64,000 bases of DNA from Nitrospirota bacterium (GTDB taxonomy: Bacteria; Nitrospirota; UBA9217), in contig CAWCKW010000013.1 in assembly GCA_963796285.1 (NCBI GenBank), positions 256,001 to 320,000 of the forward strand, in the 5' to 3' direction. Below, in pieces: positions 1-64,000 of the stretch. Position 1 is the first letter of the stretch; every line of letters starts with the position of its first letter. The notes under the pieces were generated by a model. That model did no database searches and had not been told where the DNA came from. It saw nothing but the letters and a program-made list of their open reading frames with translations. The position numbers and the translations under genes are program-made.

Positions 1-33
1 CTCGAAATCGTTATCAGAGCAATGTCGGATCAT
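1..33 (-). CDS. 5' end of a gene running off the window (MIRHCSDNDFE...), possibly a GNAT acetyltransferase
   Basis: ATG at 33 with upstream GGAGAGG; only 11 codons visible. Confidence 0.3.
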   Translation of the reverse strand, partial: MIRHCSDNDFE

Positions 34-146
34 GACCTCTCCGGTACCTTGTCCATCTCCCGGTAACGCCGCTTGCATGCAACCTGAAAACGGCAGTGAA
101 GCATGGTGGACAGATGGACGCCGGGGAAAACCCGGCGCACCGTAAG

Positions 147-184
147 AAAAAAAGGGTGAGCAGTCGATGAACGACTATTCACCC
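147..184 (-). terminator. Intrinsic terminator after pfk
   Basis: Minus strand GGGTGAATAGTCG/CGACTGCTCACCC stem followed by a T run. Confidence 0.75.
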
Positions 185-215
185 GTTACTTTCAACCCTT
201 CACCTCTCTTTGGAT

Positions 216-1451
216 CTATTCCACCGCAACGACGAACTTCTTCTTGAAATCCGCTGGGCTCATCTTTGCCGTTGCTGCGAGTTTGTTGAGATTCTCTCCT
301 TCCATGTCTTCCTTCTCGAGACGGATCATATACCGTCGCGCCATGTGGTAGTCATCGGCGGTCGTATCTACGACGCGGATGCGGGTCTTGCTTGTCTTGG
401 GGTCCAGGAGGTCCGCGAACTTGATCGGAAGACAGATTCCGTCCTTTAACATGATCATGGCGCCGGTGCCGCCCGCGATCAGGAACCGCACGGCGCTGTA
501 ACCCAGATAGCGCGTGTACTCGCGGTCAAAGGAGATGGGCGGATGGCAGCGAAGTTCATAGCCGATGTCCTTGGCAATGATGGTGGTCTTGAGCCCGAGG
601 GCTTTCAGCTCCGCCGTTACCCGCTGTTTCAGCATATCGCCCAGCGGCACCTCGGCGAGGCGAATGTTGCCGTGCTCGTCCTTCGGCACGTCCTTCATGA
701 TCGTCAGCTCCGCGGGATCGAACCGGATGGCAACACCCTCGGCGATCACGGCCACGCCGTAATCCCTGCCCGTGGCCATGCGCTTGATGATGGCCCCCGT
801 GAGGATGGCAACCACCTTGTTCAAGGAGATCTTGCTCCCGAGCTCCTCGGGAATGAGTGTCAGCGTCGCGCCGGCGCCCATTCCCATGCCGAGCGCCAGA
901 TGGCCGGCCGACCGGCCCATGGCCACAACGAAGTACCAGCGGAAAGCCGTCTTGGCGTCCTCCATCAGGTTTTCCACGAGCTGCGTACCCAGCTGCCGGG
1001 CCGTCTCGAACCCGAACGTCGGGACGCCGTGCGGAAGCGGCAGATCATTGTCGATGGTCTTCGGCACATGGCAGACAGCGATCTTACCTCCTGCCGCCTT
1101 CTCCACCTGCGTGGCGGTGAACGCCGTGTCGTCGCCGCCGATGGTGACGAGGTACTTGACGCCTAGCTCATTCAACGTCTTGATCACGTTGGCCATCTTG
1201 GCGGGATCCTTGGTGGGATTGTCCCGCGACGTGCGGATGATCGACCCGCCGCGCGTGTGGATGCGCGAGATCTCCTCGGGGTGCAGGATCCTGATATGCG
1301 ACGCGTCCCCTTTGCCGAGCCACTTGAATCCGTCGTAGATGCCGACCACTTCCAGTCCCTGCTTCACCGCTTCGAACGTGACCGCGCTGATCACCCCGTT
1401 GATGCCGGGAGCGGGTCCCCCGCCGATAACTATTGCAAGTTTTTCTCCCAT
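216..1451 (-). CDS. pfp: Phosphofructokinase, probably PPi-dependent
   Basis: GGGPAPG, GGDDT, PKTIDND, MGR and GYELR motifs; the GGDD plus PKTIDND combination is the PPi-type signature. Confidence 0.9.
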   Translation of the reverse strand: MGEKLAIVIGGGPAPGINGVISAVTFEAVKQGLEVVGIYDGFKWLGKGDASHIRILHPEEISRIHTRGGSIIRTSRDNPTKDPAKMANVIKTLNELGVKYLVTIGGDDTAFTATQVEKAAGGKIAVCHVPKTIDNDLPLPHGVPTFGFETARQLGTQLVENLMEDAKTAFRWYFVVAMGRSAGHLALGMGMGAGATLTLIPEELGSKISLNKVVAILTGAIIKRMATGRDYGVAVIAEGVAIRFDPAELTIMKDVPKDEHGNIRLAEVPLGDMLKQRVTAELKALGLKTTIIAKDIGYELRCHPPISFDREYTRYLGYSAVRFLIAGGTGAMIMLKDGICLPIKFADLLDPKTSKTRIRVVDTTADDYHMARRYMIRLEKEDMEGENLNKLAATAKMSPADFKKKFVVAVE

Positions 1452-1783
1452 GATCGCCTCCTGATCGGTCCTTCCTGATGGTTACGTCTGCTTCCGGTCC
1501 TTCTGTTCCACATCCCGCGCAAATGTAGCAAAACAAAGGGTACTTGTCAACCCTGAAACAGGCGCCGGGCCGATTCAATGGGGAACGCCGGTTTATTCAT
1601 TTTTTCAGACCGGTTGTCCGGATTTGTCATCCGGCCCCTGTGTCAATCTTGGATCGCCGTGTACAACGCGCGCGACTGAACAAAAATCGGTTGACACCTT
1701 CCGTCTAACACGCTATTATTTGCAGGCTACCAGCGCGGCAGTGCTGAGCGGGCATCCATTCTTTTTTTATAAGGGAGACCGGT

Positions 1784-2260
1784 ATGAACACCTATTCGAT
1801 CGATGAAATCATTGAGATGGCGATCCGGACGGAAACGCTCGGGTATCAATTCTACACCACTATGGCAGATAAGTTCAAGAAGGACGAAGGCCTTGCCAAG
1901 CTTTTTACCACCCTGGCTTCGAAGGAAAAGGTTCATGAGAAGGTCTTTACCGAACTGAAGACGATGGTCGCGAAGAAAGGGGCCGAGCCGGTCGAGTGGG
2001 AAGAGGTGAGCAATTACATGCGGGCCTTTGTCGAATCTGAATTTTTCCTCGGCAAGGGCAAGGCCCTTCCGGCCATGGACCATGTAAAGACCGTGCAGGA
2101 TGCAGCAAAATTCGCGATGGGGTTCGAAAAAGAGACGCTGCTCTACTTCCATGAGCTGCGGGACATCGTGAGAGAGAAAGAGATCGTCGACCAGGTCATC
2201 AACGAGGAAAAAAGCCACATCCGCTGGCTCGGTGCGTTCCTGGAGGGTCTGGGGAAATAA
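1784..2260 (+). CDS. Ferritin-like / rubrerythrin-family protein
   Basis: Duplicated E...FY...ExxH di-iron helices (EKVH, EEKSH). Confidence 0.85.
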   Translation: MNTYSIDEIIEMAIRTETLGYQFYTTMADKFKKDEGLAKLFTTLASKEKVHEKVFTELKTMVAKKGAEPVEWEEVSNYMRAFVESEFFLGKGKALPAMDHVKTVQDAAKFAMGFEKETLLYFHELRDIVREKEIVDQVINEEKSHIRWLGAFLEGLGK

Positions 2261-2284
2261 CAAACGGATCTAACCGTCGACATC

Positions 2285-2358
2285 CACCCCGGGGACACGG
2301 AGAAAAGCACGCTGAAGCTGACGGGTTTCTGCTCCGTGCCCTCCGCGCCTCCGGGGTG
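2285..2358. repeat. Inverted 8-mer-array element (CACGGAG family)
   Basis: CACCCCGGGGACACGGAG ... CTCCGTGCCCTCCGCGCCTCCGGGGTG. Confidence 0.7.
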
Positions 2359-2471
2359 AAAACCCGCATTTAAGTGCTCATCATAAATTGACTTTCACCG
2401 CCCTTTCGGTTACAATTCCGCTCGTTCTGCTTTGCTGTTCCATCTATTTTTTTACTTCTGGAGGACATGCT

Positions 2472-4031
2472 GTGGCCAAAGTAACGCGCGCGCTGATCAG
2501 TGTTTCGCACAAGGAAGGCATCCTCGATTTTGCGAAGGGGATCGAAAAACTCGGCATTGAGATACTGTCCACGGGCGGAACGGCAAAGATGCTCCGCGAT
2601 GCCGGGGTCAAGGTCAAGGACGTATCGGAGTTCACGGGGTTCCCCGAGATGCTCGACGGCAGGGTCAAGACCCTGCACCCCAAAGTGCATGGAGGGATCC
2701 TCGGCAGGCGCGGCAATCCCGAACATGTAAAACAGATGAACCAGCACGGCATCGAGCCCATCGACCTGGTGGTCGTGAACCTCTACCCCTTTGAGCAGAC
2801 CGTTGCCAAACCCGGTTGTACGCTCGAGGACGCGATCGAGAACATCGACATCGGCGGCCCGACCATGCTGCGTTCCGCTGCCAAGAACTATACTGACGTA
2901 GCCGTGGTCGTGTCGCCCCGTGACTACGACCGCGTGCTCGACGAGCTCCGGAAGCACGGCGAGGTGTCCGCGAAAACGCGCTTCGAACTCTGCCGAACCG
3001 TTTTCCTCCACACCGCACGCTACGACAGCGCGATCTCGGCCTGGCTCGACAGCCAGGTCCCGACGGACGAGAAGACCCGCTTCCCCAACATCCTCACGCT
3101 CCAGTTTGAGAAGGTGCAGAACCTGCGCTATGGCGAGAACCCGCACCAGCAGGGCGCCTTCTACAGGGAATTCGGGCGCAGGGAGCCGAGCGTTGCTCAC
3201 GCAAGGCAGCTGCAGGGAAAAGAAATGTCCTTCAACAACTTCCTCGATGCCAACAGCGCGCTCGAACTTGCGAAAGAGTATGATCGGCCAGCCGCGATCA
3301 TTGTAAAGCACAACAACCCCTGCGGCGCGGCCACGGCAGCAACGCCCGTGGAGGCCTATCGCAACGCGCGTGACTGCGACCCGGTCTCGGCCTTCGGCGG
3401 CGTGATCGCCTTTAACCGCATGGTTGACCTGGATGCCGCCAAAGAGATCGCGGCCACGTTCGTGGAAGTCGTGGTGGCGCCCGAATACGCGCCTGATGCG
3501 CTCGAAGAGCTCAAAAGGAAAAAGGACCTGCGGCTCCTCGACATCGGGCCCACGGTGACAGGCGCTCCCGAAGGTATGGACATGAAAAAAATCGTCGGCG
3601 GGCTTATCTATCAGGACCGCGACCTCGGCCGGATCGCCGACGTCAGGAAGCTGACCGTTGCGACCGCGCGGAAACCCACGGATGACGAATACGAGGCGCT
3701 CGCCTTCGCCTGGCGGGTCTGCAAACACGTAAAGTCGAATGCCATCGTCTTTACTACGAAAGACCGGACCATCGGCATCGGGGCCGGCCAGATGAGCCGT
3801 CTTGATTCGGTGCGTATCGCTGTGATGAAGGCGCGATTCCCGCTCAAGGGGACCGTGCTCGCGTCTGATGCCTTCTTCCCCTTCCGCGACGGACTCGATG
3901 AGGCCGCGAAGGCCGGCATAACTGCGGTAATCCAGCCCGGCGGGTCGCTCAAGGACGAAGAGGTGATCAAAGCGGCGGATGAACATGGCATTGCCATGGT
4001 CATGACGGGGATGCGGCATTTCAGGCATTGA
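2472..4031 (+). CDS. purH: Bifunctional AICAR transformylase/IMP cyclohydrolase
   Basis: RALISVS, GRVKTLHP, IDIGGP, LRYGENPHQ, KHNNPCG, SDAFFPF, MRHFRH; GTG start after GGAGG. Confidence 0.98.
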   Translation: MAKVTRALISVSHKEGILDFAKGIEKLGIEILSTGGTAKMLRDAGVKVKDVSEFTGFPEMLDGRVKTLHPKVHGGILGRRGNPEHVKQMNQHGIEPIDLVVVNLYPFEQTVAKPGCTLEDAIENIDIGGPTMLRSAAKNYTDVAVVVSPRDYDRVLDELRKHGEVSAKTRFELCRTVFLHTARYDSAISAWLDSQVPTDEKTRFPNILTLQFEKVQNLRYGENPHQQGAFYREFGRREPSVAHARQLQGKEMSFNNFLDANSALELAKEYDRPAAIIVKHNNPCGAATAATPVEAYRNARDCDPVSAFGGVIAFNRMVDLDAAKEIAATFVEVVVAPEYAPDALEELKRKKDLRLLDIGPTVTGAPEGMDMKKIVGGLIYQDRDLGRIADVRKLTVATARKPTDDEYEALAFAWRVCKHVKSNAIVFTTKDRTIGIGAGQMSRLDSVRIAVMKARFPLKGTVLASDAFFPFRDGLDEAAKAGITAVIQPGGSLKDEEVIKAADEHGIAMVMTGMRHFRH

Positions 4032-4327
4032 TCTAAAAAAAAGGATGCGATCCTTCTCACTCGGGGAGAAACAGTCAACTTCTTTGACCCCGAGTTACCC
4101 CGGGTGGGTAAAGCGCGATTACGGGGTGAATCCGGATTTGATTATGGAGGATCACGTTTTTCATCATTTAATCCCGTTGGAAATATCGCAGTACAGTCCT
4201 CGATGTGCATCGCACGGTTCAGCCTGCTGTCGGAAGCATCTGAAAGGGGTCAATCCACCCCTATCCACGTCAAGGACTGAGACTTGGATTCATTTCTTCC
4301 GGCTTACTCGGGTTAGGTGAAGTGCTC

Positions 4328-4900
4328 ATGAAAAAAGCATTTATCATGGCTGCCCTCTGCTTATTCCTTCTTACATGTGGATGCCGGAAAACAGGGACAC
4401 GGAAGGCCCCTCATGTTCCCGTGGCAACAGAACCGGCAATGCAGCATGGAGAATTGCAGTCGCCGTATTACTCGGGTCTCATCGAAGAATACCGAAGGAT
4501 CCTTGCGGAAGATCCGAACAGCCTCGCGGCGATCACCGCCCTCGGCAATGCCTACTTCGATAACGGTCAGTGGAAAGATGCGATCACGATATACGAACAT
4601 GCACTCCTCATCAACCCGGGGGACGCGGACGTGCGAACAGACCTGGGGACGGCCTACCGGAATATTGGAATGGCGGACCGCGCGCTTGCCGAATACCGTA
4701 TTGCGCTCAAACATGATCCCGGACACTTAAATGCGCGATACAACACAGGGGTCGTTTATGCCATGAATAAAAAAAATTACAGGGAAGCGATCCGCATTTG
4801 GGAAGATCTTCTGAAAATCGCTCCGAATTATCCCCAGGCTGAACAGATGAGGTCCATGATCATGACCTTTAACAAAGCACCCAAGAAGGATATCCGATGA
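4328..4900 (+). CDS. TPR-repeat lipoprotein
   Basis: Signal peptide with Cys; TPR-like helices (LGNAYFD, LGTAYRN, YNTGVVY). Confidence 0.8.
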   Translation: MKKAFIMAALCLFLLTCGCRKTGTRKAPHVPVATEPAMQHGELQSPYYSGLIEEYRRILAEDPNSLAAITALGNAYFDNGQWKDAITIYEHALLINPGDADVRTDLGTAYRNIGMADRALAEYRIALKHDPGHLNARYNTGVVYAMNKKNYREAIRIWEDLLKIAPNYPQAEQMRSMIMTFNKAPKKDIR

Positions 4901-5160
4901 TCCGCTTTTTATTGTTTTTTTTCGTCATTTTGTTGATCTATTCCGCGCTCAAGACCGTGGTCCGGTCAGCGGTCAAAGGTTACCGCGAGGATGAAAAAGG
5001 GCGAAGCAAGCGTATCCTGGGTGATGAAATGGTGCTGGACCCCGAGTGTCATACCTATGTGGTAAAGGACCGCGCAGTGACCCGGCACATCCGGGGCACG
5101 CTCACCCACTTCTGCAGCGACGCCTGCGCCCGGCAGTATGAGGACAAGAACCGCTCGTGA
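4897..5160 (+). CDS. Small membrane-anchored TRASH/YHS-like metal-binding protein
   Basis: N-terminal TM helix; DPEC...FCSDAC motif. Confidence 0.75.
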   Translation: MIRFLLFFFVILLIYSALKTVVRSAVKGYREDEKGRSKRILGDEMVLDPECHTYVVKDRAVTRHIRGTLTHFCSDACARQYEDKNRS

Positions 5161-5174
5161 TCACGGGTGCATGA

Positions 5175-5804
5175 ATGGTCCCTATGCTAAGGAATAGTAG
5201 TTTTACTCTCAGGCTCCTTGCCGCGTTTCTGCTGCTCAGCTGTATTTCTCCGGCTCCTGAGACGCCGACCGGAAAAAGAAACTCCCAGGCGTCCCTGCTC
5301 TCGTCGATCACCGGTGTGCTCAAACTCGTTATCAGGAAATCCCGGTATTCCGTAACCCTGTATAAAGGCGAGATGCCCGTGAAAACGTATCGGGCGGTAT
5401 TCGGCAAGGGCTACCCAAACGGTGATAAACAAATGCAAGGTGACCAGCGGACGCCGGAAGGAGAGTTCTACATCTGCGCCATGAACGACAGCAAGCGGTT
5501 CTATAAGTTCATGGGACTCAGCTACCCGGGTTTGAAACACGCGGGGGCCGGACTCCGGTCCGGGATGATCTCTCCCCATGAATATGCGATGATCAAGAAG
5601 GCGATCGAGGAACGGCTGCCGCCACCGTGGGGTACGCGGCTCGGCGGGGCCGTGGGGATCCACGGGAGAACGGTGGAAACCGGGAACGCGCAGACGTCTG
5701 TCGGCAAAAACTGGACCGACGGCTGCATCGCCCTTGCCAATGCCGATATTGACGAGATCTATGCGGCAGTGTCCATCGGCACGCCGGTGACGATCCTGCC
5801 ATGA
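5175..5804 (+). CDS. L,D-transpeptidase (YkuD family)
   Basis: GDQRTPEG and IHG...WTDGCIA catalytic motif. Confidence 0.9.
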   Translation: MVPMLRNSSFTLRLLAAFLLLSCISPAPETPTGKRNSQASLLSSITGVLKLVIRKSRYSVTLYKGEMPVKTYRAVFGKGYPNGDKQMQGDQRTPEGEFYICAMNDSKRFYKFMGLSYPGLKHAGAGLRSGMISPHEYAMIKKAIEERLPPPWGTRLGGAVGIHGRTVETGNAQTSVGKNWTDGCIALANADIDEIYAAVSIGTPVTILP

Positions 5805-7054
5805 AACAGACCCAACCTGAACCCGGCCGCCGTTACCCCCTTCTCGAAAAGTATCGAAAGGAAATGTCCCGCTGCGTCAAGTGCGGTTCCTGTAGCGCCG
5901 TCTGTCCATCGTACCTGCACGAACGCGATGAGTCGTTCTCGGCCCGCGGCAGGATGACGCTCATCAAAGCGGTATTGGATGGACGGCTCTCCTTCTCCGG
6001 GATCATCAAAGACCGCCTGAAAACGTGCACAAACTGTCTGGCCTGTGAAGCCTCTTGCCCGAGCAATGTGCCCGTGACGGATATCATCCAGGCTGCTAAA
6101 GAACAGGCGGTAGCCGAATCAGGCATTGGGATGCTCAACAGCGTAATCGCCACACTGATGAAGCAGCCTGCCTTGTTTCGCGCCGCTGCGTGGCTGGCGC
6201 CGGCTGTGCTTCATTACTCAAAAAATCAGGGGTCACGAGGAGCGCGCGAACGCTCAATGTTCAACGTTCAACGTCCAAAGGAAACCCGGAGGAGAGGCAG
6301 GGTTGCTTTTTTCCCCGGGTGCGCGGTTGACTATTTTCAGCCGGACATTGGTAAGGCGGTGATTGGCGTCCTGAGCGCGATCGGATACGACGTGATCGTG
6401 CCAGAAGGCCTCAAGTGCTGCGGCAGACCGCTTCTGTCGCTCGGCGACCGACGAGGGGCGGAAGAGCTTGCTGCATACAACGCCGCGCTCTTTGAAGCCC
6501 TTGAGGTGGACACGATCGTCACCGCCTGCGCCTCCTGCGGCTTGACTTTTAAAAAGGAATATCCTTCACTTCTCCGGCCCGGCGCGAAGACGCCGGTCGT
6601 GCTCGATATCAATGAATTTCTGTCTGGCCGGATCGCAGGGATCGATCTTAACCCGGTACGTAAAAGCGTAACGATCCACGACCCGTGCCACCTCGGCAGA
6701 GGTCAGGGTCTGTCGCGGACGGTGCGGAACCTGCTTCAGGCCATCCCCGGCATTTCTCTCGTGGAGATGAAGGATGCGGACCGCTGCTGCGGATTCGGCG
6801 GGGTGATGCGGGTAACCCATAGGGCGCTCTCCGATGGTATTGCAGCGGACAAGGTAAATAATATTATTGCGACCCGCGCTGCTGTGGTTGCCACGGGCTG
6901 TCCCGGTTGTTGCATGCAGATCGCAGATGCGCTGAGGCGACAGGGTTCCGAAATCGAAGTGCTACACCCGGTGCAGCTGTTGGAAGAAGCCCTTTCGAGT
7001 GCGGAATTGGAATCGACTGGGCCGCGGATCAAGGAACCAGGGTCCGGGAAATAA
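5801..7054 (+). CDS. Fe-S oxidoreductase, GlcF/CCG-domain family
   Basis: Two CxxCxxCxxxCP clusters and two CCG motifs; HDPCHL. Confidence 0.9.
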   Translation: MKQTQPEPGRRYPLLEKYRKEMSRCVKCGSCSAVCPSYLHERDESFSARGRMTLIKAVLDGRLSFSGIIKDRLKTCTNCLACEASCPSNVPVTDIIQAAKEQAVAESGIGMLNSVIATLMKQPALFRAAAWLAPAVLHYSKNQGSRGARERSMFNVQRPKETRRRGRVAFFPGCAVDYFQPDIGKAVIGVLSAIGYDVIVPEGLKCCGRPLLSLGDRRGAEELAAYNAALFEALEVDTIVTACASCGLTFKKEYPSLLRPGAKTPVVLDINEFLSGRIAGIDLNPVRKSVTIHDPCHLGRGQGLSRTVRNLLQAIPGISLVEMKDADRCCGFGGVMRVTHRALSDGIAADKVNNIIATRAAVVATGCPGCCMQIADALRRQGSEIEVLHPVQLLEEALSSAELESTGPRIKEPGSGK

Positions 7055-7074
7055 CGAACAAGAAGGGACAGCTC

Positions 7075-7282
7075 ATTAAATTTTGTATCGAAACAGCGAA
7101 CATACGGGATCCGCGAGGCAGCAAGCCTCGGCGTAGTTGATGGAGTGACCACCAAGCCCTCAGCTTATTGCCAAAGAGGGCAGGGGCTTCAAATAGGTGA
7201 TCGATAAGTGGTGACGCATCCGCTCACGGACAGCGGCATCGAGAAGTTCCTGGCGGACTGGAAAAAGCTGGAGAAGAAGTAG
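7075..7282 (+). pseudogene. Transaldolase/fructose-6-phosphate aldolase remnant with a large internal deletion and frameshifts
   Basis: Fragments IKFCIETANI, IREAASLGVVDGVTTKPS, LIAKEG and HPLTDSGIEKFLADWKKLEKK* match the N- and C-termini of FSA/TalC. Confidence 0.85.
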
Positions 7283-7292
7283 AATTATTTTG

Positions 7293-7361
7293 CCACGGAT
7301 GGACGCGGATAAAAGCACCTCATTTTTTTCTTGATCGGACTTTAGCCGTGTTCACCTGTGG
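7293..7361. repeat. Degenerate inverted-array element (CCACGGAT family)
   Basis: CCACGGATGGACGCGGAT ... CCGTGTTCACCTGTGG. Confidence 0.55.
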
Positions 7362-7378
7362 TCAGAGAAAGGCCTACT

Positions 7379-7606
7379 ATGCCTATCTACGAATATCACT
7401 GCAACGCCTGCGGCGCTGAATTCGAAAAGCTTGTCTTCGGGTCGACCGCGGAGGTCTCATGCGAGACGTGCGGGTCGAAGAACACGGGCAAGCTCTTGTC
7501 GCGCTTCGGCATGGGCAGGTCCTCGGGCGGGTCTTCGGCAGGCGCAACGAGCGGCAGCTCGGGTTGCGGCGGCTGTTCATCGTCGTCCTGTGCGGGCTGC
7601 AAATGA
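7379..7606 (+). CDS. FmdB-family zinc-ribbon protein
   Basis: MPIYEYHCNACG...CETCGS with a Cys/Gly/Ser tail. Confidence 0.9.
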   Translation: MPIYEYHCNACGAEFEKLVFGSTAEVSCETCGSKNTGKLLSRFGMGRSSGGSSAGATSGSSGCGGCSSSSCAGCK

Positions 7607-7813
7607 TCGCATCACGGACCCTGGGAGGTTGGTACACGACGTTAGCCACCCCCTAGTGATATGAAACGCATTGCACGGAATCCGGTGTTGACCCGCAAGT
7701 ACCCGAAAAAATTACATTCAGCTGTTAATTTTTGTATTGACGAGGAGGGTATCGAAGGGGTACCATGTTCTCACCTGTCGTTCAGGTATTTTATCGTTTC
7801 TAAAAAAGAATTC

Positions 7814-8500
7814 ATGTCATTTATATTATTTCTTGCAGCCGGATTCATACTTGTCCCTTCTTTTGCCTTCGCATGGGGTCCCATGACCCATATGTATCTC
7901 GGCAATGAAATCCTTTCGTGCGCTCCTTTATTACCCGCAGGAATACTGGCACTCCTCAAAAAGCATAAACAGGATTTTCTGTACGGCAATCTCATGGCCG
8001 ACATGATCCTCGGGAAGAAATACCTGCCCGAGGACAAGAGCTCGCACTCCTGGGATGTCGGGCTGAAGCTCCTGGACCAGGCAAAGACCTGGCCCGAGCG
8101 GGCATTTGCCTACGGCTTCCTGGGGCACCTTGCCGCCGACACCGTGGCGCATGAAACCCTCACGGATGAGATGGGAAATATGGGGCATACGTGGATCGAG
8201 TTGAAAGCGGACAGCCTCATCGACAAGACCTACTGGCTCCAGACCGTCATGATCAGCAAAAAGGTCAAGAAGCGGAGCCACTTGCTGCTCGAGAATTCCC
8301 TGGACCGCTACATGTTCTCCTTCAATACCAACAAGCGGATCTACAAGAGCATGGTGTTCCTCTCGTTCCTGAACAAGAAGAGAAGAAGCGGCGTTGACAG
8401 GGCACTTATCCATGAACTCCACGAAGAGTCCCTTGCGCGCATGCTCGACCTGCTCCAGAACGGCACCGAGTCCGAGGTGCTGAACAAGAACCCGCTCTGA
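7814..8500 (+). CDS. Zinc-dependent phospholipase C family protein
   Basis: Signal peptide ending AFA-W then WGPMTH; HLAADTVAH. Confidence 0.8.
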   Translation: MSFILFLAAGFILVPSFAFAWGPMTHMYLGNEILSCAPLLPAGILALLKKHKQDFLYGNLMADMILGKKYLPEDKSSHSWDVGLKLLDQAKTWPERAFAYGFLGHLAADTVAHETLTDEMGNMGHTWIELKADSLIDKTYWLQTVMISKKVKKRSHLLLENSLDRYMFSFNTNKRIYKSMVFLSFLNKKRRSGVDRALIHELHEESLARMLDLLQNGTESEVLNKNPL

Positions 8501-8596
8501 CCGCGCGCAGAACTCCGCATTCGATCCTTTTCGTTACGCGTTTATTCTTCTATCATGTCAGTATCGATCTGCTATCAAGCCGAAGGAGAGGCACGT

Positions 8597-9079
8597 ATGG
8601 ACATGACTACCGTAACGGTTGATATTCCTGAAGGCTGCAACATCATCCTCGGTCAGACTCACTTTATCAAAACCGCAGAAGACCTGTACGAGATCATCGC
8701 GACGACCGTCCCTCAGGCAAAGTTCGGCATTGCTTTTACCGAAGCGTCCGGCCCCTGCCTCATCCGCACCGAAGGGAACGACGAGGAACTCATTACCGCC
8801 TGCGTGAAAACACTTCAGTCCGTCGGCGCTGGCCACGTATTCTGCATCTATCTCAAGAACGCCTTCCCCGTCAACATCCTCACGCCGATCAAGAACTGTC
8901 CCGAGGTCTGCCGTATCTTCTGCGCCACGGCGAACCCCCTCGAAGTAGTGGTTGCGACAACAGCCCAGGGCAAGGGCATCCTCGGCGTGATCGATGGTTT
9001 CTCACCGAAAGGCGTGGAGGCACCGGCTGACAGGGCGCAGCGGAAAGAATTCCTGCGGAAGATCGGGTACAAGCTGTGA
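8597..9079 (+). CDS. Adenosine-specific kinase family protein
   Basis: NIILGQTHFIKT, FTEASGPCL, CATANP, GVIDG. Confidence 0.88.
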   Translation: MDMTTVTVDIPEGCNIILGQTHFIKTAEDLYEIIATTVPQAKFGIAFTEASGPCLIRTEGNDEELITACVKTLQSVGAGHVFCIYLKNAFPVNILTPIKNCPEVCRIFCATANPLEVVVATTAQGKGILGVIDGFSPKGVEAPADRAQRKEFLRKIGYKL

Positions 9080-9273
9080 TATTAAATAAAAACCTGCAAT
9101 GTCCTGCGAAGGGTTTCATCGCGCCTTTTAGCATAATACATCCTGCTTGGATGCGTCTCTTGATGTAAAAACCCGCTTGATTAATTCCGCCAAAGGCGGT
9201 AAACTGCATGGACTTAAATCATGATTCACCAGACGATGGCCTGAATCAAATCAAATAAATAGGGAGCAAAAAA

Positions 9274-10050
9274 ATGAAACGATTTTCTGGATTTGCTGCA
9301 TTATGTGTAGTTATCGCCATGTTGGCCTTTTCCGCTGTCTCTGCTTTGGCTATCACGGATAAACCTTCACCAATGCCGACGCCGGAGGTGAAAGCGACAA
9401 AAGCACAAACTGCTTCCGATACCTCTTCCCTTTCGGGAAAGGTTGTGGAAACAATGAATTCCGGCGGGTACACCTACGTCCGCCTTGAGAAAAAAGGAAA
9501 GAAGACGTGGGTAGCTGTACCGCAGATGAAGGTCTCAGTGGGTCAGCAGATGTCATTACAGCCTGGCCAGGAGATGGTAAATTTTACGAGCAAATCGCTC
9601 GGCAGGACGTTCGACTCGATCATCTTCTCAGGCGGTCCAACATCAGCTTCGCAGTCCGCGAGCAGCAATGAGAAGGGAGTCAAGAAGGCCGCAGGTAGCA
9701 AGGCGGCCTCTCCCCCTGCCAAGGACATAAAGGTGGCAAAGGCAACGGGTCCGGACGCTTATACTGTCGGTGAAATATTCGAGAAACGAACCGCATTGCA
9801 TGAAAAAACCGCCGTGGTCAAGGGGAAGGTTGTAAAGGTATCCGCCGGGATCATGGGAAAGAACTGGATCCATCTGCAGGACGGTACCGGAGATCCGAAA
9901 CAGGGCACCAACGACCTGGTGGCCACCTCCAATGACAGCCCCTCCCTGGGAGATGTTATAACGGTCAAGGGTACTATCTTTAAGGACAAGGACTTCGGGG
10001 CCGGCTATAAGTATTCCGTGATAATGGAAAAGGCGAGTATTCAACGCTGA
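9274..10050 (+). CDS. Exported tandem OB-fold protein (NrfJ-like)
   Basis: Signal peptide; GKVVETMNSGGYTY, WVAVP, IMGKNWIHLQDG, KDFGAGY. Confidence 0.7.
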   Translation: MKRFSGFAALCVVIAMLAFSAVSALAITDKPSPMPTPEVKATKAQTASDTSSLSGKVVETMNSGGYTYVRLEKKGKKTWVAVPQMKVSVGQQMSLQPGQEMVNFTSKSLGRTFDSIIFSGGPTSASQSASSNEKGVKKAAGSKAASPPAKDIKVAKATGPDAYTVGEIFEKRTALHEKTAVVKGKVVKVSAGIMGKNWIHLQDGTGDPKQGTNDLVATSNDSPSLGDVITVKGTIFKDKDFGAGYKYSVIMEKASIQR

Positions 10051-10075
10051 CCCCGGGGATAAGAAGATAATATCC

Positions 10076-10108
10076 AAAAGCCCCGTGCCGTGCGCGGGGC
10101 TTTTTTTT
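10076..10108 (+). terminator. Intrinsic terminator
   Basis: AAAAGCCCCGTGC/GCGCGGGGCTTTTTTTT. Confidence 0.85.
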
Positions 10109-10197
10109 CCACTTGTATCTTTACTTTTATTCTGTAATCGTGCATAATTCGCCCACACTTTAGCTGCTCATCAAGTTGACGATTGCAAGGAGGATCC

Positions 10198-11859
10198 ATG
10201 GCATCAGTGAACAGATTACCCAGGTCGCCCTGGCGGGCGATGATCGACGGCGCATTTTACGCCAATTCGGTGCGCAAGACCACCATGGCGGAGCTCTATA
10301 AACTGGCGATCAAACAGCCCGAGGTAATGGCGACAGCCCATCCCTTTTACAAGCCGTCCCAGTTCGGACTGCCGAAGGACGCTAAGGTGCTTATTTCGAA
10401 CGATGGCGGCATTGTTGGCAGGACGGCTCGAGCCCGCAGACTCGTACGCGAGATGGGCAAGGACCGGGACAAGTACCTTCGCATCCTGGGCGAGGTAACC
10501 TATCAGCTGACCAAGCGGGAGTGCCTGTGGCTCGAAGCGACAGTAGGGCTGCACAAGGATTTCATGGTGAAGGCGCACTTACTCAGCCCTGCCACGGATG
10601 CCAAGAACATGCTCGACTGGGGCGTCAATTTCGCGCCCTGGATGAAGCCCTGGAGTGAAGCCTATAAAAAATCGAAGAAGCTCGATGAGCCGGACATCCT
10701 GGTGCTGGCCGATCCCGAGTGGACGGACCCCGAGTTCCCGAACGGGCTCGTGATCATTGACGAGGAGGAAAACTGCATCGCCATCCTCGGTCTCCGGTAT
10801 TTCGGCGAACGCAAAAAGGGGACCCTGACCCTGGCCTGGACCATCGGTGTGCGCCAGAACATGGTGGCCTGCCACGGCGGCATCAAGACCATCGGCAACC
10901 ATCCTCCGGTCGCGGTGTTCGGTCTCTCCGGCTCCGGCAAGTCGTCCATCACGAACAGCCACGACCACGGCGGCACGCTCAAGAAGAGCGAGAAAGTCAC
11001 CGTGATCCATGACGACGCGTTCCTCATCGCATTGGATGAAAACCTCACCGTCGCGCTCGAACCGAGCCTCTTTGACAAAACCGACGCGGTCCAGTTCCGG
11101 GACCCCCTCATCAAGTATTTCTACTCCGCCCAGAATGTGTCGGTAACCGATCTCGGCAACGGGAAACGCGAGATGGTGTGCGAGGACATCAGGAATGACA
11201 ACGGCCGGTGCATCAAGTCCCGCGACATGTTCAATATCGCCGATTCCTGCGCCAGGCCGAAGCAGCTCATCTGGCTTCAGAAAGACCAGTCCCTGCCGCC
11301 GGTCATGAAGGTCTCGGATATCGGTCTCTCGGTGGCTATGGGCGCTTCGCTCAGTACGCTCCGCGCCAAGGGCGTGGAGAACGTGCCGAGGGAAGAACTG
11401 TCCAGGCTCGTGATCGAGCCTTTTGCCAATCCCTTCCGAGTCCATCCGCTCCTGGAGGATTGCCGCCAGTTCCTGAAGCTTTTCAAGCTCGGAACCGAGT
11501 GCTACATCATGAACACGGGTCACTTCGGCATACCCGGTGATGAGACCAAGGTCCCGAAGGAGCTGTCACTCAACATTGTGACCCAGATGGTGCGCGGCAC
11601 GATCGAGTGGCGCGAGTGGAAGTCCTTCCCGGGCCTTCTGCTTCCTGCAAACGGTGCCGATATTTTCGGCGAAGATTTTGACAAGAAATTCAAACCTTCG
11701 ACGAACCCCGAGTATCTCCAGTTCCTCCGTAACCGGATGCAGGACCGCATCACCTTCCTGTCGAACAAGCGCGATCTCGAAATGGACATGGACAGTGCGT
11801 TCATCGATCCGCTCGTAGCAGCACGGACCGTGATCGACCGGAGATTGAGTCCGATATAA
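10198..11859 (+). CDS. pckA: Phosphoenolpyruvate carboxykinase (ATP), divergent type
   Basis: YFGERKKG, CHGG, P-loop GLSGSGKS, HDD. Confidence 0.85.
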   Translation: MASVNRLPRSPWRAMIDGAFYANSVRKTTMAELYKLAIKQPEVMATAHPFYKPSQFGLPKDAKVLISNDGGIVGRTARARRLVREMGKDRDKYLRILGEVTYQLTKRECLWLEATVGLHKDFMVKAHLLSPATDAKNMLDWGVNFAPWMKPWSEAYKKSKKLDEPDILVLADPEWTDPEFPNGLVIIDEEENCIAILGLRYFGERKKGTLTLAWTIGVRQNMVACHGGIKTIGNHPPVAVFGLSGSGKSSITNSHDHGGTLKKSEKVTVIHDDAFLIALDENLTVALEPSLFDKTDAVQFRDPLIKYFYSAQNVSVTDLGNGKREMVCEDIRNDNGRCIKSRDMFNIADSCARPKQLIWLQKDQSLPPVMKVSDIGLSVAMGASLSTLRAKGVENVPREELSRLVIEPFANPFRVHPLLEDCRQFLKLFKLGTECYIMNTGHFGIPGDETKVPKELSLNIVTQMVRGTIEWREWKSFPGLLLPANGADIFGEDFDKKFKPSTNPEYLQFLRNRMQDRITFLSNKRDLEMDMDSAFIDPLVAARTVIDRRLSPI

Positions 11860-11931
11860 GACCTGTTTGCCACGGCGTACCTGCACGCAGGCCGCAGGCA
11901 GAAAACAAGAAGAGTACAGATAAAGCTACGC

Positions 11932-11960
11932 GGCCGGAGAATATAATTCTCCGGCCTTTC
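11932..11960 (+). terminator. Hairpin/terminator after pckA
   Basis: GGCCGGAGAAT/ATTCTCCGGCC followed by TTT. Confidence 0.6.
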
Positions 11961-12159
11961 CATTTGCCACTTCTTTGCTTAAGTTGCATCTTTTCAAAAA
12001 ACCGCTTTTTATTGGGGCCTCGTACTTTAGCTGTACCCATCCTGACTCATCCCCCTTCCCCCTGTGCTATCATTAAAGTACTGCTAATAATTGTCTGACC
12101 GAAATGACACGAAGTGGCATGAGAGACAATTCATCAACCCGTTCGAGAGGGAGGTTGCC

Positions 12160-13275
12160 ATGAAGATCACCGTGAGCGTCATCAAGGCTGATATCGGATC
12201 TGTGGGTGGGCATATTGCACCTTCGAGTAAACTGTTCGAGACGGTGAAGAAGCATGTGCACGAGAAAGGCAAAGGATTTCTCATCGACAGCTATGTGAGC
12301 TTTACCGGCGATGATGTTGCTATCCTCATGACCCACACGAAAGGCGTGGGAAACGAGCTAGTCCATAAACTTGCCTGGGACGCCTTTGTATCGGGGACCG
12401 CGGTGGCGAAATCACAGGGACTCTATGGCGCCGGCCAAGACCTGCTGAAGGACGCCTTCTCAGGCAACGTCCACGGCATGGGGCCCGCGGTCACCGAGAT
12501 GGAGTTCGAGGAGCGTCCCGGTGAACCGATATTGTTCTTTGCCGCCGACAAAACCGACCCGGGCGCCTACAACCTCCCGCTCTACCTGGCGTTCGCGGAC
12601 GCCATGAACACGCCGGGACTGATGCTATCACCCAAGCTGGCCAAGGGGTTTAAATTCGTGATCATGGACGTGAACCACACGGAAGGCGACAGCGTCATCG
12701 AACTGAACGCTCCGGAAGACCTGTACGATATCGCCACGCTGCTCAGGGATCCGGAGCGGTTCGTGGTAGAATCGATCTGGTCACGTGCCGCGGGAACGCA
12801 GGCCGTGTCCGTGGCAACATCGCGGCTTCACAATATCGCCGGCAAGTATACAGGTAAGGACGATCCGGTGATGCTTGTCCGGACCCAGATGGACTTTCCG
12901 GCGACCGGCGAGGTCCTGCAGCCCTTTTCCATAGGCCACTTCGTGGCAGGCTGCATGCGCGGTTCCCATAATATGCCGATCATGCCGGTGAAGCTGAACT
13001 CCACCATCAGCTATTTCGACGGTCCGCCGATCGTGAGCTGCGCGACGTTTTGCATTCGCGAGGGCAAGCTTACGGAAATCATCGACGCCTTTGACCATCC
13101 CTTCTGGGACCGGGTGCGTGACCATGTAGCGGACAAGGCCATGGATATGCGGAAACAGGGGTTCTTCGGAGCCGCCATGCTGCCCATGAACGAGCTGGAG
13201 TACACGGGGATCATGGAGAAGCTTGCGGTCCTCGAGAAAAGGTTCGCTGTGAGGACAAGATCGCTGGCAGCCTAG
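12160..13275 (+). CDS. fbp: Fructose-1,6-bisphosphate aldolase/phosphatase (class V FBPase)
   Basis: KADIGSVGGH, GDD, LYGAGQDLL, DKTDPGA, YTGKDDP, MRGSH. Confidence 0.95.
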   Translation: MKITVSVIKADIGSVGGHIAPSSKLFETVKKHVHEKGKGFLIDSYVSFTGDDVAILMTHTKGVGNELVHKLAWDAFVSGTAVAKSQGLYGAGQDLLKDAFSGNVHGMGPAVTEMEFEERPGEPILFFAADKTDPGAYNLPLYLAFADAMNTPGLMLSPKLAKGFKFVIMDVNHTEGDSVIELNAPEDLYDIATLLRDPERFVVESIWSRAAGTQAVSVATSRLHNIAGKYTGKDDPVMLVRTQMDFPATGEVLQPFSIGHFVAGCMRGSHNMPIMPVKLNSTISYFDGPPIVSCATFCIREGKLTEIIDAFDHPFWDRVRDHVADKAMDMRKQGFFGAAMLPMNELEYTGIMEKLAVLEKRFAVRTRSLAA

Positions 13276-13308
13276 TAATTAATATCACCGGGTCAATAAG
13301 AAGATCGC

Positions 13309-13336
13309 AAGGCCGGGGACAATTCTCCGGCTTTTT
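13309..13336 (+). terminator. Intrinsic terminator after fbp
   Basis: GGCCGGGGA/TCTCCGGC followed by TTTTT. Confidence 0.7.
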
Positions 13337-13533
13337 CATGCGCGGCAGGTTTATTGTAACATAGAGAAAACAGATCGTATGAGTGCTGATTCCCGAGAAT
13401 CCTTCCACTAATCCGATAATTCTGCCACCCATGCCGACTTTTAAACAATTACTTAATACTGTTTATATCGTGGATTTTATGACATGGTTTTCGAATGATA
13501 ACTTCTTCCTGAACTCATTGAAGTAGCATATCA

Positions 13534-13547
13534 TTGAAACACATCAA
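13534..13547. promoter_or_regulatory. FNR/Crp-type box, one mismatch
   Basis: TTGAA-ACAC-ATCAA versus TTGAT-N4-ATCAA; a TTGACA lies at 13598. Confidence 0.5.
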
Positions 13548-13634
13548 GTTACATTCTGTATCTGTTGGAAATCTCTTAAAATACCCCATCGAAAACATTG
13601 ACAAATTTTCATAGCGGTGCTTGTATCTAAGTAG

Positions 13635-13678
13635 TTCTCGATAAAGCCAAACCCTTCGCGAGGGGGGACGGACTGCCC
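13635..13678 (+). ncRNA. Truncated c-di-GMP-I (GEMM-I) aptamer lacking P3
   Basis: First 20 nt identical to 14678-14697; P2 CCCTTC-GCGA-GGGGGG; GACGGA joins directly to CTGCC. Confidence 0.7.
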
Positions 13679-13791
13679 ATGCTTAGTTCCTTGATATCAG
13701 ACTCCAGGGGAAATCATCGATATCGCTCATCGGAAAAAACCGCGGCTGTGCTTTTTGCAAGGTCGTATCGAATAGAGAGGATACACGCCAT

Positions 13792-14506
13792 ATGAAGCAA
13801 AAGCCCCTTGCATCCTCACCCTCGGGCACACAAGACACGCAGGCAGATGCTTTTTTCTCCTCCTTTTTTGCCGACCCGAAGAAAAATCCCCATTATCGCA
13901 ATCACGTCGAGTTCTATCCGGCCAGGACTGTGATCGTGAGGCAGGAGACATCCCGCGAATGCCGTCTACCTGATCGAGCACGGCTTGGTGAAGCTCGTGA
14001 AGGAAAACTCGAAGGGCATCAAGGTGATCATCGGTCTTCGCCATCGCGACTGGTTGATCGGGGCTCCTACCATTTTCCTTGACAAACCCTATAACTTCAC
14101 GGTCATCGCCTTGCTCCCCACGATGCTTCGCGAGATTCCCAAGGAGGATTTCCTGGAACATATAAAAAAGGACGAACGGTTTTCCCAGCATGTCCAGCGT
14201 GCGCTCAGCCAGCAGGTCTTCGACATGATGAATTGGGTTGAGGCCATGAAATGCCTTTCTGCGGAAAATCGCCTGATGCGTTTTCTGGCCAAAACAGTCC
14301 GTGAGATGGAACCCTTCGGATTAGATAAGCCCGACGGTTTCGCGTTGCCGCTCTCTAATCAGGAACTCGCCCAGCTTCTCATGATTACTGCGGAGCACCT
14401 TTGCCGCGTGCTAAAAAAAATAGAGAATAAGGGCCTCATCAGACATTCAAAGGCGTCGCTGGTCGTGACCGATCCCGCACGCCTCTTTCAGTTGGCCGCT
14501 CACTGA
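13792..14506 (+). CDS. Crp/Fnr-family transcriptional regulator (frameshift near 13950)
   Basis: cNMP-fold start (YPARTVIVRQE) continues in another frame as ANAVYLIEHGLVKL; C-terminal HTH LSNQELAQLLMITAEHLCRVLKKI. Confidence 0.85.
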
Positions 14507-14595
14507 GCCGGTTTTTGGAGCGACATCATCTCTAACCAGCATCCTTTCCAGTCCGATCATTCCGAATAAGGCGCTTTATTGCAGCTAAATGTGCA

Positions 14596-14630
14596 TTGAT
14601 CTATATCGATCGCTGATTGATCTAGATCAA
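14596..14630. promoter_or_regulatory. Tandem FNR-type boxes, 21 bp apart
   Basis: TTGATCTATATCGA (14596-14609) and perfect TTGATCTAGATCAA (14617-14630). Confidence 0.8.
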
Positions 14631-14677
14631 TGACAAATCCTAAAATCTCAGTTATATATCTATTAACAATTACCGCT

Positions 14678-14758
14678 TTCTCGATAAAGCCAAACCCGGC
14701 GTGAGGCGGGGACGGAAAGCAACGGATCTTTGAAGACAAGACGGCCGAGCTGCCAAAG
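14678..14758 (+). ncRNA. c-di-GMP-I (GEMM-I) riboswitch
   Basis: CGATAAAGCCAAACCC-P2 with GTGA GNRA loop-GGGGACGGAAAGC-ACGGATCT...AGACGGCCGAGCTGCC fits the GEMM-I consensus. Confidence 0.88.
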
Positions 14759-14785
14759 TTCTCAGAATGAGTATTCTGGGAACTT
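14756..14785. repeat. Palindrome copy 1 (CCCAGAAT-GRGT-ATTCTGGGAA family)
   Basis: AAGTTCTCAGAATGAGTATTCTGGGAACTT. Confidence 0.75.
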
Positions 14786-14799
14786 ATAAAGGAGAAATT

Positions 14800-15402
14800 A
14801 TGAGAAATTCAGGCACCAGACTTTTACAGTGGTTTTTATTTTTGGCAATTATTGCACTAACCGGATGTGCAAATAATCAACAGGCGTATCAAAAGGCATT
14901 TGATAGTCAACATTCACTTACCCAAAATCAGTGCGCCTTCACGCAGCCGCCTGAAAGTATTTTCAAGATCGTAAAACAAGTATTTATTCAGCAAGGATTC
15001 ACTATTGAAAGCGCAGACTTAAAGTCGGGCATAGTAAAAGCCGTACGAAACATGCAGGATAAGGAAAATCCTGAGATTTCTTACAATATTAGTGCATCAG
15101 CAGATATTTTAGAAGTAACAGGTTCTGAAACAAATGTCTCTTTGGCTTCAAGCCAACAGACAATTCTCCACCGCGCCTCTACTACCTGGTGGCACCTACT
15201 TTGGATCCTACCGATCATTCCTACGGGAACCGAATATCAAACCTTAGTCATCAAGGAAGGCAATATTACTGACCCAGGTTATTATTCCGATTTCTTCAAT
15301 TCTTTGAGAATTGCAGTGACAAAGTATGATTTGGCTGTAAAGGCTGCTGCAAAGGCCGCTGAAAAAGCAAAGGCAGAAAGAGTGCCACCGAAAACGCAGT
15401 GA
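14800..15402 (+). CDS. Lipoprotein of unknown function with an Ala/Lys/Glu-rich tail (possible frameshift at the extreme 3' end)
   Basis: AAGGAG SD; lipobox ALTGC. Confidence 0.75.
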   Translation: MRNSGTRLLQWFLFLAIIALTGCANNQQAYQKAFDSQHSLTQNQCAFTQPPESIFKIVKQVFIQQGFTIESADLKSGIVKAVRNMQDKENPEISYNISASADILEVTGSETNVSLASSQQTILHRASTTWWHLLWILPIIPTGTEYQTLVIKEGNITDPGYYSDFFNSLRIAVTKYDLAVKAAAKAAEKAKAERVPPKTQ

Positions 15403-15465
15403 AGATAAAAGCAGAGACGGAGGCAAAATGAGGTTAGACCTATTTAATGGAGAAAGGAGAAAGCT

Positions 15466-16841
15466 ATGAAGAAAAGATATGATATGCAATTGGTACTGGT
15501 ATTTCTGTTTGTAGCGGCGCTCGCCGCCTGCAGTGGGGGGGGGGAGGTGGCGGGAGTAATAGCACTGCGCCGACAGCGCCGTTTATCACCGCCACGGTAT
15601 ACTACAGCGTGGCCACGGGGACCAATCAATCCGGTAGGCTCCAGGTTGATGTATTTACCGACAGTTCACAGTCAACGCCAATAGCGAACGCCACAGTAAC
15701 CGTAAATGGGACCGCTATCCCCTACAATACTTCAAATGCTCGGTATGAGGGGAACAATTTGTCAATAGACGCGAGTGCTACGGTCAATCTCAGTGTGACC
15801 ATACCCGGAGACGCTACCTACACCGCAACAGGCACCCAATTCACCACATTCCCAAACGTCACTGCTCCTACGTCGGGCGCTACATGGCAGGCAGCCAATG
15901 CCAATACCATCACCTGGACAGCCGGTGCGCCGACCGCAGGTGCAACGTATTTTGTCGGAGTTTTAGACAGTACCGGAAAACTCGTCTATCCTGCAGGGAA
16001 TACTCACCCTCTTAATATCCCTACAAGCTCTACCTCCTATATTATCCCTGCAAGCAGTTTAACGGCGGGAAGTTATTCTGTTTTTGTGGGAATTGGAACA
16101 GCAGGCATAGGCGAATATTCGGGAGGAATACCAATAGCCAACGCGGCTGCCGGTTCGGGTCTATGGATAGGCGGGATTACAGCCTTAGTCCCGATCACTG
16201 TAGGCGCCGGCAGCTCGGCTATCACGGGCCAAGCCGTCGACAAGGCTACGGGCAACCCGATGGCCGGCGTAACCGTCTCCGCCATGGATGCAACATCCCC
16301 CGGCACTGAGCTTTCAACGACGACAACTGACAGCAGCGGGAACTTCACCGCGAGCGTGCCATCGGGTCAAAGCGTTTATTTACATCTGGCCACGAGCGGA
16401 TACGTGAACAAGAACACCCACAATGTCTCTACGACCGGATCGCTGGCGTTTTCCAGCATAAACATGTTCACAACTGCCCAGGGTGTCCAGATCGCGAATG
16501 GACTTGGGCAGTGCCTTAGCGCAACGTCTTGGACCGATCCCTGCATCCAGAACATCGGGTGGGCGAATTTCGGCGCCAAGCTTACGGGCGGCTCGAACGC
16601 GGCAGGAGTTACCATCTCCGCATCGCCATCAGGAACGACGATCGGATACAACAACGGGAGTGGCGTCTATAACGGGGCTTCCACGATAGCCTCTCCGGGA
16701 GGCCTCCCGGCTGCTGCCGGGTACACCAGCACGCAGGCACATTACGCGTTCACCGCGACGAACGGGAGTACAACGATTGGCCCGGTTAACATATGGCTCG
16801 TAAAAGGCGAGCTTGGAGGGTATACCTTCAACGGCTTCTAA
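15466..16841 (+). CDS. Thr/Gly/Ser-rich beta-sandwich surface lipoprotein, split by a frameshift in a G10 tract
   Basis: Lipobox LAAC; correcting G10 (15535-15544) joins it to ORF 15609-16841; carboxypeptidase-regulatory-like segment ITGQAVDKATGNPMAGVTV. Confidence 0.75.
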
Positions 16842-16858
16842 ATATTATCCTGAACCAT

Positions 16859-16905
16859 AATAAAAAAACCTCCTATGCAGTGTCCCGCGTAGTAGGTTTT
16901 TTATT
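16859..16905 (+). terminator. Probable bidirectional terminator
   Basis: AATAAAAAAACCTCCTATGC...GCGTAGTAGGTTTTTATT. Confidence 0.55.
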
Positions 16906-17011
16906 CATGGTATGCTCCTGAGCCGGAGGGAGTTTCTGAAGTATTCCGTGGTAGCGAGCACTCTTATCGCTGCGGCATAAGGTGTGGGCAATCAATTTAA
17001 GGAGGAAACTC

Positions 17012-17425
17012 ATGAAAAAGATACTGATAATAGCTGTGATAATAGCGCTGACCGCTATTAGTGGAATTGCTTTTGCCGAGGATCTCGTGCAGATCCCCGT
17101 CGCCAAAGAAGCTCTCGTGGGAACATGGGTGGGCGAATGGGATGAGGGTTACAACGTGAAAGGGAAACACCTTTCTGGTGAAGTTGAGATAATTTTTAAT
17201 AACACAGATTCTTTTGACTACGCCAGCAGCAAAAAGAAATTTACAGGCAAGATAGTAGACATATCCTCCGAAAAAATCGAACTGACCGACGGCAAATCCA
17301 GGACCGACAGCTACAAAATGTACAAGGACGCCAATGGGAATTTGGTGCTCAAGGGCACCTATTCCGATACCAGTCCAAGTAAGGGATTCAAAAGGGGAGA
17401 AATTATTGTGAAAAAGAAGCCCTAA
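17012..17425 (+). CDS. Exported hypothetical protein (small beta-rich fold)
   Basis: AAGGAGG SD; Sec signal ending AFA; LVGTWVGEW. Confidence 0.75.
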   Translation: MKKILIIAVIIALTAISGIAFAEDLVQIPVAKEALVGTWVGEWDEGYNVKGKHLSGEVEIIFNNTDSFDYASSKKKFTGKIVDISSEKIELTDGKSRTDSYKMYKDANGNLVLKGTYSDTSPSKGFKRGEIIVKKKP

Positions 17426-17445
17426 CAACACATGTCTTCCGGAAC

Positions 17446-17484
17446 TTCAAAACCCCTGCCGCTCTTTGCGCAGGGGTTTTTGAA
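17446..17484 (+). terminator. Intrinsic terminator
   Basis: TTCAAAACCCCTGC/GCAGGGGTTTTTGAA. Confidence 0.8.
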
Positions 17485-17490
17485 ATCACC

Positions 17491-17519
17491 AGTGCCCAGA
17501 ATGAGTATTATGGGAACTT
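17491..17519. repeat. Palindrome copy 2
   Basis: AGTGCCCAGAATGAGTATTATGGGAACTT. Confidence 0.7.
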
Positions 17520-17637
17520 CAAAAGAAAGGAGGTAATGTTAAAAAATGCAGGTCGAAAGAAGGGCGTTTTGCTTCAAATATTCTATTCGGGCCTGGAGCT
17601 AGGAAAACTCTAGGCACTCTGTCAAGGAGGAAACGCC

Positions 17638-20274
17638 ATGGAAAATGGAAACAGTTGGGCAAAGACAGCCGGCTCATTCGTTATTTTCATTCTTTTCCTT
17701 GTGGCTTCATCTTTTCTGCCTTCATGCGGAGGAGGCGGTGGCGGCGGTGGCGGGGCACCCGCGCCAGCCCCGCCAGCCGCGCCAGCCTCTGTGACGGCTG
17801 ATGCAGGGAACGGCCAGGTCACCATCAGCTGGGATGCGTCTACCGGGGCCACCTCGTACAACATTTACTACAGCACGCTCCCCGGTGTCACCAAGACCAG
17901 CGGCACCAGGGTCACTGGGGCCGTAAGCCCAATGGACGTCACCGGCCTCACCAATGGAACCACCTACTACTTCGTGGTAACGGCGGTGAACGCCAACGGC
18001 GAGAGCGCCGAATCCATCCAGATCTCCGGCACCCCCTCCGCGTCTCCACCGCCGGCAGCCCCCATCGGGGTCAATGCAACGGCCGGTGATGGTCAGGTGA
18101 TCGTGAGCTGGACTGCCGCTGCTGACGCGACATCTTACAACATCTACTGGTCGACTACATCTGGTGTTACGAAGACCAACGGCACAAAGATCACCGGTGT
18201 CAGCAGTCCGTATACGCATACAAGCAGGACAAACGGGACAACCTATTTCTATGTTGTCACTGCTGGTAATTCTTTCGGAGAGAGTGTGGAATCGGCTCAG
18301 GTATCGGCGACACCGATCGCAACGACTCTCTCCTTGCAGACGATTGCTGTAACTTCCGATAAGGTCGCGGTCGAATGGGGAATCAACCCGCAGTTTATCG
18401 CCACCGGGAGTTACAGCGACGGGTCAACAAAAGACCTGACGGCCACGGTTCTGTGGAGTTCCACAAACTCGGCGGTGGCGATCGTGGATGCCACCGGCAT
18501 CGTGACCACGAGAGGAACCGGCAGTACGACAATTCAAGCAGCCTCGGGTTCCGTCATCGGCTCCGCCACGTTGACCGTTACTTCCCCGGGGCACTTTCTA
18601 TTGAAGAATGTCGGGCTATGGACCCAATTCGACCGCCGTGGCTATTCTGACGGGTACTATGGTGGCGAGATCATTCAAATGTGGGACCAAATCGATTGGG
18701 TGACGGGCAGCATCGTCTCGCAGGAAGTATCGCTCCAGCTCGACAAGATGAAGGCCATGGGAGTAAACGTAATCACCTATCAGTTTCGCGGAGCCGATAA
18801 TTCCGATGAGCTCTTCACATATCCCGATTGCAACATCGCACCGGTGCTGGGCCTCCAATTCCCCCAACCGACGGCAACGGAACTTGCGAACCTGCCACGT
18901 TTCTTCGACATGGTGCAGAGCAAAGGAATGAAGGTGTGGTTGAGTCTGATCAACACGCATATGGAGGAGCAGCCCCCGACCAATTCTCAGACATGGTTGG
19001 GGGCTATTTTGGGGGCCATCGGCAATCATCCGGCGCTTGACCTGGTACTCCTAGATGGTAGTGCACATTGGATCCAGGATATGACTAGTCCGACAGGCAC
19101 AACGTGCGGCACCCAGGCTGAGGCGATGCTATACCAAGGGAATGACTCCATCCCTGCTAAGTACGTGCAGTGGGCGATCGGTTTTGCGATGTCGCAGGGC
19201 ATCCCCGCCCGGAAGCTCTCTGCTGAAGCCATCGTCGGCGATTTCTTCGTGGATAGCATGCCGCCGGCCGGATACGAAGCCACCGATGGCCATCTGTGGC
19301 CTACGACCCCTGTTTTAAAAAAGATTTTCGATAACCTCAACATACCCGCGAGCGAGCGGACTTACGCGTTGTCCCTCTACGAGCACTGGAAATGCTCGTC
19401 CGCGCAATCGCTCCCATGTACCGACCTGAACCCTCACGACTGGGCCGACCAGACCTTACAAAATGTGATCAGCGTGGTGGGCAGCGGTCCGAGGATTGTG
19501 ATCCCGGAAATGGGCGTCATGAACCCCGTGGACCGGGTGAACTGGAATACACAACATGCACTCGAAAGCCTTGTCTTCCTCATGCAAAAACACGGCATAG
19601 ACAGTGGCTCATTCTGGCAATGGGTGGCTTCTGACAACGATAAAGATTCCGATCCGACCCAGTCCGATCCGGTGAAACGACGGGGCGTAGAGTTCATCTA
19701 CACCCCGGTGCAGAAGGAAGTCGTCGACATGGGCGGCTTCCACGTACCGGTGGTACCCAACGGTTCCTTCGAAGATACGATCGTCAACAGTGTGCCGGTG
19801 AACTGGATCAAGGCAGGCAACGGCACGGTTTCCCAGTATCTGTTGACACAGGAATCAGGTCAACCCGAAGTGCCTTCGCGAGGCACGCACGCGATGCGGA
19901 TCGTCACCGGCAGTGGACCAAACGATAATATTTCTGCGACAAGTGCCATGATCCCGGTTATCGCCGCGACCACCTACACGACAACGGCAAACATGCGTTT
20001 TGCCTGGACCGGGGACCCCAGCCCGGGCGGTTCGTCTGCATCTCGCCCACAGGTGTTCATCAACATTCTTTATTTTCAACAGAACGGGACCCCATCAGGT
20101 GTAACCACAAAGGATTTGTTCTCGTTCTTCCAGGAGGACAGCACGACCGGATTCGCCACTTTCCCGCAACAGTACACGACGCCGAGCGATGCGGCATTCG
20201 TCGAGGTCCAGTTCGGCGCCATGCGGAACGGGTTACCAACACAGATTACCCTGGATGTTGATAATGTCCGATAA
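17638..20274 (+). CDS. Large lipoprotein: 2x fibronectin type III, Ig-like (Big_2), putative glycoside-hydrolase-like barrel and CBM-like C-terminal domain
   Basis: Lipobox LPSC with Gly/Pro linker; two W...SYNIY...LTNGTTYYFVVTA-like repeats; QFIATGSYSDGS; VPNGSFED. Confidence 0.8.
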   Translation: MENGNSWAKTAGSFVIFILFLVASSFLPSCGGGGGGGGGAPAPAPPAAPASVTADAGNGQVTISWDASTGATSYNIYYSTLPGVTKTSGTRVTGAVSPMDVTGLTNGTTYYFVVTAVNANGESAESIQISGTPSASPPPAAPIGVNATAGDGQVIVSWTAAADATSYNIYWSTTSGVTKTNGTKITGVSSPYTHTSRTNGTTYFYVVTAGNSFGESVESAQVSATPIATTLSLQTIAVTSDKVAVEWGINPQFIATGSYSDGSTKDLTATVLWSSTNSAVAIVDATGIVTTRGTGSTTIQAASGSVIGSATLTVTSPGHFLLKNVGLWTQFDRRGYSDGYYGGEIIQMWDQIDWVTGSIVSQEVSLQLDKMKAMGVNVITYQFRGADNSDELFTYPDCNIAPVLGLQFPQPTATELANLPRFFDMVQSKGMKVWLSLINTHMEEQPPTNSQTWLGAILGAIGNHPALDLVLLDGSAHWIQDMTSPTGTTCGTQAEAMLYQGNDSIPAKYVQWAIGFAMSQGIPARKLSAEAIVGDFFVDSMPPAGYEATDGHLWPTTPVLKKIFDNLNIPASERTYALSLYEHWKCSSAQSLPCTDLNPHDWADQTLQNVISVVGSGPRIVIPEMGVMNPVDRVNWNTQHALESLVFLMQKHGIDSGSFWQWVASDNDKDSDPTQSDPVKRRGVEFIYTPVQKEVVDMGGFHVPVVPNGSFEDTIVNSVPVNWIKAGNGTVSQYLLTQESGQPEVPSRGTHAMRIVTGSGPNDNISATSAMIPVIAATTYTTTANMRFAWTGDPSPGGSSASRPQVFINILYFQQNGTPSGVTTKDLFSFFQEDSTTGFATFPQQYTTPSDAAFVEVQFGAMRNGLPTQITLDVDNVR

Positions 20275-20556
20275 GGCGGGTAGAAAAACCGGATTAGTCT
20301 TGTGAATGCGTGAAGGGGCGGAGGTTTCTTTCTACTCTCCGTCCCTTCTCATTCCGTAGGCTAACTATACAGCCTTGGCCCTGATACATTAACAAATCTC
20401 TCAGGTTCCATTCCACTAATAACGCTGCAAAAGCAATAACGCAATATAAGTGAATCAACGATGAACTAGTTAAAAAAAGGAGCAGACACTGCTCCACGGT
20501 AAACCCGGGAGGGATTTGGTCCAATAACCATGTCCCTCCTTTTCTGAAAGCTCCAT

Positions 20557-20580
20557 TTCCCAGAATGGGTATTCTGGGAA
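20557..20580. repeat. Palindrome copy 3
   Basis: TTCCCAGAATGGGTATTCTGGGAA with perfect 10-bp arms. Confidence 0.75.
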
Positions 20581-21036
20581 CAATCCAAATCATTACACTT
20601 GCCCAGGTGGGCAAAGACGCCCATCTGGATTTTTTAACGCTATATTTTTTAACCTTGTCTGAATGATTTCTCGAACGGTCTTAATGCACTCGGCAGGAGG
20701 TCCGCGTTATGTGCAAGATCAATCCGTATTCGATGATAGTTTCATTCTCTTGAAATTACTGAGTAGTAGAAATCAACAAGTACAGGCCTACTGCCTGATG
20801 AAAGATTGCAAGCCGAATTCGCAATAAACCGATCAAGACTACACACGCAGCCAGAGTCTAAGAATAGAATATATTAGACGTTATCGATACCTATGACAAA
20901 ACCATCCCCTGACAGTACTTGCCGCAGCGCTCAGATGAGATGCGCTGCGGCGAAAAGTTAACTACTCAAGACCGCGGTGATACAGTGTATTTTTCTTAAA
21001 GATCCGTCCCCTTCGTAGAATTTAGCGGCAACGGAT

Positions 21037-21448
21037 CTATTTTTTTACTTCTTTGCCGGCCTCAGCCTGTTTCCGTTTCCTGCCCGTAAAATAAGCTTCC
21101 ACGGGGTTCCAGTCAAAGGACACATCTCTTCCCATAAGGGTGGATACGCCTTTTACGGCCAGGTTCACGACTTCGGCCAGCACTACGAAGAAGAATCCCA
21201 CGGGCAGCATAACGATGTACGCCAATCCGATGAACGGGGCGGCCGCTATCTTGCCGGCGATACTTCATGGTTTCCCGATAGCCGTTCTGTTTGATGTGCT
21301 CCAGGTCATCCTTGCCTGCGCTGACGACCGTGGCGAAGGGCTTGGGTTTCAGGACCTCCCAGAATACCAGAAACGTGGCGATGGACAGAACGGATATAAT
21401 GTATTCTATTCCCTTTACATGTGTGATGAAATCAACAAGTGTATACAT
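21037..21448 (-). CDS. Small membrane protein with an HmcD-like N-terminus (frameshift near 21260)
   Basis: MYTLVDFITHVKGIEY...FW; continues in another frame as AGKIAAAPFIGLAYIVMLP...SFDWNPVEAYFTG. Confidence 0.65.
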
Positions 21449-21530
21449 AGCGTTTCCTCCTTAAGTTCCGGCAGATGTTCATCCGCCTGATCTGGAAAAT
21501 CCGCGCGCCCTATGCGCACAGGTATTTATG

Positions 21531-21887
21531 CTATTTTGACTCCTTCTTGCTCTTCTTCTTGTTCTTGCCTGCCAGGTACGCTTCCTTGGGCCGCCATTCG
21601 AACGACAGGCTTGTTCCGACCAGGCTCAAGAGCCCGTCGACCATCTTTCCCGCTGCGAGTGTTGCAACCGTCGCGATGCCGATGAACGGTAGGGATATGA
21701 CATAGAACAGGCCGATGACCGGTCCGGCGATCAGCATAACGCCCGTGGGGATTCGGAAATAGGTCGACGACTCTGCTCCACTCAAGATCGCTTCCTGTCC
21801 AACATCGATCCTTTGTCCGTTCACCAAATCCCAGTATGTCCCCTTCCCAACTTTGGTACCCGCCTTATAGCCTAGCTTGGTTTTCAT
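21531..21887 (-). CDS. Small membrane protein, paralogous to the C-terminal part of the downstream gene
   Basis: GPVIGLFYVISLPFIG...SFEWRPKEAYLAG; AAGGAG SD. Confidence 0.75.
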   Translation of the reverse strand: MKTKLGYKAGTKVGKGTYWDLVNGQRIDVGQEAILSGAESSTYFRIPTGVMLIAGPVIGLFYVISLPFIGIATVATLAAGKMVDGLLSLVGTSLSFEWRPKEAYLAGKNKKKSKKESK

Positions 21888-22352
21888 CTCCGTATCTCCT
21901 TTCTCATTTTATTTGTTGATTAATATATATCAGGAAGCAGGGTATTTGTATATTGGAAGAAGTTCCCATTTGCAGGAGCAATTTATCCCAGTCTTCAATA
22001 GAAAAGATAGTGCTATGGCAGCATAAACGCTATTAGACACCCTGGCAAATTTGGAGTCTGACCTATAAATATAAGAAACGAACACATCTAACCGGTCGCT
22101 CAACCTGGAGTCTGAAGCACGTGGGCTGGCTCAAAGATGATGGAAATTTCCATCAGTATGCTGCAACTGTCATCATTACACACCACCGCGAGATTGCGGC
22201 GATCATCCCGGAAAGTTGGTCTGATAGAGTTGGTGAATATCGATTGAAATATAAGGTACCTGATCCTTCCTGAACTGTTATGACTTTTGTATTGTGCTAA
22301 TATTAACGTAAACAGGTTATTAAGGATTAAATCACTATTTAAGAGGGATGAC

Positions 22353-23273
22353 ATGCAAACCATCTTAGGTGCAGGGGGGATTATCGGAACAGAATTAGCA
22401 AAGAGCCTTCCCAACTACACAGACAGAATTCGTCTGGTGAGCCGTCATCCCAAAAAGGTAAATTTAACCGATGATTTAGTCTCCGCCGACCTTTTGGATG
22501 CCAGGCAAACGTTGGATGCGGTCCATGGTTCTGAGATTGTTTACCTCACGGCCGGCCTTCCCTATAATATCAAAACGTGGCAAAGCCAATGGCCCATCAT
22601 CATGAAAAATGTCATTGATGCATGTAAGAAGCAGAACGCCAAACTGGTTTTCTTCGATAATGTCTATTCTTATGGACATGTCAATGGATGGATGACAGAA
22701 AATACCGCTGTGAATCCATCGAGCAAAAAGGGCGAAGTGAGAAAAAAGATCGCTGATATGATAATGGAGGAAATAGGCGGAGGGAATTTACAGGCCATAA
22801 TTGCACGGGCAGCGGATTTCTACGGGCCCAATACCCCGCTCAGCTTTGTAAATGTCATGGTCTTTGACAATTTCAAGAAAGGGAAGAAGGCGCAGTGGCT
22901 GATCAATGATAAGGTCAAGCATTCTCTCACGTATACTCCCGATGCCGGTAAGGCAACCGCCATTTTGGGGAATACCGAGAGTGCCTATAACCAGGTTTGG
23001 CATTTACCAACGGACAGGAATGCTTTAACAGGGAAGGAATTTATCGAAAAAGCGGCAGCCGAGTTTAAATGTTCACCCCGTTATCTGGTTCTTCCCCGCT
23101 GGATGGTACGAATGGCGGGATTTTTTAACAACAATGTCCGGGAAAGCGTGGAGATGCTTTATCAGAATGATTCAGAGTATCTCTTTGATAGCAGCAAATT
23201 CGATAAGGCATTCGATTTCAAGGCAACTTCGTACTGTCAAGGGATCCGGGAAACCGTGAAGTCGATGAAATGA
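22353..23273 (+). CDS. NAD-dependent epimerase/dehydratase family (atypical SDR)
   Basis: ILGAGGIIG, DNVYSYG, RAADFYGP. Confidence 0.9.
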   Translation: MQTILGAGGIIGTELAKSLPNYTDRIRLVSRHPKKVNLTDDLVSADLLDARQTLDAVHGSEIVYLTAGLPYNIKTWQSQWPIIMKNVIDACKKQNAKLVFFDNVYSYGHVNGWMTENTAVNPSSKKGEVRKKIADMIMEEIGGGNLQAIIARAADFYGPNTPLSFVNVMVFDNFKKGKKAQWLINDKVKHSLTYTPDAGKATAILGNTESAYNQVWHLPTDRNALTGKEFIEKAAAEFKCSPRYLVLPRWMVRMAGFFNNNVRESVEMLYQNDSEYLFDSSKFDKAFDFKATSYCQGIRETVKSMK

Positions 23274-23420
23274 TTCTCGACTTTAATTTTCATCGGGGCA
23301 AAATCACTATACACAAAATCACTATACCCTTGCACTATGAATATCAACAGGTATAATGATACTTGTCGCGTGCGAGGTGCGGCAAAACACTCGTCCCACA
23401 AATCATGGGGTAAGTGAGCT

Positions 23421-23855
23421 ATGGACAATACATTGTTAGAAGGGTATCCGGTCGTGATCGACATTCCCATTGCGTGGGGGGACATGGACGCGTTCCAGCA
23501 CGTGAACAACGTCGCCTACTTCCGCTACTTCGAAAGCGCCCGCATCGTGTATTCCGAAAAACTCGGGTTGCACATGCTCAAAGAGCAGACCGGCATCGGC
23601 CCCATCCTCGGCTCTACAAGCTGCAGGTATAAACTCCCTCTCACCTATCCCGATACGATCTCGGTCGGGGCAAAGATCACGGGTATGGAAGAAGACAGGT
23701 TCACCATGAAGTACGTGGTCGTGAGCCACAAGCATCAGAAGATCGCGGCAGAGGGCGACGGTGTAATTGTGATGTACAACTACACCGAAGGCAAAAAGAC
23801 CGCTATCCCTGAGGTGATCAGGAAGAAGGTCCTTGCTTTTGAAAAGATGGGCTAG
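23421..23855 (+). CDS. Acyl-CoA thioesterase (4HBT/FcbC family)
   Basis: WGDMDAFQHVNNVAYFRYFESAR. Confidence 0.92.
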   Translation: MDNTLLEGYPVVIDIPIAWGDMDAFQHVNNVAYFRYFESARIVYSEKLGLHMLKEQTGIGPILGSTSCRYKLPLTYPDTISVGAKITGMEEDRFTMKYVVVSHKHQKIAAEGDGVIVMYNYTEGKKTAIPEVIRKKVLAFEKMG

Positions 23856-23989
23856 ACGATCGATCGGACTGGTCTGAACCAATTTAGCATGGGATATTGG
23901 ATTTCGACTCGTTCACAATGAGCTGCCGGCGGGTCGAAGCAGTATGCACATGAACTCAGTCAAATTGAGATACTTTCCTAAAAGGCTCT

Positions 23990-24069
23990 ACCGCGAGACG
24001 CGGAGGCGCGGAGAAATGCACCTTGAAATACGTTCCGATTTTCTTTGCGTCCTCTGCGATCTTTGCGGT
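23990..24069. repeat. Inverted 8-mer-array element
   Basis: ACCGCGAGACGCGGAGGCGCGGAG ... CTTTGCGTCCTCTGCGATCTTTGCGGT. Confidence 0.7.
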
Positions 24070-24100
24070 GAAATTCGACTTATTACGAGTTCAGGAATGA

Positions 24101-24571
24101 ATGATGACGAATAACGATATGCTGCGAACGCTCAGATACGCGCTCAACTTGAGCGATGCCGCGATGATGGACATCTTTAATCTGTCCGGACATGCCCTGG
24201 AGCCATCTGATCTCGCAGGCCTATTGAAAAAGGAAGATGAGAGAGGTTATCGTATCTGCAGCGACGCTGAGCTGGGATTGTTCTTGGATGGCTTGATAAC
24301 TCGTAACCGAGGCAAGCGGGAAATTGCTCCAGATCAAGTGAAGGGGCCGGCCGTTCCTTTGAACAACAATGCCATACTGAAAAAACTAAGGATCGCCCTT
24401 GAACTGGATGAGGAGAATATGCTCGGCATCATGAAGCTGGCCAATATCACAGTGTCAAGGTCAGAGCTGACCGCATTGTTTCGCAAGAAAGAGCATAAGA
24501 ACTACAAGGAATGCGGGGACCAGTTTCTCAGGAGTTTTTTAAAAGGACTCACTGTTCGGTATCGAGCGTGA
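24101..24571 (+). CDS. DUF1456 / YehS-family protein
   Basis: MTNNDMLRTLRY, NNAILKKLRIA, YKECGDQFLR. Confidence 0.9.
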   Translation: MMTNNDMLRTLRYALNLSDAAMMDIFNLSGHALEPSDLAGLLKKEDERGYRICSDAELGLFLDGLITRNRGKREIAPDQVKGPAVPLNNNAILKKLRIALELDEENMLGIMKLANITVSRSELTALFRKKEHKNYKECGDQFLRSFLKGLTVRYRA

Positions 24572-24636
24572 TAACGCCCCGGAGCTGGCTACGCGACCTG
24601 CGGCGATGAGAGCAGAAAGGCGTATTTCAACGTCCT

Positions 24637-24909
24637 ATGAACGATAGCGAGAACGACAGCCTGTTCCACTTTCCCTGCCTGTTCCCGATCAAGGTAATGG
24701 GGAAAAATACTGATGAGCTTTACCCGGTCGTGAGTGCGATCATGGGAAAGCATGTGCCCGGGCTCAACGGTGTTACCTTTGAGAGCCGTCTGAGCAGCGG
24801 CGACAAGTACTTATCGATCACGGTCACGTTCACTGCGCAGAGCAGGGCGCAGCTGGACGCAATTTACCTGGACCTGAACGGACACGAACTCGTGCTCATG
24901 ACGCTCTAG
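24637..24909 (+). CDS. YbeD / DUF493-family protein
   Basis: FPCLFPIKVMG, SSGDKYLSIT, QLDAIY. Confidence 0.88.
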   Translation: MNDSENDSLFHFPCLFPIKVMGKNTDELYPVVSAIMGKHVPGLNGVTFESRLSSGDKYLSITVTFTAQSRAQLDAIYLDLNGHELVLMTL

Positions 24910-24912
24910 GTG

Positions 24913-25557
24913 CTATCCCTTCCTGATCTGGCAGGTCTTGAAGACCCCTTCTATCTCCTGCTTCAGCGCGTTGAAGTTCCCCTTTCCTTTCGTCCTGATG
25001 ACCACCCTCCGGTAGCCTTCCTTCACGCCCTCATAGGAGGTCAGGATCCCCAGGAGGCGGAAGCCGTGTGTTCGTATGATGTCCGCAACCTCCCGTATGG
25101 AGCCTGACCTGTCCTCGATGGTCACACAGATCCGGTGGCCGCCATGCCGTACTCCGGTGATATCCACCAGGGCGCGGAAGATGTCCATGTCCGAGATGAT
25201 GCCGACGACGTTCCCGGTATCCAGCACCGGCAGGCATCCGATGCCATGGTCCAGCATGACCATGGCCGCCTCTTCCACCGGCGTGTCAGCGGTCGTAGTA
25301 ATGACCTTGGTATTCATGATCTCCTTGATCCTGGTCTTCGCCAGGAGGTAGTGAAGTTCATAGATATCGAGCGACGTGGCCTTCGATGGGCTGTACTCCT
25401 TGATGTCCCGGTCCGAGAGGATGCCTTTCAGCTTGCCTCCTTTGACAACCGGAACGTGCTTGATGGATTGTTCTTTCATCACAGAAAGGGCATCAGAGAT
25501 ATACTCGTCAGGCTCAACGGCATAAACCTTTTTCGTCATCCAGTCGGAAACATACAT
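24913..25557 (-). CDS. CBS-pair plus ACT domain protein (AcuB-like)
   Basis: MYVSDWMT, SPSKATSLDIYEL, two CBS domains. Confidence 0.88.
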   Translation of the reverse strand: MYVSDWMTKKVYAVEPDEYISDALSVMKEQSIKHVPVVKGGKLKGILSDRDIKEYSPSKATSLDIYELHYLLAKTRIKEIMNTKVITTTADTPVEEAAMVMLDHGIGCLPVLDTGNVVGIISDMDIFRALVDITGVRHGGHRICVTIEDRSGSIREVADIIRTHGFRLLGILTSYEGVKEGYRRVVIRTKGKGNFNALKQEIEGVFKTCQIRKG

Positions 25558-25834
25558 GGCCACCTCCGAAGTATCAATCCGCGACAGAGGGAACCAAAAA
25601 AAGCAACACGCTGTTTTGTGACTTACCTTCGCGCTTTCGCGCCTCATGTGGTAATATTTATCGCCGACGAATTTGTCAACACAACAGAACTTGATGATCT
25701 TGCAAATAAGTTAATTGTTCTCACACGGAGACACGAGATTCGTAGGGGATATCCCAATCTCTCTGGTGCATCCCTCTTCCCGCTCTTTAGGGGGTGATAG
25801 GTTTGAGATTGGGTGTTTGGTACCTGTCTCACCG

Positions 25835-26531
<697 letters not shown>

Positions 26532-26539
<8 letters not shown>

Positions 26540-27254
26540 TCTGCGCCTCTCCCAGATACGCCTCGACCACGAGGGGGCTGCTCCGGATCTGGAGCGGCGT
26601 TCCTTCGGCGATCTTCTCCCCGTAGTTCAGCACCACGATCCGGTCGGATATGGCCATGATCACCTTCATGTGGTGTTCGATGATCATGATGGTGATGCCC
26701 CTGTCCTTGATCTTTCGTATGATGCCGATGGACTCATCCAGCTCGGCCGGGTTCAGCCCGGCAAAGGACTCGTCGAGGAGCAGCAGTTCGGGCTGCGTGG
26801 CAAGCGCCCGCGCGATCTCGAGCCGTTTTCTCTTCCCGAGCGGCAGTCCCCGCGATATGACGTCGCGGTCCTCATACAGTCCCGTGAACTGGAGCGACTC
26901 GCGTGCGATCTCCACGGCCTGGTTTTTATCCTTTGCGCGGAGGAATGACGATGCAATGACGTTGTCCAGCACGCTCATCCGCTGGAGCGGCTTCACGACC
27001 TGGAAGGTCCTGGCAATGCCGCGCCGGCAGATCTGGTGCGGTTTGGAACCTGAGACCTTCTGGTCCTTGAAATAGACCTCGCCCCGCGAGGGATGATAAA
27101 AGCCGTTCACCACATTGAACATGGTCGTCTTGCCCGCGCCGTTCGGCCCGATGAGCCCGAGGATCTCGCCTTTTCGCACCTCGAAGGATACGTCCTTGAT
27201 GGCGGCAATGCCGCCGAAGAACCGGGAGACCTTTCGTATCTCAAGGAAGCTCAT
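26532..27254 (-). CDS. livG: Branched-chain amino acid ABC transporter ATPase
   Basis: [25 protein letters not shown]. Confidence 0.92.
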
Positions 27255-28192
27255 GAGGGCCTCCGCGCAAGACCGACCAGTCTCTTCAGTTTCGGAAAAT
27301 CACCGACGATCCCGTTGGGCAGAAAGATGATGATGACGATCAGCAGGATGCCGAAGAACGTATGATGCGCCGTGCCGAGCATCGGGATGGACCTGATGGC
27401 CTCGGCAAGGATCACCATGATGATCGCGCCGACGATGGGACCCGAGAAGGTCGCGGCGCCGCCGACCATGACGACCATGATCGCGATGATCGAAATGTCG
27501 TGGAGCGCGAAGACCACCTTCGGGTCGATATACCCCATGTAGTTCGTGTAGAAGGCGCCGGCGAACCCGGTGATCACCCCGCTCAGGCACAGCGCGATGG
27601 TCTTATAGAGCGTCGTGTTGATGCCGAGGGACTCTGCCGCGTCCTGGTCCTCCCGGATGGCGACGAAGTAGTAACCCAGCTTGGATCCGATGACCTGCTT
27701 GATAAGCATGAACGACAGCGCGGCGATGGCCAGGATGATGTAATAGTACCAGGTCTTTTCGATCCAGCTCCGCTCGCGGATCATGATGCCGAGGTCACCG
27801 CCGGTAACCTGCACCAGGTTCTCGGCGACGATCCTGAGGATGACGCCGATGGAGAGCGTGGCCAGGGCGAAGTAGGGGCCGCGCAGCCTCAGGCAGATGT
27901 AGCCGATGACCAGGGCGAAGACGGTGACCACGACGATGCTGGCGGGCACGCCCCACCACCCCGAGATCCCCAGCTTGCTGTACAGCATGCCGCTCGTATA
28001 GGCCCCGACGCCGAAGAAGGCGGCATGGCCAAAGGAGACCTGGCCGCAGTAGCCGCCGAGCAGGTTCCAGGCCATGCCGATCACGGACCACATGATGACC
28101 AGGATCAGGATGTGCATGAGGTAGCTGTTCAAACCCAGGAACGGGATGAGAGCCATCAGCACCAGGGCTATGGAAGGCAGATATTTTTTCAT
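27251..28192 (-). CDS. livM: Branched-chain amino acid ABC transporter permease
   Basis: [29 protein letters not shown]. Confidence 0.9.
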
Positions 28193-28199
28193 ACTCGCG

Positions 28200-28276
28200 C
28201 CCCCTCACCCCGGCCCTCTCCCGCGAGGGGCGAGGGGGTAGTCCCTCCCTTGATGGGAGGGATGAAGGGAGGGTGA
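28200..28276. repeat. REP-like CCCTC-rich double hairpin
   Basis: CCCCTCACCCCGGCCCTCTCCCGCGAGGGGCGAGGGGG and CCCTCCCTTGATGGGAGGG. Confidence 0.65.
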
Positions 28277-28283
28277 ATGTTTT

Positions 28284-29213
28284 TCATTTTCCAAACTTTC
28301 TCGTCTTCAACAGCGACGCTACGCCGCCGGGAATGAAGATCAGCACGGCTATAAAGATGACGAACCGGCCGACAGGGGCCCACCCCATGCCGATATAGGT
28401 TGCGGTGAGAGACTCGAAAAGACCCAGGATCAGGCCGCCGATGATGGCCCCCACCGTGGAGCCGAGTCCGCCCAGGATGGTGATGACAAAGGCGATCAGC
28501 GTGAACTGTCCGCCGATATCAGGATAAATATAGTAGATGGGAATGAAGAGGCAGCCCGCCGCTCCCACGAGGGCGGACCCGAGCCCGAAGGTGAGCACCT
28601 GCATCCGCTCCACGTTCACGCCCATCAGCAGGGCGGCATCCTTGTCCTGTGCCGTGGCCCTGATGGATTTTCCCGTGTCCGTCCTGGTCAGGAAGAACCA
28701 GAGCCCTGCCGTGATCAGAAGGGAGAAGACGAACGAGACGCTCCAGGGGAGCGAGAGTGAGAGCTCAATGGGTGAATGTTTCCAGAGATCGGTGAGGTAC
28801 CATGCTTTCGTTCCGTAGGTAACAGGCGTTTGCAGGTAATCGGACTTGAAGATGATCGTTGCCAGGTTTGCCAGCACCATCCCGATAGCGACGGTGAGGA
28901 TCACCTGGTTCTCGGGCAGGATGGAGTCCACCTTGACCACCGGGTTGATCAGGTATTTTTGGAGCGCCATACCGAGCAGAAAAAGGGCCGGCGCTGCGAT
29001 CACGATCGAGAGATAGGGGTCGATATGGAAGTAGGTATAGAGGACGTAGGCGATGTACATGCCCACCATCATGAGTTCGCCATGGGCAAGGTTGATGATC
29101 TTCATGACGCCCATGATGATGGTCATACCGATGCCGATCAGGGCGTAGAGCCCGCCGAGCAGGAGCCCGGATATGAGCGTCTGCAAAAGGACTTCAGTCT
29201 GGACAGAGGACAT
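28284..29213 (-). CDS. livH: Branched-chain amino acid ABC transporter permease
   Basis: INLAHGE, GKSIRATAQD, ILGGLGS. Confidence 0.9.
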   Translation of the reverse strand: MSSVQTEVLLQTLISGLLLGGLYALIGIGMTIIMGVMKIINLAHGELMMVGMYIAYVLYTYFHIDPYLSIVIAAPALFLLGMALQKYLINPVVKVDSILPENQVILTVAIGMVLANLATIIFKSDYLQTPVTYGTKAWYLTDLWKHSPIELSLSLPWSVSFVFSLLITAGLWFFLTRTDTGKSIRATAQDKDAALLMGVNVERMQVLTFGLGSALVGAAGCLFIPIYYIYPDIGGQFTLIAFVITILGGLGSTVGAIIGGLILGLFESLTATYIGMGWAPVGRFVIFIAVLIFIPGGVASLLKTRKFGK

Positions 29214-29222
29214 GGGTACCTC

Positions 29223-29309
29223 AGTGCGGAGTGCGGAGTGCGGAGTGCGGAATAAGACTCAGGCGGATTCTACACGACTTTATTCCGCATTCACTCCGCA
29301 CTCCGAACT
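29223..29309. repeat. Inverted heptamer-array element (AGTGCGG)
   Basis: (AGTGCGG)x4 AAT ... ATTCCGCATTCACTCCGCACTCCGAACT. Confidence 0.85.
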
Positions 29310-29313
29310 CGAT

Positions 29314-30504
29314 TTATCTTCTCTCCCGCCACGACGGGACCGGGAAGATGGGGGCCTTGCTCACCTGTGATTTGGGCCAGACAGTCTCGAATTCACCCTT
29401 CTGCACCTGGATGGCAAAGGTATCGGCGAAGTTCTGGTTCTGATAGCCTTCCTTGTCCTCGAACTTCACCGGGCCGAATGCGGTGGTAAGATTCGTCGCC
29501 TTCAGCGCATCGCGGATGCCGTCCTGGGTCCAGTTTTTTGCCCGGTCGAGAGCGTTGGCAGTGACGTACATCGCAGCATAGGCCGATGCGCCGTGGTAGG
29601 AGGGGTAGTCGCCGTATTTGGCCTTATATTTATCCGCGAACGCTTTCGCGCCCGGATACTTGACCTGGGGAGTCCAGAGCGTGGCGCTGACGACGTATTC
29701 GGCTGCATCCTTCGCCCCGTTGATGAACTCGGGAATGGCGAACCCGGCCGCCCCGCCGGCGTACAGCTTGGCATCGATGCGCAGTTCCTTGGCTTGCTTC
29801 ATGATGAGCTGCGCCTCGTTGGCATAAGCGACCGTGTAGATCACGTCGGGTTGCGCCGCCTTCACCTTCGACAGGAGCGGCTTGAAGTCGATGGCGCCGG
29901 TCTCGAACTTCTCCTTCAGCACGACCTTCGCGCCGAAAGCGGTAGCGTCCTTCTCCATGGCATCGGCGCCCGAGGTCCCGAACGCCGAGCTTTCATAAAG
30001 AATGGCCATGGTCTTGGGTTTAACCACCTCCTTCAGGAAGGCGACTAAAGCATCGGCGTAGTGCGCATTCACCTGGTTCTGGCGGAACACATACTTATAA
30101 TTCTTCTGCGTGATGTCGTCATCGGCGCTTGCCACGACGAGATAGGGGGTCTTGCGCTCCTCTGCCACGGCGGCGACGGCCTTTGCGCACGCAGAAGTGT
30201 ATTCACCGACAATAATGGGCTGTTTCTTCGAGTCAATGAGCTTCTCGACGATGGCACGTGCGATCTCCGGCTTGCCGTTGGAGTCCTCGAAGGTCAGGGT
30301 GATCATTTTGCCCTTCACACCGCCCTTGGCATTGATCTCCTCGGCGGCCATTTCATACGAACGCTTCATGATCTCGCCGAACTTGGCCGGCTTGCCGGTC
30401 AGGGGAAGCGGGATGGTGAGATCAAAAGTGCCCGCGGCAAAGAGTGTGGTTGCGGACAGTGCGAATACGAACAAGAGAACCATTGCCAGTGATGCTTTTC
30501 TCAT
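29314..30504 (-). CDS. ABC transporter substrate-binding protein (LivJ/LivK family)
   Basis: Signal peptide; PLTG, EINAKGGVKG; first gene of the liv operon. Confidence 0.9.
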   Translation of the reverse strand: MRKASLAMVLLFVFALSATTLFAAGTFDLTIPLPLTGKPAKFGEIMKRSYEMAAEEINAKGGVKGKMITLTFEDSNGKPEIARAIVEKLIDSKKQPIIVGEYTSACAKAVAAVAEERKTPYLVVASADDDITQKNYKYVFRQNQVNAHYADALVAFLKEVVKPKTMAILYESSAFGTSGADAMEKDATAFGAKVVLKEKFETGAIDFKPLLSKVKAAQPDVIYTVAYANEAQLIMKQAKELRIDAKLYAGGAAGFAIPEFINGAKDAAEYVVSATLWTPQVKYPGAKAFADKYKAKYGDYPSYHGASAYAAMYVTANALDRAKNWTQDGIRDALKATNLTTAFGPVKFEDKEGYQNQNFADTFAIQVQKGEFETVWPKSQVSKAPIFPVPSWRERR

Positions 30505-30573
30505 AGATTCCTCCTTATATATTGAGAATGAGACATGCGCCGCAGTGACGAGACTATAGAAAATATAGCATAT

Positions 30574-31315
30574 TTACGTTCCCTTGGACTTGATGAACTC
30601 ACGGTTCAATTTCGCGATGAACTGCACTTTGATCCCCTTGGGGCAGACGGCCTGACATTCGTAGTGGTTGCCGCAGTTGCCGAAGCCCTGGTTCAGCATT
30701 TCGTCTGTCATGACGCAGACGCGGCGGGCGGCCTCGACCTTTCCCTGCGGCAGCTTGGCGAGGTGGGTCACCTTTGCCGCGGTGAAGAGCATGGCGGAGC
30801 CGTTGGGGCAGGCCGCGACGCAGGCGCCGCATCCAATGCACTCGGCGGCATCCATGGCCATGTCCGCGTCATGTTTGGGAATCAGGATCGCATTTCCGTC
30901 AGGCGCGCCGCCGGTGTGGACCGAAATGTAGCCGCCTGCCTGGATGATCCTGTCAAAGGCGCCCCGGTCCACGATCAGGTCCTTGATTACCGGGAAGGCT
31001 TTCGCTCGGAATGGTTCGATGTAGATCGTGTCTCCGTCCTTGAAGTGCCGCATATGGAGCTGGCAGACGGTGGTTTGTTTCCGCGGTCCATGCGGGACCC
31101 CGTTCACGACCTGGCCGCACGTCCCGCAGATCCCTTCCCGGCAGTCGCTGTCAAAAGCGATGGGATCCTCACCCCGTTTGATCAGGCCTTCGTTCACAAC
31201 ATCGAGCATCTCAAGGAAGGACATGTCGTTGCTGATGCCGTTCGCCTCGTACCGGACGAGCTTTCCCTTTGCTGCTTGTCCCCTTCTGACGCCAGACGTA
31301 TAGTGTTAGATTCAT
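30574..31315 (-). CDS. sdhB: Succinate dehydrogenase/fumarate reductase Fe-S subunit (frameshift near 31263)
   Basis: [10 protein letters not shown] start; [28 protein letters not shown]. Confidence 0.92.
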
Positions 31316-31337
31316 ATCATCCTCAAAAAAAAGGCTC

Positions 31338-31527
31338 ACCACGGAGACGCGGAGAACAACTAAGAAATAAAAAAGCTGAAACAAATGCGTCTCGCGCAAA
31401 GTCGCAAAGACGCAAAGGAAAGCTTAAAGCCTTATCTAAAACTCATGATTTGGCCTTTCTTTGCGGCTTGGCGTCTTTGCGCGAAAATATTCTTGTCCGT
31501 CCTCAGTGACTCCGTGTATTTCGTGGT
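31338..31527. repeat. Nested inverted-array elements: outer CACGGAG type, inner CGCAAAG type (31392-31484)
   Basis: ACCACGGAGACGCGGAG [TCGCGCAAAGTCGCAAAGACGCAAAG...CTTTGCGGCTTGGCGTCTTTGCGCGA] CTCAGTGACTCCGTGTATTTCGTGGT. Confidence 0.85.
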
Positions 31528-31535
31528 AAATTTTC

Positions 31536-33449
31536 CTATTTGTAATTTCTCGTTGTCAGCTTTACTGTCTCGAACACCAGCGGCTCTTTATGCAGCTCCG
31601 GCTCTTTGCCAGCACCCCGGTACTCCCAGGCTGAGACATGACTGAAGTTCCGGTCATCGCGCAGTGCCTCGCCGTCATCCGTCTGGTGCTCCACGCGGAA
31701 GTGGGCGCCGCAGGATTCATTTCTTTGCAGGGCATCTCTGGCCAGGAGCTCGGCGAACTCGAGGAAATCGGCAACTCGCCCCGCCTTTTCAAGCTCCTGG
31801 TTCAGTTCCCTGCCGCTGCCGGTTATTTTCACGTTCTCCCAGAACTCGGTACGCAGAAGCGGGATCTTCTTGAGAACCTCTTTGAGACTCACTTCGCTCC
31901 TCGTCATGCCTGCGTGTTCCCACATGATCCTGCCGAGCTCGCGATGGAATTCGGTGACGGTCTTCTTTCCCTGGATAGAGAGAAGCGTTTTCGTAGATGC
32001 CTCAACCTCATCGCGCGACCGGGAGAATTCAGGATGATCGGATTTGATCGTATTGGGGGCTGTCCGGGCGAGATAGTTCGCGATGGTGTACGGAAGGATG
32101 AAGTAACCGTCCGCAAGCCCCTGCATGAGCCCGCTTGCGCCGAGGCGGTTCGCGCCGTGGTCCGAATAGTTCGCCTCGCCGAGCACGAAGAGGCCGGGAA
32201 GATTGCTCTCGAGGTTGTAGTCAACCCAGAGCCCGCCCATGGCGTAGTGCGGCGCGGGATACATGCGCATGGGTTGTTCATAGGCGTTCTCCGCGGTAAT
32301 GCGCTCGTACATCTCGAAGAGGTTGCCGTAGCGCTCGCGGACCGTGTCCTCGCCAAGGCGCTTGATGGCATCGGCGAAATCGAGATACACGCCGCGGCCG
32401 CCCGGACCGACTCCCCGTCCCTCGTCGCAGATCTCCTTGGCAGCGCGTGAAGAAATGTCGCGCGGCGCAAGGTTGCCATAGGAGGGATATTTTCGTTCGA
32501 GATAGTAGTCCCGTTCCTGTTCAGGGACATCGTTCGGTTGGCGCGTGTCGCCCTTTTTCTTCGGCACCCAGACCCTGCCGTCATTCCTGAGCGATTCCGA
32601 CATGAGCGTCAGCTTGGCCTGGTGGTCGCCGGTGACCGGGATGCAGGTCGGATGGATCTGGGTAAAGCACGGGTTGGCGAAGAAGGCGCCCTTTTTGTAG
32701 GCACGGTACGCGGCGGTCACGTTCGAGCCGATGGCGTTCGTTGAGAGGAAAAAGACGTTCGTGTATCCACCCGTTGCAAGGCAGACCGCGTCGGCAGCAA
32801 GGGACACGACCCTGCCGGTCACGAGGTCGCGCACCGTAATGCCCCTCGTTGCTCCGTCAACGACCACCAGGTCGAGCATCTCCGTGCGGGGGTGCAGGGT
32901 GACGGCGCCTGCCTTCACCTGGCGCATGAGCGCGCCATAGGCGCCGAGCAAAAGCTGCTGCCCGGTCTGGCCCCGCGCGTAGAACGTGCGCGATACCTGA
33001 GCCCCGCCGAAGGAGCGGTTCGCGAGATAACCCGCATAATCCCGCGCAAAGGGCACGCCCTGGGCAACGGCCTGGTCGATGATGTTGACGGAGAGCTGCG
33101 CGAGCCGGTAGACATTCGCCTCGCGGGAACGGAAGTCGCCGCCCTTGATCGTATCGATAAAGAGCCGCTCGATGCTGTCGCCGTCGTTCGGGTAGTTCTT
33201 GGCGGCATTAATGCCGCCCTGGGCGGAGATGCTGTGGCCGCGGCGCGGAGAGTCCTGGAAGCAGAAGACGTCTACGTGATAGCCCAGTTCGCCGAGCGAA
33301 GCGGCAGCCGACGCGCCGGCCAGACCGGTTCCGACCACGATGATGCGATACTTCCGCTTGTTCGCCGGGCTCACAAGCTTCAACTCAGCCAGACGCCTGT
33401 CCCACTTCTCATGCAGCGGACCGGATGGTATGTTGCCGTCGAGGATCAT
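31536..33449 (-). CDS. sdhA: Succinate dehydrogenase/fumarate reductase flavoprotein
   Basis: [43 protein letters not shown]. Confidence 0.95.
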
Positions 33450-33475
33450 GATGATATAACCTCAATAAAATCGGT

Positions 33476-33842
33476 TCTCGCAGAGGCGCAGAGCGCGCAG
33501 AGAAAATCGTAACAACAGCAGAAAAATTACCGCTTAATAAGTTGCATCTGGTACGACCGCACCAAATGCAAAACCTTTTCGCGCAAAGCCGTAGCCTGCT
33601 GTTGCCAAAACGCGGCCATAAACAAAGTCGCGAAGAACGTCAACAAAAGGGGAAAGCGATAAGTTCATAAGAAAACAATCAAGCCTGAGTCAGCCTGAAT
33701 ACGAGACCTGCTTTCCTTTGCGACTTTGCGGCTCTGCGCGAGACGCCTTGGTTCTTGACGTGAATAGTTGCAATAAGTTTTGAATTCAACATTAATAAGT
33801 AAGTTGCTGCTTTACCTCTGCGAGCCCTGCGCCTCTGCGAGA
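33476..33842. repeat. Three-level nested element: outer CGCAGAG arrays, inner CGCAAAG arrays (33579-33741), 31-bp insert
   Basis: TCTCGCAGAGGCGCAGAGCGCGCAGAG ... CTCTGCGAGCCCTGCGCCTCTGCGAGA. Confidence 0.85.
33592..33622 (+). mobile_element. 31-bp mini-insertion, copy 1
   Basis: TAGCCTGCTGTTGCCAAAACGCGGCCATAAA; exact reverse complement at 46846-46876. Confidence 0.7.
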
Positions 33843-33859
33843 AAACTGGTTTCTGTTTT

Positions 33860-34528
33860 TTATTTCAAAAGACCCGCCACAATCACCACGGGGATAGCAG
33901 CATACCCGAGAAAGAGAATTACTGCCGTTATTGTCCCCGCCTTGACAAACACCGGCAGCGTCCTGTCATTATTCAATCCCCAGGTCTGGAACGAGCTCTG
34001 GATCCCGTGGGAGAGGTGCAGCAGCAGACCAGCCACTGATGTAACATAGAGGGAAGCAATTCCCATATCCTGGAAACTTCGAACGACCATCATCAACACA
34101 TCGGGCCGGCCAAGGGCATCCGGATTATTTATCGCGGAGACCGCGGGATCGATGACCTGAATGGTAAAGTGCAGGAGGTGATAGACAAGGAACGCACCGA
34201 TCAGGGTGCCGGTCCAGATCATGTTCCTGCCGGCGAATGTGGTGCTGAGATGGTTCGTAACGGCATAGGACTGCGGCTTTGCCTTCTTATTCTCAAGCGT
34301 GACCACGATCCCGAAATAGATATGGAGGCAGAGCATCGCGACCATGAACAGGCGGATCATCCAGAGCAGGACCGGCAGTGCGTGCAAAGCAGCTGCATAG
34401 GCATTGAGGTTGTTGAAGTAAATTGTGGTATTGCCGAGCAAGTGGATAATAACGAACAGGATCATCATCTGGCCGGTGACGGCCATCAGGATCTTTCTGC
34501 CGACTGTGGATGAGGGTAAGAGAAACAT
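33860..34528 (-). CDS. sdhC: Succinate dehydrogenase/fumarate reductase cytochrome b subunit
   Basis: STVGRKILMAVTG, HLLGN, HLSHGIQSSFQTWG; five TM helices. Confidence 0.92.
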   Translation of the reverse strand: MFLLPSSTVGRKILMAVTGQMMILFVIIHLLGNTTIYFNNLNAYAAALHALPVLLWMIRLFMVAMLCLHIYFGIVVTLENKKAKPQSYAVTNHLSTTFAGRNMIWTGTLIGAFLVYHLLHFTIQVIDPAVSAINNPDALGRPDVLMMVVRSFQDMGIASLYVTSVAGLLLHLSHGIQSSFQTWGLNNDRTLPVFVKAGTITAVILFLGYAAIPVVIVAGLLK

Positions 34529-34550
34529 GCTTGATCCTGTTCTTTCATCG

Positions 34551-34622
34551 CCTCCCCCTCAATGGGGAAGGTTGAGTGGGAGTGAACGTCAGGGATCACC
34601 CACCCTCCCCCCACGGGAGGGG
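34551..34622. repeat. Degenerate REP-like CCCTC-rich element
   Basis: CCTCCCCCTCAATGGGGAAGG ... CCCTCCCCCCACGGGAGGGG. Confidence 0.5.
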
Positions 34623-34631
34623 ATAATAATA

Positions 34632-36029
34632 TTATGTCTTGTCCCCGATTCCGCCCTCGGTCATCTTCTGCGGATCAAGCAGAGCATCCAGTTCTTCTTT
34701 CGACAGGTCCGTCATCTCAGCGGCAACGTCTTTGACCTGGCGGCCTTCAGCGTATGCCTTCTTCGCGATCTGCGCGGCCTTGTCATAGCCGATGATCGGA
34801 TTCAACGCTGTAACGAGGATGGGGTTCCTGTCAAGCAGCCCTGAGATGCGTTCCGGATTTATTGTAAAGCCTGCGATCGCCTTGTCCGCCAGGAGACGAG
34901 ATGCGTTCCCGAGAAGGGTGATGGACTGGAGCAGGTTGTGCGCGATAACGGGCAGCATGACATTCAACTCAAAGTTGCCCTGCTGATTCGCGATCGTGAT
35001 GGCGGCATCATTTCCTATGACTTGGGCGCAGACCATCATCATCATTTCGCACATCACGGGATTCACTTTCCCGGGCATGATGCTCGAACCCGGCTGGAGC
35101 GCGGGCAGGGATATCTCGCCGAGCCCTGCGATCGGGCCGCTGTTCATCCAGCGGAGGTCGTTCGCCATCTTCATGAAGGACGAGGCCGTCGCCTTCAACT
35201 GTCCGCTCAGTTCCACGGCCGTGTCCATGGTTGCCTGGGCAGCGAAGTGGTTGCCTGTTTCCACAAAGGGCAGTTTGGTCCGGCCGGCAAGCCTGTTGGC
35301 AACGATCGTGCCGTAATCCTTCGGCGCATTGATGCCCGTGCCCACAGCGGTGCCGCCGATCGCGAGCCTTGCAAGACGGGGCAGCGTGGATTCGATGCGC
35401 TCGCTGCTTTGCTCGACCTGGAAGGCCCAGCCGCTGATCTCCTGGCTAAGACGGATAGGCATGGCATCCATCAGATGCGTGCGGCCGGTCTTGACGATTT
35501 CATGATACTCGGACTCACGTTGCTTGAGCGTTGTGTGAAGGTGTCTAAGTGCCGGGAGCAGGCGCTCATGGACTTCGAGGTAGGCGCTCACATGTATCGC
35601 AGTGGGGATGATGTCATTCGATGACTGGCCCATGTTCACGTCGTTGTTCGGGTGGACCGGCTTTGCCGAAGGCCCGAGGAGCTGCATGGCGCGGACCGCT
35701 ACCACCTCATTGGCGTTCATGTTCGTTGATGTTGCCGAACCGGTCTGGAAGATATCGAGCGGGAATTGGGCATCCCAGGCGCCATCGGCAACCTCGAGCG
35801 CGGCGAGATGGATCGCGTGCGCGATGTTCGCATCGAGCAGCCCCAGCCCGGCGTTCACTTCAGCGGTAACCGCCTTGATGAGCCCAAGGGAGCGGATGAA
35901 GACGCGGGGGAACCGGATGTTGCTCACGGGAAAGTTCTCCACCGCGCGCTGGGTCTGCGCCCCGTAGAGCGCATCCGCGGGGACTTTTACTTCGCCAAGA
36001 GAGTCTTTTTCAATGCGGTAGTCGGTCAT
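34632..36029 (-). CDS. fumC: Class II fumarate hydratase
   Basis: YGAQTQRA, TNMNANEV, KTGRTHLMDA, GSSIMPGKVNP. Confidence 0.96.
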   Translation of the reverse strand: MTDYRIEKDSLGEVKVPADALYGAQTQRAVENFPVSNIRFPRVFIRSLGLIKAVTAEVNAGLGLLDANIAHAIHLAALEVADGAWDAQFPLDIFQTGSATSTNMNANEVVAVRAMQLLGPSAKPVHPNNDVNMGQSSNDIIPTAIHVSAYLEVHERLLPALRHLHTTLKQRESEYHEIVKTGRTHLMDAMPIRLSQEISGWAFQVEQSSERIESTLPRLARLAIGGTAVGTGINAPKDYGTIVANRLAGRTKLPFVETGNHFAAQATMDTAVELSGQLKATASSFMKMANDLRWMNSGPIAGLGEISLPALQPGSSIMPGKVNPVMCEMMMMVCAQVIGNDAAITIANQQGNFELNVMLPVIAHNLLQSITLLGNASRLLADKAIAGFTINPERISGLLDRNPILVTALNPIIGYDKAAQIAKKAYAEGRQVKDVAAEMTDLSKEELDALLDPQKMTEGGIGDKT

Positions 36030-36215
36030 AAGATCAGTCGAGAGTCAGAATCAGTCGATAGCCGACTGATTGTGCAATTATACCTATTCTTTCCGGTTTT
36101 TGCACGATGATTTTCTCGTAAGCGAAAGGCCAACCCGGAATTGCCGCCTGTTATCCAGTTTCCGCATTTGACCATCGGGAGAATAGCTTCTATAATAGAG
36201 AACAGGGAGATCAGT

Positions 36216-37631
36216 ATGACGCGCTCTGGATTCAGTCCCAGTCCCAGCTACAGCATTACAATACGGGTGGAGATCGAGAACCGGATCGGTATGTTCGCCA
36301 GGATCGCCACGGCCATTAGCGGCGCCGGAGGCGATATGGGCGCCGTTGACATCGTGGGCGTTGAAAAGAGCAAGATCATCCGGGACATCACCGTGAACGC
36401 CCGGGACGAGGAGCACGAGCAGGCCATCGTGAATGCAATCTCGACCGTACCCGGCGTGAAGGTCCTCAGGTCCACGGACCGCACGTTCACGGCCCATGAA
36501 GGCGGAAAGATCGAGATTAAAAACAAGCTCCCGGTGCGGGACCGGAACGACCTGTCCAAGGTCTATACGCCGGGCGTTGCGCGGGTCTGCATGGACATCC
36601 ATCAGAACAAAGAACATATGTACCGCTATACGATGAAGGGCAATTCCGTGGCCGTGGTGAGCGACGGGACCGCGGTGCTCGGTCTAGGCAACATCGGGCC
36701 CGAGGCCGCGCTGCCGGTCATGGAAGGCAAGGCCATGATCTTCAAGGAGTTCGCGAACGTCAATGCCTACCCCATCGTGCTGGCGACCAGGGATGTGGAT
36801 GAGATCGTCGCCACGGTCAGGAACATCGCGCCGGCCTTTGGCGGCATCAACCTCGAGGATATCTCAGCGCCCCGCTGTTTCGAGGTCGAGGCCCGGCTCC
36901 GGAAGCTGCTCGACATCCCGGTGTTCCATGACGACCAGCACGGCACTGCCGTGGTCGTGCTCGCCGCGCTCATCAATGTTTCACGGCTGCTCAAGCGCGA
37001 CCTGAAAAAGTTCAAGGTCGTGGTTGTTGGCTCGGGTGCGGCCGGTTCAGCAACGACGAAGATCCTCCTGACCTGGGGGATCAGGGACATCATTGTATGC
37101 GACAAGATCGGCGCACTCTATGCCGGCAGAAAGCAGGGTATGGACCCCTATAAAAGCCTGTTGGCAAAATCCACGAACCCGCGGAAAGTGAAGGGCCGCA
37201 TTTCGGACGCCATGAAGGGGGCGCACGTGTTCATCGGCCTTTCTGCCCCGAATGTGATCACTGCCGCCGACATCAGGAGGATGGCCAAAGACCCCATCGT
37301 CTTTGCCCTCGCCAATCCCGATCCCGAGATTGCGCCCGAGGAGGCCATGCCTCTGGTGCGCGTCATGGCCACAGGACGGTCCGACTACCCGAACCAGATC
37401 AACAATATGCTTTGTTTCCCCGGCATGTTCCGGGGACTGCTGGACGTACAGGCACGCGGGGTAAATGAGGCAGTAAAACTCGCCGCTGCCCGCGCAATAG
37501 CCAAGACGGTCAAGACCAGCGAACTGCAGGAAGATTACATCATCCCGAGCCTCTTCGACCGCACCGTGGTTGCGTCCGTAGCAGCGGCCGTTGGAGAGAC
37601 GGCAAGGAAAACGGGGTTGGCGAGGAAATAA
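36216..37631 (+). CDS. NAD(P)-dependent malic enzyme with an N-terminal ACT domain
   Basis: [41 protein letters not shown]. Confidence 0.93.
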
Positions 37632-37632
37632 A

Positions 37633-37726
37633 TTCAGGGTTCTGGGTCCAGTATCTCAGACCCCGGTATCGCGCAACTAACGTTTTGTTTGACTCGTACC
37701 CTGACCCCCGAACCCTCACCCCTGAA
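37633..37726. repeat. Inverted heptamer-array element (TCAGGGT/ACCCCTG)
   Basis: TTCAGGGTTCTGGG ... CCCTGACCCCCGAACCCTCACCCCTGAA. Confidence 0.6.
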
Positions 37727-37737
37727 TAGAGGAGCCC

Positions 37738-39009
37738 ATGGACACAAACCACGACCGTCTCCACCGTGACGAAAAAGACCTCCGCAGTCTTGCCATGACC
37801 GAACTGCAGACGATCTACGCCGGCCTCGGTCTCACCCAGGAGGAGCTCGATCTCCTGTCCGTGCCGCGGCGGTCCTTTACGGTGAGCTTTCCCGTGAAGA
37901 TGTCGACGGGCCGGACGCAGATGTTCACGGGTTACCGCGTACAGTACAATGACGCGCGCGGCCCCGCCAAAGGCGGCATTCGCTTTCATCCCGGGATGGA
38001 CGAAGAGCATGCAAGCGAACTGGCCCTTCTCATGGCACTCAAGTGCGCGGTGGTGAACATTCCCTTCGGCGGCGCCAAGGGCGGCGTTGCGCTCAATCCG
38101 AGAGAATTTTCGAGGCATGATCTCGAACTGGTGACGCGCGGGTACATCCGGGCCATCGCGGACCACATCGGCCCGTTCAAGGATATCCCCGCGCCAGACG
38201 TGTACACCGATGAACAGATAATGGCGTGGGTCCTCGACGAGTATGAACAGATCAAGCGTGAGCACTGTCCCGCCGTGGTCACGGGAAAACCCCCCGCGCT
38301 GGGCGGTATCAGGGCGCGCAGATACTCGACCGCGCTGGGCGGCGTCCACGTACTTGAGGCGGCCATGAAGGAACAGGGAATGAAAGTGCAAGGGAGCCAT
38401 GTTGCGGTCCAGGGGTTCGGCAATGTGGGCGGGAATGTCGCGCGCATTCTTCATCACTGGGGCTACACGGTCGTGGCCGTGAGCGACGTGAACGGCGCCA
38501 TCATGGACCCGGCGGGGCTCGATATCTCCGCGCTCAGACATCACCGGACCAGGACCGGCAGCGTCGTCGGGTTCGAAAACGCCAAAGCCATTACCAACGC
38601 AGAGCTCCTTGCCATCGACTGCGACATCCTGATACCCGCGGCCCTCTCGAACCAGCTCGACGGGAACAATGCCAATGATGTGAAGGCAAAGATCGTCGTC
38701 GAGCTCGCGAACGCGCCGCTCACCGCGCAGGCTGATGATAGCCTTTTCAACAGGGGCATTATGGTCATCCCCGATATCCTTGCCAACGCGGGCGGCGTGG
38801 TGGTGAGCTATTTCGAATGGAGCCAGAATTTAAGCAACGATGCCTGGCCTGAGGAAAAGGTACTTGAACGCCTGAAGCAGGTCATGACCAGTGCGTTCAA
38901 TGACGTCAACGACCACTGCCGCGAAGCACAGTGCCGCATGCGAAAGGCCGCCTACGAACTGGCCGTGAAGAGGATCCTGAAAGCGGAGAAACTGCGGGGC
39001 AATTTGTAA
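37738..39009 (+). CDS. gdhA: Glutamate dehydrogenase (Glu/Leu/Phe/Val family)
   Basis: GPAKGGIRF, PFGGAKGG, GFGNVG, NAGGVVVSYFEW. Confidence 0.92.
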   Translation: MDTNHDRLHRDEKDLRSLAMTELQTIYAGLGLTQEELDLLSVPRRSFTVSFPVKMSTGRTQMFTGYRVQYNDARGPAKGGIRFHPGMDEEHASELALLMALKCAVVNIPFGGAKGGVALNPREFSRHDLELVTRGYIRAIADHIGPFKDIPAPDVYTDEQIMAWVLDEYEQIKREHCPAVVTGKPPALGGIRARRYSTALGGVHVLEAAMKEQGMKVQGSHVAVQGFGNVGGNVARILHHWGYTVVAVSDVNGAIMDPAGLDISALRHHRTRTGSVVGFENAKAITNAELLAIDCDILIPAALSNQLDGNNANDVKAKIVVELANAPLTAQADDSLFNRGIMVIPDILANAGGVVVSYFEWSQNLSNDAWPEEKVLERLKQVMTSAFNDVNDHCREAQCRMRKAAYELAVKRILKAEKLRGNL

Positions 39010-39121
39010 TTTCAGATTTACCGGAACGCTGCATATAATAAAAATATCCCTCGTAGTGCCGGGATCGTTCGGCGGCATCTCTCCTCTGTACTATCATTCG
39101 ATCATATTAAAACATGACCTG

Positions 39122-40069
39122 CTACACATGGTTCCGGAGCATGAGTTCCAGGGGGTGAGGATTCAGGTATACCTGCTGTTTGAGGTACTCGACGTTGTAC
39201 TTGCGGACATAGTGCTGCAGCAGGGTGATCGGGACAATGATGGGCGCCAGCTCTTGATGGTAGTTCGCGATCACGTCCTGCAGCTCCTTTTTCTCATTAG
39301 GGGAAAGCTGCTGCTTGAAGTATCCCGCCATATGCTGCAGCACGTTCGTGTTCTTCCTGACCGTGGCAAGGAGTTGAAGTCCTTCCATCAGGGTCGCACA
39401 GTACCGTTCGAATAGTTCTTCACGCTTGTATTGTTTCGGGTCTGCAACGAGCTTGCCCAGGGCAGAATAGTGCTTCGGGCTGTGCGCCATAACCAGGAGC
39501 TTGTGCGCAGTGTGAAATGAAACCAGCCCGCCTGTTGTCCGGTCCGATGCCAAGAACTCCTGCCACCGTTTGTACACGAAGACCCGCTCGATGAAATTTT
39601 CCCGGAGACCAGGGTCGTGGAGCCTGCCTTCATCCTCAACAGGCAAAAGCGGAAACCGGTCTTGAAAGGCCTTTGCAAAGATGCCGGACCCGGTGCTGAT
39701 GGGAACACCTTCGGGAGAGTAGATCTTGACGCCGCGCATGCCCGAACTCGGGGACCGGCTTTTGAACACGAAACCGCAGAGGTCCTCGGCCGCGAGGGTC
39801 GTGACCTTCTTCTTTGCCCATTGACGCATGCGGCTGGTATGGTCCACGCCAGTGCGGATCGTCACGAGGCGCGGGGCCTCGACATCGCCCACGAGATGCA
39901 TGGCCTCGCGCGGCACCGGCAGGCCGCACTCGACCTCGGGACAGACCATCACCCAGTCAACATACGCGCCCAGCGTAAAGGTCAAAAAATGGTCAAGCTT
40001 GTGGCCGCCGTCATAGCGCACCTTTTCGCCCAGGAGGCAGGAGCTAACGCCGAGTTTTATCTTTTCCAA
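39122..40069 (-). CDS. DUF523 plus DUF1722 (YbgA-like) protein
   Basis: GVSSCLLGEKVRYDGGH, CPEVECG, SPSSG, YLNPHP. Confidence 0.9.
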   Translation of the reverse strand: MEKIKLGVSSCLLGEKVRYDGGHKLDHFLTFTLGAYVDWVMVCPEVECGLPVPREAMHLVGDVEAPRLVTIRTGVDHTSRMRQWAKKKVTTLAAEDLCGFVFKSRSPSSGMRGVKIYSPEGVPISTGSGIFAKAFQDRFPLLPVEDEGRLHDPGLRENFIERVFVYKRWQEFLASDRTTGGLVSFHTAHKLLVMAHSPKHYSALGKLVADPKQYKREELFERYCATLMEGLQLLATVRKNTNVLQHMAGYFKQQLSPNEKKELQDVIANYHQELAPIIVPITLLQHYVRKYNVEYLKQQVYLNPHPLELMLRNHV

Positions 40070-40370
40070 AGTTTCTCCCTGACTTGATGACAGGGATAAA
40101 CATAGCACAGCATATCAGTGGTTGCAATGTATAATCAGGTATCGATGCGCATCTCCGATTGATCTGTTATCGAGCTCTTTACCATACGCGTCTTCAGCCC
40201 TGTCCAGCTCTAACCCCTTTTTTTATTCTTTATCTAACCGTCAAGTTCAGCTATAATTTAATAGAATCATACGGTTTATTGCTTTCGAACCCAGCTATCT
40301 ATGTTCAGCAACACTGGAATTCCCGTCGGGACGTGTTGGAAGTGATTTCGTGAACAAGGAGACATCTCAC

Positions 40371-41036
40371 ATGAACGTTCTTGATGCCCTCAATGGTCGC
40401 TATACCGTCCGCGCTTTTAAATCTGACCCGATCGACGCGGATACCCTCCAGAAGATACTGGAATCCGCCCTTCGGGCGCCTTCGTGGGCCAATACCCAGC
40501 CGTGGGAGATCGTTGTTGCCGGCGGCGAGGTCTTGAACAGGCTCCGCACCGCCTATATGGAGGATCTGAAGAACTGTGTACCGCGTAATCCAGACCTCCC
40601 TGTGCCGAAGCAATGGCCGCCCGCGCTGCAAAAACGCATGGAGGCATTGAAAGGAGAACGTCTTGCCGCTCTTGAGCGGGAATGCAAGGACCCGGCCATG
40701 ATCGAGGAACTGTCCCAGCTCAACTATCAGTTCTTTAAAGCGCCGGTCGTTCTGTATCTGTGCATGGACCGGACCCTCACACCCTGGTCGATCTTCGATC
40801 TCGGGTTGTTCGCGCAAAGCCTCATGCTGGCTGCACAGCACTACGGCATCGGCTCAGCTCCCGCGGTTACGCTTGCCGCCCACCCGGACCTTGTCCGGGC
40901 GGAATTGAAGATCCCCGAAGACCTGTTGATCATTATTGGGATAGCGCTTGGCTATCCTGATACACTGCATCCTCAGAACAAGTTCCGGAGTCCCCGGCGC
41001 ACGGTGCAGGACGCAGTTACCTTTACCGGGTGGTAG
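40371..41036 (+). CDS. Nitroreductase family protein
   Basis: RYTVRAF, APSWANTQPW, IALGYPD. Confidence 0.92.
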   Translation: MNVLDALNGRYTVRAFKSDPIDADTLQKILESALRAPSWANTQPWEIVVAGGEVLNRLRTAYMEDLKNCVPRNPDLPVPKQWPPALQKRMEALKGERLAALERECKDPAMIEELSQLNYQFFKAPVVLYLCMDRTLTPWSIFDLGLFAQSLMLAAQHYGIGSAPAVTLAAHPDLVRAELKIPEDLLIIIGIALGYPDTLHPQNKFRSPRRTVQDAVTFTGW

Positions 41037-41165
41037 CAGCGACGGCGCGAGTTTTTTCCTGTGCCGCCGGACCATGCTTTGGCACAGAAACTATGGATCT
41101 CAACTGCTCGTCGAGAAACAAAGAAATAAGTTGCAATCGTTGTCAATAGGAATGCGAGGCAGTCC

Positions 41166-41531
41166 GTGAAAACGAAGAAAAATCTCATTATCGTGGGCGA
41201 CCGGGTCCTCATCGATCCTGATGAACGGATGGACAAGACGCCCTCCGGGCTGTATCTTCCTCCGACGGTCAAGGAGAAGGAAAAGATCATGGGCGGCCAT
41301 GTGGTGAAGACAGGGCCTGGGTATCCCATTCCGGACAACACTCCCGACGAGTCATGGAGAACGGGCAAGAAGGACGTAAAGTACCTCCCCCTGCAGGCTG
41401 CCGAGGGTGATTACGCCATCTTCCTAAAAGATCAATCAATGGAGATCGAGTTCGAGGAGAAGAAATACCTTATCGTTCCCCATTCCGCGATCCTTGCCCT
41501 CGTGCGCACGGAACTGTCTGAAGAGGGATGA
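41166..41531 (+). CDS. Stand-alone GroES-family co-chaperone
   Basis: VGDRVLI, TPSGLYLP, GHVVKTGPG, YLIVPHSAILA. Confidence 0.85.
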   Translation: MKTKKNLIIVGDRVLIDPDERMDKTPSGLYLPPTVKEKEKIMGGHVVKTGPGYPIPDNTPDESWRTGKKDVKYLPLQAAEGDYAIFLKDQSMEIEFEEKKYLIVPHSAILALVRTELSEEG

Positions 41532-41671
41532 TGTCAATCATACCGCTCTGTAAAAAATGTGGTAAAATAACACATCGATAACAAAAAATCATTTCTGTCC
41601 TTGAGCCGACCTTGCTCCGACTGTCTGAAGGAACAGGGAGCGTTATTCGCGGCAATTATAAATTGGTGATC

Positions 41672-43615
41672 ATGAAAATAAATCTCACTCAAAAGATCTT
41701 AGCTTCCCATCTCATCGAGGGGGAGCTCGCAGCCGGCAACGAGATCGGCATCAGGATCGACCACACGCTGCTGCAGGACGCAACGGGCACGCTCGCGATG
41801 CTCGAGTTCGAGGCCCTGGGCCTCGACCGCGTGAAGGTGGAGCTTGCAGCGCAGTATGTTGATCACAACCTGCTCCAGACGGACAACAAGAACGCAGACG
41901 ACCACCGGTTCCTCCAGACGGCTGCGGCGAGATTCGGCATCCATTTCAGCAAGCCGGGCAACGGCGTGTCGCACCAGGTACACATGGAACGCTTCGGCGT
42001 GCCCGGTAAGACACTCCTCGGGTCGGACAGCCACACGCCCGGCGCGGCAGGCGTGTCCATGCTCGGCATCGGCGCCGGAGGTCTGGACGTGGCGCTGGCC
42101 ATGGCCGGGTATCCCTATCATCTCCCGTGTCCAAAGGTGCTCGGCGTAAAACTCATCGGCAAGCTGCCTGACTGGGTAAGCGCAAAGGACGTCATCCTGG
42201 AGATGCTCCGGCGCTACGATGTAAAGGGATGCGTGGGAAAGATCATCGAGTATTACGGCCCGGGAGTTGCGTCGCTTTCCGCAACGGACCGCGAGACCAT
42301 CGGCAACATGGGCACCGAGACCGGGGCAACGTCCTCGGTCTTCCCTTCTGATGAACGGACGCGGGAATATCTCGTCGCCCAGGGCAGAGGTGGCGCGTGG
42401 GTGCCGCTCGGCGCGGACGAAGGGGCCGAGTACGACGAATACGACGAGATCGATCTCGCAAAGCTCGAGCCGCTGATCGCAAAGCCGTCATCGCCCGGGA
42501 ACGTCGTGACGGTGCGCGAAGTGGCCGGCATCAAGGTGGACCAGGCCATTGTGGGCAGCAGCGTGAACTCGTCGTACCGTGACCTGATGATCTCAGCCAA
42601 AATGCTTGAGGGAAGGCGCGTCCACCCGGAGACGAACTTTCACGTGAATCCCGGGAGCCGCGAGGTGATCGAGAACGTTGCGCAGCAGGGCGGGCTCCAG
42701 TTGTTCTTCTTTGCGGGCGCGCGCGTGCACGAGCCCGGGTGCCAGGGATGCATCGGTATGGGCCAGGCGCCCGGCACGGGCGAGGTGAGCCTGCGCACCT
42801 TTCCACGGAATTTCCCGGGCAGGTCAGGGACCAAGGACGACCAGGTCTACCTCTGCTCTCCGGAAACCGCTACTGCGGCGGCACTGAAAGGTGCCATCAT
42901 TGACCCGCGCGATCTGGCCAGGGAAATGGCCTATCCCCGTATCCAGGAGCCGACGAAGATAATCATAGAAGAGAAGTCGATCGTTTTTCCCTCGGACGAG
43001 CTGAGAAAGACCGCGATCGTTCGCGGGCCGAACATCAAGCCCCTGCCGATCCTGGAACCATTGCCGGATACCCTCATCGCAACAGTTGCATTGAAGGTAG
43101 GCGACAATGTGTCCACGGACGCCATTATGCCGGCAGGGAACCGGGTCCTGCCGCTTCGTTCGAACATCGAGGCGATCAGTAATTTCGTCTTTTCCCAGGT
43201 CGATCCGGACTTCGCTCAGGCGGCCAAAGCCATGGGCACGGTGGTGATCATCGGGGGTGAGAACTACGGCCAGGGATCGAGCCGCGAGCATGCGGCGCTC
43301 GCGCCGCGTTATCTGGGCGTGCGCGCTAAGATCGTAAAAAGCTTTGCCCGCATCCACAAGTCGAACCTCTGTAATTTCGGCATTCTCCCGCTAACGTTCA
43401 AGGACCAGTCAGAGTATGATAAACTCAACAAGGGCGCTAACCTTGTGTTCCCCGATGTCCGGAAGCGGATCGAGCGGGGTGACAAAGAGATTCCAGTTGA
43501 GGTTGATGGCCGGACGATCATGACAATGCTTGACGTGTCCGACCGACAGAGGAACCATCTGCTGGCAGGCGGAACGCTTAATTTTGTGAAACAGGAACTG
43601 GAAAGAAGCGGATAG
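41672..43615 (+). CDS. Aconitate hydratase (compact, about 650 aa type)
   Basis: DHN, GSDSHT, GCQGCIGMG, RTFPRNF, YGQGSSREHAA. Confidence 0.92.
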   Translation: MKINLTQKILASHLIEGELAAGNEIGIRIDHTLLQDATGTLAMLEFEALGLDRVKVELAAQYVDHNLLQTDNKNADDHRFLQTAAARFGIHFSKPGNGVSHQVHMERFGVPGKTLLGSDSHTPGAAGVSMLGIGAGGLDVALAMAGYPYHLPCPKVLGVKLIGKLPDWVSAKDVILEMLRRYDVKGCVGKIIEYYGPGVASLSATDRETIGNMGTETGATSSVFPSDERTREYLVAQGRGGAWVPLGADEGAEYDEYDEIDLAKLEPLIAKPSSPGNVVTVREVAGIKVDQAIVGSSVNSSYRDLMISAKMLEGRRVHPETNFHVNPGSREVIENVAQQGGLQLFFFAGARVHEPGCQGCIGMGQAPGTGEVSLRTFPRNFPGRSGTKDDQVYLCSPETATAAALKGAIIDPRDLAREMAYPRIQEPTKIIIEEKSIVFPSDELRKTAIVRGPNIKPLPILEPLPDTLIATVALKVGDNVSTDAIMPAGNRVLPLRSNIEAISNFVFSQVDPDFAQAAKAMGTVVIIGGENYGQGSSREHAALAPRYLGVRAKIVKSFARIHKSNLCNFGILPLTFKDQSEYDKLNKGANLVFPDVRKRIERGDKEIPVEVDGRTIMTMLDVSDRQRNHLLAGGTLNFVKQELERSG

Positions 43616-43627
43616 CTGCGGAGGACT

Positions 43628-43750
43628 AAAAAGTTCAAATCAAGCTACAAAACTTCAAAGAGACAGTATCAAACCTTGACATTGGTTTTGTAAAATTGAT
43701 TGGAACTTTGAGCTTTGTCATTTGTAATGTTTTCTCAGTGTCTCCGTGGC
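43628..43750. repeat. Degenerate CAAA/TTTG heptamer element plus a lone CTCAGTGTCTCCGTGG arm
   Basis: AAGTTCAAATCAAG... and TTTGAGCTTTGTCATTTG; CTCAGTGTCTCCGTGG. Confidence 0.5.
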
Positions 43751-43775
43751 AATAGATTCTCTTTTGGAGGGTGTA

Positions 43776-44957
43776 ATGTCTGAACCCGCAACAACAAAGA
43801 ACATCGGCCTCCGCGGCGTGAAAGTGGCTGACACGAAGATCAGTCACGTCGACGGCGAGAACGGGATCCTCATCTATCGCGGTTACCGCATCGAGGACCT
43901 TGCGAAAAACTCGACTTTCGAGGAAACAGCGTACCTGCTGCTGCATGACAGGTTGCCTGGCGCCGGCGAGCTTGAGGAGTTCAATCGGCAGCTGGTGCGC
44001 GCCCGGCAGATCCCGAGCTTCATTCTCAACACGCTCAAGGACCTGCCGCACGGTGCCCCTCCCATGGACGTGCTCCAGGCGTCGGTCCCGCTCCTGGCCA
44101 TGGCAGATCCTGATGTTACTAATGATTCCCGGGAAGCGAACGTGACAAAGGCCATGAACCTCATCGCCAGTGTCGCGTCACTGGTCGCTGCCTGGCAACG
44201 GATCCGGCATGACAAGGACCCGCTGCCAAACGATGAAGCGCTGTCCCATGCCGGCAATTTTCTGTGGCAGCTGACGGGCGAGAAGCCTGACCCGGAGACA
44301 GCGAAGGATCTTGACACGGCGCTCGTGCTGCATGCGGACCACTCGTTCAATCCATCCACCTTTGCCTGCCGCGAGGTCGTGTCCACGCAAGCGCACATGT
44401 ACGCGGCCGTGGCGGCCGGTGTCGGCGCCTTGTCGGGAAGCCTGCACGGCGGCGCGAATGCGCAGGTGATGAAGATGCTCATGGAGCTGAGGGACGAGAA
44501 GGACGTCCGGGGCTGGGTGAAGAAGCAGCTGGACAGCGGACGGAAGATCATGGGCATGGGCCATGCGGTCTATAAGACGATCGACCCGAGGGCACGGTTC
44601 CTCAAGGAGATGTGCTTCAGGCTCGGGAAAAAACTGGGGCAGGAGCACTGGTGCAACCTCTCGTCTGTGATCGAGGAGAGCGCGGTTTCAGAATTCGAGA
44701 AGCGGGGCAAGACCACGATCAAGCCCAATGTTGATTTCTACAGCGCGCCGGTATACCACATGATGGGGATTCCGGGAGACCTGATGACGCCGATCTTCGC
44801 CGTGTCGCGGATCGCGGGATGGACCGCGCACATCATCGAGGAAAAGTTCGGCGATGCACAGGAGAAGCCCGCGCTCTACCGGCCTTCGTCGGAGTACATT
44901 GGTAATTACTGTGGAAAGACGGGCTGCGCGTATGCTCCGATGGAGACCAGGAAGTAA
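43776..44957 (+). CDS. Citrate synthase (or 2-methylcitrate synthase family)
   Basis: GLRGV, LHADH, LHGGAN, MGMGHAVY, NVDFYS. Confidence 0.92.
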   Translation: MSEPATTKNIGLRGVKVADTKISHVDGENGILIYRGYRIEDLAKNSTFEETAYLLLHDRLPGAGELEEFNRQLVRARQIPSFILNTLKDLPHGAPPMDVLQASVPLLAMADPDVTNDSREANVTKAMNLIASVASLVAAWQRIRHDKDPLPNDEALSHAGNFLWQLTGEKPDPETAKDLDTALVLHADHSFNPSTFACREVVSTQAHMYAAVAAGVGALSGSLHGGANAQVMKMLMELRDEKDVRGWVKKQLDSGRKIMGMGHAVYKTIDPRARFLKEMCFRLGKKLGQEHWCNLSSVIEESAVSEFEKRGKTTIKPNVDFYSAPVYHMMGIPGDLMTPIFAVSRIAGWTAHIIEEKFGDAQEKPALYRPSSEYIGNYCGKTGCAYAPMETRK

Positions 44958-45034
44958 GTGGGTCCAGAGTGCGAATTACGGATTGAGATCAGGGAGAGAA
45001 GTAGTATCGGGAATTGAATGACTCGGAGGACGCA

Positions 45035-46538
45035 ATGGCAGGGAAAAGAGAAAAGGTTGAGAAGAGGAGGCTGGGAACATTACGGGCCAGAACGAAAAAT
45101 CTCGTCCCCGCGAAAGAAGGGGTGAAGAACATGAAGACGGCGACGGTAAAACATAAAACTGCGCAGAGATCGACGCGGATCCTCTCAATCAATCCCTACA
45201 CCGAAGAGGTGATGAAAAAGTTCCCGCTTATGAGCACGGTGGAACTGAACGGGCAGGTGGGCCAGTCTCGTGCTGCTTTTGTGAAGTGGCGCGATGTCCC
45301 TGTTGCGAACCGGGCAGCCTTGATGAAGAACCTGGCAACAGTGCTTCGCGCGGAAAAGAGGAATTATGCCGAGCTTATCACCAAAGAGATGGGAAAGCCC
45401 ATCAGGGAGGCGCTTGCTGAGGTCGAGAAGTGCGCTGTGCTCGCGGACTACTATGCAGCGAACGCTGTGGAGTTCCTGAAACCCGAGGAAATCAAGACCG
45501 AAGCAAAGAAGAGCTACGTCATGTACCAGCCCCTGGGCATTGTGTTGGCAGTCATGCCCTGGAACTTCCCGTTCTGGCAGGCGCTGCGGTTCGGCGTGCC
45601 CGCGGTCGCCGCAGGGAACGTGGCGCTGCTGAAACACGCGTCGAACGTACCCATGACCGCGCTGGCAATCGAGGAGGCCTTTACCAAGGCCGGTTTCCCG
45701 GACAGCGTGTTCAAAACTCTGCTGATCGACGTCTCGCAAACGCTCGGGCTCATTGACGACGACCTGGTGGACGCTGTGTCGCTCACGGGCAGCAACCGGG
45801 CAGGCGAGGACATCGGGGCGCATGCAGGCAAGAAGATCAAGAAGGTCGTGCTCGAACTCGGAGGCTCGGACCCCTACATCGTGCTCGAGGATGCTGATGT
45901 CGAGAAAGCGGGCAGGATGGCGGCTAACGCGCGCATGATCAACACGGGTCAGAGCTGTATTGCCGCAAAGCGCTTCATTGTTATGGACACGATCGCGGAG
46001 GAGTTCACGAAGCACTTCATCGCCCGGCTCAAGGAGCTGAAGATGGGAGACCCGATGGACGAGGGCACGGACATCGGCACCGTGGCAAGGAAGGATATCC
46101 TCGACGGTTTGAAGGAGCAGCTCCGGGACGCGAAGGCAAAAGGCGCACATCGTGCTGACCAGCGGCCAAACCTTCACCAAAGGGCTCTTCTTCACGCCCA
46201 GCGTCGTCCTGAACACCAAACCGAACATGAAGGTCATGACCGAGGAGGTCTTCGGCCCGATTGCCCCGATCATCACCGTCAAGGACGAGGACGAGGCGAT
46301 CAGTGTGGCGAACGATACGGAGTTCGGCCTTGGAGCGTCCCTCTGGAGCAGGGACCTTGCGCGGGCCGAGCGGCTTGCGGCGCGGATCGAGGCCGGAACG
46401 GTAACGATCAACGACATGGTGAAGTCCGACCCGCGTCTGCCCTTCGGCGGCATCAAAAAATCCGGCGTCGGCAGGGAGATGTCGCATCACGGTTTGAAGG
46501 AGTTCGTGAACGTGAAGACTATCGTAGTGAGGGAATAA
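45035..46538 (+). CDS. NAD(P)-dependent succinate-semialdehyde dehydrogenase (GabD/Sad type; frameshift near 46148)
   Basis: MPWNFPFWQ, KHASN, LELGGSDP, GQSCIAAKR; then EEVFGP, PFGGIKKSGVGRE in the next frame. Confidence 0.88.
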
Positions 46539-46591
46539 TCATGAAGCAATGATTAACCGCGGAGACGCTGAGACGCAGAGAAAGACAAAAA

Positions 46592-46813
46592 ATGCCGCGT
46601 AATCACAAATGGACACGGTTAGATAATAAGAAAGAAGAGGCCGTAGGCGAAGCAACGCCAGTGTGGAAATGTCAATGTCCATGTCATAAGGTTGGACAGA
46701 TCGTGATTCATCCAGTGCCATGCTGTGAACCCTGTCCATATTGTAAAAAGAATGTTGCAAGAGGGGCATTGATTGAACACCTGAAGGATTGCAGTAAATA
46801 TCAAAAGACATGA
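46592..46813 (+). CDS. Small Cys/His-rich putative Zn-binding protein (cargo)
   Basis: CQCPCH, CCEPCPYC...H...C; AT-richer than its neighbours. Confidence 0.55.
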   Translation: MPRNHKWTRLDNKKEEAVGEATPVWKCQCPCHKVGQIVIHPVPCCEPCPYCKKNVARGALIEHLKDCSKYQKT

Positions 46814-46845
46814 AATAGTTTCTTAAGTTTTTCTCCGTGTCTCCG

Positions 46846-46876
46846 TTTATGGCCGCGTTTTGGCAACAGCAGGCTA
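46846..46876 (-). mobile_element. 31-bp mini-insertion, copy 2
   Basis: TTTATGGCCGCGTTTTGGCAACAGCAGGCTA is the reverse complement of 33592-33622. Confidence 0.7.
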
Positions 46877-46911
46877 CGTCTCTGCGGTGAAAATTTATTT
46901 GGAGTTCTGGA

Positions 46912-48546
46912 ATGAAGGCATCCGATCTGTTCGTCAAGCAGCTGGAAGAGGAAGGCGTCGAATATATCTTCGGCCTGCCGGGTGAGGAAAACCTGCACTT
47001 TCTCGAATCGCTCCGCACATCGTCGATCAAGGTTATCATCACCCGCCACGAGCAGACCGCGGCGTTCATGGCCGCCACCTACGGCCGGCTCACCGGCAAG
47101 GCAGGCGTGTGCTTTGCGACACTCGGGCCGGGGGCCTTGAACCTGGTAACGGGAGTGGCCCATGCCCAGCTCATCGGCGCCCCGTTCGTATCCATCTCAG
47201 GCCAGAAGGCGCTCCGGGAGAACCGTCAGGCCCGCTTCCAGCTCGTCGATATCGTTAGCCTGATGCGGCCGATCACCAAGGACGCCGTATCCATCGTCGA
47301 TCCGGGAATGGTCCCGACGATCCTCCGGAACGCCTTTAAGCTCGCCCAGGCAGAGAGGCCGGGTGCGGTACATCTGGAACTTCCCGAGGATGTCGCGGAA
47401 AGCGAGACCGATGCAACGGTGCAGAAGCGGGGCCTCGTGCGCAGGCCCGTACCCGATGCCAAGGCGCTCATGCGGGCCGCTGGCCTGATCGATAAGTCGA
47501 AAAATCCGCTCATCATCCTGTCATCGGGCGCGAACCGGAACCTGATCACCAGACAACTGGTGCAGTTCATTGAGAAGACGGGGATCTTTGCCGTACACAC
47601 CCAGATGGGCAAGGGAGTGCTGAGCGATGCGTCGGACCACAGCCTCTTTGCGACGGGAGTTCACCGGCGCGATTACGTCAACTGCGGCATCGACCGGGCG
47701 GATTTGATCATCACGATCGGATATAACATCGTCGAATATCCTCCCTATGTCTGGAACAAGGGCCTCGACAAGAAGATCATTAATATTGATTTCACCGAAG
47801 CGGAGGTGGACCGGTACTATGACCCCGATATCGAGGTCATCGGCGATATCTCCTGCTCGCTCCGGCAGCTCGCGGAACTGATCACGGAAAGGAAGAACGG
47901 TGATACGTTCAAGACCATCCGGGAATTCCTCGACCGGAAGCTTTCGCTCGCATTCAAGAAACAGTATCCCCTGACGCCGCAGCAGGTCGTTTGGCATGTG
48001 CGGGATGTGCTGGCGCATGAGGACATCCTGTCACTGGATAACGGGATCTACAAACTGTGGTTCTCGCGCCTGTACAAGACCTACCGGCCCAATACGTTCC
48101 TGCTGGACAATGCGCTCGCGACCATGGGCGCGGGGCTGCCCGCAGGCATTGCCGCCAGGATGATCAGACCGGATAGGAAGGTCCTTGCGGTCGTGGGAGA
48201 CGGCGGGTTCATGATGAACTCCCGGGAGCTGGAAACCGCGCTGCGGTACAATGTTCCGCTCGTCGTCCTGGTCCTGAATGACAATGCCTTCGGGTTCATC
48301 AAGTGGGAGCAGCAGGCCAAGGGATACCCCTGCTTCGGGCTCGACTATGGGAACCCTGACTTTGTGAAGTACGCCGAAAGCTACGGCGCCGTCGGCATCA
48401 AGGTCCAAGACGGGGACGACCTGTCCGAACTTCTGCGGAAGGCCTTTGCAATGAAGACCGTCGTGCTCATCGAATGCCCGATCGATTATTCGGTCAATTA
48501 CGAGACGTTCTCACAAGAGCTTGCCAATATCGTGTGCGAACGCTGA
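46912..48546 (+). CDS. ThDP-dependent acetolactate-synthase-like enzyme, candidate 2-oxoglutarate decarboxylase
   Basis: YIFGLPGEENLH, RHEQ, TLGPGA, GDGGFMMN...ND, CPIDYS. Confidence 0.85.
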   Translation: MKASDLFVKQLEEEGVEYIFGLPGEENLHFLESLRTSSIKVIITRHEQTAAFMAATYGRLTGKAGVCFATLGPGALNLVTGVAHAQLIGAPFVSISGQKALRENRQARFQLVDIVSLMRPITKDAVSIVDPGMVPTILRNAFKLAQAERPGAVHLELPEDVAESETDATVQKRGLVRRPVPDAKALMRAAGLIDKSKNPLIILSSGANRNLITRQLVQFIEKTGIFAVHTQMGKGVLSDASDHSLFATGVHRRDYVNCGIDRADLIITIGYNIVEYPPYVWNKGLDKKIINIDFTEAEVDRYYDPDIEVIGDISCSLRQLAELITERKNGDTFKTIREFLDRKLSLAFKKQYPLTPQQVVWHVRDVLAHEDILSLDNGIYKLWFSRLYKTYRPNTFLLDNALATMGAGLPAGIAARMIRPDRKVLAVVGDGGFMMNSRELETALRYNVPLVVLVLNDNAFGFIKWEQQAKGYPCFGLDYGNPDFVKYAESYGAVGIKVQDGDDLSELLRKAFAMKTVVLIECPIDYSVNYETFSQELANIVCER

Positions 48547-48681
48547 ACCATCCCGGGAAACTGTTGTAAAGCGTTAATTCAAAAACGCCACCGAGCTGCA
48601 ATAACCTGATCCTTCAGTCCAGAATGCAGCTTGACAAATGCCGGATTATGAGCAATTATTTAAATAAAAAGGAGGCCTGAG

Positions 48682-49122
48682 ATGAAAAAGAATATATGTG
48701 CAGGGTTTTCGTTGGGACTACTGTTGAGCATTATGTGTCTGGTACTTGCGGGATGCGGGGGGGGAAGCGGCGGTGGTGACAACGCTGTCGCGTCGTCGGT
48801 CACGGTCGTGGACTGTTCAACAGTAACACCGGCGGCTACTGTCACGGCAGAAGGAACGCTCCAATTCAGTCCCGATACCGTCACAATACCGGTGAACAAC
48901 GTGGTACGGTGGATCAGCGCCAGCACCCTCGCCCACACTGTGACGAGCGGGATAGTGACGGGCGGAACAGTGACGACAGCGTCGCCGGACGGAAAATTTG
49001 ACCAACCTCTCAACACTAACGGCTCGTCCGTATGTCTCAAGTTCACCGCGGCAGGGACATACAATTACTATTGTACGTTTCACTATGCTATGGGTATGAA
49101 AGGCGTCGTCACGGTCCAGTAA
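48682..49122 (+). CDS. Cupredoxin (plastocyanin/azurin-like) lipoprotein
   Basis: Lipobox LAGC; HTVT and YYCTFH...MKG type-1 copper ligands. Confidence 0.88.
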   Translation: MKKNICAGFSLGLLLSIMCLVLAGCGGGSGGGDNAVASSVTVVDCSTVTPAATVTAEGTLQFSPDTVTIPVNNVVRWISASTLAHTVTSGIVTGGTVTTASPDGKFDQPLNTNGSSVCLKFTAAGTYNYYCTFHYAMGMKGVVTVQ

Positions 49123-49210
49123 CCGCGGCCACGGTAGGAAGTCATACCAGCGCATTTTTTGATCGCAATTGCTGCGCACATCCCTGCCTGCTGGGAAGAC
49201 GATGGAAAAA

Positions 49211-49254
49211 TAAACGCCCCTATGCAGTTGTAAAGCACAGGGGCGTTTTCTTTT
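49211..49254 (+). terminator. Probable intrinsic terminator
   Basis: AAACGCCCCT...AGGGGCGTTTTCTTTT. Confidence 0.65.
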
Positions 49255-49456
49255 GGCCTCTGCTTATGCGCCGGCACGTGAGAGCTCCAGATTGTGGAAT
49301 AACATGCTATAGTTCAGTTTTAATGTATGGCAGCGCCGCAGAATCAGTCTAAGCAATAACCATAGATCAGGATTGTTTTTGGAACTAAAAGCTCAGCATG
49401 GTATAATGCCACAACACCTATGAAAATAAAGACCACGGGTCTGCGGAGATCGAACG

Positions 49457-50089
49457 ATGCAACCGGTAGAGAAAAAAGATTTTGACAAGGAAGCAGCACA
49501 GTGGGACGCAAACCCGGGCCGGGTGAAGCTCGCGAATGAGGTGGCCGCCGCGATCATCAGAGAGGCAATGCCTGCGAACAACATGGACGTGCTGGACTTC
49601 GGGTGCGGGACCGGCCTGGTCACGCTCAGATTGCAGCCTCTCGTCAGGACCATCGTTGGCGTGGACAGCTCACCAGGCATGCTTGGTGTACTGGAGGGCA
49701 AGATCAGGACACAGGGTCTCAAGAACGTCGAGACTCGGTTTGTCGATTTTGATAAGGGCGATCTCATCGAGGGCAGGTTTAATCTACTCGTAAGCAGCAT
49801 GACCCTGCACCATGTGCCGGACCCGGCAAGGCTCTTCAAACAATGGCACGATCTCCTTCTGCCGGGAGGGCTCCTATGCTTTGCCGATCTCGATGCTGAA
49901 GACGGATCGTTCCATGGCGACAACACCGGAGTGTTCCATCTGGGCTTTGACCGTGATCATCTGAATAAACTTCTTCTCACGGCCGGGTTTCGCGACATTC
50001 GTGATACGACGGCAACGACAATGATGCGGGACGTTGCGGGAAAAGGTGAAAAAGCTTTTCCGGTGTTTTTGATCGTTGCACGGAAATAG
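49457..50089 (+). CDS. Class I SAM-dependent methyltransferase
   Basis: LDFGCGTG, VDSSPGM, MTLHHV, EDGSFH. Confidence 0.92.
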   Translation: MQPVEKKDFDKEAAQWDANPGRVKLANEVAAAIIREAMPANNMDVLDFGCGTGLVTLRLQPLVRTIVGVDSSPGMLGVLEGKIRTQGLKNVETRFVDFDKGDLIEGRFNLLVSSMTLHHVPDPARLFKQWHDLLLPGGLLCFADLDAEDGSFHGDNTGVFHLGFDRDHLNKLLLTAGFRDIRDTTATTMMRDVAGKGEKAFPVFLIVARK

Positions 50090-50113
50090 AACTAAATATA
50101 TTCTTTACATCCC

Positions 50114-50170
50114 CTCATCCTGAGCTGGTCAAGGAATATGGTTGTCGTGGTTCGACAGGGTTACAACGAT
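50114..50170. repeat. Degenerate REP-like element
   Basis: CTCATCCTGAGCTGGTCAAGGA...GTGGTTCGACAGG. Confidence 0.35.
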
Positions 50171-50207
50171 CGGATGATATGATCACGAACGAATACTAAG
50201 CAAGCAT

Positions 50208-51308
50208 ATGCCCGCAACCATCATCTCTCAATTCTCTATACCCGGCATATTTATCAAGTCTGAGCGATTCGGCTCCGGCCTGATCAACGACACCTTCCTC
50301 TGTGAGTTCGACGACAACGGAGCGCTTCGCAAATACATCCTCCAGCGTATCAACTCGTCGGTATTTGCGCATCCTGATCAGGTGATGCACAATGTCGAGG
50401 CAGTGACTGCGCATATTGTCCAGCGGTTGCGTTTTGAGGGCGTCGTCGATCCGTATGCTATTACACCCGTGCTTATCACCACCCGGAGCGGACGATCGTT
50501 CTTTTTCGATGATAAAGGCGAATCCTGGCGGGCATTCCATTTCATCGACGCCGGCACGGTCTTCAATACGGTCCTGGACAGGAAGCATGCGTACGAGATC
50601 GGTCGTAGTGTCGGACGGTTCCAGTCTCTGGTTTCCGACCTGTCGCCGGATTCGTTGCACGATACGCTCCCGGGATTTCATTACACGCCGAACTATCTCT
50701 CCGAATATGACAAAGAACTGAAGGCTGATGTAAAAAAACGCGCTGCCGCGATCCTCGTTGAGAGGGAGTTCGTCTATCACAGACGGGCACTTGCTCCCGT
50801 GCTGACCGACCTCATCGCTTCGAAAGACCTCCCGCTCCGTATTGTGCACAACGATCCCAAGGTGAATAACATCATGATCCACAGGGAAACCGGGAAAGCA
50901 CTGTGTATGCTCGACCTGGATACCGTGAAGCCCGGGATCGTGCATTTCGATTTCGGCGACTGCGTTCGCTCCGCGGCAAACCGTGCGGGAGAGGATGCGA
51001 AAGACCTCGAATCGATAACCATCGACCTGGAGCTCTTTGAAGCTATCGCCGAAGGCTACTTCAGTGAAGCAGGCGCGTTCCTGACGAAAAGTGAGATCGC
51101 AATGCTGCCCGTTTCCGCTCAGGTGATCACCTTCGAACTTGGCCTCCGTTTCCTTGGCGACTATCTGCGCGGGGACTCCTATTTCAGGATAAAATATCCC
51201 ACCCACAATCTCCATCGCGCCCGGGTGCAGTTCAGGCTTCTCGAAAGCATCGAAAAGGCGCAGCAGCGAATGGCCTCGTGTATCATGCGGCTGTCGCCTT
51301 TTCGCTGA
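50208..51308 (+). CDS. APH/choline-kinase-like phosphotransferase (N-acetylhexosamine-kinase-like)
   Basis: GLINDT, YILQRIN, HNDPKVNN, DLDTVKPG, DFGDCVR. Confidence 0.85.
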   Translation: MPATIISQFSIPGIFIKSERFGSGLINDTFLCEFDDNGALRKYILQRINSSVFAHPDQVMHNVEAVTAHIVQRLRFEGVVDPYAITPVLITTRSGRSFFFDDKGESWRAFHFIDAGTVFNTVLDRKHAYEIGRSVGRFQSLVSDLSPDSLHDTLPGFHYTPNYLSEYDKELKADVKKRAAAILVEREFVYHRRALAPVLTDLIASKDLPLRIVHNDPKVNNIMIHRETGKALCMLDLDTVKPGIVHFDFGDCVRSAANRAGEDAKDLESITIDLELFEAIAEGYFSEAGAFLTKSEIAMLPVSAQVITFELGLRFLGDYLRGDSYFRIKYPTHNLHRARVQFRLLESIEKAQQRMASCIMRLSPFR

Positions 51309-51377
51309 TAATTCCACGTGCAAGAAATGTATGCTATAATTCCTCCATCAACTATCTCTTCGCGAAGGAGGATGATC

Positions 51378-51674
51378 ATGAATATTTTTAAACTTTTTGC
51401 AACGGCGGTCATAGCGATGTTTCTGTTTACCGGTTGTCTATATACGCATATTCTGATGCCCTATGACACGAACCTCGACAAAACCGTGCTGGGACAGAAG
51501 ACGGGCAAGGCAGTTATGTATTCTGTACTGGGACTTGTTGCCTGGGGTGACGCGAGCACGGCAGCGGCTGCCAAACAGGGCGGTCTCTCAACGGTGAACC
51601 ACATGGACAAGGAGTTCCTGAACATCGTCTTCGGCATCTATACCGAGACGACCACGATCGTGTATGGCGATTGA
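51378..51674 (+). CDS. TRL-like small lipoprotein
   Basis: Lipobox FTGC; LGLVAWGDAS...AAKQGG...TIVYG. Confidence 0.75.
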   Translation: MNIFKLFATAVIAMFLFTGCLYTHILMPYDTNLDKTVLGQKTGKAVMYSVLGLVAWGDASTAAAAKQGGLSTVNHMDKEFLNIVFGIYTETTTIVYGD

Positions 51675-51686
51675 CAGGGGGCGATC

Positions 51687-52001
51687 ATGAAGACAATGAG
51701 GATCGCAACACTTACTCTGATCGCGGTACTGCTGGTTTCGGGATGTATGTCCGGCGTTATTTACACGCACACATGGCAGCCCTTGACCGTTGATATGGAC
51801 CGTACCAGGGTCGTTTCGACAGGCGGGTCTGGGGATATCAAACATATTGCGATTTACATGGCGAGTGTGGCATGGGACAGCGCCGCGATCGGCGATATCG
51901 CGAAGAAACAAGGGCTCCACGAACTCTATTTTGCCGACCTGGAGACCTTCAGTATTCTGCGCATATGGAACCAGTACACCGTCCACGTGTACGGGCAGTG
52001 A
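51687..52001 (+). CDS. TRL-like small lipoprotein paralogue
   Basis: Lipobox VSGC; W...IAKKQG...VHVYG. Confidence 0.65.
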   Translation: MKTMRIATLTLIAVLLVSGCMSGVIYTHTWQPLTVDMDRTRVVSTGGSGDIKHIAIYMASVAWDSAAIGDIAKKQGLHELYFADLETFSILRIWNQYTVHVYGQ

Positions 52002-52238
52002 ACACGTTTAGCGTCACGAGGCAGCGAGGCGATGGCAATGCCATCACTTCGCTGTTTGAGGCATTGGTGGTAAAAACTAGCCTGCTGTGGATAGGAATTA
52101 TGGCACGAAGGGGAAATCGTCGAACCTGAAGTGAGTAAAAAGGCAGGGAATTACCGATCACGCAGGCGGGAGAAATAAGTTTAATATACGTATCGTTGCT
52201 TAACGGTGGTTTCCCTGATTTGTGTTGACTTATTACCG

Positions 52239-52520
52239 TTACAGCGGAAATCTTTTTTCCCGCGCAATGTTCCGCAGGACGATCATGGCATTGTGCAGAC
52301 GCTGAAGCTTCATGTTCCGACTTCTCAGGGCAGTCTGATCGGTGAAATCCGTCTTTTCGTTCCTTGTGCTGGTAAGCGCCTTGTTCAGGTGCTCGTTCAG
52401 CTCCTTGACCATGTCCTTGTCGAACTTTTTGAGGAAGAGCGGATTCACCGAGATGTAGCCTTCGGCCACGTCCACAGCCACCACCCGCATGCTCTTGCCT
52501 CTGAATCCGCCCTCTGCCAT
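52239..52520 (-). CDS. Hypothetical protein
   Basis: Open frame with normal composition, 11 bp downstream of the previous gene on the same strand. Confidence 0.65.
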   Translation of the reverse strand: MAEGGFRGKSMRVVAVDVAEGYISVNPLFLKKFDKDMVKELNEHLNKALTSTRNEKTDFTDQTALRSRNMKLQRLHNAMIVLRNIAREKRFPL

Positions 52521-52531
52521 AATAACTGCCC

Positions 52532-53089
52532 CTACTTTTTTATTTCAATGGATTTGATCGCATTATTCAGGAGGTCCTGTTTTGTCCGCATCCCCTCTAG
52601 ATGCTTCTTAATTTCATCTATGTCCGCCCCTTGTTGGATTTTTTCCCGGAGCGCCTCGATGTCCGCAAAGAGGTCCGCTGTGGTTTCCCGGATCAGAGCC
52701 TGAGAGCTCCTGCTGCAATCACACAGACGGGAGATGGTCGTGACCAGTTCCTTAAGCATAGGATCGTCCGAGTCCCGCAGCCGCAGGGAAATGTTGGTGT
52801 CTCCTACCGCTAAATGCTCGAGTGCCCTGCGTATCCGCCGCAGAGGACCGACGAAGGAGTGGGAATACATCGTGCCTGCAACGCCGATGAAGAATAAAAG
52901 GGTAATAAGGGCGATGGGGAGAAATACGGGAAGTTGCACGATCTCGGCGAGTTTCTGGAAAACCTTCAGCAGAACGGTGTAGACGCCTAGAATAACAAGG
53001 AGGAAAAGAATGAAGCGATACTGCGGGCCTGCTGCGCTCAGATAGCCCTTGCCCCTGCTTAACAAATGTCTCTTCCCGATCATCGGCAT
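52532..53089 (-). CDS. Two-TM HAMP/coiled-coil membrane protein
   Basis: SHSFVGPLRRI...LRDSD HAMP-like motif after two TM helices. Confidence 0.75.
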   Translation of the reverse strand: MPMIGKRHLLSRGKGYLSAAGPQYRFILFLLVILGVYTVLLKVFQKLAEIVQLPVFLPIALITLLFFIGVAGTMYSHSFVGPLRRIRRALEHLAVGDTNISLRLRDSDDPMLKELVTTISRLCDCSRSSQALIRETTADLFADIEALREKIQQGADIDEIKKHLEGMRTKQDLLNNAIKSIEIKK

Positions 53090-53277
53090 ACGCTCACAGC
53101 ACCTTTATCGATACTTCACACCACTGATGAGATTTCAAACAATCACAGCCTGCTCACTGCAACAATGGTCTGATTATACTGATAAATGTCCGGCCGGTCA
53201 AGGCCATATTTGGCGGCTCTCCCGGCCGGCGCGAATTACCCCTTGAAGAACGCACGGTACTATGGTAGTGTTTCTTC

Positions 53278-54267
53278 ATGCCGCTCTACGACCAGCACAA
53301 ACGACGCATCGACTATCTTCGCATTTCGGTCACCGACCGGTGCAACCTCTCCTGTGTCTACTGTAAGCCCCGGTCCGGAATGAAGGTACTGCGCCACAGT
53401 GAGATCCTCACCTACGAAGAGATTTGCCGCCTCGTTGCCCTTGCCGTACGGCTCGGGATCACCCGAGTGCGGGTGACCGGCGGCGAGCCCCTGGTCAGGC
53501 GCGGGATCATCGATTTCATAGCATCGCTATATTCCCAGGAAGGACTGGAGGACATCAGCATTACCACGAATGGTGTACTGCTTGAGGAAATGGCGGATGG
53601 CCTGATAAAGGCCGGAAAACCGCGGCTCAACATCAGCCTTGATTCGCTCAATCCGCACAAGTTCCGGACGATCACCGGCAGCGATAATTATGAGCAGGTA
53701 TGGCGCGGGATCAACCGGGCAGAGGAACTCGGTTTTTTCCCGCTCAAGATCAACATGGTGCCGGTACGAGGCATGAACGACAATGAGGTTGCAGACTTTG
53801 CGCGGCTTACACTCAACCGGCGGATTCACGTTCGCTTCATAGAATTCATGCCCATCGGCGCTGATGACCGCTGGCACAGGGAATCCTGCGTTCCAGCCAG
53901 CGAGATCCGGTCAGTCATCGAACGAGAGGTCGGCCCGCTCACGCCGTTCACCTCGGGGAACTCCGCAGGCCCGTCTGACAATTACCAGCTCCCTAATGCG
54001 CGCGGGGTGATCGGATTCATCAGCCCCATCACCCGGCATTTTTGCGGATCCTGCAGGCGCCTCCGCCTCACGGCGGACGGGAAGATCAGGCCCTGCCTGC
54101 TTTCGGACTCGGAGATCGACATAAAGTCGCCCTTGCGCGGAGGATGCGATGATGCTGAGCTGGAGAGGCTGTTCAGGCTCGCGCTCGAGATCAAGCCCGA
54201 CAGGCATTATATCAATGAAACCGGACCGGGTTGCTTCCAACGAACCATGTCGAGAATAGGAGGATAA
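53278..54267 (+). CDS. moaA: GTP 3',8-cyclase
   Basis: YLRISVTDRCNLSCVYC, TGGEP, FCGSCRRLR, C-terminal IGG. Confidence 0.97.
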   Translation: MPLYDQHKRRIDYLRISVTDRCNLSCVYCKPRSGMKVLRHSEILTYEEICRLVALAVRLGITRVRVTGGEPLVRRGIIDFIASLYSQEGLEDISITTNGVLLEEMADGLIKAGKPRLNISLDSLNPHKFRTITGSDNYEQVWRGINRAEELGFFPLKINMVPVRGMNDNEVADFARLTLNRRIHVRFIEFMPIGADDRWHRESCVPASEIRSVIEREVGPLTPFTSGNSAGPSDNYQLPNARGVIGFISPITRHFCGSCRRLRLTADGKIRPCLLSDSEIDIKSPLRGGCDDAELERLFRLALEIKPDRHYINETGPGCFQRTMSRIGG

Positions 54268-54273
54268 GAAGGA

Positions 54274-54368
54274 CAAATTCCAAATCCCAAACTCCAAGCA
54301 ACAAATAAGCACTGGTAACAAAACACCATGCTCCGGTTTGGTTATTGTAATTTGGTATTTGCGATTTG
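54274..54368. repeat. Inverted heptamer-array element (CAAATNN)
   Basis: CAAATTC CAAATCC CAAACTC CAAGCAA CAAATAA ... TTTGGTT ATTGTAA TTTGGTA TTTGCGA TTTG. Confidence 0.8.
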
Positions 54369-54383
54369 ATATTTCATTTAACT

Positions 54384-54863
54384 ATGTCTAAACTTACCCA
54401 TTTCGATAAAGAAGGCGCCGCGCGAATGGTGGACATTACCTCCAAAGATGAAACAGCCCGGGAAGCTGTGGCGGAAGGCCGCGTCTTCATGCAACCCGAG
54501 ACACTTGCGCTTATCCTCGACCGCAAGGTCGTCAAAGGCGACGTTTTTTCCGTGGCACGCATTGCAGGAATCATGGCCGCAAAAAAAACCCCGGACCTCA
54601 TCCCCCTCTGCCATCCCCTGAATGTCTCGTCCGTCAACATAGACTTCGAGCCGGACAAGGAACGGTCGTGCGTGCTGGTCCGCGCCACGGTCAGGATCTT
54701 CGGCAGGACCGGCGTGGAAATGGAGACGCTCGTAGCGGTCGCCGCAGCGGCGCTCACGATCTACGATATGTGCAAATCGACGGATCGCTCGATGACCATT
54801 TCAGATATCCGGCTGATGAAAAAATCAGGCGGCAAGAGTGGGACGTTTGAGAGAATAAAATGA
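54384..54863 (+). CDS. moaC: Cyclic pyranopterin monophosphate synthase
   Basis: LTHFD, ARMVD, LIPLCH, TGVEME, YDMCK, GGKSG. Confidence 0.97.
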
Positions 54864-55203
54864 CGGGACTACAGGGAATCCTGTGGGCAAAGACAATGCA
54901 TCGTGCATAATTACAACGGCACCGGAAGCCGTTCTATCGAATTCAAGCATTTTGTGCAGATTTCGGAAGATAGAGCGGCAAATCATTCCGCTGCATTCCA
55001 ACCGACAATCCCGGGTAATCTTCCACACAGCGACCTCCTGAAATCGTACTTATGCTGGGCTGTATATACTTTAATCCGATATCGGAGTCGTTCCCAAAAA
55101 CATAGTCGCAGACACTCGTCAAGACATGGCTTTTTGCCCTTGACAACATCCTGCCAATGGGTGACCCATGATGTATTCCGGGGACAAGTCTTCCTGACTA
55201 ATG

Positions 55204-55234
55204 AAAAGCCCGCTCCAGGTGAGAGCGGGCTTTC
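55204..55234 (-). terminator. Intrinsic terminator after the bactofilin gene
   Basis: AAAGCCCGCTC/GAGCGGGCTTT stem. Confidence 0.8.
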
Positions 55235-55287
55235 GTTCGGGAAAAGGTAAAGCTCGGAGCATCGCAATGCCTTAGCTGCTCATGCTC

Positions 55288-55908
55288 CTAAGACTTAAAG
55301 AAGCCTTTCTTCGGTTTCGGCTCCTTATACATGAAGAAACTCTTATTCGGCTTCGGCTCCTCTTTTTGTTCGGGTTTTTGTTCCGGCCCGGGCAACCGTA
55401 CCGCTTCGGCACCATCACGAGTGATTTTGCCTTCCATCTTCGCTCCCTTTTGAATGTAGAGCGCCTCCTTGTACAAAACCTCCCCCTTGCCTCGCGCTGC
55501 GGCCCCGAGCTCCACCTCGTTGCTCTCAAGGCTGCCGGTGAACTCGCCGTTGATATGGATCTTGTCTTTTGCCTGAATCTTGCCGCCGAGAAACTTGCCG
55601 GTCACCTTCACGTACCCTCCGGCGCTGATATTCCCTCCGCTCATTTCGCCGTCGATCTCGACGCTGCCGCCCTTGGCATCGATGTCCCCCTTGTAAGTCC
55701 CTTTGATGAAGATGCTGGCATTGTTCTCGGCAGTGATATTCCCCTCGAGGTCGCCGTTCATCTGAAGGTCCTGGCTGACGACCATGTTGCCCGTAACCTT
55801 GCTTCCCTTGCATATCGTGTTAATTCCCTGCTCGTCGGTTTTAACCGCGCTCGCCAAGACATTCTTCTCCGCTACATTGACCTCGATCATCTCTTCCTGT
55901 TTTAGCAT
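55288..55908 (-). CDS. Bactofilin (polymer-forming cytoskeletal) family protein with an extended beta-helix
   Basis: TICKGSKVTGN..., repeated xIxGx(F/M)xG units, IQKGAKMEG. Confidence 0.8.
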   Translation of the reverse strand: MLKQEEMIEVNVAEKNVLASAVKTDEQGINTICKGSKVTGNMVVSQDLQMNGDLEGNITAENNASIFIKGTYKGDIDAKGGSVEIDGEMSGGNISAGGYVKVTGKFLGGKIQAKDKIHINGEFTGSLESNEVELGAAARGKGEVLYKEALYIQKGAKMEGKITRDGAEAVRLPGPEQKPEQKEEPKPNKSFFMYKEPKPKKGFFKS

Positions 55909-56335
55909 CTTTTGTCCTCCGATATCCGTATTCGAATGGACGGCCGGTTACGCCGCCATATCGTGCCAGCCTGCGTCTTACAAGGAACCTGCCTGTTCGT
56001 TCAGGGTAATTGTATCCGATTGAATGAAAATAGTCTGTGATCAATATCACCTTGCGGATCCTCTTAATTTCGTAGCTGCATGGTTTATCCCTCGTTGAAA
56101 TGACTGGCGGCTTTTTTTGAGCACTCCATCGCTCTTCTCTCCTATTTGCTACTCTATCATTGAGACTGCCTGTTGACTTTGTTGCCTGCGATATATCCCG
56201 GCTAAGCTTACCCTCAAACGTAACAAGGCAAGCCATTCGGCCTGCCTTGTTTGATCATACTATCTATCGTCAGTTTTCCCGTTTCTTCGGACCCAAACCT
56301 CTCCGAACCGAAACCGAGTCTGCCTGTCCGAAACC

Positions 56336-57544
56336 CTACTTCCCTTTTTGCCCAGTCTTCGTCTTCAGCATTTCTCCCAGTGTCCCCATGGTCTGCGGCT
56401 CTTCCGTCACCTGCTGTTTGTACTCCTTCAGGGTTTCGGCTTCCTCTTCCTCTGCTCGTCTGATCTCCGCCAGGACAAGCGAAATCTTTCTCTGTGCCCG
56501 GTCAACCGCTTCCACCTGCACCTCGACGCTCTGTCCTTCTTTCAGCACCTCCCGGGGATGGTTGATCCTTCTGCCTGCGCCCATCTTCGAAATATGGATG
56601 AGTCCGTCCACACCCTCCTTCAGGGTAACGAACGCACCGAAAGCTGCAAGTCGGGAGACGATCCCGGTGTGGTAAGATCCGACGAGAAAGGCGTCCGAAA
56701 CAAGGTCCCACGGATCCGGCAGCGTGTCTTTCAGGCTGAACGAGAATCGATCGCTCTCCCAATCCAGCTTCTTGATGATCACTTCGACTTCCTGGCCGAC
56801 CGAGAGAAGGTCGCCGACATTCTCGGTCCTGGTCCAGGCGATCTCGGAAACAGGAAGCAGTCCTTCCACACCGCCGATATCCACAAACGCACCGAACTTC
56901 TGAATAGAGGTCACCTTCCCCCTTACCTTCGCGCCCTCTTGAAGCGTTTTTTTCAATTCCTCTTTTCTGTCCCGTTTCTCCTGGTCCAGGATGGCCCTCC
57001 GGGAAAGAACGATGTTCCTTCCGCCTTCTTCGTATTCGGCAATATTGAACGGGAGGGTTTTGCCGATGAACTCGGCCTGGTTTTCGTTCCGTCGCATTCC
57101 CGTCTGGGAAAAGGGGCAAAAGGCGCGCACGCTTCCTCCGAGCTTGACCTCAAAGCCGCCCTTCACTTCCTTCACGATCGTTCCATCCACCGGCAACTTG
57201 TTCCTCCAGGCATCTTCAAACTGGCTCTGCTTGCCCGGACCCGATCCGATCTTGGTCGTAAAATGCATTTCATTATTTTCCGAGGACAGAAAATAAGCGC
57301 GGACCCGATCACCTTCTTTAACTTTCAAGTTCCCGGTCTCATCGAGCATCTCTTTTTTCTCGAGATAGCCCTCACCCTTGCCGCCGAGATCGAGGAAAAT
57401 CCAGTCCCCCGATATCTTGACAATGATGGTTTCGACCATCTGTCCGGCTTCAAGCCTGCTACGCTGCACAAAGCTCTTTTCGAACATTTCCGCGAAGCTC
57501 TCTTCGCCGCTTGCTGCGTCTGCTGCCTGATTATCGGTATCCAT
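56336..57544 (-). CDS. rpsA: Ribosomal protein S1-like protein with four S1 domains
   Basis: AFCPFSQ, FGAFVDIGGVEGLLPVSEI, FGAFVTLKEGVDGLIHIS. Confidence 0.85.
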   Translation of the reverse strand: MDTDNQAADAASGEESFAEMFEKSFVQRSRLEAGQMVETIIVKISGDWIFLDLGGKGEGYLEKKEMLDETGNLKVKEGDRVRAYFLSSENNEMHFTTKIGSGPGKQSQFEDAWRNKLPVDGTIVKEVKGGFEVKLGGSVRAFCPFSQTGMRRNENQAEFIGKTLPFNIAEYEEGGRNIVLSRRAILDQEKRDRKEELKKTLQEGAKVRGKVTSIQKFGAFVDIGGVEGLLPVSEIAWTRTENVGDLLSVGQEVEVIIKKLDWESDRFSFSLKDTLPDPWDLVSDAFLVGSYHTGIVSRLAAFGAFVTLKEGVDGLIHISKMGAGRRINHPREVLKEGQSVEVQVEAVDRAQRKISLVLAEIRRAEEEEAETLKEYKQQVTEEPQTMGTLGEMLKTKTGQKGK

Positions 57545-57647
57545 AAAGTCCCCTTGTACTATTATTTTTTCTTCTCGAAGATATCTCAGATTTCGTGGAT
57601 TTTCTCTGCGTCAATCCGTGGTTCGATGGTTCGTGCTTTTTTCCACA

Positions 57648-59006
57648 TCACCGGCTGTACCTATCTTGTCTCCCTGGTTGCATACTCCCGTCTTCTGCTT
57701 TTCCCATCAGATCATACTCCGTAGCATCGGTGATCGTCGCCTCGACGAAATCGCCGGGCCTGGCCTCGGTCTCTGATAGATATACCACACCGTCGATCTC
57801 AGGCGCCTGGGTCTGAAGCCTGCCGATGAGCGCCAGGTCCTCCATGCCGTCAATGAGCACGCGCTGGCTCGTTCCGATTAGCGCCTTGTTCTTCCTCAGC
57901 GATATCTTCGCCTGGGCCTTCATGATCCTGTCGAGCCGATCTGCCGCAAGCGCTGCCGGGACCTGCGATTTCAGTTCAAAAGCTGCCGTACCTTCTTCAG
58001 GTGAATAGGTGAACACGCCGAGATGCTCGAATTCCACTTCCTTGATGAACGATAGCAGCCGCTTGAACGCGGCATCGGTCTCGCCGGGGAAACCGACAAT
58101 AAGCGACGTGCGGAGCGCGATGCCGGGCACCCGCTTTCTGAGTTGCTCGATGGTCTTCCGAATCTCTTCCGGCGTCCCGCGCCGGTTCATTGCCGCAAGC
58201 ACCTTTTCGTCAAAGTGCTGGATCGGGATGTCGAGATACTTGCAAATCTTCTCTTCCTCCGCCATGACCGACATCAGCGCAGTGCTGATCCTGCCGGGAT
58301 AGGCGTACATCAGGCGCACCCATACGATACCGTTAATGTTCGTCAGTGCTTTCAGGAGTATCGGGAGATCCGTTTCCCCGTCCCGGTAAGCGGTGGAATC
58401 CTGGGCCAGGAGGATGAGCTCTTTCGCTCCATCGTCGGCAAGCCTCCGCGCCTCATCCAGGATGGACTCGCTGGGCCGGCTGGTGAAGTTCCCGCGGATA
58501 ATGGGAATGGCGCAGAACGAACATCGGTTGCTGCATCCCTCGGCGATCTTGAGGTAGCGGTAGTGGGCCGGCGTGGTGCTGACGCGAGGAAGGCCATAGA
58601 CCATCGCCGGCGCGGATATTTTCAACAGACGCTCTTTGCCCGAGAGAGCCTCTTCGCAGATCTCGCTGATCCGGCTGATCTCTCCGGTGCCGATCACGAC
58701 ATCGGCCTCGGGAAGCTCCTGTAACAGGTCCTCTTTATACCGCTGGGCAAGGCAGCCCGCGATGATGACCTTCGAGCATTTCCCCTGTTGTTTCATTCTC
58801 GCGGCCTCGAAGATCGCTTCGATGGATTCTTCCTTGGCCGATTCAATGAACCCGCAGGTGTTCACCACGATCACGTCCGCCTCGGTCTGCTCGGAAGTTA
58901 TTTCGAAACCGGACCCGGCGAGCATGCCGAGCATCTGCTCGGCATCCACCTGGTTCTTGGGACAGCCGAGGCTGACCATTCCTATTTTATATGGTTTCTT
59001 TGTCAC
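57648..59006 (-). CDS. rimO: Ribosomal protein S12 methylthiotransferase
   Basis: SLGCPKN, NTCGFI, KIAEGCSNRCSFC, QAPEIDG, TRAM domain. Confidence 0.96.
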   Translation of the reverse strand: MTKKPYKIGMVSLGCPKNQVDAEQMLGMLAGSGFEITSEQTEADVIVVNTCGFIESAKEESIEAIFEAARMKQQGKCSKVIIAGCLAQRYKEDLLQELPEADVVIGTGEISRISEICEEALSGKERLLKISAPAMVYGLPRVSTTPAHYRYLKIAEGCSNRCSFCAIPIIRGNFTSRPSESILDEARRLADDGAKELILLAQDSTAYRDGETDLPILLKALTNINGIVWVRLMYAYPGRISTALMSVMAEEEKICKYLDIPIQHFDEKVLAAMNRRGTPEEIRKTIEQLRKRVPGIALRTSLIVGFPGETDAAFKRLLSFIKEVEFEHLGVFTYSPEEGTAAFELKSQVPAALAADRLDRIMKAQAKISLRKNKALIGTSQRVLIDGMEDLALIGRLQTQAPEIDGVVYLSETEARPGDFVEATITDATEYDLMGKAEDGSMQPGRQDRYSR

Positions 59007-59106
59007 GGATCTGAAGATGCACGAAAGCGCAGATAAACTCAAACAGGAGCGATTACTGCGGCGACGACACTATACCACTCGGCGCCGGCGCGGACAATGG
59101 AAAAAA

Positions 59107-59565
59107 CTAAAACCCGACGCTCAAGGCCAGAAAACCCGCCATTTTTTCATTGGTCTCCCGCAAACGCTTCGAAAGAGTCTCCGTGAATGTCCAGAGCAGC
59201 TTAAACCCGAGTTCATGGTCCATGTTCAGTACATAGTCCAATTCCGTTTTGTCGATCGCAAGGACCTCGATGTCTGTGTTGGCGATGGCATGCGCAGAGC
59301 GGGGGAAATTATCGATCAAGGCCATCTCGCCGAAATAGTCGCCCGCCTTCAGTACCGCCAGGGCCTCCTCGCCGATGTTCGGAATGAACTTGCTGATGCG
59401 CACCGCCCCCTTGGTGAGGAGATAACACCGGTTGCCGAGGTCGCCTTCGTGGAACAAAATCGCGTCCTTGGCGTGCGTTTCCATAATGCAGATATCCTGG
59501 ATTTTTTCCAGTTCCCGCTCAGTGAGAGTATCGAACAGGTGTATTTTCCTGAGAAGTTCTCTCAT
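59107..59565 (-). CDS. Stand-alone cyclic-nucleotide-binding domain protein
   Basis: LFHEGD, GDYFGEMAL, PRSA; no HTH. Confidence 0.88.
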   Translation of the reverse strand: MRELLRKIHLFDTLTERELEKIQDICIMETHAKDAILFHEGDLGNRCYLLTKGAVRISKFIPNIGEEALAVLKAGDYFGEMALIDNFPRSAHAIANTDIEVLAIDKTELDYVLNMDHELGFKLLWTFTETLSKRLRETNEKMAGFLALSVGF

Positions 59566-59575
59566 ATTCCCTCCG

Positions 59576-59950
59576 CTACAGGTGCGTACGGTCCATCTCG
59601 AATGCGTTCTTGATGAGTTCCACTTCTTTTTCCGCTGCCGTGGTGATAGCCACCACATCGAACCTGCACGGGACCTGGTGGAGCTTCTTATATTTGATAT
59701 ACCCGAGCGCCGCCTTGACCATCCGCTGCTGCTTCCGGGGATTGACCGCAAGTTCCGGCGCGCCAAAGGCGCTACTCGTTCTCGTTTTTACCTCAACAAA
59801 CACCACAGCTCCGTCATGCAGGGCGATAAGATCGATCTCGCCGCTTCGGGTACGGTAGTTCCGTTCTATGATCCGATATCCCTGTTTCATCAGAAACCGT
59901 GCGGCCTGGTCCTCGCCTTCCTTGCCGAGAAGCTTTGTTAGCAGGCTCAA
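59576..59950 (-). CDS. yraN: YraN/UPF0102 family protein
   Basis: GKEGE, ERNYR, GEIDLIA, FVEVKTR, RFDVV. Confidence 0.92.
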   Translation of the reverse strand: MSLLTKLLGKEGEDQAARFLMKQGYRIIERNYRTRSGEIDLIALHDGAVVFVEVKTRTSSAFGAPELAVNPRKQQRMVKAALGYIKYKKLHQVPCRFDVVAITTAAEKEVELIKNAFEMDRTHL

Positions 59951-60636
59951 CGGGTCTCTCCCTTGAGCATCCGGGCGACGGGATTGAACGTCTTGCGATG
60001 CGCATCACAGGGGCCGTGTTCTTGCAGAAGCAAGAGATGCTCCTTTGTGCCATAGCCTTTATGTTTTTGAAAATTATAGTGGGGATATTTTTGATGGAGT
60101 TCCTGCATCATCCGGTCCCGGGTCACCTTGGCAAGAATAGACGCTGCTGCGATGGAATGGCTGCGGCGGTCACCCTTAATGATCGGCTTTTGCGGAAGCG
60201 GAACGCGCGGGAGGGAAATTGCATCAAGGAGCAGGTAATCGGGTTGCGGGTTGAGCATTAGAAGCGCCCGCTCCATGGCAATGACGGTCGCCTGAAGGAT
60301 GTTCACAAGGTCAATCGTCCGCTCATCGGCAACGCCGACGCCGTAGCAGATCGCCTCGCTTCGTATCACCTCGAAAAGCCTCTCCCGCTCTTCTTCAGGG
60401 ACCTGTTTGGAATCAGTGAGCCCCGGAATCAGCAGTCCGTCGGGCAGCACCACGGCGGCGGCTACCACCGGACCGGCCAGCGGCCCCCTGCCGGCCTCAT
60501 CCAGCCCCGCGATACGCCTATACCCGTCCTCGCGCGAGCTCCGTTCGAAGGACAGGGGGTCACACTCCAGTTCGCTGAACAAATCAGCAGTGCGGTCTGG
60601 ATGAGGTTCTCGCAGGCGTGACCGTCCATGAGGCAT
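59947..60636 (-). CDS. rnhB: Ribonuclease HII
   Basis: GLDEAGRGPLAGPV, DSK, IAAASILAKVTRD, HKGYGT. Confidence 0.96.
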   Translation of the reverse strand: MPHGRSRLREPHPDRTADLFSELECDPLSFERSSREDGYRRIAGLDEAGRGPLAGPVVAAAVVLPDGLLIPGLTDSKQVPEEERERLFEVIRSEAICYGVGVADERTIDLVNILQATVIAMERALLMLNPQPDYLLLDAISLPRVPLPQKPIIKGDRRSHSIAAASILAKVTRDRMMQELHQKYPHYNFQKHKGYGTKEHLLLLQEHGPCDAHRKTFNPVARMLKGETR

Positions 60637-60652
60637 AGCGACCTAACATAAT

Positions 60653-60767
60653 AAAATTCCAAACAACAAATCCCAAATCTCAAATAATTTCCAATTTTCA
60701 CGTGCTGGAAATGCGTATTTGTCGTTCGGGATTTATCTGGAGCTTGCTGTTTGGGATGTGGATCTTG
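60653..60767. repeat. Inverted heptamer-array element (CAAATNN)
   Basis: AAATTCCAAACAACAAATCCCAAATCTCAAAT ... TTGCTGTTTGGGATGTGGATCTTG. Confidence 0.7.
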
Positions 60768-60772
60768 ATATC

Positions 60773-61168
60773 TTACTTCTGCTCTGTTGGCTCGACCTGC
60801 GTTGCGCCGGCCACAGCTGCATACACGCGCTCTTTCTCTTTGATCCTGGCTGCCTTGCCGCGCAGCTCTCTCAGGAAATAGAGCTTTGCACGGCGGACTT
60901 TGCCTTGCTTGGCGATCTCGATCTTGTCGATCATTGGAGAGTGGGTTGGAAAGAGCCTCTCGACACCCACGCCATAGGACAACTTCCGGACCCGGATGAG
61001 CTCGCGCGCGCCCGCGCCCTGGCGGCCGATGAGCACGCCCTCGTAGACCTGGATCCTTTCTTTATCTCCTTCCACCACCTTCGTATGAACGCGGATGGTA
61101 TCACCCACGCGGAAGTTCGGGATCACTTCTTTTAACTGCGCCTTTTCCAACGATTGTATGATGTTCAT
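60773..61168 (-). CDS. rplS: 50S ribosomal protein L19
   Basis: [27 protein letters not shown]. Confidence 0.98.
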
Positions 61169-61184
61169 GGTAACCCTCCTGCTT

Positions 61185-61300
61185 TAAATTCCAAAGTGCA
61201 AATTCCAAATCACAAATAAATTCCAAGCTACACTGTTAGATGTCCTGGAATTCTGTTTATTGGAGCTTAATGGTAACGTGGTGCTTGATCATTGGTGCTT
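61185..61300. repeat. Inverted heptamer-array element (CAAATNN)
   Basis: AAATTCCAAAGTGCAAATTCCAAATCACAAATAAATTCCAAG ... GTGGTGCTTGATCATTGGTGCTT. Confidence 0.7.
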
Positions 61301-62057
61301 ATTGCGATTTCAAATCCTTCTTCAACACTTCGAGTATCTTCCGATCTTCATCGGTGAGATACGCTGTTGCCAACAGGTCCGGCCTTTTCATGAGTGTGGC
61401 CTTGAGCGATTCCCGCCTGCGCCACTTTTCGATGTCCGCGTGGTTGCCCGAGAGCAGCACGTCCGGGACCTTTCTGCCGCGAAATTCTGCGGGCCGCGTA
61501 TAGTGCGGATGATCGAGCAGCCCGTCGCCGAAGGAATCCCGGTACGCCGACTCGTCGTCGCCCAGAACGCCGGGCAAGAGCCTTGTTGCTGCGTCAATCA
61601 CCACGAGTGCCGCGAGTTCTCCTCCGGTGAGCACGTAGTCGCCAATCGAGAGCTCTTCGTCAACGAGGGCTTCGACAACTCGTTCATCGATGGCCTCGTA
61701 GTGTCCGCAGAGCAGAACGATCCTTCTTGTTTCCTCGGAAAGCTCTTCCGCCCGTTTTTGATCAAAAAGCCTGCCTTGCGGCGATAGCAGGATCGTCAGC
61801 AGCTTTTCTCCGGGATGTTCGGCCTGAACCGCTTCAATGGCACTGAAGATCGGCCCGGGCTTAAGCACCATACCGGCGCCGCCGCCATAGGGGCTGTCGT
61901 CGGCGGTCTTGTGCTTGTCTTCCGTAGTGTCCCGGATATTCCGGACCGCCACGTTCAGGAGTCCTTTTTCCCGGCCCCGTTTGAGAATGCTCTCGTTCAG
62001 CGGACCCTCAAGCATCCCGGGGAACAGAGTGAGCACCTCGAAATTCAATCTTCGCAT
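61299..62057 (-). CDS. trmD: tRNA (guanine37-N1)-methyltransferase
   Basis: TLFP, YGGGAGMV, CGHYEAIDER, SIGDYVLTGGE, YTRP. Confidence 0.97.
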   Translation of the reverse strand: MRRLNFEVLTLFPGMLEGPLNESILKRGREKGLLNVAVRNIRDTTEDKHKTADDSPYGGGAGMVLKPGPIFSAIEAVQAEHPGEKLLTILLSPQGRLFDQKRAEELSEETRRIVLLCGHYEAIDERVVEALVDEELSIGDYVLTGGELAALVVIDAATRLLPGVLGDDESAYRDSFGDGLLDHPHYTRPAEFRGRKVPDVLLSGNHADIEKWRRRESLKATLMKRPDLLATAYLTDEDRKILEVLKKDLKSQ

Positions 62058-62082
62058 AAGTGACGAGACCGTTGTTTCTCTT

Positions 62083-62587
62083 TTATTCCATCAGGCCGTC
62101 CATCAGATGGATGACCATCTGTCCTGCCTTCCGGTCGATCCGCTTGATCACTTCCTTCGTCGCAGGGAGATAGACTTCCTGTCTCGCCGCGTTTCATTAC
62201 GTATACGTCGTTGCTGCCCGTTTCAAAGATGTCCACGATGACGCCGAGCTTCTCGCCACCTTCGGAAAGAACGTCCATGCCGATAAGCTCGTACCAGTAA
62301 TACCGCCCTGCGGGCAGCGGAACCACATCTTCCTCCGGAACTTTGACGAGCCACCCGTTCAGTACTTTGGCCGTCTCGGGAGAATCGTAGCCACTAAAAA
62401 AAAGGAGCGGTGTCTCACCGGTATACCGAACTGACTTCACATCGCAAACGATCTCTTTGCCTGCTGGTGAGACCAGATACACCCGGGTCAGGTTCTTGAA
62501 GCGCTCCGGGAAGTCTGTCATGGGCTCAATCTTCATTTCGCCCTTGACGCCAAAAGGTTTAACCGCTTTACCAATGGTTATGAGCAT
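62083..62587 (-). CDS. rimM: Ribosome maturation factor RimM (frameshift near 62185)
   Basis: IG...FGVKGE, YYWYELIG, TGSNDVYV; the expected C-terminus QEVYLPATKEVIKRID...DGLME* is in another frame. Confidence 0.93.
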
Positions 62588-62635
62588 AGTTCTCAGCTGA
62601 CACGCTTGACAGCCGACAGACCTGCGGGCTGTCCC

Positions 62636-62902
62636 CTACTTCGCGGCTTCTGCGAACTGCTTCATGACCCCGACCTTGGAGAGCAGGGTCCTCGCTGTAT
62701 CAGAAGGGATTGCGCCTTTCTTGAGCCAGTCCAATGCCTTGGTCTGGTCAACCTTGATCTCCGCCGGCTTCTTAAGCGGGTCGTAGGTGCCGACCATCTC
62801 AATAAAGCGTCCGTCTCTCGGCGAACGGGCATCCGCGACCACCAGCCGGTAGTACGGCTTTTTGTGGGTTCCCATCCTCTTCAGTCTGATCTTTACAGCC
62901 AT
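62636..62902 (-). CDS. rpsP: 30S ribosomal protein S16
   Basis: [23 protein letters not shown]. Confidence 0.98.
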
Positions 62903-62942
62903 GTGTTCACCTCTTTCTTCTCAATAATGCGATAACTACTCA

Positions 62943-63028
62943 ACCACGGAGGCACTAAGTAACGAAAAAACTACCGCGTAAATTGCGATTTTAATTTCTT
63001 TACTTAGTGTCTTCGTATCTTTGCGGCA
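62943..63028. repeat. Degenerate inverted 8-mer-array element
   Basis: ACCACGGAGGCACTAAG ... CTTAGTGTCTTCGTATCTTTGCGG. Confidence 0.6.
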
Positions 63029-63033
63029 ACGAA

Positions 63034-64000
63034 CTAAAACGGCATCCTTCCACCGAGCATCTTGCCGATATTACCCATCTTCCCCATCTTGCCACCCGAC
63101 ATTGCCTTCACCATCTTGCGCATCTCGGCAAACTGCTTCAGGAGCCGGTTCACATCCTGCACCTGGGTGCCGCTGCCTTTGGCGATGCGGACCCTGCGGC
63201 TGCCGTTGATGACCATGTAGTCGGCCCGCTCTTTGGGGGTCATGGAGCTGATGATGGCGTCAACCTTCGTCAACTCCTTCTCATTCACCTGCGCATCCGG
63301 GAGCTTCATCTTGCCCATCCCGGGGATCATTCCCATGATCTGCTCAAGACCGCCGAGTTTTTTCACCTGCTTCAGCTGGGAGCGGAAATCTTCCAGGTCG
63401 AAGGAGTTCTTCTTGAGCTTCTTCGCAAGCTTGAGCGCCTCTTCCTGGTCAACGTTCTCCTGCGCCTTTTCGATGAGCGACATCACATCGCCCATGCCGA
63501 GGATGCGCGAAGCCATGCGGTCCGGATGGAACGGCTCGAGAGCATCGAGCTTCTCACCCATGCCGACGAACTTGAGCGGCTTTCCGGTCACGGACCTGAC
63601 CGAGAGCGCCGCGCCGCCGCGCGCATCGCCATCGAGCTTGGTCAGGACCACGCCGTCGAACCCCAGGTCGGCGTTGAACTTCGCGGCGATATTCACGGCT
63701 TCCTGGCCGGTCATCGCATCGGCAACGAACAGTATTTCGCTCGGCTTGACCCCGGCCTTGATCTGCCGGAGTTCATCCATGAGCGGCTCGTCTATCTGGA
63801 GCCTGCCCGCCGTATCGAGGATCACCACCTCATACAAGGATGCAGCTGCCTGCTTGACCGCCGCGCGGCAAATGACAACAGGGTCCCGCTCTTCCGTGAG
63901 ATAGGCATCCACCCCGACCTGCTTCGCAAGGGTGATGAGCTGCTGAATCGCCGCCGGCCTGCTCGTATCCGCCGGGACCAGAAGGACCCTGCGTCCATCC
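63034..64000 (-). CDS. ffh: Signal recognition particle protein (5' end beyond the window)
   Basis: DTAGR, TKLDGDARGG, FHPDRMASRILGMGD, Met-rich M domain with RIAKGSG. Confidence 0.97.
   Translation of the reverse strand, partial: DGRRVLLVPADTSRPAAIQQLITLAKQVGVDAYLTEERDPVVICRAAVKQAAASLYEVVILDTAGRLQIDEPLMDELRQIKAGVKPSEILFVADAMTGQEAVNIAAKFNADLGFDGVVLTKLDGDARGGAALSVRSVTGKPLKFVGMGEKLDALEPFHPDRMASRILGMGDVMSLIEKAQENVDQEEALKLAKKLKKNSFDLEDFRSQLKQVKKLGGLEQIMGMIPGMGKMKLPDAQVNEKELTKVDAIISSMTPKERADYMVINGSRRVRIAKGSGTQVQDVNRLLKQFAEMRKMVKAMSGGKMGKMGNIGKMLGGRMPF

Follow-up and report, generated by a model that had tools for sequence, protein, structure and literature searches.

How mobile DNA of only some tens of bases is moved, be it the REPs or the small dispersed repeats (SDRs) of cyanobacteria, is poorly understood. 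SDR4-6 of the Nostocaceae, treated by Elhai et al. in 2008, reportedly measure 21-27 nt and are said to nest in one another, and we know of no enzyme that mobilises SDRs. In the account of these repeats drawn on here, SDR5 inserts in HIP1 and, as far as that account goes, SDR-like repeats were seen in none of the examined cyanobacteria outside the Nostocaceae (PMC5861425). REPs are outlined as palindromes of 20-40 bp, tagged with GTAG/CGTC, that are extragenic and often lie near RAYT genes (PMC3733652); REPINs are described as inverted doublets of REPs, which form the unit of replication and whose movement is ascribed to RAYTs, usually present in single copy (PMC3116915). A literature search, which was not exhaustive, returned no description of either the 31-mer element or the 8-mer arrays that form the subject of this report, and the one paper pairing Nitrospirota with REPs, in its relevant part, only tabulates Nitrospirota genomes (PMC12306157).

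The family to which the 31-mer belongs is very small, non-autonomous mobile DNA in an uncultured Nitrospirota lineage, and it is active or was so until recently. At 31 bp it is among the smallest site-specific mobile elements seen. The reading defended below, namely that the 31-mer is a site-specific mobile micro-element, is given a probability of about 0.8, and it rests on the nature of the target, on filled and empty versions of the same sites, on the conservation of the ends and on a pattern of covariation in the stem.

Two identical inserts in the window

The stretch of DNA that was analysed, called the window throughout, is 64 kb long and corresponds to C13:256001-320000, i.e. to part of one contig of a 3.58-Mb MAG in 13 contigs that is 96% complete with 5% contamination. 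An earlier note on this DNA had pointed to one and the same 31-mer in two places and opposite orientations, interrupting two different repeat arrays. The features concerned are as follows.

33592..33622, plus strand: 31-bp element, copy 1 (TAGCC...CATAAA), an exact match inserted between CCG and CAAAG
46846..46876, minus strand: 31-bp element, copy 2, an exact match with the same sequence as copy 1
33572..33642, plus strand: arm of a CGCAAAG-type 8-mer array split by copy 1 (flanks 33572-33591 and 33623-33642)
33712..33746, plus strand: pyrimidine-rich partner arm of the copy 1 array, the reverse complement of the restored left arm (cctttgcgactttgcggctctgcgcgag)
33547..33770, plus strand: dispersed host repeat of ~220 bp (GGTACGACCGCACCAAATGC...GCGCGAGAC) that contains the inner array pair and copy 1
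33474..33508, plus strand: left arm of the outer, CGCAGAG-type array; the inner host repeat lies between the two outer arms
33812..33846, plus strand: right (CTCTGCG) arm of the outer array
46829..46892, minus strand: CGCAGAG/CGGAGAC-type array arm split by copy 2 (flanks 46829-46845 and 46877-46892)
46555..46586, plus strand: partner arm of the copy 2 array (aaccgcggagacgctgagacgcagagaaag)

The exact 31-mer and its reverse complement are thus both in place, and they are the only matches in the window when up to 3 mismatches are allowed; of 100 shuffles, 0 contained one. At both sites the insert lies between CG and C and so breaks up one arm of an inverted 8-mer array. The junction at site 1 reads ...cgcaaagccg^caaagtcgcgaag, with a right flank that begins caaagtcgc, and its minus-strand counterpart at site 2 is ...ccgcagagacg^cggagacacggag; both are unambiguous and, in agreement with the earlier note, free of duplication. 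Its further claim that removal of the insert restores the array holds equally at the two sites, where the arm deprived of its insert again matches the opposite arm; for site 1, the restored arm (33572..33642 minus the insert) is CGCAAAGC CGCAAAGT CGCGAAGA.

Across species, the slot orthologous to site 1 is occupied by very different arrays or lacks the inner unit altogether; in the related genome G005, for example, the outer array pair is present and the inner unit is absent. DNA of the window was detected in metagenomes of several studies that had sampled peat, wetland, soil and sediment. A search against Rfam placed no family at the 31-mer or at the arrays. Elsewhere in the window, the same search gave one sub-threshold match, to DicF, at 33187-33219.

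Members of the family, their ends and their derivatives

The earlier note had proposed to look for more copies in the rest of the genome, and dozens are there rather than only two. The genome contains five exact 31-mers; with up to 3 mismatches allowed, the copies number 13, compared with 0 in the reversed-sequence control. When perfect ends were searched for (TA[GC]CCTGC and CGCGG[GC]CA, 10-12 bases apart), 44 copies were found in the genome and 0 in the reversed genome. Allowing 1-2 mismatches in these ends made the search noisy, with 49 matches as against 37 in the reversed-genome control; seven of the 49, those with an obvious family interior and flanks, were added to the 44 perfect-end copies to form the curated set used below (n=51), and the remaining 42 were discarded. 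The consensus of the family is TA(G/C)CCTGC-N11-CGCGG(C/G)CA(T/C)A(R)(R).

Distances from a 5' to a 3' terminus fall into two main classes, 31 bp (41 pairs) and 62 bp (11 pairs), next to a few one-off lengths. The 62-bp forms consist of one element nested in the loop of another. Eight composites of 61-62 bp occur in different arrays with their outer ends intact, the outer element being identical to the 31-mer of the window in five of them and having TACCC ends in the other three. Reverse-nested composites also recur; here a reverse-oriented element has received the inner copy within its loop, at TTCG^CAAGAG. A 43-bp relative combines the same termini with a longer interior. Composites, reverse-nested forms and the 43-bp relative jointly show the mobile unit to be defined by its conserved ends, the interior being free.

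MITEs arise as fused ends of larger elements, and conserved termini around a variable interior would fit a similar origin here, i.e. a footprint made of the fused ends of a larger insertion sequence that targeted CG^C and was later excised or internally deleted; the parent could have escaped assembly in an incomplete genome. No kb-size element with both termini was encountered, however, and none longer than ~105 bp that also has target-type flanks, the terminus pairs at 1-4 kb being single occurrences that look like chance. Moreover, interiors are identical among the five exact copies and nearly so among the eight composites. Since interiors agree between copies in this way, the small form itself must be what gets copied, and the footprint explanation seems scarcely probable at all.

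A short and oriented target

Insertion is oriented and precise, takes place at CG^CRRR without duplication, and is directed to the 8-mer unit of the arrays or to a like motif in the loops of the elements. Reading the flanks of the 51 curated copies in the orientation of the element itself, the two bases before the junction are C (49/51) and G (46/51), and the four after it are C (49/51) and three purines (48/51, 51/51 and 51/51), so that the insert always has one orientation relative to its target. These flanks agree with the target CG^C(A/G)(A/G)AG postulated in the earlier note, and the sites are clearly specific rather than random. No target-site duplication is seen at any clean pair of filled and empty sites, nor are any target bases deleted, and the two junctions, CG|TA and AA|C, have no common core.

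Which sequences provide this target? The hosts are CGCAGAG-type arrays in 19 cases, CGCAAAG-type arrays in 16 and other short-period arrays in three, to which nested positions are to be added: nine copies occupy the loop of a family member that has the reverse orientation, and four more do so in a related longer family. One and the same element sequence is met across the classes of array; the exact 31-mer itself lies in two CGCAAAG and three CGCAGAG arrays. The heptamer CGCRRAG, of which there are 3451 occurrences genome-wide, was considered as the whole of the target and rejected: by a strict criterion, array context surrounds 28 of the 51 occupied sites and 272 of 820 unoccupied intergenic CGCRRAG heptamers. 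Given this odds ratio of 2.45 (P=0.002, in what is a crude test), array context adds to the heptamer. Another idea, according to which the loop (CTCTTGCG, the complement of CGCAAGAG) would act as a guide that pairs with the target, was abandoned as well, the type of loop being uncorrelated with the class of target and position 15 of the element being variable where position -2 of the target is constant.

Filled and empty sites

The ~220-bp host repeat of copy 1 offers the most direct comparison. Among its seven aligned copies (five from this genome, one from G004 and one from G003), two are filled and five are empty, and the empty units read AAAGCCG|CAAAGTCGC, which is exactly the copy 1 junction with nothing between the two halves and nothing duplicated. 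Outside the insert the two filled units are identical at 144 of 170 positions (84.7%) and inside it at 31 of 31; had insert and host diverged together, an identical insert would be expected with P=0.006. The insertion is therefore younger than the host repeat, which bears out the earlier note's relative dating of arrays and inserts, as does the presence of the same inserts in different array classes. Among the public contigs compared with both sites, which are short and do not span the repeats, a single one in X1 and a single one in X8 skip exactly 33592-33622; with a shorter side of 21-29 bases, they may represent empty paralogues or other strains.

At site 2, the orthologous arrays of the two closest species, G004 (flanks ~95% identical) and G005, are empty, so that one insertion in the present lineage is the parsimonious explanation. 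Empty sites thus exist both as paralogues and as orthologues, the latter having been a check proposed in the earlier note, and the 31-mer is not permanently built into some longer conserved element.

Turnover between species was followed by mapping all 23 copies of G004, together with their flanks, onto the present genome (G000). Nine are shared, two are complex, three are cleanly empty in G000, six have no alignable array and three are ambiguous. The cleanly empty cases, in which the array is present, are L172 (twice) and L180. Of the complex ones, L173 holds different composites in G004 and G000 at the same orthologous site, and at L176 one degenerate copy in G000 stands against two copies in G004. 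At L175, an element identical to the 31-mer of the window is present in both species, being plain in G004 and carrying a further family member of 31 bp within its loop in G000; L175 thus represents a nested insertion at an orthologous site. Conversely, L190 is an extra copy in G000 that is absent from G004. The turnover of the family between species is recent.

Could such changes come about with no dedicated enzyme at all, by gene conversion or by template switching during replication between arrays that share the short homology of their 8-mers? The target repeats do resemble one another, and three of the five exact copies have ~12-16 bp of flank in common on each side (accgcagagacg^cggagacacggagaaa). 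All five lie within 177 kb of C13 (P about 1e-5), a clustering that also fits a recent local spread of the exact 31-mer, bearing in mind that the contigs of a MAG may mix slightly different strains. The composites at L173 differ between G004 and G000 as if one had been replaced, what separates filled from empty arms at L172 is the element together with one 8-bp unit, and the enzyme searches described below found no linked mobilising enzyme. Some copies share long flanks, and these may have been amplified as passengers of their host repeat. As an account of the whole family, copying of this kind is nevertheless distinctly unlikely, considering that CGCAAAG arrays, CGCAGAG arrays and element loops have nothing in common except CG^C and a run of purines, and that the junctions are sharp (C 49, G 46 and C 49 of 51), whereas microhomology-mediated copying would predict ragged ones. 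Conserved termini enclosing a variable, sometimes enlarged interior further suggest that the ends are recognised, and conversion would have no need of the stem-preserving covariation to which we now turn.

A hairpin probably under constraint

That the insert can fold, as stated in the earlier note, is correct inasmuch as a fold exists (-5.1 kcal/mol), but this fold is not exceptional (z = -1.4), with 18 of 200 shuffles folding equally well or better. It is covariation, and not the ordinary folding energy, that speaks for the hairpin. In 37 distinct 31-mers, taken from this genome and from all fetched loci by means of a search pattern that left positions 3 and 25 free, positions 3:25 are complementary in 35 (CG 19, GC 16) and positions 10:15 in 34, and the two pairs occur in every one of their four combinations (15, 10, 5 and 4), these being counts from related sequences and not independent events. 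The pattern supports constraint on a predicted bulged hairpin composed of 3-5:23-25, 7-8:21-22 and an apical part.

Distribution of the family and the question of a function

Including the present one, 10 of the 41 genomes searched carry the element. The carriers comprise four of eight other species of the genus and five further genera within the same family; in the 16 genomes that represent the rest of the phylum, it was found in none. A scan with one genome per species yielded at least 109 loci; among the 112 matches listed, 25 have target-type flanks, and the target-flanked loci up to L120 (seven later loci apart) all belong to uncultured Nitrospirota/Nitrospirae MAGs, the other matches listed being scattered singles at the level of chance for a 16-base pattern. 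Because the family is common to independent MAGs from several studies, it is not an artefact of assembly.

Viral contigs gave 40 matches, of which one, L210, is a genuine copy. About 33 of the others represent a single conserved and unrelated locus of one virus lineage (with the tail ATCG and no array flanks), and six are scattered look-alikes that have neither the interior nor the flanks of the family.

A structure conserved in this manner might also be a functional motif, e.g. a protein-binding site or a structural signal in RNA or DNA, that is kept by selection and multiplies only with its host repeats. Besides the covariation, the gene context would be in keeping with it: by a crude gene call, 43 of the 51 copies are intergenic and the other eight lie in doubtful ORFs. 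So would the orthologous copies at L181 and L174, which are shared and identical between the two species in flanks that are ~95% identical. Against a function, however, stand the occurrence of one host repeat in both filled and empty form, the empty orthologous sites in sister species and the nesting of copies in each other in both orientations, together with a lack of bias in orientation relative to the neighbouring genes (19 vs 15), the absence of any matching Rfam family and a distribution that is patchy even within the genus. Taken together, these observations make selection for a function a very improbable explanation of the family, and mobility of the 31-mer itself remains the preferred one.

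Candidate enzymes and parent elements

As the element encodes nothing, it would have to be moved in trans. The earlier note had seen no candidate enzyme in the window, and all matches to Y1 and IS110 genes indeed lie outside C13:256001-320000; its suggestion that the ends of HUH/Y1 or IS110 genes might carry the hairpin was not borne out, the genes examined showing no link to the element.

An intact IS200 is present at C13:80648-81022. Its terminal hairpins (of the CCCAGCAGCTCTGCTGCTGGG type) are unrelated to the element, and there are no element motifs adjacent to it. Among the 10 genomes with the element, three have an IS200 above the cut-off, as do seven genomes that are free of the element; G004, with its 23 copies, has none.

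A second gene, Y1/RAYT-like and coding for 300 aa, lies at the end of C12, where it is frameshifted and has lost its upstream flank to the end of the contig. It scores 50 bits against NCBIfam REP_Tyr_transpos, for which the cut-off is 80. At nine intact or near-intact loci of this gene in relatives, no element motifs were found at the ends. Matches to it number 21 in G013, 12 in G014 and four in G008, the latter two being genomes without the element, and none was found in G009, which has six copies of the element.

Four IS110-family genes are present in the genome. Two near-identical copies have the ends AGACYTGATAATC...GACCCTRAAG and insertion sites that are not arrays, and are thus unrelated to the element; nothing element-like was seen near a third. 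The phyletic link is weak, with IS110 genes in six of the 10 genomes that have the element and in 10 of the 31 that do not. Over the 41 genomes, the presence of none of these three kinds of gene follows that of the element. A search of the genome for TnpB (PF07282) gave no match, and one for Y2/IS91 (PF04986) gave none in the genome and none in control genomes either.

Two further leads proved to have ordinary explanations. The mirrored flanks at C12:1108635/1114541 belong to an inverted duplication of 362 bp that encloses ordinary genes and no transposase, and the 1.3 kb of extra DNA beside the copy at C3:351247, noticed in comparison with G004, is an ordinary IS4/IS5-like IS with inverted repeats of its own. 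Perhaps the answer is a simple one, in that the mobilising enzyme may be unassembled, the genome being a MAG (96% complete, 5% contamination).

How might the element move?

Conservative site-specific recombination should leave a shared core at the two junctions, and DDE transposition a target duplication; with both absent, what remains is a single-strand reaction of the HUH type, an unknown enzyme or enzyme-free copying. The first of these is favoured by elimination, and we hold it only tentatively, the strand bias and the associated Y1 gene that go with such a mechanism both being missing. In outline, the two ends of the element would base-pair to give a short stem with a bulge, leaving the variable centre between them, and the strand folded in this way would be cut and joined by a HUH/Y1 enzyme, on the model of IS200/IS605 and REP/RAYT. 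Cleavage would take place at G^T, 2 nt 5' of the stem, and at A^C, 6 nt 3' of the stem, and the excised strand would be joined at CG^C in a single-stranded target.

A bolder proposal sees an undescribed transposition system in the combination of the element with the inverted 8-mer arrays. An enzyme of a class new to transposition, none of Y1/IS200, RAYT-like, IS110 and TnpB being associated with the element, would cut out 31-nt single-hairpin DNA and paste it at CG^CRRAG, for which the fast-evolving arrays would act as dedicated landing sites. The loop of the element would in that case mimic the target, with the consequence that copies stack inside one another and bear cargo. This proposal is on the whole unlikely.

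Whichever enzyme is put forward, the features of the family specify the oligonucleotide substrates on which it can be assayed, as a candidate must cut G^TA and AAA^C and join at CG^C. For a kind of DNA so small, the 31-mer family constitutes an unusually clean natural experiment, with a clear junction, an oriented target of seven bases and real empty sites, and it offers nested and cargo-bearing derivatives and stem covariation in addition. The 8-mer hairpin arrays of Nitrospirota, for their part, emerge as dynamic insertion targets.

Comparison with known systems

Two familiar types of element can be set aside. An element of the IS110/IS1111 type does not fit, since the ends associated with the DEDD recombinase differ and the junctions of the 31-mer have no shared core dinucleotide, and neither does a DDE-type MITE, there being no target-site duplication at clean filled/empty pairs.

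The resemblance to IS200/IS605 goes further. The element likewise has a hairpin only, with no terminal inverted repeats and no duplication, it inserts in an oriented manner 3' of a short specific sequence, and what is conserved in it is structure, beyond sequence alone. Unlike IS200/IS605, however, it has one hairpin instead of two subterminal ones, and its right flank is constrained too. IS200/IS605 elements typically show a lagging-strand bias, whereas the orientation of the copies is unbiased with respect to GC skew or replication strand (25 vs 24), and the ends of the resident IS200 are unrelated to it.

With REPs the element has in common its size, 31 bp being within the range of 20-40 bp, its extragenic location and its many copies, as well as the lack of a target duplication and the habit of lying in or beside other copies. 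A hairpin with an unpaired 5' tag may be a further resemblance, though the comparison is less ready: GTAG is obtained only in the TAGCC subfamily, and there only if the G of the target is counted, its last G (position 3) being paired and covarying, and the other subfamily reads GTAC. Unlike the long GC palindrome of a REP, the stem of the element is short and bulged, with 3+2 conserved pairs and a variable inner stem; unlike the inverted doublets of REPINs, the elements are mostly singlets (41 end pairs at 31 bp) or nested. In a further departure from REP/RAYT, no copies flank the Y1/RAYT-like genes examined, and the Y1-like genes are multi-copy in relatives.

Like the SDRs, finally, the element is a dispersed repeat of some tens of nucleotides, held to be mobile, that occupies specific short sites, other repeats among them. 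It differs from them in its Nitrospirota host, its apparently unrelated sequence, its length of 31 bp and its target, which is the unit of an inverted 8-mer array and not HIP1. From this comparison, the 31-mer family appears to work in the manner of SDRs and REPs and to be a member of neither, the likeness to SDRs that is claimed here being one of function. Elements of the SDR/REP kind thus occur outside cyanobacteria and proteobacteria.

The host arrays and the sequences they enclose

The arrays into which the 31-bp element inserts themselves make up a distinct repeat family, found genome-wide. Each is an inverted pair with three to four units per arm and a period of ~8 bp, built of units such as CGCAGAG, CGCAAAG, CACGGAG and CACGAAG, among others, and it is the purine-rich arm that leads in 49 of 50 pairs. 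The arms are alike within one pair and unlike from pair to pair, and a single intergenic slot can carry different arrays in different species. The following features surround the two window copies:

Window 33474-33508 / 33812-33846: outer array pair, around the host repeat of copy 1
Window 33547-33770: ~220-bp dispersed repeat, MITE-like (GGTACGACCGCACCAAATGC...GCGCGAGAC)
Window 33572-33746: array pair hosting copy 1
Window 46555-46586 / 46829-46892: array pair hosting copy 2
Window 46592-46813 (+): Cys-rich ORF of 73 codons with CxC, CC and CxxC motifs

At its two ends the ~220-bp repeat carries the arms of a CGCAAAG array pair, and its window copy is itself enclosed by the arms of the outer pair; further copies lie at C13:431049, C13:477195, C1:13307 and C6:67328 of the source genome (G000), on C12 of G004 and on C78 of G003. 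The pair hosting copy 2 encloses the Cys-rich ORF; of the two closest species, G005 has the ORF conserved and G004 has it in degenerate form. Elsewhere in the source genome, an insertion sequence sits ~10 bp from an element-bearing array:

C3:351250-352640: IS4/IS5-like insertion sequence, 1.3 kb, ends CATAAGTGTCCCAA...TTGGGACACTTATG

It is missing from G004 (locus L189), and partial copies of it are held on C12 of the source genome.

Element copies in unusual settings

Three identical family members follow one another at intervals of exactly 187 bp at G023:C13:10871-11271, and the element is therefore embedded there in a tandem repeat. In G004 (L172; C1:20893 and 20983) and at C12:901986/902111 of the source genome, each arm of one array pair carries a member; the two belong to different subfamilies and occupy mirror positions, which in part restores the complementarity of the arms. 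Nested element clusters also lie within both copies of an inverted duplication that brackets 5.9 kb of ordinary genes:

G000 C12:1108300-1108660 and 1114540-1114900: inverted duplication, 362 bp, 91% identical

The Y1-domain protein

G000 C12:2054741-2055630 (L020): gene for a protein of ~300 aa that bears a Y1 (IS200-like) domain at its N terminus; relatives at L161-L171

This gene is frameshifted in the source genome, and its product has many matches of 70-90% identity in relatives (21 in G013, 12 in G014). Likeness among the gene copies is limited to the coding region, and recognisable terminal repeats are absent.

Rfam and viral matches

A weak Rfam match to DicF (32 bits vs a gathering score of 48) falls within a coding region at window 33187-33219 (+) and is probably due to chance. 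Among the IMG/VR matches (L197-L236), ~33 viral contigs (GC ~46%) share one conserved locus (TAGCCTGCATTTGCGAGTGCGCGGCCA, tail ATCG), a chance fit to the degenerate pattern that is unrelated to the family. One genuine family copy is present on viral contig L210 (GC 57%), and it lies within an array. Compared with the 31-bp insert, the arrays may be the more unusual feature.
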